A DNA stretch of 64,000 bases from Pelomyxa schiedti (Eukaryota; Protista; Evosea), in NCBI GenBank assembly GCA_020536535.1, contig JAHLWZ010000518.1:123364-187363 (forward strand), written 5' to 3'. This document shows positions 1-64,000 of the stretch, one piece after another. The notes beneath the pieces are model-generated. The model did not search any database. It worked only from the letters and a program-made list of their open reading frames with translations, and was not told where the DNA came from. A program made the position numbers and the translations under genes. Position 1 is the stretch's first letter. The number at the start of each line of letters is the position of its first letter.

Positions 1-842
1 GCCATTGTGGTGGGTCATACGGCCAGACTCAATTGCCACTGCTATTAAGTTGGGAAGTTGCTCAGGTCTAGGGTACCGTAGGCCAATTGGTGCAGCCCTC
101 ATAGCAGCACCACAACCTCTTTACAGTTTGTACAGTGATAAATCAATTGGCTTCATACCACCAGACCCTGTACTGAATGGAATTCTGTCCCACTCGGTGC
201 CATCATGCCTTATCCTGGAAACTAGGGATGTGAAAAAACAAAAAAGGTAAGAGTCACAGTAATACCTCCATGTGAACATGTACCACCTTGTAATATTTAT
301 TAAGTGGGGCAAGAAAAGCAAAAAAAAAAAAAAAAGAAGGGAGCTCTCACCAGGGGCTCTTCCACCCATATCAGACCAACATCGTTTGTAAGCCTTAGCA
401 ATACGTTGCAAAGTATGTGGGGCAGGTACAGAATCACCATCTGTCCCCTCAACAAGTCCTTCTGCAGTTGCAAGTGCCATGACAGTGTCATCTAGAAAGG
501 GGGAAAAAAAAAAGTGAGCATATTCATGAATAACGAAGAAAGGAAACGAGAAACACCTGAAACTGGAAACGTGGTTACATCCAAAGCAAAGCTGCAGGGA
601 CCCTTTCCACCTGTCCATTTCAACACCTCTTTGTGTATTCTCTGTCCCAGAATACATTAAGAAAAGAACCCACTTGGTGGTTCTGGAAGAAACTGAATGC
701 ACACTTTGCCACTAAAGTTGAACTCCCAACGGTATCCCATCCCATCACCAACTCCACTAAGAACCTGGAGATGAAAATAATAACTCAATACCCAATAGCA
801 AAAATAAAGGGGTCGCACCATCGACGCTATGTATCTGTCCAT
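1..842 (-). CDS. ADPRH: ADP-ribosylarginine hydrolase (ARH1/ADPRH family), multi-exon, 3' end runs off the window
   Basis: Spliced translation gives [84 protein letters not shown]. This is colinear with ARH1 motifs (SDDT, GRAPG, GGCGAAMR, SGRMTHH). The ORF track starts upstream at a TTG; ATG is at 842. Confidence 0.92.
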
Positions 843-1082
843 CTTTTTCCTTTGGTTTGTGACTGAGTTGGCTTGAGAGATTTCTTCTTCTGAGGCGATT
901 TCCAAGCAACAACACCTCTCCTCAAGGAGTTTGGGGAAGGAATCACACCCAGACTTGTTGTTTGGGGTGAATCACCTCATCGAACCGCTAGCTTTTTTTG
1001 GATTCGCAGGAACTTGGTGGGGGCGAAATAACAGAGATCGGTTGAGAGCACTACGGCCGGTTTAATTAACCAAAAAGCAAAG

Positions 1083-4000
1083 ATGGTGTTTGAGGCGGTG
1101 GTGTCGTTTCTGACGTCGGCCTTCCACGACTACAAGTTGGAGGCACATTCGTTTCACTCCCTGGTGCCCTTTTTCACGGTGGTTATGCTGTTTGCCGTTG
1201 GGGGGTACTTCTCGGGATTCTTTTCGTTCCTCTCCTTGCTCGAATTCCGTAAGGAGAATCAAAGAGAGCCGACTACGCAAATTGCTCGTGTTAGGTTCAA
1301 AGACAAAGTGAGTTTCGTCGTTTTTTTTTCTTCACTTTTTCCGTACTAACAACAGCTTTCAGCTGTTTTTCAGTATTGGTGTTGTAAATGTTGCACTGTC
1401 CACATTCATAGTTGGAGTTGCACCTTCAAAGTACTATATATTTTTCACTTTAAAGGTAGGGATGTCCATGCCATTTTGGATATCAGTTTAATGCACTTCA
1501 AGTGTTGTCTTTTGCTTGGTGTACGATACATCAGTTACAGGCGTGATGGACGTCAATACTTATTCTGGGACTTTTGTAAGCCAACATAGAACATTTCAAA
1601 GTTGTCTGCTAACAAAAAGGGGACAATATTCTTGCATACAGGCTACTGGTCAAATTTCCTCTTCCTTCTCTACGTCTGGTTTTGGGACAGTAGAACAGTC
1701 TTCAGAATCTTGTTTGTTGTGGCCAATGGCCCACTTGCGTGGAGTGTCGTAGCATTTTCAAACCGCACTGTTTTCCACAACAGAGAGCAGATGACAAGCT
1801 TGTTCATTCACGTTTCACCAATGCTACTGAGCTACTGTCTTCGGTGGAACCCAAGTGCTTTTGATGTATGTGAGGGAGGAGCTTTGAATGACTGCTGGGC
1901 AAATCCTCTCTGGCTATTCCTTGGTGCACTGCTTAAGTGCTATGTGATTTGGCTTGTTTTATATTACGTTTGGGTATTTATCATCCTGGGACCACGCGCA
2001 AGAGAGAAAAAATATAAGTAACGCATCCACCTCCTTTTTTCCCCTGTTGAATTCTTTCCTCTTAGGACAATGTTTGACTGGTATACAAGTGAGGGCACTG
2101 GACAACTCATTAACCGGTTCCACCCAAATCATCTGGTCAATAAATTGCTTTACTGCATGATGCATTGTGTATGCTCCACGATTGCTCTATTTTTGGGCTC
2201 TCTTTTGTGGAACTCCCATATTGCACATTTCAGTTTTATTGTTATCATTAATCTCATTGGGATCTGGCAAGGTGCTGAACATTACTTCCAAGTAACCGTA
2301 ATTGTGAAATCTTTAAAAACCTAACATTGAACCTCAAGAGTTTTGCTCAGTCCTATGAGAAAGATTTACTGCTAAAACTTGGTCTTACGGCCACCTCCAA
2401 GCAAGGTGCCCTAGATCTCAACCATCTTGAACCTGCTATTGTGACTACTGTCAAGGGCTGGGTGTCTGCCCGAAGGGGTACTGATATCCAGGCAGCTGAT
2501 ATACCTCTTCACGCCAACCTCACAAGAGAACTGGGTTTGAATTCGATCCAAATAAGCGAGATAAAGGGGCTACTGCAGAAAGAGTTCAAAGTTGGTGAAG
2601 TAAATCTAAGCGAACTTGAAACTGTGGCTCACGTTGCTGCAATTGCATCATCACGTGGGGGAACAGCAAAATCGGAAAAAGGAGGCGAGAAAGAGGTTAG
2701 TAAACTATCAAGTAACATACTGAATTCCTGAATAATCTAAAGGTTGCACCGGAGCAATGGAATGAAAAATCCCGACTCCAACCTTCCCTACCAAGTGACC
2801 TCCAGAATATTCCTTTAGCATTCAGCCAATGTGCTTCTAGGTAAAATGTCAGTGTTGTTCCAAAAGAAACCAATCCCATCCCAGGTTTAAAAAACACGTC
2901 GCTATAGCTGATGAGATGTCTGGAGTTCTAACTTTCAAGTACAAAAAACCCCCAATTTCTCCAGTTGACACAGCACAGAAAGCTTCAGTTATCAGCATCA
3001 TTGTTTGCTGACCACATTATTGCGAATCCCGCTCTTTTTCCAGGTCGCCGCATTGGGCTCATGCTTCCTGCCTGCACACCTACAGCTATAGTACTACTGG
3101 CCCTATGGTTTGCCAAAAAAGTACCTGTGATGGTGAACTGGACATCCGGCTCCCGTAACATAAAATCAATGGTGGACTCCTCGGACTTGAAAGTTGTTAT
3201 AACATCTAGGTCATTCTTGCAAAGGTTGGGTCCAGTGGAGCTTGGGCCCCTACATGAAAAAGGTTTTCTCTTGACTCTCTCGTACCTTATTTATCAAGTC
3301 ACAAGGAGTTCTTGTTTTCCTTGAGGATATGAAAGATGGCCTATTTTATGCGAATATTCTTAAAAATATTCTCTTTTTGCATTCTGCTGCTGAAAAGTAT
3401 GATCTAAAGTCCATTAAACCACAAGATGGTAAAAAATCCTCCACGTTTTTATATTTGTTAACAGGAAGCAACAGAGGCTGTCATTCTTTTCACATCTGGA
3501 TCAGAATCAGCCCCAAAGGTACTTTCGCTTTTGTTGAAGTCATTCTTATCCAAGGCAGGGTGTGCCTCTGACTCATATGAATATCTTGAGCCTCCTGCGT
3601 GGAGTTGTTACTATGCTTCCGGTTAATAGTAGTGACATCATTCTTGCCAGTCTACCTCCCTTCCATAGCTTTGGCTTTACTTGCTGCATCGTGTATCCGC
3701 TTGTATCTGGAATTAAAACAGGTCCAAATAGCACATCAATTTTGTGATCAAGATGTAACTCCATCTAGTGTACTATCCTGCACCCACGGATTACATTGGA
3801 ATTTCTAAGTAAACCCCATGTCAACGTTTTCTCTCTGACACATTTAGACAAATTACCAAGTGGCGGCCCACAATTTACATGGGGACACCAACATTCCTTT
3901 CCGGAGTTCTGGCCAATACCCCATCTGAGGATACTGCAAGCCTCAAATATTGTATCACAGGCGCAGAGAAGACACCACAATCTCTGTTTGACGAAGTTGT

Positions 4001-4923
4001 ACTCTTTCAACCCCTTCGTTGAAACTAACGATTTCAACAGGTTGCAAGACGTCGTATAGTACCAGGCATTATTGAAGGTTACGGTATAACCGAGTGCAGC
4101 CCCATTTTGACTCTGTACCTTCTCCCATTCCCCACATGCGAAATAATATCTTCAAGGAACCCACCTGGAAAAGAGCCAGCCGGTGTAGGTTACCCCGTTC
4201 CCGGTGTGGAGATGATTTCCGTTGCCGTTGAGCCTTTCATGCAGAACCGGACGATAGTTCCTCAAAAACCTGTATGCAGTCCAAGAACCAAAACGCTCCA
4301 ACTCACAAAGAAAAGGGTCAGGAAGGCTTGCTGTTGTGCTCTGGAACCAGTATCTTTTCAGGATATCTGGGCAACACAGGCATTGATGCGTTTGTGATGT
4401 ACAACAGCAAGAGATATTATATTACTGGTGATCTTGGTTCAATACGGGCCGACGGTGCTGTCTTTTTAAGTGGAAGACTGAAAAGAGTCAAAGTTGCTGG
4501 GGAAATGATCAGCCTTGGAGCTGGTAAGAACCATACTATTTATTTATGGCGGAAAGCTAACGCAGTTGCTCGCATCAAATTGCGACCAATAATACAGTTG
4601 AAGAGGCCCTTCGTCAAGTATGGCCCAATACCAAGGAGGGAATTTCAGTTGCTGTTGAGGCCATTGAAAAAGCCGGCGAACAGCCGCAAATATGTGTTTT
4701 CAGGTAGCTAGCTCCAACCATAATTACGTATCATCACATCAACCTCTCTCGCAGTACCTGCGGAGTTACCAGGGACCAAGCAGCAGCCGTGTTGAGGGCA
4801 GCCGGATTGCCAAATATAGCACACCCCACAGTGACACTAGTTGTACCAGAAATTCCCTTGCTTGGCAGTGGAAAGGCAAATTACCCACAATTGAAGGCCC
4901 TTTTGGCAAAGCACTTGGGCTGA
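1083..4923 (+). CDS. Fusion protein: Gpc1-type glycerophosphocholine acyltransferase (DUF2838) + acyl-carrier domain + Aas-type AMP-binding acyl-ACP synthetase
   Basis: Gpc1 part: RVRFKDK..ANGPLAWSVVAFSNRTVFHNREQMTSLFIHVSP..GAEHYFQ. This joins in frame across a GT-AG intron (~2292-2338) to SFAQSYEK and an ACP-like domain (RELGLNSIQISEI). Then VAIADEMSGVLTF, IGLMLP..VPVMVNWTSG, FTSGSESAPKG..VPLTHMNI, LPPFHSFGF, EGYGITECSP, YITGDLG, GRLKR, and IPLLGSGKANY, ending at TGA 4921-4923. Confidence 0.85.
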
Positions 4924-5025
4924 ACCAACTAGGAAAATAATGGCCAAGATGCAAAAAAAAAAAATCTGTGTTTTCTATCACCAATGATTCCAAAAATCAC
5001 AAAGCTGAAGCTGTGGGATTATCTA

Positions 5026-8000
5026 TCACTCATTCACTTTCGTGACCAGTGTTTTTCTGGATGCTAGCTGTAAGGCTTTACGGAAGGTCTGCATGGCAAA
5101 AACAGAGGCTCCAACATAGGTAATGGCTGAAAGGAGTAGCAACCAGCAGCCCCATTGCAGCTTCACCACAACGTCAAAGCACGTGTCATCTCCATTAAGG
5201 GCTGTGTCAAAGTACTTGACCAAAATCTGGTTGATTGTGTCACAGTGTCCACCCACAATGAAGGCAACAAACTGTCCTACTTCAAGCAGAGATGCGAATA
5301 GTGCCAGTACAAAAACCTAAGGCGGGGTGAGAAATTGGGTCGAGAAAGAGTAACTGACTTCAATTCCGCCCCAGGCATTTAGGACTTCACAGAAGATGTA
5401 GAAGGCAGTATGCATTTTTGCTCTCATGGGCACAACCCACATAACGGCTAATGTGAGCATGTGCAGTATTGGAAGCATCACCGATGACGTTAGAAATACG
5501 CACTGTAGGAGTCTCACACTGAAGTCATTTGGGTTCAGACTGCTATCTGGAAGAGATAGAGCAAGACTCATAATTGAGTAGTTCTGTGAAGTAGGAATTC
5601 CGATCTCATCCAATAGCCAGCCAGCGGCTCCAGCGAACTCGAAACTGAAGGAATGTACTGAAATGCCAAGTAGAAGGAATGCTACTGACGTCAAAAGCAG
5701 CAGTTCCATACCAATGATGAGCAAAACTTTGGTAGCAATCCCCGCTTTTGGGGAAGCTGCAGAGAAAAGGGCACAAATATAATTTGGCGCCTCTTCCGTT
5801 CTTGTGAGAGCTTGATCTTCACAATAGCGGTGTAGTGCGAGTATGAGATGTGACAGACACAGTGACAGAACGGTTGCAATGAGGAAGGAAGGAAATCCAT
5901 AAAAAGGTTCCACGTATGTTTCAATCATAAAAGGAGTGTCAAAGGAATAGAGAGCTGGGTCATGCACAGGAAAAATTATTGTCATCTGAAAGGCGACCAT
6001 CATCAGTAACATGAAATACGAATCTAGGAATGACCACTTCCCCAATGCGTCTTTTTGCCAATGAGTTTGCAAAAGTTGTTGGTAATAAAATATACCTAAC
6101 ACCATCAGGCACTTCTCTCGATTCCTTACTGATAAGATTTTGCACGGAGTAATCCATAAAAGCAAGGCAGAAACGAGTTTCACAAACGGCCAAGTACCTG
6201 AAAATAATGCCAGAAGAAGAGCCAGTGGCCAGACTCCTGCTACCCACATATCCTACGTTCTTGGTTTTATCAAAGCAGGCGAAAAAGGGTGATACATGAA
6301 CACTCTCTCCAAGAGTGAAGACTATAAGGGGATCAAACGAAATAAATCTTCCTCCTCCAGTTGTGAAGGCAATAAACACACTAGCAACACCAGAAGTATT
6401 TGAAGATATGAAAAGTACAATGTTGAACAGAAGGAGAGCTGGTACCCCGATTCGCAAAGTAATATGGAGGCGCGGGTTGAGGAGCAAGGAGGGGCCAGGT
6501 GAAGGTTTCTCTTCTGCCAATAGGGGTGCTTTCTCTTCTGCCGATTGCGTATGGGAAGAAGATTTTTTTGCCCTAGCTCTAACAAACCCATATGCTATGA
6601 GATACACAAGAAGACCCAAAGATAATAAACCCGCCACGGTAAGTGAAATTCCAGTAGCTAGCATATTAGGAGCGTCTTGAGGATTTTTCTCGTCGGGAAG
6701 GTATTGACATGTTGCCTCGTTCAGATTTGTTGTAATGACATCATTAAGAGCGAAGATGATAGGATTGGAGGCAAGTCCATTAATGAGTGCAGGTATGCAG
6801 TGTGAAAATGATGAAGTAACCATTGAGGTGATGTCATTTATAAGTTCAGAAAAATCAGAGGATTGATTCACTGAAAGAGAGAGAAAGGTAGATTCGATAG
6901 AAGTACCCAGAGAAGTATACAAAGAACAGTTGGAACCCATCAGCCGAAGGAGACAATTCCAGTCTTTGCATTGGGAGTTTGTGTAATTTTGGCCATATTG
7001 CGGGAATACGGCAGCTTGAAACGAGGCGGTCAACTCTGGTTTCAGCATAGTGAGGCTGCCAACCCATTCGGAATAAAGACAAATATCTGGCGAGTTCAGG
7101 TTTGTGATGTTTAGATATGCACTAATGTTGAGTCCCAATTCATTCATTTTCGCATTTGACAACAATGAAACTTGGTCAATAGGCTCCAAAATGTCAAAAT
7201 CAGTCCAAGAATTGAGACCAAAAATGTCTATTTGGGGTATGCCCACAGTCACTTCAAGCAGCTGAAAAATGGTAAAGTGCAGGCTGAGTCGGGAAGACCG
7301 GAGCGATACCTTACCTTGAAGGAGTTATTAATTTATACACTTCAGGAAAGAGCATTACCTGTTCCATTTGACACTGCATTAAAAATTGTGTTAGTGCCCA
7401 AAGTTCCATTAATTCCAATCAGGTCGTCAAAGACGTAGCACAGAGAATTCAACAGAGCACTCTCCCGCAAGTCCATTGCTCCTGGAGGAATCAAGGGCAA
7501 CGCCAAAGGTGGTTGGAGACTTAAATAAGGTCTAATATAACTACAGATATCATCTAGTGCCCCAGATATGCCTCTAATTAAAAGAGACAAAACATCACAT
7601 ATTGCGATCTCCAGAACTACTTCAGTATTGTGGTACGTTTCATTGCTCTCAAGAATTATGTCTTCTACTCTCTGTGCCAAATCACTGGTCCCATTTACAG
7701 AGAGTAATGCAATGGTGAGATTAGTCCCACATGTTCCGTTTTCCAACTGAGAAAAACATTGGCCAAATGGATCAACAGCAAGTCCCATGACAAAGTGAAT
7801 CATAGTGTCGACTACATCGATTGTCATTGTTCCTGTTCCACTGTCAGTGATTTTTCCGTGCTGATTTCTCTCCACAATTGATGTGTCGCCCACACATTTC
7901 AGCTTTGTGAAGTTCAAATGAATAGTGATTGTTTCTTGGTTCGCACTCAACAAAGAGTTGGCCCCACCAACGGTGAGGTCGAAGCAAGACAAATTAGCAC

Positions 8001-8245
8001 TCAAGGTCACCTTGTAGATGGAGGAAAAAAAAAACAACTCGGCTGTAAGATTACGAAACGCAACAGGAAGGTAATGTTACCTGTTGAAGAGGAGTAGAGA
8101 AATTTACAGTGACTGTTGGTAGATTCACGACCATTCCGGCTAGCCACTCGCCACCAGTCTGGCAACTGTGAGATCTAACCCCTTTAATAAACACAACTGA
8201 CAGTGTGTGCAGCACGACAACAACCATCATAATCCCACATGGCAT
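5026..8245 (-). CDS. Large membrane protein with signal peptide, long beta-rich ectodomain and two PqiA (paraquat-inducible protein A)-like domains
   Basis: The N-terminus is hydrophobic (MPCGIMMVVVVLHTLSVVF). PqiA-type motifs are LFSGTWPFVKL and DALGKWSFLDSYFMLLMMVAF. A second repeat has SVMLPILH..EVLNAWGGIEV. The gene has several introns. Confidence 0.75.
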
Positions 8246-8468
8246 CTTGGTTGACGTAGTGGGTTAGAAGAAGGACCTTCGTTTAATATATAATTATGAT
8301 CGCGTGGAACTAAGTTTCGCGTTCCTTTTTGTGAGGAGATCGCGCGGGCAATTACCATCTAAAACGCCGAAAAATTGGAGAAGAAAACCATCTCGCCAAG
8401 TGACGTGACTGTGGGACCCCGGTGGCACCCAAAATTTAGAAAAGATTAGAACGGCATATGTAAATTTC

Positions 8469-9773
8469 TTACATGACAAAAGGGGGTAATCCCCTCCCGC
8501 AAACTAGTTGCAGAATTCTTTGAAGAATATCCTGAGGTAATACCTGCAGTATCCCTCCTTTTCTCCAGCCACAAATCTTATTTGAAACAAGGTGAGTGGC
8601 AATTCTAGGTAGAATTTGACACATACCAACAAATATATAACACAGTTCCTCTTGTACATGTGCCTCAGGGTGGGAAGGCAGTTTGCATGTGGTTCATCAG
8701 GTAAGAAGCATGTCGGAAGAGGATTGCCATCAGCTTCCATACAGTTAGAGGGAAAAAGAAAACCTCAAGTACCTCGCAGTCTTACTAAGGTGGAAATCGA
8801 GCCCAGTACCATGGTGGGAAAAAGAGAGATATTGTTTCTTTCTACTGGCTTTATGGTTAGGAAATACAAGGAATTTGACATACAGCTCAATATCTTTAGC
8901 GACTTGAAATTGCGGGCTTCCTGAGGAATAACCTGAATTTTATTGTCGTCCACTATGATGTGTGTTTGTTGCCACCAGTCGTTTGCATTTTACATACATA
9001 TGAGAGTTTGGAGTGAAGGAAGTCCATAAACCATTGGTGGTATTTCCGTGAGAGCATTAGACCACACTGTTGGGTGACTGAGCAAAAATCGTTACATTGT
9101 CAATACTCTACAATGGAGATGCTGCAAAGCCAATAGGTAGCTTATTTCATTAGGCAGTGTGGCAATTCTATTTCCGCCTACTATTGCCCGGGTAAAAGAT
9201 AATGGAAACCAAGTTGAATTTACAGCTCAGATTCCTAAGGGCAGTAAGAGAGCCAAGAGCAGGTGGGACGGCGGAAATCATATTCATATGAACTGCAGAA
9301 AGAGGATAATTAAAGGAAATGTATTGTTGTGATTATTATATACGTTTGAGTGTCATGAGGTTCTTGAGGCAGCTGATATAATTTGGTATACACGTCAATA
9401 AATTGGACGACACTATATACTTGTTAGGGTTTCACATACAAGTGGAGTGCATGCCATCCAGAGTTTCCAGCCTGGAAAGGCGGCGCAGCACTGGAGGGAG
9501 AGAAGAAATCTTATTTTCAAACACTGGTTGTAGTCAACAAAAATGAAGCAAGATTAACAAAGAACATTGCAGTGCTGTCAAGTTATCAAGTCCGGCTATA
9601 CTTGGGGGAATTTCCGTAAGATTGTTGGAAACTGTTTGGGTGTCAGTGGGATGAAAATGTCCCAAACGTCCAACTGCTTGACCAGCAGCAAACACACATA
9701 GCAAACAGCATCCTTTTTGAGCAACGAGCTTGGCAATTACTTGTTGGAATTCCTCACTGCTGCTTCGGCTCAT
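8469..9773 (-). CDS. Leucine-rich-repeat protein with short exons and C-terminal LP.DI..RI helix motif
   Basis: Successive exons encode NNLTEIPPSIAGLDNLTAL, ENKISSLPPVLRRLSRLETLD, MNMISAVPPALGSLTALRNL, DNKIQVIPQEARNFKSLKIL and RNNISLFPTMVLGSISTL. It ends ..LPQDILQRILQLVCGRGLPPFVM-TAA. Confidence 0.75.
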
Positions 9774-9876
9774 TTGCCCAACATAAAGTAGTGGAAAGGA
9801 GAAAAAAAAACGGCTATTGTTTTGTTGTTGCTTGTTGGGTGTTTGTTGTGTTCTTGCTGGTGGGCGATAATTATTG

Positions 9877-12800
9877 TTAGGTGCCTTTTCGTGGTCGTTT
9901 GGTGGTTGGTGGTTTTTTCACGAGGTCGCTTGTTGTTTTTTTAGGTGCACGTTTCCTGGTAGTCGTTGAGGCTGGTGATTTCTTGGCTGTGGCCCGGGAT
10001 TTCGTCTTTGTTGCTGCTGCGTTGGGTGTGAAGTTCAGGTTGCGCCCTGTTGGTGGCGTCTTCATTTTTTTGGATTCTGATGCAGAGTCCGAGTCTTCTT
10101 CTCCTCCTTCCTCCTCCAGGCCTGTCTCTGTTGGTATGGATATCTCCTCGTTTTCTACTTCGCGTTCAGCGACTGCATTTGGTGCCGCTAACAGGCCGTC
10201 CCCAGCGGCAGTGCCTTTGCCTTTCTTCTTTTTGGTGACATTTTGTGCTCTCTCTTTCAGCATTGCATTGAATCTTTCACATTATGTGAGATAAAGTTGG
10301 AGGGAGTGAGGAAGAGACAGACCTCCTTGTAAAAGCGGTGCGTACACTGACGTCGATGTCCTTTGGTTTTATCTGCTTTGGAAACTTGACCTCGTTGGAA
10401 AGAATAGGCGGCAACTGAGCGAGCTCTACCACAGTCTCCCAGTCTTCACGGGTGAGGTGATAGGCGTCCAGCGTCTCAATGGTAGGCTCGATTCCATCCT
10501 TTTTGTCATTGCGATTATATTGGGAACAACACTCTTATTACGGTTATAGTTATGTGAAAGGAGGACCTACTACACCCATTTTCAGCATTGGTGACAATAA
10601 AGGTTGAACGAGGGAAGGGATATAATCCTGTGCCATTCCACTCCTAGAAGTACTCACTCCGGCAGACCTGAACTCGGATGAGAGCTCCCCTATCAGTCGT
10701 TTATTTTTTGTATGTGTCGAGTTCTTTCCAAGCCACCTTTAAATATGAATTAGCGAATAGCAGGCCTCTCAAGAGAATTACATTGGAAAGTTAGCCCGTG
10801 TAGTAAGCCGGCCTCTAACATAATAACTGGGAAGTACTGTGGACATGAAGGCAACTTCATTCATAAGATCAAATCTTAAAGATGCATTGAGTAAGGAAAA
10901 TGTGACAATTATCTGGGCAGCACCGTTGATTGGTCATCATGGTGCGACTGAGAACATCGGAAGTTGCCAGTACATCAGCCGCATTAGAGCGGCATAGCAG
11001 TTGATGCAAGGTGGTATCCCGTGTATTTGGTGGGGGAGAGATGGATGTGTTGGGGTAGTTTTCCTAATCATTACGGTCAGAGAATGCGATGAGAAGTGAA
11101 GGAAACCTGTACGAGGAGAGGCACAAGAAAAGTATCTGAAAAGTAAATCCTTTGCTTTTCTTCTAGACCCTTGTTTCCGGGATTTCCCCATTGAAAGAGT
11201 TGTGGTACACTCTGTAATAGCTTGATGAAAAGGGATAGGGGGCCTGCTTACTTCAAAAGGAGATATCTCTAAATCCTTTAAATCAATCACACTCTTGTGT
11301 GGTGTTAACTTGATTTGGACTTGACAAAATCTTACATTTTGATTACCCTGAACATGCAGTTGCAGTGAATGAATTGCTTGTCTCATATCTCCGCCAGCAG
11401 CACGAGCCACTCTCTCAAGAACTTGTGGTTGCACATTGAGTCCTTCTATACGGCTGATTTGGGTGAGCCTCTCTTTAATATTGAGTTCAGAAGGTCTTCA
11501 AGAGTGTGAGTCTTGTTTTGGGAATATTAGACAACTTTTGGAAACGGAGATCTAAGCAATGATTAGCCAGTGTACGAATTTGTGACTTTTGTCTGTCATT
11601 GCATATACAGATAATTGGAATCTTTTGGAGAGTCAGTAATTAATCTCATTCTTTCTTCGTTCATTACATATTTTTTATGCATGAACTCAATCAATGCTGC
11701 TGCTCCACCACGATCTCCTGACGACATTCCATCAACTTCATCCATGATGACGCCTACTTTCCCTTGTGTTCCTGATTGTCCCTGTCTGTTGTTGGTGAAT
11801 GATTGCACATGAATTGTAATTACGGCTTCTGTTTTCCAAAACTCGTTGAGTGAATGGCTTGCAAAAATTTCTTGAAGTTCCTCCTTTAAAATACGATTTT
11901 AGAAGGAAATGTATTGCAGGGAATTTTTGTGTGGTGAGTATGACGAAATATGAAATTACATGGAGAGATTTTTTTGATCGAGTATCACTGGCATTTAATT
12001 CAACTGGCTTGAATCCACATTGAATCAGAGCCAAGTGCGCAGCTGTGGATTTACCAATTCCAGCTGGTCCTAGGAAAGATGTATTTACAGCAGAGAAGAA
12101 AAAGAAAGGCTATACCACTTATTAGTACTCCTGAACACTCTACAGGTTCCCCTCGGTGCCATTTCTGTAGCCACTGCAACAGTCTCTGAATCACGGTACC
12201 GTTCCCAGATACCTCGTTGAAGGAATGGGGCTTATATTTGTCTACCCAAAGAGCTGACATCATATCAATTGGCTTGTGGTCAAATGAAGGTGTGCTTGAG
12301 AGAGAATATTGCCCTTGAGTAGACTGGATGTTTGAAGGCCTGGTTGTTTCTTGTGGAGGGATTGTGGAAGGTGCAGTGATACTACGCTTAGAGCGTGATT
12401 TGGTTGGGGACTTGGTTGGTGATTTGCCGGCAGGAGCCTTACCGGCAGGGAGAGAGGCAACCATTTGATATAAGTCATCTTCAGTGAGCACCGGCAGATG
12501 AGTCTGTTGTGTTACGGTAATTCTCATAAGAAAGAAATCTGGGAGATACTTCATTTGCCCAGGCTACTTTACTTTCACCAGCATCAACTCCAACAACAAG
12601 ATGGGTGACTTTTTTGGCCTGTGATTTTGCAATACTCCTTTTTTTTGGTGGGGAAGGGGAGGTAGTTTACGCAGAAGACTATTTACCCGCCATGCTTTTC
12701 AATAAGGGCAAACATATCATCCCTGTCAAGTCCCTCAAATACACCAGTGACCAAGAAGCACTTTCCAGACAGGCAATTAGGTGCCCCTTCAGGAATGGGC

Positions 12801-13950
12801 TTTGAACCAGGATTGATTGCTGCAGTTGAGCGTGAAAGCCTAAAGTAAGTCAAGTAGTTGCATAACTTTAGTTGGAAAACCATATTGGTTTGCCTTTAGG
12901 CTTTGGAGAGTCACGGTATGTTGTGCTCTTGCCCTTGCATTTGGGAGGAGACTCGACATTTCTTTCGTTCTTAGTGTGTGGAGTAAATTCTATAACTGGT
13001 CTTGATTTCTTCTTAGACCCACTACTCACTTTGGAGCGTTTCACTTCGCTAGAGTGTTTACGGGGAGGTGTGTGTGGCGGTGTACTTGGTGTGGTGGATT
13101 GGCAAGGTTTCAGGTCATCACTTGGAACGGAAGATGACTTAGAGGGAGACCTGGGGCTTTTGGAATGAAGTGGCACAGGAGGGGTATGTGTGGGTGGTGA
13201 TGCTTGCATTGCTGTCAAGCGAGCTAACCGCTTCTTTCTTTTATCGTTTTGATCAGGGAATGAGTAATTAGGAGGTGCTTGGAGGTCATCCAAATCATCC
13301 TTCAGCACAGTAGATACTATGTCTTCTTCTTCCTCATCAAGCAAACTTATAACAGGCACAACTGGTTTGGTTGACTGCAAGTGGGCATCAGTCAATGACG
13401 GAGGTGTCCCAGGCCCTTTTGGTGATAGAAGCTTAGTTGGCGTTAACGGCTTCTTTGATTCAAGTTTTTCTGATGACTCTTCCTGAGGTTGCAAAACAGA
13501 TGGTGATGGAGGAATGACTTCCGCAGGGACAAGTTCTGTGAATGAAGGTGCCTTTTTCTTTTTCTCACTTGAAGGGCTTTCAGCAGGCTCAACTTTCCGT
13601 TTGGTCACAGCATTGGTTTTCTTGGAGGCACTGTTGGTATCACTGGTGTTGTGTTTTTTCTTGGGCACTGTAGGCGGTGGAGGGGGTTCTTTTTTCTTCA
13701 CAACAACTGGCTCGTCGAAGTCGTCGTCGTCATCGATGTCGTCAATATCGTCATCAAGATCAACAAGCCTGTTTTTTCTAGCGGCAGACACAGCCACGAC
13801 AGGTTTCGTCGCTGTCTCCTCTTTCTTGCCTTTCGACTTTGAGGACTGTTTCTTCGGGGCGGCTTTTGCGGCCTCTCTTTTAATCTCCACTTTGCGATCG
13901 GAGGGTGGCTTTGACGACCCACCAGGAACAAGCCACTTCCGTATGTCCAT
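9877..13950 (-). CDS. RFC1: Replication factor C large subunit (BRCT + AAA+ + RFC1 C-terminal)
   Basis: MDIRKW start; BRCT (PEGAPNCLSGKCFLVTGVFEGLDRDD); LWVDKYKP; GIGKSTAA; VELNASDTRS; DEVDGMSSGDRGG; GGDMRQAI; K-rich tail. Confidence 0.96.
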
Positions 13951-14130
13951 GGTGTAGGCTGATTTGATAGGCCGAAATGAAAAAAAGAACAACGATCTGA
14001 TCTGCAAGGCAACATCGAGGCAGGGGAATGCCTTCAAAAAGGAAAAAAAATAACAAGTGTTGCTCGTGTTTATTTTCATGAGGTTTTTTCTGAGAGTTCT
14101 GTGTTTTGTTTCATGTTTGCGTATCCAGCC

Positions 14131-15823
14131 CTAATTCTTAAGTGCAGGTAGAGGGCCAATAGTACGAAAAATCCAACACAGAATGCGGACCCAAGAATGA
14201 CCACAAGGAGGAAAAGCCACCTGAACCTGTTGGTAGAAGAAAGGTAGTTGAGAACTGAGGAATGGGCTTATGAAGAAGGAAGGATACTCGTCATAGGTCT
14301 CGATTGGAAGTGGAGGTAGTGACATTATTTGAAGGGGCTCATTGAGAGCTGGATTAGCATGGTAAACGGAGATAGCACGCGACTTGAAATCAAAAGTTAC
14401 TGTAGAAATAGTGAAAAGAGTGTCCGGCGCGTTTCCGTTCCGGAAAATCGGGTAGTCCGGGTCCTGTGACATTTGAGGGGTGCAAATAAATTACAAGTTA
14501 CTCACAGAAGTATCTCCAAGCAATCCGAGGAGACTATCTACATTCAGTGGTGATCCATAGGCGTCCAAAGTAGCTGCTCTGTGCAGTGTGCTATTTCCAG
14601 GTTTCTGATTCACCGACATTCGAACGTACTGATTTACACGTTCGAGGTACGTGTTGTCTTTCACTTCCACCATGTCACTACCTATGAACATTAGAAATGG
14701 GGAGAGAAAGAGAATAGTACCTGAAGAATGAACTTCGATGTTTACCATTTTATTACCCATTAGGTCAGCAATGTTTATGCTGTAACCAAGGGCGACGTTA
14801 TCGGGTGTAGCTCTTAAGATAGCGTCATCGAGACTAATAGAATTCAGTACATCTCTGGAGCCAAGTGAGACTATTGGAATGCAAAAATACTGGGCGAAAT
14901 TAAGGAGACCTTGTTATAAAGTAAAAAGCTCTTCCAACAGTAACGTCAGTTGGAGGCAACGAGTTGACGGTATATACAATGTAATCGTTCCACCCAACAC
15001 TAAAGCCACTAACATGCCCTAGGTATGTCAGGGAATTAAACCTATCAGCTGCCAATGCTGTAGGTTGCCATGTCTGGCTAGCATGAAACAGAAAATGCCC
15101 TAAATGGGGTCAAACTGGACAGCAAGTTGTTCTGTACCATGAAAGTATGCAGAATCTGCATCATCATTATGAGCCATGATGGAAATGTCATTCATCTCCA
15201 TTGCCATAAAATCAGTGGACTGCTGCCTCACACACTGGTCAGGAGACAAGGTTGCACATAGAATTGCCATGATTTCAGGCTCTAATGCCAAGAGCAACAG
15301 GTCAACCAGACTAACAGAAGCTCCATCTGCCAGACCCACTATCTCTTGGTACACTTCTGGGTAAGCATCGTTGTTGAATTGAACGAACTAAAGAAAGGTA
15401 AAGGCAAAGTGAGAAGGACTGCGCTTACCGAATCGTATGTTGCGGAGTTATTAGTATACCATGGATACAATACATCTACCAAAGGAGAATACCTGTTGCA
15501 CCACTAAGTACAGACTTGGGAACGCATTAAGCTTTTACTATTTCCTTAATTTGTATTGTGTTTTCTATGTACTGCATTTACGTTGATACAAAGTCTCTCA
15601 TTCTATCTGACAGAATTTCACCGAGTTGGTAGCCCAGCTAAAATTGGTTTTAATATCAAAAAAAAAAAAAAAAAAAAAAAACCCTAAACAACAAAACACG
15701 TACGTCATAGGGCTCGCCGGCCACAATGGCTACAGTTTGTAGTGGGAGTGATGACCCACTCACTGCCGCGACGGAAAAAAAAACCGATGCGGCTAGAAAC
15801 ACCGCTGCCGTGCGAGATCTCAT
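14131..15823 (-). CDS. Secreted peptidase C45 family (AAT-like) Ntn-hydrolase; 3' end approximate
   Basis: Signal peptide MRSRTAAVFLAASVFFSVAAVSG; LGYQLG; YPEVYQEIVGLADGA; STDF..AHNDD; TLFTISTVTFD..VYHANP. Confidence 0.8.
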
Positions 15824-16293
15824 TTTGGTTGTGTTTTCAGAGTTCGAACGTTTTTGGTTTTAGATCGCAGGGATCTTTCTTCATCAAGAGTCTTGCGCCT
15901 AGAGTTCCATCCGACGATCAATACACTCCATCGACGTGGGAGAGTGCTTGGGATCTTGTGTGATTAGTTTTTGTGTTTCAGGGAGAAATGTAGGTGCCAA
16001 ATCTGGTTATACAGATCGGCTTGATTTGTGTTTTAAAAAAAGTGCGTGCTATGGCGACCGCCGACTGTTCGCTCCGTAGCTCCTCCCATAATAGAAAGCA
16101 GAGACGGGGCCAGTATCGACGTTAGTTTTGGTCCATTTACTGCTTGCAATCGCATATTTTTCTCTGTCCATTTTTTTTCACACTTCGGTCTCTTTTCGTC
16201 TGATTTCACTCACAAATAGTACCGCCATCACTAAACAACGATGTTCTGTTTTGTGCGGAGTTCCGTGCCTCTCATGCTATACATGACCTGTCA

Positions 16294-17522
16294 ATGCACT
16301 CTGATGACAGCGATAGTCTCAGACGCCCACACCGACGCTCACACTCCCCATCAACCAACGAAGAACCCAAGAGAGAAATCAGTTGTACAAGTAGCACCAC
16401 AACAGCCCCAAACACAATCACTAGTGGAACTCCACAAGTGCCACACGAAGGCGATGACGGGAAAAACAAAACCAACCAAAACAACACCCACGTGACAGCT
16501 CACAACCACGAGTACAGCAGAAGCAGAAGCAGAAGCAGCAGCCGGAGTAGCAGAAGTAGCAGTAGAAGTACCAGTTCCAGCAGTAGTGGCAGTAGCAGCG
16601 ATAGTGGCAGCGAGAGCGATTCCAGTGATTACACAAGTGACTCAGACTGGTCATCTTTGGAGGATGATTCTGATGATGAGCTCGACGACGAAGATGAAGA
16701 TGAGGTAATTCCTTATTTTGATGAATTTGACCTGGTAGTTCTCTCACTTACAACGCCAACAAGGAAGACAGAACTTGGATTGAGAAGTTTATTTCTCGCA
16801 GGTATATACATCTTTTATGTAAATCGATTATTGTTAACAAAAACAGAGGAAATGAATTCTTTTGTGAAGTTGATGAGGAATTTATAAATGAGGCGTTCAA
16901 TTTGTATGGCTTGTCTTCCGTGGTGCAGTACTACAAGGAAGCCCTCGATATTATCGTTTCTGCACCAACTCTAGCTAGTGCAACACCAATTCAATCACAG
17001 TCACCAGAAAATTCCGCCACCAGAATGTTGATAAAAAGCAGTGCCGAACTTCTGTTCGGTTTGATTCATGCAAGATTCGTCGTAACATCCAAAGGACTAC
17101 AACTCATGCATGAGAAATACCTCAATGGGGATTTTGGCAGCTGCCCAAGAGTATTGTGCAATGGTGCACCGCTTCTTCCTGTGGGACTAACTGACATGCC
17201 ATCCCAGCACTGCGTTAAGATGTACTGCATTCACTGTGGTGAGTGCTACAACCCATCTTGGCGCAGACACACATACATTGATGGAGCCTTCTTTGGTACC
17301 ACATTTGCACACTTAATGGTTATGCAATATGAGGACCTAAGAGCCTTACAAGGGTGCTCTGCACAGCACACTTACATACCAAAAGTGTTTGGGTTTAAGC
17401 TGAGAAACTGGACCCAGGCACACCACTCCACAACCACAACACACACATTGGACCCAAACAGCACCCCAGCCCAACAACATAAACCACAACCACCCAACAC
17501 ACAACAAAATTCTCAACCGTGA
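16294..17522 (+). CDS. CSNK2B: Casein kinase II regulatory (beta) subunit with long Ser/acidic N-terminal extension
   Basis: TWIEKFISR|GNEFFCEVDEEFINEAFNLYGL; LFGLIHARF; FGSCPRVLC; VKMYCIHC; IDGAFFGTTFAH; YIPKVFGFK. Confidence 0.96.
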
Positions 17523-17562
17523 AATTGTATTGGTTTTTCCCGTGTGAACAATGATAAATTTA

Positions 17563-19288
17563 TTATAGCTTTACGTGCACGGCACCCCACTCTATCACGG
17601 TAAAATTAGATGGGTTGGGGGAAACAGAGGATATAAGGTCTACAGAAGGAAGTGGTTTGCTGACGGCGCCATGGGCAAGTGCCTGTTTGGCTTCGGATTC
17701 ACTGCAGGCCCTGAATACAATGTACAAACGATTGATGACTACAGGCAGAGAACTTCCGGCAACAGTTATGGAAAGTGACACGGTTTCTGCAACAGTGGCT
17801 TGTGGTACAAAGCGAATAAGGGTGTGGGTAGAGGCTTGCATGTCGGAAAGCCAGAAGGTTATCATGTCGTTCCTCTCTCTGATGCCCAAACCTAGTGAGG
17901 CCAACTGTACGTCGAGGAAGGTATCCACATCAGAAGACGGAACGCAAAATAGTGGAGTTCCATAGGTTGAAGGATTGTCACACGAGACAAGATGAGCACC
18001 AAGACCTGCGTTTCTGCTATCAACAGAGAACTCCCAAAACAGATAACCCAGTTGCTTTCCACCAAAAGAAATGGTTCCTGTTGGGTGAACTGTGACCCCG
18101 TTCCAGCAAGTACGTTGGGGAGTGTGTATTGTGGGCTTTGGGTAGACCGTTGTGAATTGAGCTGAATCTGGTTGAGGAATCCTCACGTCAACATCTACAC
18201 CAGTAATATCACCTGAAATGCCACTTGGGGGATAGAATACAATGACAGGCTTTCCACCGCGGAGACGCAATACCAAATGCACAGTTGATTCCCTAGAGAT
18301 GTGGTAATCAGCCAATGTCTTGTAGGACAGCAGCTGTACACCAGCAAAGATTATTCTTTGTTGATCTGGTGGTATTCCTTCCTTACTCTGAATGCAGAGT
18401 TTCAACCAGGACACAGGCTGCTCCGGCACAACTTCCACGATCAGGGTTTTCCCAGTTAATGTCTTGACAAATATTTGCACTTTGGCAGGCCCATCAGGGA
18501 GAGTTACATGTTCAATCGCGTCTCTGATTCCAGTGGGGAAGAGCGCCTTGTTGCGCTCTTTAAGCTTAGATTTTTGTTAGGTTACTAAGTTAATTTTTGG
18601 TTTTTTTTCCCCATACATTGACAATAAGGCGCCCAGAACTCCTAATGGCTGTAGGATTAAAAGCTACATTTGTCTCTGGGGTTCCAAACAAATGGCACAG
18701 AGAAGAAGATATCTTAGAAACGGTGCATTTCGAGGCGTCTGCCCTCAAATGCCACACCGAGCCATTTGGTAAAATGACATCCCACTCTCTGAGTTCTTCC
18801 TCCTCCTCGTCGCTCCCGCGGCCACCCCCGCAGCTGTGTAAATCAGCCTGGGAAAGCTGGAACTCCCACATGCACCCAGTCTCCCTCAGTATCATGGCCG
18901 CTTCTTGCCATCTTGGAGACAACCCTGTTGAATTTTGTTTTGTTTTTTTTTTTAATTTGATGTTCATAAAGCGAGGGGAGGGAGGGCTCTATCAGTAACT
19001 TCCGAAAATAATTACTAACGCGTTTCAACTTGTGTAAAAAATTAAAGTGGGCGAACAACCTTCAGCGGGGGTCGGAGTCGGAGCCGGGGGCTCGGGACCT
19101 GTGGGTCTGAATTCGTACACCCCTGGTTCGACTCTGTCGCCCGGGTCCATTTCGATGCCGGATTCGAGGTGCACGAGCGTCCCAGACCTGCCGCCCGAGA
19201 CGTGCTTCACTATATACGATGCCTGCTGAGGTGCCTGAAACGTGCTCGAACCAACTCGTATCTCCCCACCCGTACCGTGTGTCGCCAT
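17563..19288 (-). CDS. Protein with internal ubiquitin domain (intact LRLRGG) fused to an uncharacterised KPVIxxYP domain
   Basis: Three exons: MATHGTGG..; STGLSPRW..; [78 protein letters not shown]. The ubiquitin starts at a GTG (Val), so it is internal. Confidence 0.8.
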
Positions 19289-19837
19289 ACCGACAACAAC
19301 CCGTAGTTTTTTTCTGTTTTTACAGAGACTCTCCGCCGCGGCTTTACGGGCCCTTGATTTTTTTTTCGGCCAACTTAACGCCCAATCACCGCATCAGGAT
19401 TCCCTGAATCCATCGGCCATCACTCCTCACACCAGTGAGGAGTGGTGGAATTGTTAGTATCCTGAATAGCAGAATTCAAGTAAAATGGTCTCCTATGAAT
19501 GCTGTTCGAATTACCCAGTGCCTCAGCTCCATGTCCAGCAAGTTCCTCTTCATTGTACCATGGAGAACTACCAGATACTGTTATTGACCGCTACTACTTT
19601 GGACAGCATTGCCCTGAGTGCCACGCGTTTAGACGCATAGATCTTTGTAGCCAAAAAGGAGGAAAAATAATTTGTTTTGTTCATGTCATTGTAGACTATT
19701 CTAACACTTTTTATTCCATAAACCAGTGGTGCTGGTCCGCTTCGCACGATTTTTGTCGTTCTTTTTTGTTGCTTGTTGATTGTGGATTTTTCCTTGGCGT
19801 CGAAACACAGGGACTACACAGGATGAAGGGGTGTGAG

Positions 19838-22800
19838 ATGTCTACGACAGCAAATATCCCTGTGGTGACGGAGTTTGGAGGGGGAAGAAAGGGAAAGCGG
19901 GAGAGCATGGGCAATGGCACAGGCAGGCCCTCTTCTACCATTCCGAGCAACAAAACAACACCAGCAAAGACAAAAACCCAGAGTACCGTTGTGGCGAGTG
20001 ACCGCCCCACCACCACAACAAAAACAACTACCGCAACACAAGTTACCACACCCCCAACAAAGAGAAAAACCCAGTCTACTCCCACAACCTCTAAGAAAAC
20101 TTCCACCATATCTCCCCTTACACATCCTGACACTAAGAAACCATCACCTCCCACTCCCAAGAAATCACGATTATCCAAAGTGGGTTCTCCACCTGTGAAT
20201 AAAATGACACCTGAACAGTTCACAAAAGCACAGCAAGAAACTATACGTGATAGGTGGATCACAATTTCCACACATTTTAGCGTTGATAGTGATGCCACTC
20301 AGCGAGTTGTGGAGGAAATTTCTTCCAATTTAGTCAGTGCACCTGAAATTTGTTCCTTTTTGTTGCAGATCCATGCAGCTTACAATAACTCCGATAGTGA
20401 TTTCCGAGAGGTGCTGAAGTTGTTTGCTTGTCTTAAGGTTGCTCTTTTTCAGAACACCACAGAAACTTATTGGGCATGACAGATCGAAAAGACTTTAAGG
20501 TACACAGCTATGACCAGAAGCTTTGTCAACAGCTTGGCTGTTTCATCTCTTGTGTCATTGATTAATGATCTTCGTGGCTGTGAGAGTCATCCAATAGAGG
20601 CAGCAGTATTATTGGCAGAATATAAAGTACAAAATATTATTTTCCTCTCCCAATATTTTTCCCAAAACAACAGATTGCATCCTTGGACAGGAACGTTCTT
20701 GAACTCTTGCATAAATTCTTGTACTTGAGAAGAACAAATGAAGAATACCTTATTTCTTTTATTCAGGACCGTGTTATTCTACTGCCTTCAACATCTGCTT
20801 TCATTGTGGCTCTCTTTGAGGAAGAGGTTTGCATTTTTCTTTCAGTTCTAAGCTTATTTTTTCAATAGAGAAAACGTCTGCGTTCTCTTATTGATGAAGT
20901 GTCAGGTGATAATATTGTAAAGGGACAACTCCGGAAAAAGCTAAAGTCTATGGGTGTATCAAACGAGAATGTCGAGATGATGCTAGACACAACATCAGAT
21001 GGTGATTTGATGACAAACCTACAATCTGAGGGTGTGTTTAGGAAATGAAAAATCGGTATCTCAAATAAAAAAGAGGATGTGACAAAAGAAACAATCGATG
21101 CTCTGATAAAACCTTTTGAGAAGGTGCCTGCAAGGTCAGAGCTCAAGAAGTACCTGTTGGATACCCCTTTGGCTGTGCCAATACCTGTTTCTTCTGATTC
21201 CTCAGAGATTTGGTTGCATCGAAGGTTCCCAAAAGTGTTCCAGTTTGACCTCTCAAGGAGTTGCCCCGGTTTGAGTGAGGTTTATTCTGGTCTGAAATGT
21301 CGAAGAGAAAGCATCAGAGACAGCTCCGAGGCTTCCCTTGCTCGCTGTATTGACAAATACTTTGCAGAAATTTTTCACCAATGGAGGAAGTACAATCCAG
21401 ATGTGGCGGCAAGAAGCAAAGCACCACAAAGGAACAGAACAGAGACAACTGCATCAGTGCCAGGTACAAGAGCAGATTGGTGGTTTGAGTTTGATGGGAA
21501 ACTTATGGTCAAAGGTGAGGTTCTCCTTTATTGAAAAACACCAGAAACAAACAAAGAAAACTAATTGTGTGAAAAAACACAAGCTGAAGAAAAATGTGAA
21601 GACCATCCACTACAAAAACCAACAAAAGAGTTAAGGAAGAAGATTTGTAACGATCCCTGGTTTGAAACTACTTTCATCAAGTACCTTGTGACCTATGCAA
21701 CTTCTGGGGCAACTTTTCAGCCTTGTGTATGTTTTCAAGGAAAAAACAAAAAATATGTCACAGAACTGCTGGGCCCTTCTCTGGATATGCTTAAAAAAAA
21801 AGTTTGTTTTCATTCTTTCTTCCTTTTTCTGTACAAACCTTTCATCACACAGGACAAGCTGCAAATGTTCATTTTTGCTGTGAATGTTTGCCGATTGATA
21901 AAAACATTTGACGTGTTTCACAGGGTATGCTATTTAACATTGCCAACGCCTCAACTTATGGCACACAAAAGATACCCTTGACTAAAGACATAACATTGAA
22001 GAATGAACAATCAAAGTGTGTTGTGACCCTAAAGAGCAATAGACACATTCACAAGAAGATTTCGGTTACTTGGTTTGTTGTTGCAACCTTTGGGGTTGGT
22101 GTTGTGGAGTTCTCTAATTGACTCTTGCCACAGCTCCACATTGTCTGTTGAAACTTTCCACTCAGTCTACAGACGATTACAAGAAGATGTCGACAAAACA
22201 TTGAGACCTTTCGTAATTCATGCTGTGGATTTCCCAATAGTTACCAACAGTGGGAGGAAGACACGCAAGGACCCAAAGAAGAAGAAAACCAAGAGGGCAA
22301 AAGAATTAGAAGTGACACTGGCGCCACTTGGTGATGCTCGGCACCCAACCAATGAACTGGAGCTGTTCGTGGCAGCAGTGAGCACTCTGTTCGGTCTGGC
22401 AGGCCTTCACAGCCTTGGAATTGCCCACCGCGATGTGAGGTGGCCCAATCTTGTGTTCAACCCAGAGACGAATGCCTGGCTTCTGATCGACCTGGAGTAT
22501 GCCGCGGAGTTTGGCACATCTCACTCAAAAACTGTTCACCTTCTTGAAAAACCCGTTGATCGCAAGTGCAGTTCCAAATCTGATATTTACATGCTGGGAA
22601 AAATGCTCGGCCGTTCCCCATTCTGCCAGACCCACCCTGAGAGATGCCCGGAAGTAAACAAATGGGCAGAACTCCTCTCCAGGGAACGGTTTGAGGAACG
22701 CCCATCAACAGAAGAGGCTCTCAAGTACATCCTGGAGAACCCACCGCCAAGTGCAAACAAAGGGTCTGTGCTGAACTGCTGCCCAGCTTTGGCCACACTT

Positions 22801-23277
22801 CTCAAGTACGATTCCGGAGCGAATAAATTCCGGCTCAAGAAGCCACTACCCCCAATTCCGGTACTCCCATCACCAAGAGTTGGGGAGGAAGATGACACAG
22901 ACAATGACATCACTGATGATGACATTCCGGCAACACAACGCCATTCCAGTAAACGAGCCACAACAAAGTCAAACACCTCTTCCTCATCCTCCTCGCCCTT
23001 GCTCTCGTCATCATCCTCACCCTCACACTCATCGTCATCATCACTTTCCTCAACACCACAGGGAAAACCCAAACGAAAGAGGAGACCCACAGAAAGACCC
23101 ATTTACATCCCAAAAAAAAAGGGGACACAAGCTGGTGGGAAGAACTCAAAGAGCACAAAGCACAAAAAGGACAGGAAGAAAAGGGCACTAAGTTCTTCAT
23201 CCTCCTCATCTTCACCTGCTGCTCACAAAAGCCGGAGAAAGAGGAAAATGAGAAGTTCCTCATCCTCTTCTTCTTAA
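19838..23277 (+). CDS. Crinkler/CR-type effector-like protein: low-complexity N-terminus, helical region, restriction-endonuclease-fold domain and atypical protein kinase
   Basis: Spliced RADWWFEFDGKLMVKAEEK..KELRKKI resembles the CR-REase D..(G/A)EEK motif. The kinase has VTLAPLG..ELFVAAVSTLFGLAGLHSLGIAHRDVRWPNL..WLLIDLEYA..SDIYMLG..RPSTEEAL. The tail is Ser/Lys-rich. Confidence 0.7.
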
Positions 23278-23344
23278 GTCACAAAAGACTTGTCCGTCTC
23301 CTGCGGAACAAAAAAAAAAACCATTCAGCTCTTTTGTGTCCAAT

Positions 23345-24951
23345 TTAGGAAAAGGCGGAGGTGAGGCGGGCTAAGGCCTCTGATAGCATTGAAGGAGGGC
23401 AGGCAAAATTGAGACGCATCCAACCAGGGACGCCAAAATCGGCGCCGTCTTGCACACCCACACCCCACTCAAGTGCCCACTTTGCAGGTGACGTCACTGC
23501 AGTTGCATTCGTTGTTGGTGAAGGAGTTGCAGTTGCAGTTGCTTTGGGATTTGCAGTAGCGTCGGTGTTGGGTGTTGAGGGAAGTGGTGGTGACCATTTG
23601 GTAGCATCAATCCATGCCAAGTATGTACCCTCAGGGGGATGGTAGGCAAGTTTCGGGCAGGACTTAATGGCCTGGGCTATGGCCTCCTGGTTGGTGCGAA
23701 GTGTGGAGAGAAGGCAGTCTAGCCAGGGAGCCCCCTGGCTCCATGCTGCATGGGAAGCAGTAAGCCCCAGTGGGTTACAATGAGGAACAATCCCAGTCCC
23801 TTTTTGGTTGGTCAAATTATTTGTGTTACCAATTTTAGAGAATACCGGCGGCAATGAACTTCTTTCGTAAATCAGGGTTGGGTATCACGGCTATGGCACA
23901 GCTTAGGCCGGCAATATTAAATGTTTTGGAAGCAGCATAGAGAGTGACAACTCTATCCATCAAGGGAGCTGCTTCTGGACATAAAGCAAATGGGATATGC
24001 TTTCCAGTGAGAGTGAGGTCTGTACAGTACTGTTATTTTTTGGAGAAAGGAAATATAATTTACACGTTGCTTTGTATTTGTCATAATGTTTCAACCTGCC
24101 CAAATTTCATCTGAAAGAAGGTATAGTCCATGCTTAATGCAGTGATTTGCAACCATTGCAAGTTCCTCTTTTGAGAAAATGCGCCCAGTTGGGTTATGTG
24201 GCTATATAAGTATCTCAGCAAAAAAAAAAAAAAGGAAAAAGCACATTCTCGTACCTGACATAGAATAAAACTCTTTGTGTTGGTATTAGTGACCCTCTCA
24301 AGTGCTTCAGAATCCAGAACAAAACGACCATCAGCCTCCTGCCTCATTTCCACAGTTTGCAGTTTACTTCCACAGTTTGCAGGAGCACTACAGAAACCCA
24401 AAATTTTAGTCGACACTACAAACCCGGGCCCATAATCCCCACCCACCAAGGCAGGCAAACTGATTAGTTACCTCAGGAACGGCGGATACGAAGGAATAGG
24501 CACGATGTGGGCGTCCGACGGCGCGCTCGTGACGCACCTCGTGAACATGTTCATGCCCGTGACGACGCCCGGCACGAACACGACCGACTCGGGGGCCACC
24601 GCCCAGCCGTGCCTCGTGCCCAGCCACGCCGCAGCGGCCGCCGCGACGTCGCGCGAGGGCGAGGTGTACCCGAACACGCCGTGCGAGACGCGCGAGGCCA
24701 GGGCGTCGACGACGCACGGCGGGCTCGCGAAGTCGGCGTCGGCCACCCACATTGGGATGATGTCGCTCCCGGTCGCGGGCCCCTTGGTGGCTTGCAGTGC
24801 GCCCCATCGGTCCCTGGTCGTTGTTGCCCCTGTGTGAAAAAAAGGAAAAACAAAAATAGAAGCAAACAGCTGGGTTGCTTGGGTGGGTGTGTTACCATTT
24901 GATGGCGCCGGTGCCTCGGCGGTCCGGACAAGACGCAAAGTCGAAGGCCAT
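23345..24951 (-). CDS. MalY/PatB-type PLP-dependent C-S lyase / class I-II aminotransferase
   Basis: MAFDFASCPDRRGTGAIKW|DRW; IIPMWVADADF; HGVFGY; YAASKTFNIAGL (PLP lysine); PEGTYLAWID; WMRLNFACP. Confidence 0.92.
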
Positions 24952-25652
24952 TGGATTTTGTGTTTTCTTATTCCCCTGTTTAATGATCATCAAGCACATC
25001 TGCTCTGTGGATTTTTTATCACCAAAACTGGGGTATTGAATGGGTTCTGGTCTGCATTAACCCCAGCAGGGCACGGGTGGCCAATTACATGTTGGTCACG
25101 AAGTGTGAGCTGCGACTGAAGGAGGCGGGCCCTCCTGCAAGGACCTTCGGCCGGCATCCATTGTTGTGGACTGCCTATTATTGCCCAAGGAAATAATCGT
25201 AAAGTTTTGGTTAGTGAATTTCCCTCCCACGGCCCACGTGTTTCTGCGAGATGGGTCTTGCACCAACCGACACACATAAAAGAAAACCACCCAAGGAGAA
25301 AAACCCTTTGGTTCCTCATTGAGAGCTTCTTCTGTGGGAGCACATGCTCATCATCTATGGCTATCTCTATCTATCTGAGAAACACAAACTAATACTCGCT
25401 GTGGAATGCTCCAATTGATTTCACCTTATAAAGCGTACGCAGTCTTCTGTACTTGCTTAACACCGGTCTCAAATGTAACAAGGTGCATTAACCCACTCAC
25501 GTCATTCCTTCCCATGTAGTTCTTTTCCTTTTTTTTGAGAGCACTCTCGAAGTTATCATCGGTATGTCGGTTTCTTCTTTGACACGTGACTTGGGAGTTG
25601 TTTGACAGAAAGGAATTTATCTCACTGGACATATTCAAGCAAGAAGAGGTGA

Positions 25653-26096
25653 AATGATCCCTTATTCAGACTCAAAGCCAACACGCCACAGTTTTTTAAG
25701 ATTCGGGAGTGTGTACCAGAGAACTCTGCTACATCAAGGTGGTGAATGTGCGTTGAGGCAATGGAACGATATCATATGGTCCCTCTATGGAGACCTGAAG
25801 TTTGGCAGTACATTAACCTGTTACTGCGCGCAACACAAGAGGTTACACTACCTGCAACCAAGGGCAACCTCTCATTATTTCAATGGGAGGATGAAGTGCA
25901 GGTTCTTCACAAAATGAGATGGAATCGCCCAACTGCAGGATGAGGGTGGTGATGGGGTAAGACAATCCCACTGATGCTTAATGATCTGAATGCAATGCCA
26001 GGGATGGATTCAGATGGCAAGGTACTGATGCGTTGCAAAGTCAGCCCTCCGTTCTCTTTTTTAATTGACCACCCCATCAGAGAAATGTATCATTGA
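25653..26096 (+). pseudogene. Interrupted reading frame, possibly a MATH/TRAF-like domain remnant
   Basis: One frame reads ..VPLWRPEVWQYINLLL..LHKMRWNRPTAG*GW*WGKTIPLMLNDLNAMPGMDSDGKVLMRCKV, loosely like the MATH C-terminal strands. In-frame TGA occurs at 25743, 25941, 25950 and 26094. Confidence 0.3.
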
Positions 26097-26179
26097 ATGT
26101 CCGTTTACATGGGATCAGACGTGATATAAAAGCGGTTGAGGATAAGGCTTCATGCAATGACTCTGTAATCTCCTCGCAT

Positions 26180-27170
26180 TTATACAGATAAGATCAACCG
26201 AAGAGGAGATGTGCAAACAAATTGGAAGGGACAGCATTACTTCAGAGATAGAACAACGCAAAAGAACTGTGGCAAGTCCAATAGTAACGTTGGTCTTTAA
26301 ATTCTATGTACCTTCATCTTACATTGAAATCATACAGTATGACCAGCTCCAAGGCTCCTTGGTATGGCATGCCCTCACTTGTTGTTGTCGTTGGTTACAT
26401 AATACACTTCTCACCTTTCAAAAGAAAACACTTCAAGAGAACCTGAAACAAATAACATCCGACTTAAGAAAGCCATCACTACAGCACGTAGATGGAGAGT
26501 ACAAAAACATGCTAATCAAGCACAAAGTCCACTCTTTCTTTCTCAACGTTCCCAATGGTGGTGGCACTTAAATTTTCTTTTACAGACAACAGAAGTTGCA
26601 CAAGGAGACCTTGACAAATATTACAAGGCACTCAATGCGTATGTGCCAAGAAGTCACTAGATATAGAGCCCAACTCATTCCCAAAACGCTTATGCGATAC
26701 CACACTTTAAATGGAAGACATAAACAATACCATGAGGGAGTGGTGGCAGTCCACTTACCGCGGCAATGACATAGATGCAATTCAAATAAAAACTGATATG
26801 GAGTCAGACTCAAAAAAGGAAGGCGCAGTGCCGGACAGAAAGTATTGGTGTTATTGATAATACAGATGGCCTTGGCTGAGACATTTTGTGTGAATTGGCG
26901 GCATTCTATCCTTGGACGAGCCACAACCAATTTGGACAGGCAACTACAAGTCAACCACCACCACGGGGAATATCGCAACTAACGCCCAACACAACCAGAC
27001 GTAATGTGGAGAGTTTTGCGGCGGCCATCTCCCGTATCCTGGATCGCAGACACAACCAAGCCAGCTTCCAGCTCATTATAATCACACATGATGAAGAGTT
27101 TGTTCAACTCCTGGTGAGAAAACTGCCACTGGCGGGTCTCAAAGAATGCCAAGTGAGTTGTTCCCTCTGA
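26180..27170 (+). pseudogene. RAD50: Decayed 3' fragment of RAD50, introns retained
   Basis: TTEVAQGDLDKYYKALN; MEDINNTMREWWQSTYRGNDIDAIQIK; SAGQKVL; ETFCVN; LDEP-TTNLD; FQLIIITHDEEFV. There are frameshifts near 26725-26730 and 26895-26925, the SYNYRV..LDM segment is missing, and there is no N-terminal ATPase half. Confidence 0.85.
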
Positions 27171-27640
27171 AACATAAATAATATCTCAATCTAACTTCCA
27201 AACCCACAGTCCCACAGCACACCCAAGAGGAAGGACATCAACGACTTTGTTTCATTTTTTTTTTACTTTGAGTAATGGAAAAAGGGGTCTTTTGCAACTG
27301 TGACTTGTGTAAAACAACAACAAAACTGCCCTCACATGTTTGTTGAGTGTACCCGACTACGGGCTGTACCTTTAGTCTCTAAGCGGGGAGGTGGAAAGCC
27401 GAGGGGGCCCAATTCTGTCCCCAGAAAGTTTCCCTTACCCGAAAAAACAAACACGACAGTTCCTCGACGTTGCACGGTTTCGTGAAATCAAGGATCAAAT
27501 CTGGGATTCCGTATGATCAAGGAAACACAGAACAAAGTTCGCACCTGAACCCCTGCAAGTTCTTCTTTCGCCGTTCCGTTTTGGACGAGAAACGAAAAAA
27601 ACAACCTACAAATAAATCCCCTCACAAACCCTACCACAAC

Positions 27641-30600
27641 ATGAACCGCATTGCACCAACAGACGATGAAGAAGATCCAGACATGGCCCAAAGGGTCACT
27701 ACGGCGCCCGATGTTGACGGTTTGCCGTTTTTCCTCTTTCGGTTTTTTTGTGTTGTGTGGTTATCTCGTGAGAGCCGTTTGCTGACTGAATGGACGCACA
27801 CATAAATATCTTACGTGCATTTACGCACAGTCACTGAAGCTACGGCGAGTGCGAAGGATACTGGACCGGGTGATGAAAATGTTTATCACGAGACACATTC
27901 TGCCCCTAGCAGCGGCTCGTCGCGATCTAGTAATAAAACTGTGAGTTTGACTGGAATTACATTCAAGCCACTCGATTTCTGCAGTTTCGCATGTTGTCAG
28001 GTGTGTTGTTTGTTTGTTTGGTGTCACCCCACCCCTTTCTTTTTGGCATTGTGTGCTGTGTCAGGGTTCTTGAAACAGTTCATGGATGACCACTGACTTT
28101 GGATTTTTTTTTTTTTCCCTCCCTATCCCAGACTGTCAAAGCATCCAATTTCTTGGCACTGAGGCTCATTGTGCTATTTCTGGAGCTTGGCCAATTGCTG
28201 ACATTTGTTCTGGATGATCAAGTTTTTTGTAAATATGGAAGTGAAACAAATGCATGCTCCAGAACATGGAAGGCTCTGTTTGGAATACGGCACATTCGAA
28301 ATTTTGGAGCAACAAGCTCAGATACACTGGTTTCGGAAGAAAAAGCCAGAGTATCACTTATAATATCTGCTGTCTGCACTGTAATTATATATGCTTTGAG
28401 TATTCTTCAGATTCTCCTCGTTGTTAGGGGAACTCTTGGTAAGATCAAATGAGAAATTTTTTTACTCTAGTCCCAACGTTACTCAGGCAGTCGGAGGCTG
28501 TATACCCTCTTGCATTTCATTGCTTGCATTTTCCCTATTGTATTTATGCCACTGCTGTATGCTGCCCTTGAACCCTTTCTTTTGGAGAATTGGGACTCCA
28601 ATATACTTTTACTTGCATTCTCAGTTCTTACGTGTATATTATTACTGATATTGTCTTCTGTAATCAGTACATTGTATGGGTAATAATACAATTGTCACAC
28701 CTTATTATCTATAGCTGCAATGAATTTATGCCAAAGAGATCTATCTTGTCTGTTTCACAAGTCTGGAGTAGATTGCTTCTTTCCACCTGTGAAGGAGTAC
28801 TAGTTTTCTCTGATACCTTTATTCTTCCCGAATCGAGATGGGGAATTTTGACCCATTGCGGTCTTGTTGTGTGCACAGCTTGCCTTCTCTTTCTTCAGAG
28901 CAGTGTCTTTATGGTATGGCCATAAGTATGGACTAAAATCATTCATGCACCGTATAGCCATATTTTCATAAGTACATTGGGGGAGCGTTCACTGCAATAC
29001 TAGCTGGGATTGCATTTTCGTCATTCTTTATGTTTCCAGGATACTATACTTCCACATTTCCTCTCCATGCCATAGCAGCAGCAGTGTTTTTCCTTGGCAT
29101 TCCAGCAGGCCTCATACTTCATAAGGTGACAAGTTTTCCTTGTTCAGTGACATTGTAATAATGAAATTGTAAGATATTGCACTGGATTCTATACCGCATT
29201 GTTTTTCGACTACATTTTGTCAAACCACAGCCTTTTATGATAGAACAACAAATAAGGTAGCACCTTGCATTTTCTCAATGATCTTACAACTGGTTATTAA
29301 ACATAGGAGCATTTATCATCTAAAAGGGCCAACACAAACCCAGATGGACCACGCTGAGGAAATACTTCGCTCAGGGATGAGGTTAAAAGAGTTATTTCAG
29401 TTAATGCATTTGACACAGTCAAAGGGAATTCTCTGACTCACAATACTTGATGGTGTTGTATGCTATCTTTCTTTTCGATATCGTAGGCAATCATTCCAAT
29501 GCCACAGCTTGGGTAATTTTTCTTGCTCCACTTGTCTGTTTTTAATTACTTTTTCTTTTAAGTTAGAGAAAGTTCGGAAAAATTCAAGAACAACAGCTGT
29601 TGTACAATACATGAGATACTGTGCCTCAACACACAAGGTAGATAATGTTGCAGACCACAACATGCAACTAAGACTGGAGATTGCACAGAAGCACCATATG
29701 TAGTTTCCTTCATACAACAAAAGATATAACATATCTAGGAGTGCGAAACGGGGACTTGAAGCCTTTTGGACTCATTTGATGCACTCAAAGAATAACGCAC
29801 TTGACGTTAATTTCATGCTTGGGATCGTATCCACTCTGGAGAGACATGAATCAAATGCTGAGAAAATGTACCGCGAACTTGTGTAAGCCCACATGAATTC
29901 AAGCTACAATCACTGACTTCAACCAGATTAGATAACCCAAGATCTACTCTTTACTTGCGTCAGCTTGCTGGCTTCCTTAAAGAAATAAAAATGGACTTTG
30001 AAGAGGCAGAGGTTCTGTACTTGCAAGCTGATGAATATGAGAGCCGACAACAAAAAGCTACCAAGTAAGCCAATATTCCAATCGACGAAAAAAAAATGAT
30101 TATGCTCCAGACCTGCTCTACGGTTTGCAATAGAAGAAAGCGAAGCAGCTAAAATTCCCCGCACTCACACAGAGCCACTTTCAGAGAAGTCCTTTGACAG
30201 CAGACGCTACAGTGTGTCCAGTGCCTCGGATGTCTCGTCAATGGAAAAAAATGCACTTGAAACTTACAGACAAAATATTGAATCGAGCAAGTAGGCACTA
30301 ACTTTCTACTTGGTTTCTTACTTATTTGGCAGATCTTGGTCAGTAGAAAGGTTAAGACTGGCACTTATTGGTGCCTTGGCCATCCTCCTTATCAATATCA
30401 TTGTTATTTACTCGGTTAGCACTAGTTCAATTTCCCATATACATGCGTCTATTGACGAAGTAGAAGAAGCCAGTAATATTCTCCCTCTACTTTTCAGTAC
30501 CTAATGCAATTTAGCTGAGCTATCACTCTATCTTGGATCTTCCCTTCATACCGTACGGCAACTGCAAATGCAAAACGAGTTTGGTTATTGCCCTGGGGAT

Positions 30601-33600
30601 CCCAATTCTTTGTACCGGATTCTTCCAGAAGACTTAAATATGTCACGATCACTTTTTGACACTTCTCTATCTGTTGCTGACGCCTCCTTGGACCGCCATA
30701 TATGGACTGATACTCACTTACCTACAAGGATCTTCGTAGAGTACGCCTATATTTTCTCTATGTTTTATTTCTCAAAGAAAAATCAAAGCGGAAATCACTC
30801 GGATTGGAGCCAGAGCTTCTATTCCCGGAATTCATCTTTGTATGAAGCTACAACCGATATCTGCACCTCGATAGATCTATTGATCCCTGTTTTAGGTTAT
30901 CTTGTCTTTCGTAGCTAAATGTATCTCAACACCTGTTAAGATCCAGAAAATACCAGGGATGAGAATTTGAGCTTTAATCCAAACTTCCGGTTTCTGATGG
31001 ATAACTTATGGCAAACGGTTGTTCCTAAGCTGTATGGTTCTAAAAATCATTTCTCGAAATGATTGAGTTTAGCCTGGTTCTTCCTGATTTCCGGTTTAAA
31101 GCAAACGACAATCTCTACTCCTTAATGAAAATGGCAGTCAGTATAAGTAAACACGTCCCAGTTTTTCTTTCCCTTAGAGCCATTTAGTTCTACCAATTGT
31201 CTCCGTCTTATTTTTTATTTTTGTTGGTTTTGTTTATATTCCTTGTGAAGTAGCACTGAAAAGGGAACGACTGGTATGCAGGACTTGCTTTACTTGTTTC
31301 TTTACTAAAATCATTAGGCTATAGTGAACCTATTCACCGAAATTCCCAAGGTAGAATCTCATTTTGCCTTATATTCACTTACTTTCAAAGTCTACAATTG
31401 CAAACATTATTTCTACACTTACAAGTGACGGAGTGAATAACGGACTTTCTGCACTCACCTATGCGAAAAGAAAAGTGAATTTTCTCTTTTGTTTCATGCT
31501 AGTTCCGATATTTTTTTAGACATCGATAATTAGCAAGCTGAGAATTCTGTTTATGGTTTCTTGCTTGGCACTACTGCTTCTCTCCTGCGCTATGTCGTTT
31601 GTCGTGCTTTTTTATGCTACTTCTGGTGATGGTGAAGGTAGTACATGCACTTAACACTCCTTACTCACAATCCCAAGATAAGGTAATAAATTCTGAAAGG
31701 CGCACTGAATTGGAGTCTCAAGAAATGCTCTTTCTTGCAAATGAGCTCATTCTTCAGGATATGAGATCTTGGAGCTCCGTTGAAGAGGTAAAACCGTGTG
31801 ACTATCGTTTTGCCACCTAAGTAAGATTTCAGATTAGACAAGATTATGCTAGAGCAGAGTCAGAATTTATACTTTTCTCACATGAGCTGCGTTATACACG
31901 GGGGTACGGTGATTCTCATCTGTAATAGGAAGTGACATCTCACAGTGAAATTTTTGAACGTGATGTGGCTTGGGAGATATTCTTTTCCCGCCCGTGCCCT
32001 TTCAACTCTTCCTCTCTGCAATGTACAGGCTTAGATGGAATGATCTCCATCTTTAGAAGTCGTCTACATGCTTTATTTCTACAGGAACAAGAGTATTTAC
32101 TTATTTTTTGATTTAATTCTAACCCCAATAAAAAAAAAAGGCAATTAACATGGAACAACACAAACTTTCAGACTGCCTTTAGTATATTTGATACCATGCA
32201 ATCTTGGATGATAGAATTGAATGCGTGCCTTGCAGGTTAACTCTTATGCTGCTTTCAGTTTTCATGAAAATTCTTTCTGCTTTAGATGAAGCGGCATCTG
32301 TCCTTGAAGTATCTAGTATAATTCTCAACGCACTGCTTGGGATAAGGTACTTACCTTTCAGGGAGAAGTTTAATTTACTTGTTGTAGCATTCCTGCCTGC
32401 CTTCTATTCTATGTGATGTCTCATTTTGTGTTCAGTACTCTCATTGTGGAAGATACTAGGTAGAAGACTGACTCAGTATAACTTTTTGACGTTGTACAGA
32501 ACTCTCCAGCTACTTCTGGCTGTTCCATTAAATGTACTCCAAGGCACAGCAGTGATAAAACAATTTTTCGAAACCGGAAGTGTGTCCGGCCGAGCAGCTC
32601 TCAAGACTGCTGTGGTACATTCTTTTCCCCCAGATAGCTGTTGAAGTGTTAATAACGGAAAAAGGAACAACAGGAGAAACGCACAAAAATGTTATTGGAT
32701 GGGTCCAAAGATGCTGTTGTGGTTGTTGATGAAGGGTTTGTGCAACTCTGTCACGCGGTTATTCCCTCTCAACCACTTCAGGAATCACATCGAGATTTTC
32801 AATCCTAGCGCAGAACGACTTTTTGGATATCGGGCTGATGAAGTTCTCGGTCAATCAGCCACCGTTGTATTGCCAGGTGAAATCATGGGGCAGATAATGG
32901 AGAGAAAGGCCAAGTTCCACCACAAACAGAATAAAGATAGTACACCACCGCCAAATCTTGATGACCTAGAAGCAGATATCACAACTAAAAGTCGGTATTC
33001 CTCCCTCGCCTCACTTCTGTCTCAGTTTCAAAGGTGGCACTGTGATACCAACACTACTATCAATCTCGGAAATTTGCAGTGCCCAAGGTGACTACAATTA
33101 AAGAAACAAGTTCGTTCCCTCAAAAAGAAAATTTTTTAGGTGCTACTGTGGCTATGTTTTTCAAGGATATCAGTAAACTCAAGGCGCAAGAGCAAGCTCT
33201 TGAACAACAAAAGCTGAAAGCTGATATGCTTCTTGAAAATATTCTTCCAAAGCCTGTCATGGATCAACTCGAAGCTCACCCGGGAAAGCTAATTGCACAA
33301 AAGTACACAAGTGCAACAATCGCATTTGCCGACATAGTGGAGTGAGTAAAACGTCGGAGTATCTTCGGCTAAAACTTCACAGATTTACTCCTTTAGCAAG
33401 TAACATGGCCCCAGGAGAACTTGTAAGTATGCTGAATGGCTTATTTTGCCTCTGGGATTCCTTGCTAGATATTTATAATGTGGAAAAAGTCAAAACTGTG
33501 GGAGACTGGTACTGACAATCTTTTTATTACCTCTCATCTCAATACCATCTAGCTACATGGTGGTTGGCGGAATGCCTACAACGAATTCAACTCACCCCGA

Positions 33601-34051
33601 AGATGTTTTGGAGTTTGCAATAGCAATGTTTTCTGCTCTGGAATTCTTTAATGTACATAGGCATCACAAACTCAGAATTCGGGTTGGTAAGTAATTTACT
33701 TTCTTAGTATCAGGATTTAACTATTCTAGGACTGAATACAGGCCCTGTGGTTGCAGGTGTAATTGGAAAGAAGAAATGGGCTTTTGGTAGGTTCAGTTAC
33801 AACCTTTCATGACTCTCACCTTTCAAATAGATTTATGGGGGGATGCCGTATGAAACCCAATACATTATGTTCACTCTTTTGATCCTTCAAAGGTCAATCT
33901 GGCCAGCCGACTAGAGAGTACGGGCGTACCCAACAGAATTCAAGTCAGTCAGCACACCCAAGAGAGGTTGTCCAACCGGGGTTACACATTTGAGGGCCGA
34001 GGCCTCATATCCATCAAAGGAAAAGGAGACATTGACTGTTTCCTTCTGTAA
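27641..34051 (+). CDS. Large multi-pass membrane class III adenylyl cyclase with PAS domain
   Basis: PAS: DAVVVVD..IFNPSAERLFGYRADEVLG. Cyclase: LLENILPK, FADIVEFT, VEKVKTVGDCYM, NTGPVVAGVIG, FDLWGDAVNLASRLES, KGKG. The Lys in EKVK and Asp in FDLW are ATP-specifying residues. Many hydrophobic exons lie upstream. Confidence 0.88.
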
Positions 34052-34522
34052 GAATTCCGCCTCCCAAAAAAGCCACTATGAAACACAAATTTCGCTAATA
34101 ATAAACGAAACCCAAAAACAAACTAAAACCAAAAGGGACGAACCCAAGGCTAATCAGGCAAAGAAACCACTTCCACCTGATTTCTTTGCTGGGTCTCTAT
34201 GTGAAATGGGGGACGAAGAGGGCTGGGACATGGGCGGAAAAGTGTTCTCTCATTCGCCCTCCGTCCAACTTGGTTCCCCCACGGTCCCTCGTTGTACAAT
34301 GGCCTCGCTAGTGCCCTCAGTCTCTATGTCCTCCAATCTGTAATTTAGAATGTTGAGTTGTGAAGAAATTGTTTGTTTCTAATTCGCCAATTCCGTAGGC
34401 CATCACTGCGTTTTTTTTTTTTTTAATTACGTGGTGTCACGCACCGGTGGTGGCTGTGCCTTTGGCCGAAGATCTCTGTTCTTTAAAAGACACGTGTCTG
34501 TGTTTGGTGAGCTCTACGAACA

Positions 34523-37500
34523 ATGGCTAAGGTGGATCTGTCGCAAAAGAGAAAAGGGGCATTGATTGTGTTGGTGGCTGTTCTTGTTGCCGGTGGATTG
34601 TTGGCCAATGCGCTCTACGAGGATATGGCTGGTTTAGTCGATTGGTACAGACAACGATGTGATTGTTTTGAATTTGATTGTGTTTTTTTTTTTTTTTTTT
34701 TGTCGTTTGTTGTCTACGATTTTTTTTTGTTTCGAACCGAATATACAGGCATAAGGAATTTATTGGCGAGGTTACTTGTGGGCAGCTTGTTGGTAACAGA
34801 GCTTATATTGGTGGATCAGTTAATGGGGGAATTTTGGCGTGTCTGAATTCTTCTTCTGGGACTATTTGTACGTACCCTTCGACATTATTACCAGTTGCAT
34901 GTCAACTTGCATAGATTGGCGACGAGACCTCAATGAAAGGATTGATTTCTTGCAAGTCCGGGGAAAGGGTATTCAACTTTATGTGGGTTTTTTTAAAGAT
35001 TTACTTAATACATTTAGTTCTACTTGTTACCTCGAAGGAGCGTGCTAGTTTATGGACTGTCGAGGGTTCAATGAGGTGGGATGTAACAATCCCTCACACT
35101 GAAAGTTCGTTTCTATCACACTGATGTCAAGATTTAATTGAGCCAGTCAATTGCAGATTTCCATGCTGCTTTCCTTGACGACATTGATGAAGATGGACTT
35201 GCTGAAGTCGTCATTGTAGCGGGGTAAAAAAGTAGTTCAAGATTGCCTATGAATTAACACTGATAGTGGTGAAATGAAAGTCTTATCCGGGAAAACGGGT
35301 GATATTATGTGGAGAAGAACAGAGTAACCTTTACCTATTTCCCGTTATTAAATCAAATCACAAACAAAAACCACAACAAAAAAGTATTGACTTCTTGGCC
35401 TCTGCAATTCAGTCTCATGGCCATGTCGTTGTGATATCTGGAACAACAGATAAGGTGTGCAAGAATCAAGCATAGAAACTTCTGAAGCAAGTAAACAGGG
35501 TCAGATTGCACTTTCTGTGTTAGATCCTGTGGAACGAAAAGTGAAACTCGTGGATACATCAGTTGCACCCTTGTGTAGCTCATCATCCCCGCTACTTGAG
35601 GTTTCTGTTTTGACATGGGCTTGCCTTGATGCATCTGAGCACGTTTTGCTGCGACTATCACTTAACAACGCCAACAAGGACGAACCCTACTTGAAGATAG
35701 ATAATGTTCCACTTGAACAGGTTACTACACTGGGGACCTTCTTTGCCACCGTTTGCCCGAATTAACCTTATTTAATATAGCATTTTCCGCATAGTACCAC
35801 AGTCCATCTTACTCGAGAGGGAATTTTACAAGCACCAGGCACATCAAAAATGATAGTAACTTCAAAGTCTGGTCTTCTTGAGCTTATCACAGTAGACGAC
35901 CGTAGAGTAATTCCTTTTGCTACAGCATCTGGTCCAGTTGTGTTAGCTTCTGCAGAAAACGACCATGTAACTGGGCAGTTCTATCTTATCTTCTGCTATA
36001 CAAACCACTAGATTGTCCTGTCAATCAAACACCGTAATGAACCATTGCAAGACAAGGAACTGACTACTTCATTTCACCAAAGTGTGAACCCAAAACTGGT
36101 GTGCTGTCTTGGTTTTTGTTGTTTCCTAAGCCCCTAATACAAATAACCAAAGGCAATTGTGAACAGCATCCCAAGTGACCAAGTTCCAATTGCTTTAGTT
36201 ATCATGGATGACATGGTAATTAATGGTATCAATCACCGTGGCTCGGTTATGTGGTCCAGGTTTAGTAACCACAAGTAAATTCGGGTTCTAATTGCCCTAG
36301 AGAGGAGGCTTTAGCTGAAGTTGATGACATTGAATTCGTGGAACTTCCAGCAAAAGGACTTGAGGAAACTCTCAGTAAGAAACAATCTAAAGAGGGGTAA
36401 AATTGATCTTCTTGGCATAGGTCCTGCAACAAGCAGCAATTTGCCTGCAAAGTTCTTTTCAAGGCTTATCTCTGATGTTAAGCACCTATTTTTTGAGCTC
36501 TCACAATCAGCTTCTGCTGTATCTGTAATGTATTCTGAAATAAGGCTACATTTTTAACCCAATATAGGACTGGCTTCATGACGTTTCCAGCTTAAATAAC
36601 AACCATACAACTAAAGAACTGGTACTTAGTTTTAACACTGCAATCCCTTGACAAATTTTAGGAAAAAGATATCTTCGGGTTTAATCAATTAGCAGTTATT
36701 GCTACGAAGTCAATGAAGGTGTACGCACTACGCGTCGCAGGTGCTGGTCAAGTTGAGTGGTCCGTTCACATATCACCAGAACTTCCAACTGTGTCTGAGG
36801 TTCCAGTTGCTCAAAATATTTTTACCCTTCGCTCTACTGCTCACAAGAACCCTGTCTCTGCTCTAGTCACTGTCTTTTCTGCAGTTACTTACCCTAAAAA
36901 CTCACAGAAATGATGTTAACAGAAATTCCTAGACTAGCACAGTTGCACTCTTCAATCCTATTACCGGCCAGATTCTTGAGGTTAGTCATTATGACTTCCC
37001 AGCTGCACAAGTTAGTATGCTTCCTGAAGTGGATCACATGGATATGTATTACGTGTAGCGTCGGACTGTGGTTTTTCCTCATGATTTCTGTATAGGCACA
37101 CGCTAGTACTCCTTGAGAGGACAGGTCCACTCAGTGCTACGGTACCATTCCACAACAGTTTCTTCGCACCTTAATGTATTTTTCGTGCTTTCTCAGGCTC
37201 ACTTTTACCCCGGCAGCACTCTCCCACTTAAAACACAAAGGGAAGTCCATTTGTGGCTTGTGGACCCAGCCAAGTCATTGATTGTGGGATTTGCTACCAC
37301 AACCCCACAAGTAAGCTCTCCAGCTTGTTTAATCTCTTACTTCACCAGTCGGAATTCAAATCCGTATGTGTGTGTAAATGGAACGTACAACTTCCAGAAG
37401 GAGAAAAAATTGTCAGTGTGGCAGCACACGATAGAAGAGAAGTAGTAAATGCTCGTGCCAAAGTTCTCGGAGACAGGTTTGATATCAATTTTCGTACCGT

Positions 37501-38531
37501 CTCATCTCTTATCAGGTCCATTATGATTAAGTACATAAACTGGAATGCCATTGCAATCGCAACAACTATGGACTCCACCCCCGCCAAGTCAGGAACTTCA
37601 AGCCAAAAACCCTTCAGTTCTGTGCAGTTATATGTATTTGATACACTCACAGGTATTATTTACCAGCATTCCTACCTGACTCACGTCATTAGGCGCCACA
37701 ATCGCACAAGTCGTGCACAAGCGAGCAACAGTTCCAGTGCACATTGCCATGGTGGAGCATTTAGTTGTCTACACATTCACTGGTGGACAACTTCAGTCGA
37801 AATTAGCTTCCCTTGAACTCTATGAAGATTCCAAGGATTGGAGTCCGTATGTACAGCTATCTGCCTACATGAAAATTACTAAAAAAAAAAGAGGGGAGCT
37901 GGATTCTACCAAGAAAGTCGGTGATGGTTTACAGGTTCTCAGTCAAGTTTGGAACTTTGCCACAAATATCAAAGACATGACTTTTTCCATCACAGCACAT
38001 GGAATAACTCCTCACTACCTCATCAGTAAGTATTAGCTTTCGTTTATGAAATTAAATAAATTTTTTTCCCAGCTGTGCTCGATCACCAAGTTTATGTACT
38101 GGATCCACGATTTTTTGATGCGCGACGCCCAACTCCAGTCAATAATGCGCCTGCAGTGTTAACACGCGAAGAACGTGAGGAAGGACTTATTCCCTACCAG
38201 TCAAGCATCCCGGTCCTGGCCGTGAGTTTTGCCTCGTACTCTCTTTCCCTCCACGGCGTGTCACAAGTTGAATCCGCTTCCACACACCTCGAGTCAACTT
38301 CACACATCCTTGCCTTTGGTTCCGCAAGAGGAGGAGGAGATATGTTTTACACAAGAATATCACCAAGCGGTGCCTATGATATGCTCAGTAGCGATTTCAA
38401 CAAACCCCTGATATGCCTCTCCCTTGCAGGTAATCCCTATCCCCCAGTTTATCTTACTAAAAATACTTCTAGTTTGCCTTGTAGCCACTGTGGCTGTGTG
38501 GTACCTCGATAAAAAGAGATCCCACCGTTAA
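34523..38531 (+). CDS. EMC1: ER membrane protein complex subunit 1
   Basis: Signal peptide then ALYEDMAGLVDW; C-terminal GITPHYLI, LDPRFFDARRP, EEREEGLIPY, LESTSHILAFG, DMFYTRISPSGAYDML and a terminal TM helix. Confidence 0.93.
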
Positions 38532-38612
38532 ACGAAAATCTAAAAGACATTTTTTCTTTAGTCTCTAAACCCATTTATCCAAAAGGTCTACAAAACTACA
38601 AGGGATGTTTAT

Positions 38613-40634
38613 TTAGGTTCTGCTCTTTGGTGGCAGTGTCTTGATGCCCATCATTTCGGCCGTCTTGTTAGCAACAAACAACTGGGAAAAACAGCAGAAG
38701 TGAGTAAGGGACAGAGAACAAGTTGGGTAGTAGTGATACTTGAGCAAATGGGCTGTCCTCCATTTCACCAGATATGAGACTGTTGGGATTCTGGGACAGC
38801 GCCCTGATGAGCTGTGGTTTTACATCAGTTGAGGTTGAGGTTAAATTTATGAAAAAAGGTCCATACATCCAGTCGGCGTTGCTCGATTTCAAATTCACGC
38901 TTGGCGGCAAGCTTGAGGGCAGCGTACTTTTCTGCCTCTGCTTGTATCTGGGGAAAAAGAAGTTAAATTAAAGAGAAAATGTGCGTTTCTGTATGGAAAG
39001 GGTTGGGTCAGCTATTAACCTCGAAGATTCTTTTGTTTATTTCAGCCACTTTGAGATTAGTTTCAGTTCTAATCCTTGTTTGGTATCTTTCACCCTCGGC
39101 TCTTACTTTCTGGGCAGCCACCTCTTTTAGGGGGTTAGCACTGGAAAATATAAGAGAAGGGACACTGACTAGCACTGCCGTGAATCTCGGTTACGAGTCG
39201 ATCCCTCTAATTAGTGGTAAGACACATATGATAAATTCGAAGAGGTGGATACCTCAGCATTAATACGCCCAACTTCGAGGTTGCCTTCAGCCCTACATTC
39301 CATCAACAACATCCTATAAATATTATCTGGCTTACACAATTTGAGCAGAGTGATCATTGAGCTGAGCTTGAATAGCCTCCAATTCCTTGTCCAGCTTGCT
39401 TTGTAGCTCCTCAATGTCATGCTCAACCTGCACCATAATTGGCATGAAATTTGTATGTGGGATCATCTTACAGTTTTATGGGTCTTGCGGGAAGTCTCAA
39501 TGGCACGTTCGACTTCATTTTTCCTATTTTGTTCGATTCGCTTAAGATGCTGGCCGTCATTCAGTACCTATTTCGGGAAAAAGAAGAAAAAAAAAGGTCA
39601 CCTAAAAAAGGCTGGCAAGTGGGTTACCTTCATTTGAAGCTCCTGTTTTTTCACTTGTTGGTTTTGTTTGGCATCAAATGTAGTTGTGTTCTGCATATTC
39701 AGAGCAACGTCGTTTGGCAAGGACACATTTGCAATAGTCACTTGGTCGATGGTTATACCATATTCGTTCATCTTGAAGAAATTACACTCGGTATAGGGAA
39801 TCATTCTACCTTGTCATTCAATGCAGTCAACATGTCCTCGGAATCAGTTCCACGCAAATCGTAAGCTTCGCTCGAGTGAACAGATCGCACAAGACTACGT
39901 ACAGCCTCAGCTTGAGTGGCACGTAAGAGGTTCTGTATAATGTTGAATTGTAAATTCTTTTGTTTTGAAACACACTTCCATATTTTCAGGACCAATTTGA
40001 TACACAAACTCTGGAAAGAATGAGACAATCGGAATGAAGGTTTTGGTTACTCACTGACTGAGTTTGTCACATGAAACAAGAAATCTACTTCCACATTGAT
40101 GTGGATATTGTCACGTGTAGGACAACTCTTGATGGCAAAGTGATAGGGAATATCTATTTTGTTAATTAGGGAACATAACTCGACCGTCAAACACTCACGT
40201 TGTGTCTTGACAAGATTGGCAACTTGGAAGAAAGCCGACCTATAGTACCTGTGGAACAATATTAGACATTATAGAATTACTGAAAAGAATTGCCAACTTA
40301 CAAGCCAGGTTTGAATACTCCTAGCACCTTTCCGTTCTCGGTTACAATGCTATCAAATCCATGTGGACTACGTGTATTCCATCAATACAAAATAAAACTA
40401 AGAAGAAGAACAACAACAATAACAAAAAAAAAAAAAAAAACAACACACGCACATGACCATGCGGAATCCACTGCGAGGGCTCGGCTTGAGAATTATGGGA
40501 GTGTTGTTAGAGTCAGTCTTCATCCCAAAAATCCTGTGCGCGTCCAGGATGTTGTCTATTGGCAACACGACCAAGTTAGTCTCGGGCCTCTCCCTCAGTC
40601 CCGAAGCCCCAGTGTACACAGATTTCTTAGGCAT
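38613..40634 (-). CDS. SPFH/band-7 (prohibitin-homology) domain protein with coiled-coil tail
   Basis: PYHFAIKSCPTRDNIHINVEVDFLFHV; LLRATQAEAVRSLVRS; YGITIDQVTIANVSLP; followed by an AE-rich coiled coil (IQAEAEKYAA). Confidence 0.85.
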
Positions 40635-40850
40635 TCGTTTTTTTTGTTTCTTATTCGCTTTGCCGCCCGGGGGTCGTTGCCTGCTGATGGTGGTTTTTTT
40701 TTTTTTTTTTCTTTTTCGCTCTCCTTGAGGGTTGCCTTTCTTTCTTTATTTTTTTTTTGTAGGTTTGAAATCGAAACCGCGAAACGCAATTAAGAGGAAA
40801 ATCCAAAAATCCACAAGTTTCGGTTGCTGTTGTGGTTCTAGCGAGGGGTT

Positions 40851-42128
40851 CTAGAGAAAGAACTTCATTCTGGAGAGGGCTTCTGATTCGAACTCAGTTC
40901 GACGCTGAGCCACAGCGTCCGGTGATGTGTCAGTTGACCAGTCAGCTTCCCCTTCCCCTTCTGTGGAAGATATGGAATCACCATTGGTTGTGGTTGTTGT
41001 GCTGCTGGTGGTGCTGGCGTTGTTGATGTGTGTTACCAGTGCTGCCGATTGTTCTACTAGTGAATCATACTCGTCGTCCGCATCGCTGTCAATGTCACCA
41101 CGTGAGTTGTTGTGTTTGTTGGTTCCTGGTGGCACCAGTGTAGAGACGATATCAAACAGGTCCGGCTTGGATTCCGCGCTTGTTGCGGTGGAGGTGGATA
41201 AAGTGGAATCAGTGAGGGGTAATAGGGCAGCGGGGGCTCCCGAAATTACAGTAAAGGTGCAAGCGGGGCAAACGGCCTTGAGATGAATCCCAAATATCGT
41301 TTCAACTGTGGTGAGGGTTGAAGCCTGGAGCATGAAATAAGTTTCCAGGCAGGTTACATCCCATCCTTACACATTTCAGGCATTTATAGTAGTGAGATGT
41401 GAACTGCTCCACATTTTGTCTCCGATCATCTAGCATTAAAGAATTGTAGTCTTTCAAAATTGCCAAGAAGGCTGATAAAAACGTTAAGAAGAGGACTCAG
41501 TTGAATTAACTAAATAACCAGGGTTTGGCTCAATCTGTTAAAACGTTAAGATATGTGACCATTTAGGAATTAGAACCTCTGGTCTGCATCTTTGAACAAA
41601 AGCCATTGCATCATGAAATGAATATAACAATTTTCCAATGAAGTAAGCAATAACCACTGTTGGTGAGCGGGAAATTCCAGCTGCACTTCACCTTTGTTAA
41701 GAGGGGTAGATAGAGAGCTACATAGTAGCAATGCTACCAATGAACTAAAACGCATCCATCCAAGCGAGTGACCGCTTCATCAATAAACTCATTGCACTCG
41801 GGGAATTTTTTCCGCAGTGTAGGTGCTCCAAAGAGTGAGTCAAGCACAGGAACGACCATGTATACTATCTAATACAAGTTATAGCAAACTTCCCCACATT
41901 CGCGTAGCCCCGTCGAAACCTACATTTGGTATACGTCTTATAGGTGGATCCGCCATCACTGACAAAACGTGTGTCACCTGCCAAACATCACAAAAAAAAA
42001 ACAAAAAAAAAAGGGTGAAGTGGCAAGACCTTGTAACGAGATAATATTTGCGTGCTGTTGGCATCGTCAACGCACCCCAACAGCAATTTACCTTCGAGAA
42101 TCACGCTAACCGGTGGGTCGCTCCACAT
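40851..42128 (-). CDS. Dual-specificity protein phosphatase with C-terminal CxxC..CxxC motif and acidic tail
   Basis: Spliced MWSDPPVSVILEGKLLLG..VTHVLSV..FPECNEFID..VLVHC|AAGISRSPTVVIAY..RPE|IEPNP; then YKCLKC..VCPAC. The ORF track misses it because the exons are short. Confidence 0.82.
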
Positions 42129-42251
42129 TTTGTTGGTTAATTAATAAAATTTAATCCACGAAAAAAGCAAGTTGGGGTTGGCGTAAAGATTCTCATTAGA
42201 AAACGAGGTGTTGGTTCGAAGCAAAACTTGGAAGAACTTTGGCAAGCTGTT

Positions 42252-43316
42252 TTATAGCTTCCCTTTGTACTGGTTGATGAACTGTGAGAATGAACGTTAT
42301 TTGGTGGAATGGTGATGTGAGAACGATGAACCTTTGCAAGCAGCATTGGTTGATCTTTGGCCACACTGTTAACAACTGCAGTTGGAATCCACCCTTTAGG
42401 ATCCAACTGAGCAAAGTAATTGATGTGCATTCCGCCGGATGGCTCTATAAACAACCTTAGCAAAAAAAAAAAAAAGACATATCACATGCCTGGTTCAATG
42501 ATGTACCCAGAAATCATTAAATCGCCGCGCACTATGCAGTTTTAGAATTTGGGTTTAAGGTTGGAAGGGTGTATACCATACGGTTTCTTCTCAGGGATTT
42601 CAGGTAGATCAACAGATTGGGATACCACAATGCCGGAGTTTGACTGGATACGCAACGGTTATAAATAAAAATGGAGGAAGTAAAATAAACATACAGCAGC
42701 ATCAAAAGTGGAAATTGAAAGAAAAACGAAATCACGTGCAGAGACCATCATGCTTGGGGACTTGAAGCAAGCATGGCCCAAAGTAAGCTTATTGCCTTGA
42801 AATACATCAATCCAAGAGGGAGAAAAAAGAAAAGGTAAACCCACCACAACACTTAATTGCAAGTAATAATAAGGTATGGGAACCAACCTTGGTCATCGTC
42901 TCGCAGTTTCCTAATAACAACTCCACTTATGCACATGTCATCGTACTGAGGCCTTTTGGGAGCGTCGGCCAGAGCCTTTATGATAGCGAGGGCGCTTGTT
43001 CCTGGGAAAACGGCTTCGCCTCTTACAAATGGAATAGGCGATGATGGGTCGTCGTGCCTGTAGACAGTGACACCTTGGTTTGCAACAATCTACTCCAGCC
43101 AACAAAGGCCACATATCCTGTAAGCACAGAGGAACAAAAAGAAACCAAGCAAGAAAAACAACAAGAAAAAATAAAAAAAATAGAAAAACCCCAGAAACAG
43201 CACTCAAAAGGAAAAAAAAAACACACTTTGCTCCAAGACAAAGACATAGCAGCTTTTATCCTCTCTACCATCGCCGCACCCTTCGCCTCGTAATCTTCCG
43301 CTCCTGTGGTGGCCAT
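42252..43316 (-). CDS. START lipid-binding domain protein
   Basis: QGVTVYRHD..FVRGEAVF..RPQYDDM; FKSPSMMVSARDFVFL; INYFAQLDPKGWIPTAVVNSVAKDQP. Confidence 0.9.
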
Positions 43317-43573
43317 TGCTTTGATCTATGGGATGAAACAAAAAAAGTGCAAGATCACACTTCATGGAAACGATCAGACAAGAAAGCAATGAACACTCAT
43401 TCATCCTTGTGCCATGGCCCGAGATTCCCATTCATCGAGAACGTCTGGAGGAACGAAGACGTCCACACAATCCACTGTGTTGTAGTGTTTGAAAAGACAA
43501 GATTTGATCTTCAAAAACCTTCGCTGATCGGGAGGATTAAACATCTAAACAAATCCAAATCCGAACAGGCGAA

Positions 43574-46453
43574 ATGTCCGTTGGCGTGGTGGTTGTGTTG
43601 TTAGCTCTGCTGCTAGCAGCTGTGAGCCCAGCATCGGGCGACCTCATCCCGGTCGTGAACAGCACCTACACGTTCACCTTCTCGCAGAGCCTCGCGTCCC
43701 TGCCCTTCTGCGTGTGGACGGCGCCCTCGACCTTCCGCGTGCGCTCCACGGACTCGGCCTGCCCCTCGGCGCGCGGCACCTCCCTGCAGGCCTCGTGCGC
43801 CCGCAACGAGTTCGAGTCGTTCCAGCTGGTCCTGGCCCCGACCTCGGCCGCCTCCAGCGCCTCGGTCGCCGTCTCGGCCTTCTCGCCGGCCCTGGGCTCC
43901 GCGTCCTCGCTCGAGATCGCGGCGGCGTCCTTCTCGGCCGTGAGCCCGTGGGGCCAGGGCAGCTACCTCGCGACCGACTACACGGACCCCGTGGCCAACG
44001 GCGGCACCTTCTCGCTGTCGGCCTCGCGCCCCACGGTGCTCTGGTTCACGCTCTACGTCGCCGACGCGGCCGACTCCCCGCGGGGCTCGGTCTCCGCCTC
44101 CATCACGATCGACGCGGGCTCGGCCGGCAGCGCCGTCCTGGGCCTCAGCCTCTACGTCTACGACTTTGCGCTCGAAACAACTCCTCATTTCGACACTTTC
44201 ATGATGTCACAGCCAAGTATGCTTTTTACGTGAATGCGCAAATTTCATGGCAATTGTTCATGATCGTAAACAAAATAGACACAAACTAACTATTGTTCAT
44301 TAAGCAATAACTGTGTATGAACTGGACCAACTGGACACCTGGAAGAAGGTGTACCTTGAGCACAGAATGAGTTCTACATACCCGGCGTGGCCTGATGGTT
44401 TCAACTTCGGAGTGGGATGGGACTGTGACACAGAGACACTTATTGATGCAGATAGCCCTCCTTCGACTACAACCTGCATATGGGCCAACGGGTGTCTGGT
44501 AAGGAGATATGTGATGGGAAAAGGTGGTGAATGGAATGGTGAGACGTATGATGACTGGATGGACCGTGGCTTCTCGTCGTACTGTGCAGTGAGTACTGAT
44601 AGTTCCAGACCAGATCCGTTCTGTGGGGTGTCATGTGACACCCCAAGGTCAAAGAACGACTACTCTGGTTGGATGTGCTCAGACGCCTACGAGGCCAAGT
44701 GGGGAAAATACTTAAAGGCACTAGAAGATTACATGACTTCACATGGCCTTTATGATGACAACCCAGCAAAGGGATACTGGTATACACAAAACGAACCGCA
44801 AAATCAGTGAGCATTCAACTACTTTTACTAGGGACTTTTTTGTTTGACATACCTTTTTACTTTTACTTATTCTTTTGCAGACACGACTATGATATTTCGG
44901 CGTATTTATGTCTGCAGTCCCGCATATATGCTCCTCAATTAAAAGTGATGCTTAGTAGAGAGGCCAGACCTGAAATTGCTGAACTTCCCGAATACGGTAA
45001 CTGTGGTTACGACATTTGGATGGCGCATGTGTGGCGGTAAGTCCTGTACAATCCAGTTGGTGGTAGTTAATTTAGAAAGATTTACTACAGCATATACATG
45101 GCTGAGACAGGCCAATGGGGAAATCAGTTGGTATTATTCACTGGACACAGATAATATTTGTGCATACCCTGGTGTGTGCAACACTGCCCTGGCTCCTGCG
45201 GTCAGCCAGACTGGAAATAATGGGGCAATGAACCCAGTTGCACTCAACGATGGTCCGCATTACAGATTGATACCGTGGGTGGCCTGGGCCAATAGAATTA
45301 CCGGGTATTTATTCTGAAGTAACAGGTGTGCCTATATCTAAATACTGCAAAGGTGGGGATACTACCACGATGACATTTTCTGGGATACAAGACAACCATC
45401 ACCAACACCATCCCGTCCACGTGTTAGTGCCTCTCTGCTCCGTGAGGGGCTTGAGGATTACGAGTATCTCTACATAGCTAACAATAGAAAGCGACCCGAT
45501 CCATACACGCAAGTTGATGTGGATGACACTGTACTCAGTGCAGCTTTTGCTTTAGGCGTTTGGAAAAACCACCCGGAGAAAATTCATGAACTAAGGCACC
45601 AGCTTGGATTGCTCATTGAGGGAACAAGAGATGACTTCCCGTACACTGAGATATCACCTTCTCGGCCATTTGGGGACTACTACATCGACTTTGGTTGTGA
45701 ATCTGACTCCATCTCGTTTGGGGGGGTGGAGTGGATGGGAATTGGATGGGAGCAATATGACATAACACAAGGATATGGCTGGAACTCCCAGTACATGGGT
45801 GTTCCGAATACAATTCAGACTGGGCATCCCATTTTAAGGTGCATTGACAGTGGTGGTGGAAATGCAGTAGAGCGTACCATCTGTTATGATGACTACAATC
45901 ACCCTGATGAATTTCATTTCCAACTTCAGCCAGGAACTTATTCTGTGACTGTTGGGATTGGGTGGCCTGGTTCTTGCCGTGGGGATACAGAATATGTAAG
46001 TATAAACAATGTGGAACTACGAAACTACCTGTGTAGCAGTGACGACTGCTGTGGAGTAAGAAACTACACCCAAGAAGTATGTCTCTGGTCTTTCCACACA
46101 TAATAGTAAAACTCAAAAAGGTTGGAGTCTGGACACATGCCAACGGTGGTGACCTTGTAATGACATTTGGAAATAACCTTGGCTACACCATCCTGAGCTA
46201 CCTGGTGATCATTGGAGTATCTGATGAAGAGCCGGAAGTTCCAGGAATTCCAGAATTCTTCTATCCCGGTGGTGGAGACGGCCTCAGCGGGGGTGCCGTG
46301 GCTGCCCTTGTGATATTCCTGGTTGTGATTCCTGTGTGTGCCGGTGGTGCAATATCAGGCTGGGTTCTTTGGCGTAAACACAAACAGCAACCTGTAATAC
46401 CTGAAAAGGTCACCGAGGCATTTGGCAAACTCAAGGCCAAGGTCAAATCATAA
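43574..46453 (+). CDS. Secreted/type-I membrane GH123-like (DUF4091) glycoside hydrolase
   Basis: Signal peptide; ARNEFESFQLVL; YWYTQNEP; LIPWVAWANRITGYL; LLREGLEDYEYL (DUF4091); C-terminal TM helix (AVAALVIFLVVIPVCAGG) followed by WRKHK. Confidence 0.78.
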
Positions 46454-46731
46454 TTCCCTCACCACATTCTGGCTTTGCAAGGGAAAGTAACCATAGAAAT
46501 GAGTGTTTTCTTTTTTTTTTGAGAGGTCAGGAACTGTGACCACTGAGCAAAAACTGAGGCAAGGGTATTCCAAGGCGTTTCAGAGAGATTCCACTCCAAA
46601 ACCACCTCACAGGGTGTGTTTAGAGAGAGAATTCAATCATTCTCCTTCGTAAATACTCAAGCAGGAAAAAGATCGCCCAACCGTCAACGACGAAAAAAAA
46701 TAAAAAAACAAAGGCACTCAGGTGAGATCCG

Positions 46732-48496
46732 ATGCACAAGGCTAACAAGCATAACAAGGACGCACCCGGTGGTGGTGATAGCGGTGAGGGTGGACTGTAT
46801 AAACAATGTGTGGTACAGTGTGACACAGATCCGTCGCCAACTGCCGGTGCCCCTGGTGACGTAATATCGATACCTCCTTTCCACTACTGCTACATTATGG
46901 ACACGAACAAGAACGTGACGGTAGAGTAGCCTTTTTTTTGCCTTCTATTCGCGTGTTTATGGGTTTTTTGCAGAGAATTGAGGTGGGCCCTCAGAGGTTT
47001 ACTTGCCAAGAACACGAAAAAGTTGTTCTTGGATTGACTAAGATGCTTGTCATACCACCAATGCACTACGCTATCATTGAGAATCCTGTAATGCGGGCTT
47101 CTCCCAGCAAGGATTCAGAAAGTGAATTCGATGTATACAGTGGTGAAGTACTTGTGGACTCTTTTGGACAGGCCAAATTGAGACACGGTGACTTTGAAAC
47201 CCGTTTCCATTACCCAGAGCCATTCCCACTGTGCGCCTCTAATACAATTTATTGTTAATGACAATCATTTCCTTTGTAGGTTCCCTGGAGAAATTCTTGT
47301 TAATAAAGTTCTTCCACTCAAAGTTGTTTCAGCAAGCCACGCTCTGAGGTTGCGAGCCACTCGCGATTTTGTGGACAGATTTGCACGTGATGCTCGCAAT
47401 TCCCCCATTAAACGGATTGCTGGTGAAGAGTGGCTATTTAGGGGTCCCGCCACATACCTCCCACAGGTCTCTCCTTCTCTTACTGACCTTTAGTGCTAAA
47501 ATTATCAAGGTAGAAGTTGAAGTTGTAGAAACAGTCAAAGCTATAGTATTACTGCCTGATCAAGCAGTAATGCTTCGCGCTCGCAGAAATTGCGTTGATC
47601 AGTTCCACAAAAAATCAAGGAAAACAGGTGAAATGTGGTTAGTTCGCACTGAAGGCGCTTATTTACCGGTAATGAGTACGAGATTTCCACTCACCTAATG
47701 TTTATTTCAAAGGATGTGGATGAAGAACTAGTCAAGGTAGTTGACAGTGTTGTTCTCTCCCCGAGAGTAGCACTTCATCTTCGTGCAGCTCGTACGTTCA
47801 CTGATACATATGGTGTTCTACGGAAAGCAGGAGAAGAGTGGTTGGTTACATCCGAAACTGCAGAAAAGCATCTTCCCGATGTTCATGAAGTTGGTACTTT
47901 TCTATTGTTATTAATAAGCGTATTTATCCGATTGAAAAGTTGTCCAAATGGCTGCCCTTACTGTTCTGACTGCAAGGGAGTACTGCGTTATCCTTGACCC
48001 ATGGTCTGAGACTGAGAAGCGCCCACTCCTAGGAACAAAGAAGGTTCTTTTTTTAATGCCTTACCTTGGTTTCTCAGGCATCTCTAGGTAGTAGCGGGGC
48101 CAAAAACCTTCTTCCTTCAGCCCTTTGAACGACTGGAGAACGGCATTGAGGTTTTCCTTCTGCACTCTCATTATTATTTAAAATAAAATACAGGCACTCT
48201 ACCTTCTTGAAGCAGGACAAGCTCTGCTGGTGAGAGCGAAAGAGCGATTCACTGATGACCAAAACTGCCTACGAGACCCTGGTTGCAGCTGGATGGTTCA
48301 TGGACCTCAGTCGTGCGTTCATTTCCTCCATCCCCAGACGTTCCCGTAATGCTTTTCTTACCGTAATCACATTCCCAGGTATGTACCTCCCCCGCAAGTG
48401 GAAGTCCGCTCATGCCACCGTTCACTTGTGAATATCGATGCCCTCGGTTTGCACATGTTATTCTTGGCGTCATGCCCAGTGAAGAGGGCACGATAA
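46732..48496 (+). CDS. MVP: Major-vault-protein-like protein with N-terminal vault repeats only
   Basis: IPPFHYCYIMDTNKNVT; GQAKLRHGD; PFPL.PGE; GEEWLFRGPATYLPQ; GEEWLVT; EYCVILDP; FFLQPFE; WMVHGP..YVPP. It then ends ..NIDALGLHMLF..AR-TAA with no shoulder or cap region. Confidence 0.85.
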
Positions 48497-48689
48497 ATCC
48501 ACAAGGAAAAATAGGGAAAAAAGCTTGTGTTTTTTTTGATGGAACTAAAAAATGTGGTGGTTTGGGATAATTTTGCATGTGGAGCGATGGAAAAATTAGT
48601 GTGGACAATAGCAGGAACCAAGCCAATTGAACCCTTTCCGGGAAGGCAAGAAAGAGGCCTCTGGGGATTAATAACCTGCCTAGGGGATT

Positions 48690-50269
48690 TTAGTGTCGAG
48701 GGAAGGAAGGGTCACTTACAAAATACATCATTGCCCAAACCTGGGAATCTGGTGAGTATTTGAAGCTAATGGGTGGAGTGGGAGTTACCACACCAAAGCT
48801 GATAATTATTGTACTGCTCACCACAAGTCCCGGGAGGTCAGTGGGGTGTCCATACTGCAGGGAAAAAACTGGATTGTTTGTTTAAGTTTAGTGGGGTTGT
48901 GGAATTTTGATGTTATACCTGCACCAACAAGTGGGGATGGCATTACAAATGCAACTAGTAAGACCAATCTAACGAGCCTGTCCAGGCCGGGTGACACTAC
49001 AGCAGATAACATAAACGCAGCTACACCTACAATTGATCCCAAGACGTACCGGAAGATAGAAGCCCTGAGAAGTGTAGCCCAGCAAGTTCGCAGAGCTTTG
49101 AAATCAAGACACATTCCCAGAACAAAAAAGGCAAGTGTCCCATTCGCTGAACTCAGTGTTGATAGTAGAAGCTCAATGAATGATGGAATCTTTACTCCAC
49201 TAAGGCCAACAACCATGCCAATAGGTGAAGCCCATAGTGGAGGATTTGAGGCAGTCCGTATGAGAATTGCAACCACTATGTGTATTCGAGGGTGCTGCAA
49301 GAGCCAAATAGAGACCTTTCTTTGAGTGCCAATAACGGCAGTTTTAATGGAACCAAACAGAGAACTCGGAAATGAAGCTGCAGGTTCAAAGTTTGCTGTG
49401 GAATGCTGAGTGACTTGACTTGCTGCGAGTTCATGGTCCCCAATTTCTTGGTGACCACTTGACATTCCAATATCCTCAATATCCCCTTTTTCCTGGTGGG
49501 AACTTGTCATTTCAATATCCCCATTTTCTTGATGCCCGTTGCTTTGTACCTCTGAAGAAGGGATCAATGAAGCGTGCTCGATTGCAACAGAAGCTGCAAG
49601 GGAGAGAATGAGGTTTTAAAATTAAAAGAAGACGTAACTGACATGTGGGTTTTGGGGCATACAAGTAGTATAGTGCGTGCACCAAGGTAAAGACGATTAT
49701 TCCATTGGGTAAATCCACAAAAGCAATGAGCATTAACCCTTCATCTCCATACAAACCCTGCATAATTGGGTAGAAGAATAGCCCTAGAAAACAGTGATTA
49801 GAATAATTTTTCCACCTGCACCACAGCATTTTTTTTATTTTAAAAAAGTCACCTCACCTAAATTTAATCCACTGCATGCAGATACAAAAGAAGCTCTCTG
49901 GCTCCTATCGCACACTCTCCTCCACTGAGAAAGGCCCAAAGACACACAAAAAGTAAAAGGCACGTATATTGCACTCGAAAGCATGAGCCAACCCGCCGAA
50001 GGGGGCAGCACACTCACACGCGCGAAAGTAAGAAACAAAACAGAGGGCAGTGTGGCATTGAAGAGGACTTTCGATAGAACTGCGTAGAGTGGCGGGCTGA
50101 GCTTGTAAATGCTGGAGTATAAGAAGAAGAAGAAGAAGAAGAAGCATAGGAGCAGTTCGAGTAAGTGTTAGACTTTCGAATCAAAGAGGTCTGCGGCTCA
50201 CGTTTTTATTAAAAACCCGGTGGCGGTAATTAAGACGCAGACGCCAAATTGTTCGTTGAGAGTGGGCAT
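48690..50269 (-). CDS. AEC (auxin efflux carrier / Mem_trans) family transporter
   Basis: MPTLNEQFGVCVLITATGFLIK; SKVLFNATLPS; QGLYGDEGL..VDLPN; NPPLWASPIG; LAFFVLGM; FVMPSP. A central cytosolic loop separates the two halves. Confidence 0.85.
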
Positions 50270-50665
50270 CGCAGTGGCCCTGGTCTTATTATGAGATCGT
50301 CACTAAAGAACGCCGTGGATCCGGAAACACGGCGATCTGTAAGTTCGTTGACATTTGATGGCCCTGTTTTTCCCATTCATGCCTTGGCCGGCACACTGTT
50401 AAGTCGGACTCGAGAAGCAGCTCTGGGCACTCTTGGCAGAGGACGACTCAGGACAGGGCCAGCCAAGCTCCCAAATGAGGTTTCTGTGCACCCCAAGACC
50501 GACAATTGCAAGAAGGAATTCCCCAAATAAAGTACGCTGTCTCCCCATCTCCTACGGAAATAAATAGGAAACTCGTATTATTTCACAACATAATTAAATA
50601 TTCCAGACAAACCAAACCCGCAATTAACAAGCACCCAACAAACCAACAAAAACAAACAATAAACA

Positions 50666-52017
50666 ATGAACGGCGACATTGAGACTCCTCCAGTGGTGGG
50701 AGAGCCAACAAACATCACCATCCATGGCCTTGAGAACCAGCAACTCATAAACAACGTCCACAGTGACCAAATGCCCAATGATGGTAGCACTCCTGGGATA
50801 CTCCCCACTTTGGCTGAATTGACTCCATTGGTGAAGACAAGGGGTCCGTTTTTGTACAACTTGATAGCCTCGGCGGGAATTCTGGCCCTATCATTCGTTG
50901 GTATGTTTGTGAGTTGTTATGCATTAGTACTATTTCACATTGAGTTATTAAATTGCATTATTTGTATTTACAAGGCTGACTGTATTGTTGTGCAGTTTGG
51001 TTCTGCGTTAGCATTGCAACCACTTGGTTCCCATGGTTCATAGGGCCAATGGCTCTGTGTGCTTTGAGCTTGAGTACTCATTTCTACTTGTTCATAAGAC
51101 CAAAGTAAGGCTAAATTCCTTATTAATTTTCGCAACTCAAAATTGCTTAGGGAGTGGTTCAACTGTCACATTGCATGGTTTGCAACACTAAATTGCTTGT
51201 TCCTGACCACGTGGCTTGCTTGCAATACCTATTCCGTTTTCCCTATTTATACCTTTGTGATTCTTGGATGTCTCTTGGGTATCCACAAGATCTTCATACT
51301 GTGCGCGGCCAATTTTCAGTTATTTTTCCATACTTACTTGAGTTTTTACAGGCATAGAGCAGAAAAGCGCTTGTTTGCACTTTATTGCCATTCCTGCGTT
51401 AGCATTGCCGTAAACATCTGTTTGTTCTTTTTGTACCTGGATACTAGAGACTCAACCCGATTCCCCTGGTTCGTATTCCCGATGATGTGCGGATCACTTG
51501 TTTTCCTGGCACACTACTCATGTAATCTCCCAAAATAACCCCTTCCTCTGAGTTCTAACTAAAATCAACTTTAGATCAATACAAGCTGGATTTCTTCACA
51601 ATTCACACCTATTTCTTTGTCTCCTGCCAGCTATGGCTCATTATAGTATGGGAGGTCTGCGGACCAACATGGCCATGGTTCTTCATTCCCCTCTTCCTGT
51701 GGAGCATACTGCTCGGTGTCCACTATTACAAGTTCTTGCCGAAAAAGTCAGCATCAACAGAAAGTATGGCTCCACGCCTGTAGCATGACCTATAATAATT
51801 TACATCACCAGACCCAGTCACAGTGGTTCCATCTCCTGCTCCATTTGGAAGTGTACCCGAGGGCAACATGCAATCATCAGTGTTCGCACCAATCCCAACC
51901 ACAACCAATGATATGCAGCAACCACCCTCAACCACCACAGTCCCTGTTATGGTTCTGCCAACAACAGGCACACAACAAATGCCACCACAATTATACCCCT
52001 CCAACCCATTCCTATAG
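50666..52017 (+). CDS. Multi-pass membrane protein with ~4 tandem 2TM-like repeats and Pro/Gln tail (copy 1)
   Basis: Repeats of the form H..F..N..L..W....PWF..P...W..LL..H: WFPWFIGP; CHIAWFATLNCL; HSCVSIAVNICL..FPWFVFP; HTYFFVSCQ..WPWFFIPLFLWSILLGVH. Confidence 0.6.
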
Positions 52018-52206
52018 ACCACCCAGCACCCAAACTCACATTCTAAATGTAACCCTATAAGAGGCGCATAAAACGACACTTTTGACACTCTTTAACCAAC
52101 TTGTTGTTGAGTGCCGTGTGTACACAACACCATCAAAACTGTGATTTCCCGGTTTGAAAAGTGATGGTGATGCACCGGCAGTTCTAATTTTTTGTGGCAC
52201 AGTGAC

Positions 52207-52892
52207 ATGGCACACAACGATACTGAGAGGGGGTGCTGCTTCCCTTACCAAACACCAACAACGAATCCTCAAGCTGATTAGATTCTATGACGACTCTAAC
52301 ACCACCACAACATCTTCCTCCTCCTCCACAACCACCACCACTAGTAATAGACATCAGCACAACAAACAACAGCAACAACATGGACCGGGAGCAGCACGAG
52401 GGCAGCCGTGTGCCCCAAACCCATTTTTGGTGCTTCAGTGTGACCCACGCGAAGTCGTGGCACCAGGGCGGACCATGATCAAGTTACGGCCGTTGTTAAC
52501 AACCACAAGTACCGTCGTCTGGTGCGCCTGTTGCACCCTGACCAGCAACGCCGTGGCGGCTGTGGCTGTCCCACAATTGCGGCCTCTGATCCGCCACCCT
52601 CGTCGTCAGCATTCCCACTGGATCCAAGTGCCTCTGCTGCTTCTCGTACAACAGTTGCAAGTTCCATGGCCACAGAACCAGGCCCAGCCAACAAGCATGA
52701 CGAGGATGGTGAAGAAGGGGAAGGGGAAGGGGGGATGATGACGACGAGGGGAGGGTGCGATGGTGGTACATTGCGAGGTGTGCGTGTGCAACAGACTGAG
52801 GGTGGCACAGTGTGTGGATGCAGCTAGGGAGGCGCGTGATACTTTGTTGGCTGACGGGGTGGTGCAGTCGTGCTTGTATGTTGTCTTGTATT
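52207..52892 (+). pseudogene. Frameshifted copy of the J-domain-like gene at 57261
   Basis: Relative to copy 2 it has indels, e.g. cttccc-ttacc vs cttccctacggttacc, and aacaaccacaagtacc vs aaccagcagtacc, which move RRLVRLLHPD out of frame with the start. Confidence 0.75.
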
Positions 52893-52992
52893 NNNNNNNN
52901 NNNNNNNNNNNNNNNNNNNNNNNNNNNNNNNNNNNNNNNNNNNNNNNNNNNNNNNNNNNNNNNNNNNNNNNNNNNNNNNNNNNNNNNNNNNN
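52893..52992. other. Assembly gap (100 N)
   Basis: Run of N. Confidence 1.
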
Positions 52993-54286
52993 CATTGATA
53001 GCTTTCACTGTCTTTAAGTATTCAACAGCGTGTGGAGTATCGTGGGCAGCCTTTGCCTCTTCATAGGCTGCACGGTACAAGTCCTTCAGTCTTGTAGCCT
53101 GTTGAATAAAAATAGAGAGAGTTCAATGGCAATGAACAAACTCAATGTACGCACTGCTTCTACTTCAGAGGATTTTGGTGCAGATACAACTGGTGATATT
53201 TTGGGAGGAGTTGCAGGCTGAGACTGAACCATTGTAGCAGCTGCAACTGCCGTTTTCGGCTGTTTGGGTGGTGCTGGTGATACTGGTTCTTCAGGAACTA
53301 TTTTAGGAGGTACTGGTGCAGGTGAATTGTGCTCTGCATGGCCTTTTGTTGCAGGTGGAAGGGCAGCGCGTTTGGACTCAGTTTTTTGCTGCAATAGCTG
53401 CTGTAGTCGAGCCACTTCCTCTTGGTAAAAGTGCAATTGCTTTTCTGCATATGCAAGAGCTTTTTGTACATCCTCAACCGTGTCAAGGGGCTGTTGCCTC
53501 TTCATGGGCAAACTTCCTCCCTCCTCTGGTTTTTCCTCATCTGCAGCAAAACTATTATACTCCTTCAACAATTCTTCATCGTCTTCGATGGTATCCTCGT
53601 TAGCATCAATATCAGGATCATTAAGAGAAGCCATGAGCTTTGCTACATCAAGGGGCTTTGGTGGCGCTTCAATCGACAGAGTTTTCGGTGCACCAAGGTC
53701 ATATTCGTCAACCACTTTCTTTCCTGTTGTTTTTGTTGATTTTTCATTAATACAAGTCAGACTCAAATCCTTCCCCCCCCCCCCCTTTTTTTTTTGTTTT
53801 TTTTGACACCATAAAGCAATCTCTACATGTATATACATTTAGTCATTTGTTGATATTGGCTAGTGTACCTCCCGCCGGCTTCTTCGCTCCCGACTTCGCG
53901 GGCGCCGCTTGCACCGTAGTCGTAGTGGACGTGACCTTCTTGGGCGCCGCGGCGGGCTTGGGCGTGGGCGTCGGCGTCGGCGTGGGCTGGGCGGCCGGCT
54001 GCTGTTGTTGCTGCTGCGGCGGCTGCTGGGCGCTGCGGCGCGGCGGGGCGGCCTTGGTGGCCTCCCGCATGAGGGCGTCCTCGTCCATGCCCTCGAGGTC
54101 GCCGTAGTCCCCGTCGTCCACCACGTCGGCCTCGGTCTCGTCCAGCAGCTTCTTGGCCACGTCGAGGGTGGACGCCACGGCCTGCGCGGACGGAGGCTTC
54201 GCCGCGGGCGTCTGCGGTTGTTGGCTTGGCGGTGCCGCCCCCGGCGTTGTAGCCGACGGCGCTGACTTCCTTCCCCACCCAAACAT
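52993..54286 (-). CDS. CC2D1/Lgd-like protein with DM14-type repeat, 3' end lost in the gap
   Basis: MFGWGRK start; acidic DLEGMDEDALMRE and DDEELLKE segments; coiled coil; RLKDLYRAAYEEAKAAHDTPHAVEYLKTVKAI resembles the DM14 consensus. Confidence 0.55.
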
Positions 54287-54455
54287 TTCTTTTTGATTTT
54301 GATTATTGTTGTGCCTGCCCAACAGCCACAATAAATGAACATTTGGCTCCAAAGTCTCTCCCATAAGCAGATCAGTCCTGCTGTGTGGATACAGTGCACA
54401 AGGATGGATCGGTGGTGAGTTGGTGCCTGACCAATTAACGTATCCGATGTAACGA

Positions 54456-55413
54456 ATGTCCTGCGAAACCACCCACGGCACGTTGGACGGGGATGCTCTC
54501 AACAAGTGCACTCTGGCGGCACAGTTGTCCGTGTTCCGCATTTTCGTTCGGCCCTACTTGAAGGACCCCACGTCCTTGTACAGCCAGGTCGAGTACCAGC
54601 CCCGCAACGTCCTGCGCCTCCCCGCGGTGTGCCGCCTCTGGGCCGAAGCCTTCGGCCCCATGGCCCGGCGGGTGGACGCGTGCTCGGGCCGGCGGGGCGC
54701 CAGGGGATACTTGACCACTCCCTTGGCCTACGGCGGTGGGGAGGAAGGGGTCGGCGTGGAATGGTGTTCTTACCTATGGTGCGTACAAGTTGTTGTTGCA
54801 TTGGGTGTGGTGTAGTGCTTGGAATTCTTTTATTTGTTCCACTGGCACTTGATTTGGCACCACCGTCTTTTATGTTTTATACTGAATACCGTTGACATTT
54901 TTTTTAAAAAAAAAAAACCTTAGCACCAGGATAGTGGTTCCTGTTTTTTGGTCTGGGCCTGCTACTTCCCCTAATGTTGAATTGCTATCAGCCTCTATTG
55001 TTTTACATATACGTGAATCGGAAAAAGTGTCGTATGCATACCATGTGGAATGGAGTGCACCCAATGGAAACAGAGAATTACTGCCTCTAGAATGCATTAT
55101 CAACCCTTTGAACAAAAATGAGCTTACTTCTTCCAATGTGGAATGCATATGGCAGTTCAGAATCAATAAATACTGTGTTGGAATCGGCTTCAGTGTAACA
55201 ACACTAACAGGAGGAGGTGGCAAGAGTGGTACTATTTACACACCTCGCCAACTTCCCTGGGTGGAACATATTTCGCATTCCTACCAGTCATTTTATCACA
55301 GCCCAGATAATGTGATGACTTTTACACTCACCACACAATCAAGATGGGAAGCCCCCGAGAGCTTTTCATTGCTTGTCACACGGACAAAAAGAAACCCCCC
55401 CATGTTTTTTTGA
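54456..55413 (+). CDS. Hypothetical protein, at least two exons
   Basis: GC3-rich exon MSCETTHG..; a long downstream ORF (VPVFWSGP..WQFRINKYCVGIGF..) ends at TGA 55413. No family recognised. Confidence 0.5.
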
Positions 55414-55545
55414 AACAATCTTCCTTTTCATCCTGAAACCCCTGAAAACAAATGAAAAACACAGGCACAGGGCCGTGCACCTCCAAGGCGGCGGAAAAAT
55501 ATGGGGAGGAAGAGGGAGGCTGGGGAACTGGTCCAGGCCGAGCAC

Positions 55546-57952
55546 TGCACCCCAAGACCGACAATTGCAAGAAGGAATTCCCAAATAAAGTACGCTGTCT
55601 CCCCATCTCCTACGGAAATAAATAGGAAACTCGTATTATTTCACAACATAATTAAATATTCCAGACAAACCAAACCCGCAATTAACAAGCACCCAACAAA
55701 CCAACAAAAACAAACAATAAACAATGAACGGCGACATTGAGACTCCTCCAGTGGTGGGAGAGCCAACAAACATCACCATCCATGGCCTTGAGAACCAGCA
55801 ACTCATAAACAACGTCCACAGTGACCAAATGCCCAATGATGGTAGCACTCCTGGGATACTCCCCACTTTGGCTGAATTGACTCCATTGGTGAAGACAAGG
55901 GGTCCGTTTTTGTACAACTTGATAGCCTCGGCGGGAATTCTGGCCCTATCATTCGTTGGTATGTTTGTGAGTTGTTATGCATTAGTACTATTTCACATTG
56001 AGTTATTAAATTGCATTATTTGTATTTACAAGGCTGACTGTATTGTTGTGCAGTTTGGTTCTGCGTTAGCATTGCAACCACTTGGTTCCCATGGTTCATA
56101 GGGCCAATGGCTCTGTGTGCTTTGAGCTTGAGTACTCATTTCTACTTGTTCATAAGACCAAAGTAAGGCTAAATTCCTTATTAATTTTCGCAACTCAAAA
56201 TTGCTTAGGGAGTGGTTCAACTGTCACATTGCATGGTTTGCAACACTAAATTGCTTGTTCCTGACCACGTGGCTTGCTTGCAATACCTATTCCGTTTTCC
56301 CTATTTATACCTTTGTGATTCTTGGATGTCTCTTGGGTATCCACAAGATCTTCATACTGTGCGCGGCCAATTTTCAGTTATTTTTCCATACTTACTTGAG
56401 TTTTTACAGGCATAGAGCAGAAAAGCGCTTGTTTGCACTTTATTGCCATTCCTGCGTTAGCATTGCCGTAAACATCTGTTTGTTCTTTTTGTACCTGGAT
56501 ACTAGAGACTCAACCCGATTCCCCTGGTTCGTATTCCCGATGATGTGCGGATCACTTGTTTTCCTGGCACACTACTCATGTAATCTCCCAAAATAACCCC
56601 TTCCTCTGAGTTCTAACTAAAATCAACTTTAGATCAATACAAGCTGGATTTCTTCACAATTCACACCTATTTCTTTGTCTCCTGCCAGCTATGGCTCATT
56701 ATAGTATGGGAGGTCTGCGGACCAACATGGCCATGGTTCTTCATTCCCCTCTTCCTGTGGAGCATACTGCTCGGTGTCCACTATTACAAGTTCTTGCCGA
56801 AAAAGTCAGCATCAACAGAAAGTATGGCTCCACGCCTGTAGCATGACCTATAATAATTTACATCACCAGACCCAGTCACAGTGGTTCCATCTCCTGCTCC
56901 ATTTGGAAGTGTACCCGAGGGCAACATGCAATCATCAGTGTTCGCACCAATCCCAACCACAACCAATGATATGCAGCAACCACCCTCAACCACCACAGTC
57001 CCTGTTATGGTTCTGCCAACAACAGGCACACAACAAATGCCACCACAATTATACCCCTCCAACCCATTCCTATAGACCACCCTGCACCCAAACTCACATT
57101 CTAAATGTAACCCTACAAGAGGCGCATAAAACGACACTTTTGACACTCTTTAACCAACTTGTTGTTGAGTGAGGCGCACAACACCATCAAAACTGTGAAT
57201 CTCGGTTTGGAAAGTGATGGTGAGGCACCGGCAGTTCTAATTTTTTGTGGCACTAGTGACATGGCACACAACGATACTGAGAGGGGGTGCTGCTTCCCTA
57301 CGGTTACCAAACACCAACAACGAATCCTCAAGCTGATTAGATTCTACGACGACTCTAACACCACCACAACATCTTCCTCCTCCTCGACAACCACCACCAG
57401 TAATAGACATCAGCACAACAAACAACAGCAACAACATGGACCGGGAGCAGCACGAGGGCAGCCGTGTGCCCCAAACCCATTTTTGGTGCTTCAGTTGGAC
57501 CCACGCCAAGTCATGGCACCAGGGCGGACCCATGATCAAGTTACGGCCGTTGTTAACCAGCAGTACCGTCGTCTGGTGCGCCTGTTGCACCCTGACCAGC
57601 AACGCCGTGGCGGCTGTGGCTGTCCCACAATTGCGGCCTCTGATCCGCCACCCTCAGGGTCGTCAGCATTCCCACTGGATCCAAGTGCTGCTACTGCTGC
57701 TTCTCGTACAACAGTTGCAAGTTCCATGGCCACAGAACCAGGCCCAGCCAACAAGCATGACGAGGATGGCGAAGAAGGGGAAGGGGAAGGGGGGATGATG
57801 ACGACGAGGGGAGGGTGCGATGGCGGTACATGCGAGGTGTGCGTGTGCAACAGACTGAGGGTGGCACAGTGTGTGGATGCAGCTAGGGAGGCGCGTGATA
57901 CTTTGTTGGCTGACGGGGTGGTGCAGTCGTGCTTGTATGTTGTCTTGTATTT
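55546..57952. repeat. Segmental duplication copy 2
   Basis: Near-identical to 50488-52892; ORF translations for the 2TM gene are the same. Confidence 0.95.
55724..57075 (+). CDS. 2TM-repeat membrane protein (copy 2)
   Basis: Same exon translations as 50666-52017. Confidence 0.6.
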
Positions 57953-58650
57953 TGTTTTTGTTTCTCGCGGCTATCTTTCTGTGCTGTTGCTGTTCTATCT
58001 CGGTTCTCTTTCGGCTGATAACTAACTTATTTTGTAGAAACTTTGTGAGTGAGTATGGTGCCAGTAATCCATCGAAACGCACATCTGAGGACCTGTTGGA
58101 GCGCCTGGACTCCTTTTTCCAGCATTTCACACCTCAACATACAAAGATACAACCTCACCACAAAACATCGCTAAACGATGGTGTACTTGCTACCGAATAC
58201 TCTTCGCAAACTGCAACATTCACAACTGAAGATGCACTTCCCGGTACAGAAGAATACTCAGAGCCCAAAGCCACAATGACGGCGAATCCTCTATCAAACT
58301 CTACAGTACAAAACCACGATGAGGAAGAAGCAGAGGGCACACTTTGTCAAAGTCTGATGGTTCTATCTTCACAAACATCTGTGGTTGCTGTGCCTGAACA
58401 TATGCCTCTCGGGGAAACAGTTTACACTTCCGTTGTCACTAATGCTGAAGGAGAACAGGTGACAGTCTTCAACAAAGTTGCGGCACGTGGTTCAGAGCAC
58501 ACAAAGAACAAAATGCCACATAAGAAAGACAGGCACGAGAAGGGAATTTCACAAAGGCAAATGATTCGAAAAAAAGCAGCAGAGAGATATGTCATGAAAG
58601 GGGTTTCTTTCAGTGGTAAGGTGCATTCACTTCCAGATAATGCAACATAG
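57261..58650 (+). CDS. J-domain-like protein with long insertion after HPD
   Basis: NPFLVLQL..VNQQYRRLVRLLHPD, then ~70 aa of Gly/Cys/acidic insert, then CVDAAREARDTLL. It splices (TC|gt..ag|A) to NFVSEYG.. and a basic tail. Confidence 0.65.
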
Positions 58651-58734
58651 TACCACTGGTTTATGTTTATTGTGAGTTTTTTGTAATACAAGCAAAAGGT
58701 TCAACCTTTTTTTTTTCCATTTGTTTTGTGAACT

Positions 58735-59637
58735 TTACAGGCACCCAGACCTTATCCAAGCTTCCATTGTTTGAAGCTGTGCTTCAAAATGTCTGTTTGG
58801 TTGGCAAATGGCGTGCCCCTGTTTTGCCTTTGCCAAAGCTTCACTGTATGGCATGTTATGTACAGCCATCAGAATGGCAACAGTCACAGAGCCACTGCGA
58901 CTTACACCCTGTGCACAGTGAACAAAAACGGTAGTCCCTTTCGCTCTGGCCTCCTTATAGAATGAAATGGCTTGTGGGAGGCTGGGACGCAAGTCTGTGG
59001 CAGAATCATCTGTCATATCTATTTGGCCAAATGTCAGTGTGCAGTCACAACGTGGGTGTGAGAATTTACTCAAGTTAAGGTAGGTGAATTCAGCAGGGAA
59101 TTGTTTGAACTTGGGCCAAGTGACTTCCAGTCCCTTTGCACAGTTTATGATGTGTGTTACTACAACAAATGGCAGTAGTGAGACAAGTCACACCACAGCT
59201 GGTTACACACTATTATGTGCTTTTAGAGCTGCGATGTTCATGGAAGCCAGCATCGAGCCCATACAGAGGCCCTCCTCAACCACAGACGGGGTGTTATTGG
59301 CCCTGGTGAGTGTTGCCACTGCTTGTTGTTCCGNNNNNNNNNNNNNNNNNNNNNNNNNNNNNNNNNNNNNNNNNNNNNNNNNNNNNNNNNNNNNNNNNNN
59401 NNNNNNNNNNNNNNNNNNNNNNNNNNNNNNNNNCCTCAACCACAGACGGGGTGTTATTGGCCCTGGTGAGTGTTGCCACTGCTTGTTGTTCCGCTGTGGT
59501 TCCCTCATGTGACACGCAGTCATGCAAACATCCCACACACAGATTTTTCTAGTTGCGGTGTTTTCCTTTTCCGATACAATTTGGTTGGTACTAGGGAAGA
59601 GAATACTTTGAATTTGTTTGCCTCGAACCCATAACAT
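58735..59637 (-). CDS. Small dual-specificity protein phosphatase spanning a gap
   Basis: PITPRLWL..LKAHN; DDSATDLRPSLPQAISF; VFVHCAQGVSRSGSVTVAILM; ICQPNRHFEAQL. Confidence 0.9.
59334..59433. other. Assembly gap (100 N) flanked by a 60-bp contig overlap
   Basis: 59274-59333 is identical to 59434-59493. Confidence 0.95.
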
Positions 59638-60349
59638 GAACAGCCAGGTTCCCTACACAGCGTGACGCCCCCGGACATTCTTCTTCCGAAAATAATTCAG
59701 AGAAGACCAGGGAAATAGATCCCACAATCCGGCGCACCGGGAAAACACTGGTTTTTTAAGACGAAGCTCGGTGTTTAATTTCCGGAGCCATCACGGGGAA
59801 GGAGTGTGACTTGTAGCGGCAACGTTGGTTCCATTGAAAATTACCCCCCCTTTTTTTTTTGGGTTGAAGCGGCACTTCCACATTACGGCATTGTGGTGCA
59901 GTCCATTTGCTGGTGGCGGCAAGTGATTCTGTGGGTGCTGGGTGCGGCAGTATATTTTACACGCAGGCGAAGGTCCGGCTAGTTCCTACACTAGGTGAGT
60001 TTGCAGCAGAAATGGAAGAGTGGTGCTAGTTCACAGTGCCTACAACTTTGTACAGCAGCTGCGGCAGAGTATTTGGTGCTGGCTCACACTATGAATTTGG
60101 CGTGGCAGTATTACAGCTGGTGCTACTGGGCATTGAAACAGGATGATGAGGGCCAGTACCAGAATAGTTGTGTTTGCTCTGGTGTTGTCATAATTCCACG
60201 TGTATACGTAGGGCTCGCTGGATCTGGGTGACAACCACGTCGATTTCGCGTGTGGTTGGGGTCTTTTATGGTTGGTATAAAACCGCTTGGTCTGGTCTCC
60301 ACCATCAGATGTCATTGTAGGGGTACTTGCTTGCACCAACCCAAAATTA

Positions 60350-63300
60350 TAAGAGATCTGGCCTCTGGAAGAACAACCATCTCCTGACAAGACCCAACCC
60401 TTTAACACCAACCAACCAACAAAGATTAAGGGTCTACTTTCTTTCCCTCCACTCTGCACTACAGCCCTCCTGGTGGTGTGGACACCAGAGCCAACAAGTT
60501 CCTCAACACCACCCCAACAAAAAAAAGGGAGTAATTTTCTATGGAACACCACCACAAAGTCAGAACCTGACCCAGGACCAACGTTGCCGCTACAAGTCAC
60601 ACCCCTTCCCCCTGGTGGAGCCAAATCTCTCAGAAAGTGCCTCTTGTTAAGAAACCGGTTTTTTGAATTGTGGGATTTCAGAATTGAAAATTCAATTCTC
60701 GGCGACGAGTTCGAGTCGAGTACCGGTACTAATGAGTGGGCGCCAGTCGACTGCGGAGTGCGAAACAAAGTCGTGTGTTTTTTTCTTTCGTTTTCCTTCT
60801 TCGACCGGGTGTTTGCCGGTTGTTTGGCAAAGAGTAATCGGGGGACAATAGATCTGTTGCAGGTACAATATCGGACCCCTCACAGTGTTGCGGAATGCCT
60901 CTTTCCTGCGTGCTACTTCTTCGGGTATGAAAAAACAGGAGCAGGCACTCCCAGGTTACTCTTCTGTGGGTTAGCGAGAGCTAAGCAAATTAACGTAAAA
61001 AAACACAAAAACCAACAGACCCGAAGAAGTAGCACGCAGGAAAGAGGCATTCCGCAACACTGTTGTTGGACTTGGTGCGCTATGGCAAGTGTTCTACCCT
61101 TATTACGTTTCAGGAGGTGCAACTCTGGCCGCATCACCAGCGCCGGTATTGTGCTGTTGCAAAAGGAAAAGAAATTCGGTGTGTTGGAACAAAAAAGCAC
61201 TTGCCTTGCACCTCCAACACTACGACGAGCCTGACATATGGTTTGCCACCATCATGGCGGATATCTTCTACCCATTTGGGACCAAACTGTCACTCAGTTG
61301 GCTTAAGAAGAGGCTTGAGTGCAACGTGAACATAATGAACGCTTGTGCCAGCCATGGTTCCATTGTCACTGCACGAAATCTGCTTCGCGATTACATAAAG
61401 CAGTTTGGTTTCTTTCCTGCCGTCGTTCCAGGTTTTCTTTTTCCCTTTTTTTTTTTTGTAAAGTGAGATTTGAGTCCGCCCTAAGTCATCTATCACACCT
61501 CAGGTGCCTTGTACTTTGCTATTTCACATTGCCAGTTTGATTTCCTTCAAGAATGGGTGTCAGATTCACCGTTCAGAGTGTTATTCAACAGCAGTGACCA
61601 GAACGAGTTGCTTCCAACCAGGCTTCTACAGGACGGTCGCAACAGAAACCTGTACGTTGCCATCTGCATGGGCATTGCACTTGCCTGGAGGTCTGCGTCA
61701 CGTGCAACAGATCAAGCAGACAAGGCAAGGTTTGAATCTAAACTGACCCGGTTGCTACAGCTCATCAACACTGGCCTCCTGATGACAACCCACAACTATC
61801 GCAGAGAACTTCTTGAAATAGCAAGCTACGCAGGGGCCCTTCCTCTGGTTGAGGTCATCTTTGAGAAGTCTAAAAAGTTCCTGATATTTGATGATTACGA
61901 CCCAAGAGAGCCCTTCATGAATAGCCTGCATAACGCTGCAGCAGGAGGCAATCACGACATTTGCCAACTCTTATTGCTCAAGACATCCGTGAGAGGAAGC
62001 TTCCCGTTCAACTTGTCCTTGAGCACCCTTTTATTGAGTGCTGTGTGCAGAAATCAACAATACTTCACTGAAATTTGCAATATGCTGCGCGAAGCTTTTG
62101 TGAAGACGTCCCTTTGGACTTTGGACTTTGCTTCCATCAGATGTGGAATTTGAAAAATACAATTGGGTTCCGTTCACGCAAGCTGTGATCGCGGACTCTG
62201 CCGCAGCTCATGGGCAATGGGGCATTCTCCGAACCCTGCTGAGCCCTGAGTTGTGGTAAAGAGACGATAAATTCCTGAAGTGCCTGCCCCGTATGCTGTG
62301 CAGCGTTGCAAAGTTCAACACGACTGAAGCTCTTTCCGTTTTCAAAGAGTTGTACAACGAATGGAAGGGGCTCACCAGCGACAAACTGCCCTCCGACTTT
62401 GTGAAAACGATCCTCAAAAATGTGTGTTCGCACAACAATTCTCACATCTTCCAGCTGTTGGTGGCCCATCCTGCTGAATTCAACCCCGAGATTGAGCGAC
62501 TTTTGACAGACTTGCTTGCTGCTGCGTTGATGCCAACTTCCAAGCACATTCACAAGTTATACGAGGACCTCTTTGGGCTCACTCAAAAAGAAATTGCGTC
62601 ACTGCCAGACGACGTCTCGCGACGCCGTGTACTTCGAAAACCAACCTATGAAGTTGCCACTGGGCTGCTACAATTTTTCGGAGCTCGAAAAATCAGTGAC
62701 CAGACCCCCCCTGGTGAGAAGTCCTCAAAGGTTTATCGCGAGGACGTCAAAATTGATGGTGCACTTGGGGAGTTGATAAAGAAGGGATGCGATTACGACG
62801 CAATGCAATGGTTGATAGACAAACAGTTGCTCTGCTCAGAATTGGTTGTCGGCTCGTCCACTCCCCAAGAAAGGAGGTGCAGAGCCATTTTTCATCATTG
62901 GATATCGCAAGTTGAATAAGCACGTCTCGGCACTCCAGAGGGTCATATCTTGGTTGAGTTCATCGCTTTCCGTGGAGGAGCTCGAGGACACTCTTTGCAC
63001 ATCATCAACTTATCCTTGGCCGGTTACACTGTTTTGCTTGCAAACCTGTGACCGGTTTCGCCATTCTGTCACAGTGCATGTGAGCTGCAAGTTTACGTTC
63101 TATTCGCTCCCGGCTGCCATTTTCGTGGACTTGAGCACCGCAGGCAAGTTTTTCGATGTGGACGAAACAAAAGGACTGCCATCTCTTTTTGGGTTGCTTG
63201 TCAGTGTCTGCCCCACAGAGGGAATCAAGGACAACCTGCGTATGTTTTTCGTGAATGGATGTGAGGTGCTTGCAAAGTTACCCGATCAAGAACGTGTTGA

Positions 63301-63811
63301 GACATTCAAAGTGAAAGCCAAGTGCATTCTGGGCCTTGACAAGGGTGATTCCTGTTGTACCAGTACTGCTGATTCTACTTCTACTTTTCCTTCCCCTTCT
63401 ACTGGTGGATACATTCGTGACATGCTAAACCCACATCGTCCGTTGACGCAGCAGCGAAAGCCCTTCAAGAGATATAGCCACACCTTTCCAAGACGCCAGA
63501 AGGTATTAACGCTACCCCAATCCCGGTCTCAACCCGAGGTTCAAGAGAAGCCGCAGTCAGAAAAACAGAGAAAAAACCAGCATAAAAACCGTAAAAGGAA
63601 AAGCACAGAAACGGCAACAACAGAAGCCACAACAACCGCGAACACAAACACAAGCACCGCCGCAGTTTCAACTCCTCCAGCATCTCTTCCTCCTCCCCCT
63701 CAGATAGTTCCTAGTTCACCCAGTGATAATGATAACAATGCTGATGCCGACAAGGAGACACCAACAGAACCCTCACCCAAGGTCAACAGGCCAAACACTT
63801 CTTCACAGTGA
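60350..63811 (+). CDS. Large hypothetical protein with degenerate ankyrin-like helical repeats; start uncertain
   Basis: Chained ORFs joined by GT-AG introns; MNACASHGSIVTARNLL, LEIASYAGALPLVEVIF, SLHNAAAGGNHDICQLLL; low-complexity tail ending at TGA 63811. Confidence 0.5.
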
Positions 63812-64000
63812 TACCCTTTAACGAACAGTCCCACCGCCCTCTGATAATTAGTACAAAAAAATGACACGAAAAATTTTTCTTGCTTGAAACTACAAAGTGT
63901 ACAACGGTGAAGCGAACTATGGGACAAAAAAAAGAAAAGAAATTAACAACAGTCCGAATTGTTCTTAGGTGGGGGTGTGGGTGGAAGTGGTGTTACAGTG

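What the first reader, a model, noticed from the sequence alone, without database searches (positions are those of the whole stretch)
1083..4923. Gpc1 acyltransferase-ACP-acyl-ACP synthetase fusion: candidate one-protein phospholipid salvage system
Seen in sequence: three recognisable modules splice into one frame with no stop, using ordinary GT-AG introns (GAEHYFQ|SFAQSYEK; EKE|VAPEQW; TFK|KLQL). Established: bacterial Aas couples an acyl-ACP synthetase to a PlsC-type lysophospholipid acyltransferase, while eukaryotic Gpc1/GPCAT acylates glycerophosphocholine, normally with acyl-CoA. Here the PlsC domain is absent and an unrelated eukaryotic membrane acyltransferase takes its place, with a carrier domain tethered between the two enzymes. 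I do not know of this architecture being described. Inference: fatty acid is adenylated, loaded on the internal phosphopantetheine arm and handed to Gpc1 to make lyso-PC without CoA. That would suit an anaerobe scavenging lipids from prey.
Basis: partly seen in the sequence, partly recalled or inferred. Interest (0 to 1): 0.85.

Follow-up and report, generated by a model that had tools for sequence, protein, structure and literature searches.

The report
Amoeba Gpc1–carrier–fatty-acid-activating enzyme fusion
A real 19-exon gene of the amoeba Pelomyxa schiedti joins a eukaryotic glycerophosphocholine acyltransferase to a bacterial-type carrier domain and fatty-acid-activating enzyme, probably a self-contained lipid re-acylation machine; it is rare and uncharacterised, but it already sits in databases and is not limited to anaerobes.

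Summary
Nineteen exons (1083-4923, +) joined by 18 GT-AG introns of 39-74 nt translate exactly into the 991-aa NCBI protein 'AMP-binding protein [Pelomyxa schiedti]'. Its domains are DUF2838/Gpc1 (aa 74-183), a carrier domain (aa 380-433, Ser400) and an AMP-binding domain (aa 478-849). The AMP-binding domain scores far higher against Aas/acyl-ACP-ligase models than against CoA-ligase models.

The same fused ORF occurs in a Mastigella eilhardi transcript, in Bigelowiella natans, in two MMETSP/JGI transcript contigs, and probably on one Logan contig. It is therefore conserved and transcribed, rare, already in databases, and not anaerobe-specific.

The carrier was not newly inserted. The carrier+synthetase pair is collinear (35-41% identity over about 600 aa) with a large bacterial family, found here, of architecture PlsC-carrier-AAS (Chlamydiota and other PVC phyla, Bdellovibrionota, Cloacimonadota). 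In the eukaryotes Gpc1 replaced PlsC.

The family-invariant Cys131/His187, Ser400 and the adenylation motifs are all intact. The proposed mechanism (fatty acid, then acyl-AMP, then acyl-S-pantetheine on the carrier, then Gpc1 Cys, then lyso-PC or lyso-PE) is well supported by inference but untested. I rate it a new variant of a known kind, interest about 0.6.

The parts
1083..4923 (+). Whole gene: 19 exons, 18 GT-AG introns, 991-aa product (P0001). Exons: 1083-1307, 1363-1455, 1503-1575, 1642-2017, 2066-2291, 2339-2695, 2743-2840, 2885-2938, 2979-3262, 3306-3428, 3475-3518, 3559-3721, 3769-3808, 3848-3995, 4041-4114, 4157-4271, 4316-4523, 4598-4703, 4755-4923.
   Evidence: The spliced translation is identical to the NCBI P. 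schiedti protein.
1083..2291 (+). Exons 1-5, aa 1-331: Gpc1/GPCAT membrane domain (DUF2838 at aa 74-183, about 8 long helices).
   Evidence: Pfam 99.2 bits. AF2 model has mean pLDDT 88 and pTM 0.80. All residues conserved at 85% or more across 100 family members are retained.
1575..1643 (+). Codon of Cys131 (DFCY motif), split by intron 3 (base 1575 plus bases 1642-1643). This is the predicted catalytic nucleophile.
   Evidence: 100% conserved in 100 family members. A Cys/His dyad is predicted for the GPC1 family in bioRxiv 10.1101/2022.07.06.498872.
1809..1811 (+). Codon of His187 (SLFIH motif), the predicted catalytic histidine.
   Evidence: 100% conserved.
2339..2695 (+). Exon 6 (phase 0-0), aa 332-450: junction helix plus the complete carrier (PP-binding) domain.
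   Evidence: Pfam PP-binding 26.6 bits on the exon alone. AF2 gives a four-helix model, pLDDT 82-89 over aa 360-439. All of the top 50 Foldseek hits are ACPs or carrier domains, most with rmsd 1.5-2.1 A.
2543..2545 (+). Codon of Ser400 (LGLNS), the predicted phosphopantetheine attachment site at the start of helix II.
   Evidence: Invariant in 4 eukaryotic fusions and 3 bacterial carriers. It aligns with the Ser of LGMDSL in P0152.
2743..4923 (+). Exons 7-19, aa 451-991: flexible linker (with a conserved PxxW) and the Aas-type acyl-ACP synthetase (adenylation) domain.
   Evidence: Pfam AMP-binding 195 bits. NCBIfam PRK08633 354 bits and PRK06334 309 bits, against 183 bits for the best CoA ligase model. 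Motifs TSGSESAPKG, EGYGITE, TGD, GR and GK are invariant.
4873..4875 (+). Codon of Lys976 (GSGKA), the conserved C-terminal adenylation lysine.
   Evidence: Invariant in alignments A1 and A3.

Best explanation
This is a genuine single gene for a three-part enzyme. It is an Aas-like fatty-acid salvage enzyme in which the bacterial PlsC acyltransferase has been replaced by the eukaryotic membrane acyltransferase Gpc1. Shown here: the gene structure, the three domains, intact catalytic residues, conservation of the fusion in other eukaryotes, and common ancestry of the carrier+synthetase pair with bacterial PlsC-carrier-AAS proteins. Inferred mechanism: the C-terminal domain adenylates a free fatty acid with ATP and loads it as a thioester on the phosphopantetheine arm of Ser400. 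The carrier is tethered by linkers of about 20 and about 35 residues. It swings to the Gpc1 domain, where Cys131 (with His187) takes the acyl group and passes it to a glycerophosphodiester (GPC, perhaps GPE). The product is a lysophospholipid, made without free acyl-CoA or a separate ACP.
For: The gene model equals the NCBI protein. Domains were confirmed by Pfam. The fused ORF is complete in a Mastigella eilhardi Trinity transcript at 52% identity. It is uninterrupted on a 3433-nt JGI contig and present in Bigelowiella natans and in an MMETSP transcript. The synthetase is Aas-type. A single collinear BLASTP alignment, aa 392-986 against bacterial P0152 residues 291-871, gives 35% identity and E 2e-100 and starts at the carrier motif. 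At least 596 bacterial loci are related; the best 80 are mostly PlsC(HX4D)-LGxDSL-AAS proteins. In the tree, the eukaryotic fusions plus the carrier-bearing bacterial proteins separate from classical Aas with SH-aLRT 100. The carrier has an ACP fold with Ser400 at the start of helix II. Gpc1 residues Cys131 and His187 are invariant. A Cys nucleophile is predicted for this family, which fits thioester-to-thioester transfer. E. coli Aas does not release its acyl-ACP intermediate (PMC5693948).
Against: There is no biochemical data. The Asp of the usual DSL carrier motif is Asn here, and Gln or Thr in the chlorarachniophyte copies. The PP-binding score is only just above the cut-off here and is below it (14.9 bits) in B. 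natans. No phosphopantetheinyl transferase was looked for in the genome. Characterised Gpc1 enzymes use acyl-CoA or lyso-PC as acyl donor (PMC5122774); none is known to accept a carrier-bound acyl group. No transcript evidence from Pelomyxa itself was examined.
Confidence: 0.6

Rival explanations
1. The synthetase makes free acyl-CoA next to Gpc1. The carrier-like segment is a degenerate, unmodified linker inherited from the bacterial ancestor, so the fusion only provides local substrate channelling of acyl-CoA.
For: The Asp before the Ser is lost in all eukaryotic copies. Pfam scores for PP-binding are weak: 22.2 bits here and 14.9 bits in B. natans. Known Gpc1 enzymes use acyl-CoA.
Against: Gly397, Ser400 and the downstream TV motif are invariant across Amoebozoa, Rhizaria and bacteria. 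The ACP fold is predicted with confidence. The adenylation domain scores about 170 bits higher on Aas models than on any CoA ligase model. It also sits in the carrier-bearing Aas clade.
Confidence: 0.2
2. The carrier-bound acyl group is handed to another enzyme in trans, or the Gpc1 domain works mainly as a lyso-PC:GPC transacylase or as a membrane anchor. In that case the two halves are co-localised but not directly coupled.
For: Gpc1 enzymes have acyl-CoA-independent transacylase activity. Other carrier-dependent megasynthases are noted in this genome by earlier scan notes, which I did not check.
Against: The exact domain order matches bacterial PlsC-carrier-AAS, in which coupling is the established logic. 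The Gpc1 catalytic residues are conserved in every fusion. The Gpc1 and AAS trees each group the fusions together, which suggests the halves co-evolved as one unit.
Confidence: 0.12
3. Gene-model artefact: two adjacent genes (Gpc1, and carrier-AAS) wrongly merged.
For: Retaining intron 5 would end a stand-alone Gpc1 after 10 extra codons. No Pelomyxa cDNA was inspected here.
Against: The gap between the modules is a 47-nt GT-AG intron in phase 0, leaving no room for a terminator and a promoter. The same fusion is a complete ORF in transcript assemblies of other species.
Confidence: 0.03

Closest known systems
Bacterial bifunctional Aas (2-acyl-GPE acyltransferase / acyl-ACP synthetase; NCBIfam PRK08043, PRK08633, PRK06814), often with the LplT transporter
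   Same: It has the same type of adenylation domain. It follows the same logic of activating a free fatty acid and passing it, without release, to a lysolipid-forming or lysolipid-consuming acyltransferase in the same polypeptide. The acyltransferase is N-terminal and the synthetase C-terminal.
   Different: There is no PlsC/HX4D domain; a non-homologous, eukaryote-only membrane acyltransferase sits in its place. The expected acceptor is a fully deacylated glycerophosphodiester rather than a lysophospholipid. E. coli Aas uses a separate ACP.
   Same: The carrier+linker+AAS region is collinear at 35-41% identity over about 600 aa, including the G..S carrier motif and the PxxW linker motif. They form one clade against classical Aas.
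   Different: The N-terminal module is PlsC, with or without MFS, instead of Gpc1. The carrier motif is LGxDSL, against LGLNS here. They are bacterial and lack introns.
Gpc1/GPCAT (yeast Gpc1, plant GPCAT; Pfam PF10998)
   Same: The full domain is present with every family-conserved residue, including Cys131, His176 and His187.
   Different: Known members are stand-alone proteins of about 300-450 aa that use acyl-CoA or lyso-PC as donor. This one carries its own carrier and activating enzyme. The fusions also share a junction motif, W-x-x-AEHYF, whose Glu and His are rare in the wider family (4% and 7%).
Chlamydia trachomatis AasC (CT776) plus lysophospholipid acyltransferase CT775
   Same: An acyl-ACP synthetase of the same family (PRK06334 scores 309 bits) feeds a lysolipid acyltransferase.
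   Different: These are separate proteins with a free ACP, and the reaction is uncoupled (PMC5693948).

Membership tests
Gpc1/GPCAT (PF10998, DUF2838) | Match to the family profile above the curated cut-off | tested here: met
   99.2 bits against a cut-off of 25.2, profile positions 1-111.
Gpc1/GPCAT (PF10998, DUF2838) | Invariant Cys (DFCY) and His (FIH) of the predicted catalytic dyad | tested here: met
   C131 and H187 are 100% conserved in 100 family members and present here. The dyad prediction comes from bioRxiv 10.1101/2022.07.06.498872.
Gpc1/GPCAT (PF10998, DUF2838) | Multi-pass helical membrane fold | tested here: inconclusive
   The AF2 model has pLDDT 88 with about 8 long helices. 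No solved structure of this fold is in the PDB to compare with: Foldseek TM-scores are about 0.15.
Gpc1/GPCAT (PF10998, DUF2838) | Acylation of GPC (or GPE) to a lysophospholipid | not testable with these tools
   Needs an enzyme assay.
Acyl/peptidyl carrier domain (PF00550) | Profile match above the cut-off | tested here: met
   22.2 bits on the whole protein and 26.6 bits on exon 6, against a cut-off of 20.8. This is marginal, and the B. natans copy scores only 14.9 bits.
Acyl/peptidyl carrier domain (PF00550) | Four-helix bundle with the Ser at the N-terminus of helix II | tested here: met
   Helices lie at aa 363-377, 400-414 and 427-437, with a short turn at 421-423. The top 50 Foldseek hits are all ACPs or carrier domains, most with TM-score (normalised to the target) 0.73-0.84.
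Acyl/peptidyl carrier domain (PF00550) | Canonical D-S-L attachment motif | tested here: not met
   The motif is LGLNSI here, and VGMQSI and LGMTSI in the chlorarachniophyte copies. Gly and Ser are invariant and the Asp is lost. From my own knowledge, PCP-type carriers also lack this Asp.
Acyl/peptidyl carrier domain (PF00550) | Phosphopantetheinylation, and a PPTase in the genome | not tested
   There are no scan notes on a PPTase, and the genome cannot be searched with the remaining tools.
Aas-type acyl-ACP synthetase (ANL superfamily) | AMP-binding domain with intact core motifs (TSGSxxxPKG, YGxTE, TGD, GR, GK) | tested here: met
   195 bits. The motifs are invariant in alignments A1 and A3.
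Aas-type acyl-ACP synthetase (ANL superfamily) | Closer to Aas/AasC models than to acyl-CoA ligases | tested here: met
   PRK08633 354 bits, PRK06814 327, PRK06334 309 and PRK08043 244, against 183 for the best CoA ligase model. The clade is supported at SH-aLRT 100. The scores are below the equivalog cut-offs, which require the whole bacterial protein.
Bifunctional Aas (PlsC + AAS) | PlsC-type acyltransferase domain with the HX4D motif | tested here: not met
   No PF01553 match in P0001, whereas 20 of 20 bacterial relatives have one. The protein works like an Aas but is not a member in the strict sense.

The most novel reading that the evidence does not exclude
This would be the first enzyme of the Gpc1/TMEM164/AIG1 superfamily fed by a covalently tethered acyl-pantetheine. 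That gives a CoA-independent, single-polypeptide route from free fatty acid plus a glycerophosphodiester to a lysophospholipid. It would have arisen when a bacterial carrier-AAS pair was grafted onto a eukaryotic acyltransferase, and then been shared between Archamoebae and chlorarachniophytes by eukaryote-to-eukaryote transfer.
Probability: 0.45. Interest if true: 0.72.

Novelty: new variant of a known kind. Interest (0 to 1): 0.6.

Why it matters
The fusion is natural 'Rosetta stone' evidence that a Gpc1-type acyltransferase can be served by an Aas-type fatty-acid activating module. It shows two non-homologous acyltransferases (PlsC and Gpc1) plugged into the same carrier-synthetase chassis. 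It predicts a CoA-independent way to rebuild phospholipid from the fully deacylated head-group backbone. It also offers a tethered-substrate system for testing the proposed Cys/His acyl-enzyme mechanism of the Gpc1 family, for which no structure exists. The work further uncovers a large, apparently undescribed bacterial family of Aas proteins with a built-in carrier, especially in Chlamydiota and other PVC bacteria. That bears on how those bacteria salvage host or environmental fatty acids.

Tried and rejected
- A Foldseek search of the Gpc1-domain model against the PDB gave only noise (GPCRs, TM-scores about 0.15).
- A PDB sequence search with the carrier-AAS part found only generic ANL enzymes and no Aas structure.
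- The metagenome scan for more fusions returned 18 Gpc1 loci. I opened only the best, L083, because its match seemed to reach the carrier region. It is a stand-alone 373-aa Gpc1 that ends in a stop.
- Word-indexed protein searches are not exhaustive: the profile search missed P0044 itself. The count of fusion-bearing species is therefore a lower bound.
- My first hand-built exon 1 boundary (1289) was wrong. The correct donor is GTGAGT at 1308.
- Literature searches for GPCAT + acyl-ACP synthetase, PF10998 + AMP-binding, Bigelowiella + glycerophosphocholine, and Aas + ACP domain found no description of the architecture.
- The merged-gene artefact and bacterial contamination were considered and rejected. 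The gene has spliceosomal introns, Gpc1 is a eukaryote-only family, and the fused ORF is conserved in transcripts.
- The donor lineage could not be resolved: the eukaryotic clade is sister to all 79 sampled bacterial sequences.
Full report
**Observation.** The region is an intron-rich eukaryotic gene. I derived the exons by hand and by an exhaustive donor/acceptor search. I then corrected exon 1 against the database protein. The final model has 19 exons (1083-4923, + strand) and 18 introns. All introns are GT-AG, 39-74 nt long and 28-45% G+C, against 45% for the exons. Thirteen of them hit an in-frame stop if read through. An in-frame stop lies 17 codons upstream of the start ATG.

The spliced CDS translates to a protein identical to P0001. 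P0001 is a 991-aa entry that NCBI names 'AMP-binding protein [Pelomyxa schiedti]', encoded on a 187-kb contig. An earlier scan note had named the organism; one search confirms it independently. The high intron density agrees with the 7.4 introns per gene and 98.4% GT-AG reported for this genome (PMC8887013).

**Domains.** Pfam finds three domains on P0001:
- DUF2838/Gpc1, aa 74-183, 99.2 bits.
- PP-binding, aa 380-433, 22.2 bits against a cut-off of 20.8 (26.6 bits on exon 6 alone).
- AMP-binding, aa 478-849, 195 bits.

No PlsC domain is present.

NCBIfam places the C-terminal domain with the Aas family. Scores are PRK08633 354 bits, PRK06814 327, PRK06334 (long-chain fatty acid--[ACP] ligase) 309 and PRK08043 (E. 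coli-type Aas) 244. The best acyl-CoA ligase model scores 183 bits. The adenylation core motifs are invariant in the alignments, including TSGSESAPKG, EGYGITE, TGD, the GR arginine and the C-terminal Lys976.

**The carrier.** An AF2 model of aa 330-480 gives pLDDT 82-89 over aa 360-439. It has the ACP topology, and Ser400 sits exactly at the start of helix II. The segments on either side have low confidence, as expected for flexible tethers. All 50 best Foldseek matches in the PDB are acyl carrier proteins or carrier domains. Most have rmsd 1.5-2.1 A over about 75 columns and TM-scores of 0.73-0.84 normalised to the target.

Gly397, Ser400 and a downstream Thr-Val are invariant across the four eukaryotic fusions and three bacterial carriers. 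The Asp that usually precedes the Ser is Asn, Gln or Thr in the eukaryotes.

**The Gpc1 domain.** In an alignment of 100 family members, C131, Y132, G160 and H187 are 100% conserved and H176 is 99% conserved. The Pelomyxa protein departs from no position that is conserved at 85% or more.

A preprint that defined the AIG1/TMEM164/GPC1 superfamily predicts a Cys/His catalytic dyad for GPC1. It also showed that the equivalent Cys of TMEM164 is needed for an acyl-enzyme type transfer (bioRxiv 10.1101/2022.07.06.498872). The DFCY Cys and the FIH His are the obvious candidates here.

An AF2 model of aa 1-350 is confident (pLDDT 88, pTM 0.80) and shows about eight long helices. No solved structure resembles it.

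Published Gpc1 enzymes acylate GPC with acyl-CoA and acylate GPE at about 25% of that rate. They also transacylate from lyso-PC. The family was reported to be absent from prokaryotes (PMC5122774).

**Is the fusion real and conserved?** An exhaustive HMMER search with the 124-aa exon 4 found P0001 itself and, among the top 150 hits, one other tri-domain protein, P0044 (1032 aa). P0044 is an uninterrupted ORF on a 3433-nt JGI contig.

Word-indexed searches added three more:
- P0151, a complete ORF in a Trinity transcript of Mastigella eilhardi (EukProt; 52% identity over 97% of the query).
- P0168, an MMETSP transcript.
- P0184, the Bigelowiella natans gene model jgi|Bigna1|80076 (1007 aa).

All have DUF2838, a carrier-like segment and AMP-binding in the same order.

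The nearest other Gpc1 sequence, P0011, lies on a 5-kb Logan contig. There a DUF2838 gene, a 100-aa gene and an AMP-binding gene follow each other on one strand within 3.4 kb. This is most likely a sixth copy split up by prokaryote-style gene calling; its DNA could not be fetched.

The fusion is therefore transcribed as one ORF in relatives. It is rare, it is already present in public data, and it is not confined to anaerobes, since B. natans is an aerobic alga.

**Origin.** BLASTP aligns P0001 aa 392-986 in one collinear block with residues 291-871 of the bacterial protein P0152 (35% identity, E 2e-100). The block starts at the carrier motif. P0152 has a weak PlsC match with an HX4D motif, then PP-binding, then AMP-binding. 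An overlapping MFS gene precedes it.

A scan of 185,579 prokaryotic species genomes with the carrier+AAS alignment gave at least 596 related loci. The best 80 are 36-41% identical over about 600 aa that include the carrier. They come mainly from:
- Chlamydiota (37 of the rows used in the tree);
- Lentisphaerota, Verrucomicrobiota and Planctomycetota;
- Bdellovibrionota and Cloacimonadota.

Their ORFs are mostly 870-950 aa. A majority show an HX4D motif near residue 45, and most carry LGxDSL near residue 310. About ten are roughly 1280-1320 aa. Pfam on 20 of them finds Acyltransferase and AMP-binding in 20/20, PP-binding in 16/20 and MFS in 4/20.

In a maximum-likelihood tree of the carrier+AAS region, the four eukaryotic proteins group together (SH-aLRT 87). 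Together with the carrier-bearing bacterial proteins they are separated from classical carrier-less Aas at SH-aLRT 100. The donor lineage is unresolved.

In the Gpc1 tree, the four fusions plus P0011 form one clade (SH-aLRT 97). An AU test does not reject the fusions as a clade (p 0.685).

The simplest history has three steps. A bacterial PlsC-carrier-AAS gene entered a eukaryote. Its carrier-AAS part became joined to a resident Gpc1. The fused gene was then inherited or transferred between Archamoebae and chlorarachniophytes. The direction of transfer is inferred from the breadth of the bacterial family, not proven.

**Mechanism.** The following points are shown: the domain order, intact residues, flexible tethers, the Aas-type synthetase, the ACP fold, and homology to proteins in which a carrier sits between an acyltransferase and the same synthetase.

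The established background is that E. coli Aas forms acyl-ACP and passes it to its acyltransferase domain without releasing it (PMC5693948).

The inferred relay is fatty acid + ATP, then acyl-AMP, then acyl-S-pantetheine on Ser400, then acyl-S-Cys131, then an ester on GPC or GPE. The thioester donor offered by a holo-carrier is chemically the same pantetheine thioester as in acyl-CoA (my own knowledge). A Gpc1 active site that accepts acyl-CoA could therefore plausibly accept it.

The acceptor head group, the actual modification of Ser400 and the subcellular location remain unknown.

**Rivals.**
- The carrier is a relic and the enzyme makes acyl-CoA locally (0.2).
- The two halves are co-localised but not directly coupled (0.12).
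- The gene model is an artefact (0.03).

**Novelty.** I found no paper that describes the architecture. Public annotation calls it only 'AMP-binding protein'. It is a new variant of a known kind: an Aas-like salvage enzyme with a swapped, non-homologous acyltransferase module. Three details do not: that the carrier was inserted here, that the architecture is absent from databases, and that it is an adaptation to anaerobiosis.

Noticed in passing
L003-L082 (bacterial loci), e.g. L040:2984-5815, L003:322-4200: There is a large bacterial family of Aas-like proteins with a built-in carrier domain (PlsC-ACP-AAS, about 870-950 aa). About ten of the 80 loci encode longer forms of roughly 1280-1320 aa, and MFS was confirmed in the four of these I tested (MFS-PlsC-ACP-AAS). 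At least 596 loci were found, concentrated in Chlamydiota and other PVC phyla, Bdellovibrionota and Cloacimonadota. I found no description of it in the searchable literature.
   Followed up: partly
window 2265-2291 (aa 323-331) and the same columns of A1/A4: All fusion proteins share a motif W-x-x-A-E-H-Y-F at the end of the last Gpc1 helix, directly before the linker. Its Glu and His occur in only 4% and 7% of 100 family members. It may be a docking or hand-over element specific to the fused enzymes.
   Followed up: no
window 2292-2338 (intron 5) and 2339-2695 (exon 6): Exon 6 is a symmetric phase 0-0 exon that encodes exactly the junction helix and the carrier domain. Retaining intron 5 would stop translation after 10 codons and yield a stand-alone Gpc1 of about 341 aa. 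That isoform is possible and worth looking for in RNA data.
   Followed up: no
window 1575|1642-1643: The codon of the predicted catalytic Cys131 is split by intron 3 (phase 1).
   Followed up: no
window 121-699 (-) and 5317-7252 (-): The neighbours look unrelated. Upstream, a minus-strand ORF has a weak ADP-ribosylglycohydrolase match (21 bits, below the cut-off). Downstream, two overlapping long minus-strand ORFs of a hydrophobic protein have no Pfam match. ARAGORN found no tRNA gene in the whole window.
   Followed up: partly
P0066 (820 aa), P0068, P0069, P0140: Other unusually long Gpc1-family proteins exist without an AMP-binding domain. P0066 has two DUF2838 stretches. P0069 (1002 aa) has a long low-complexity C-terminal tail.
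   Followed up: partly
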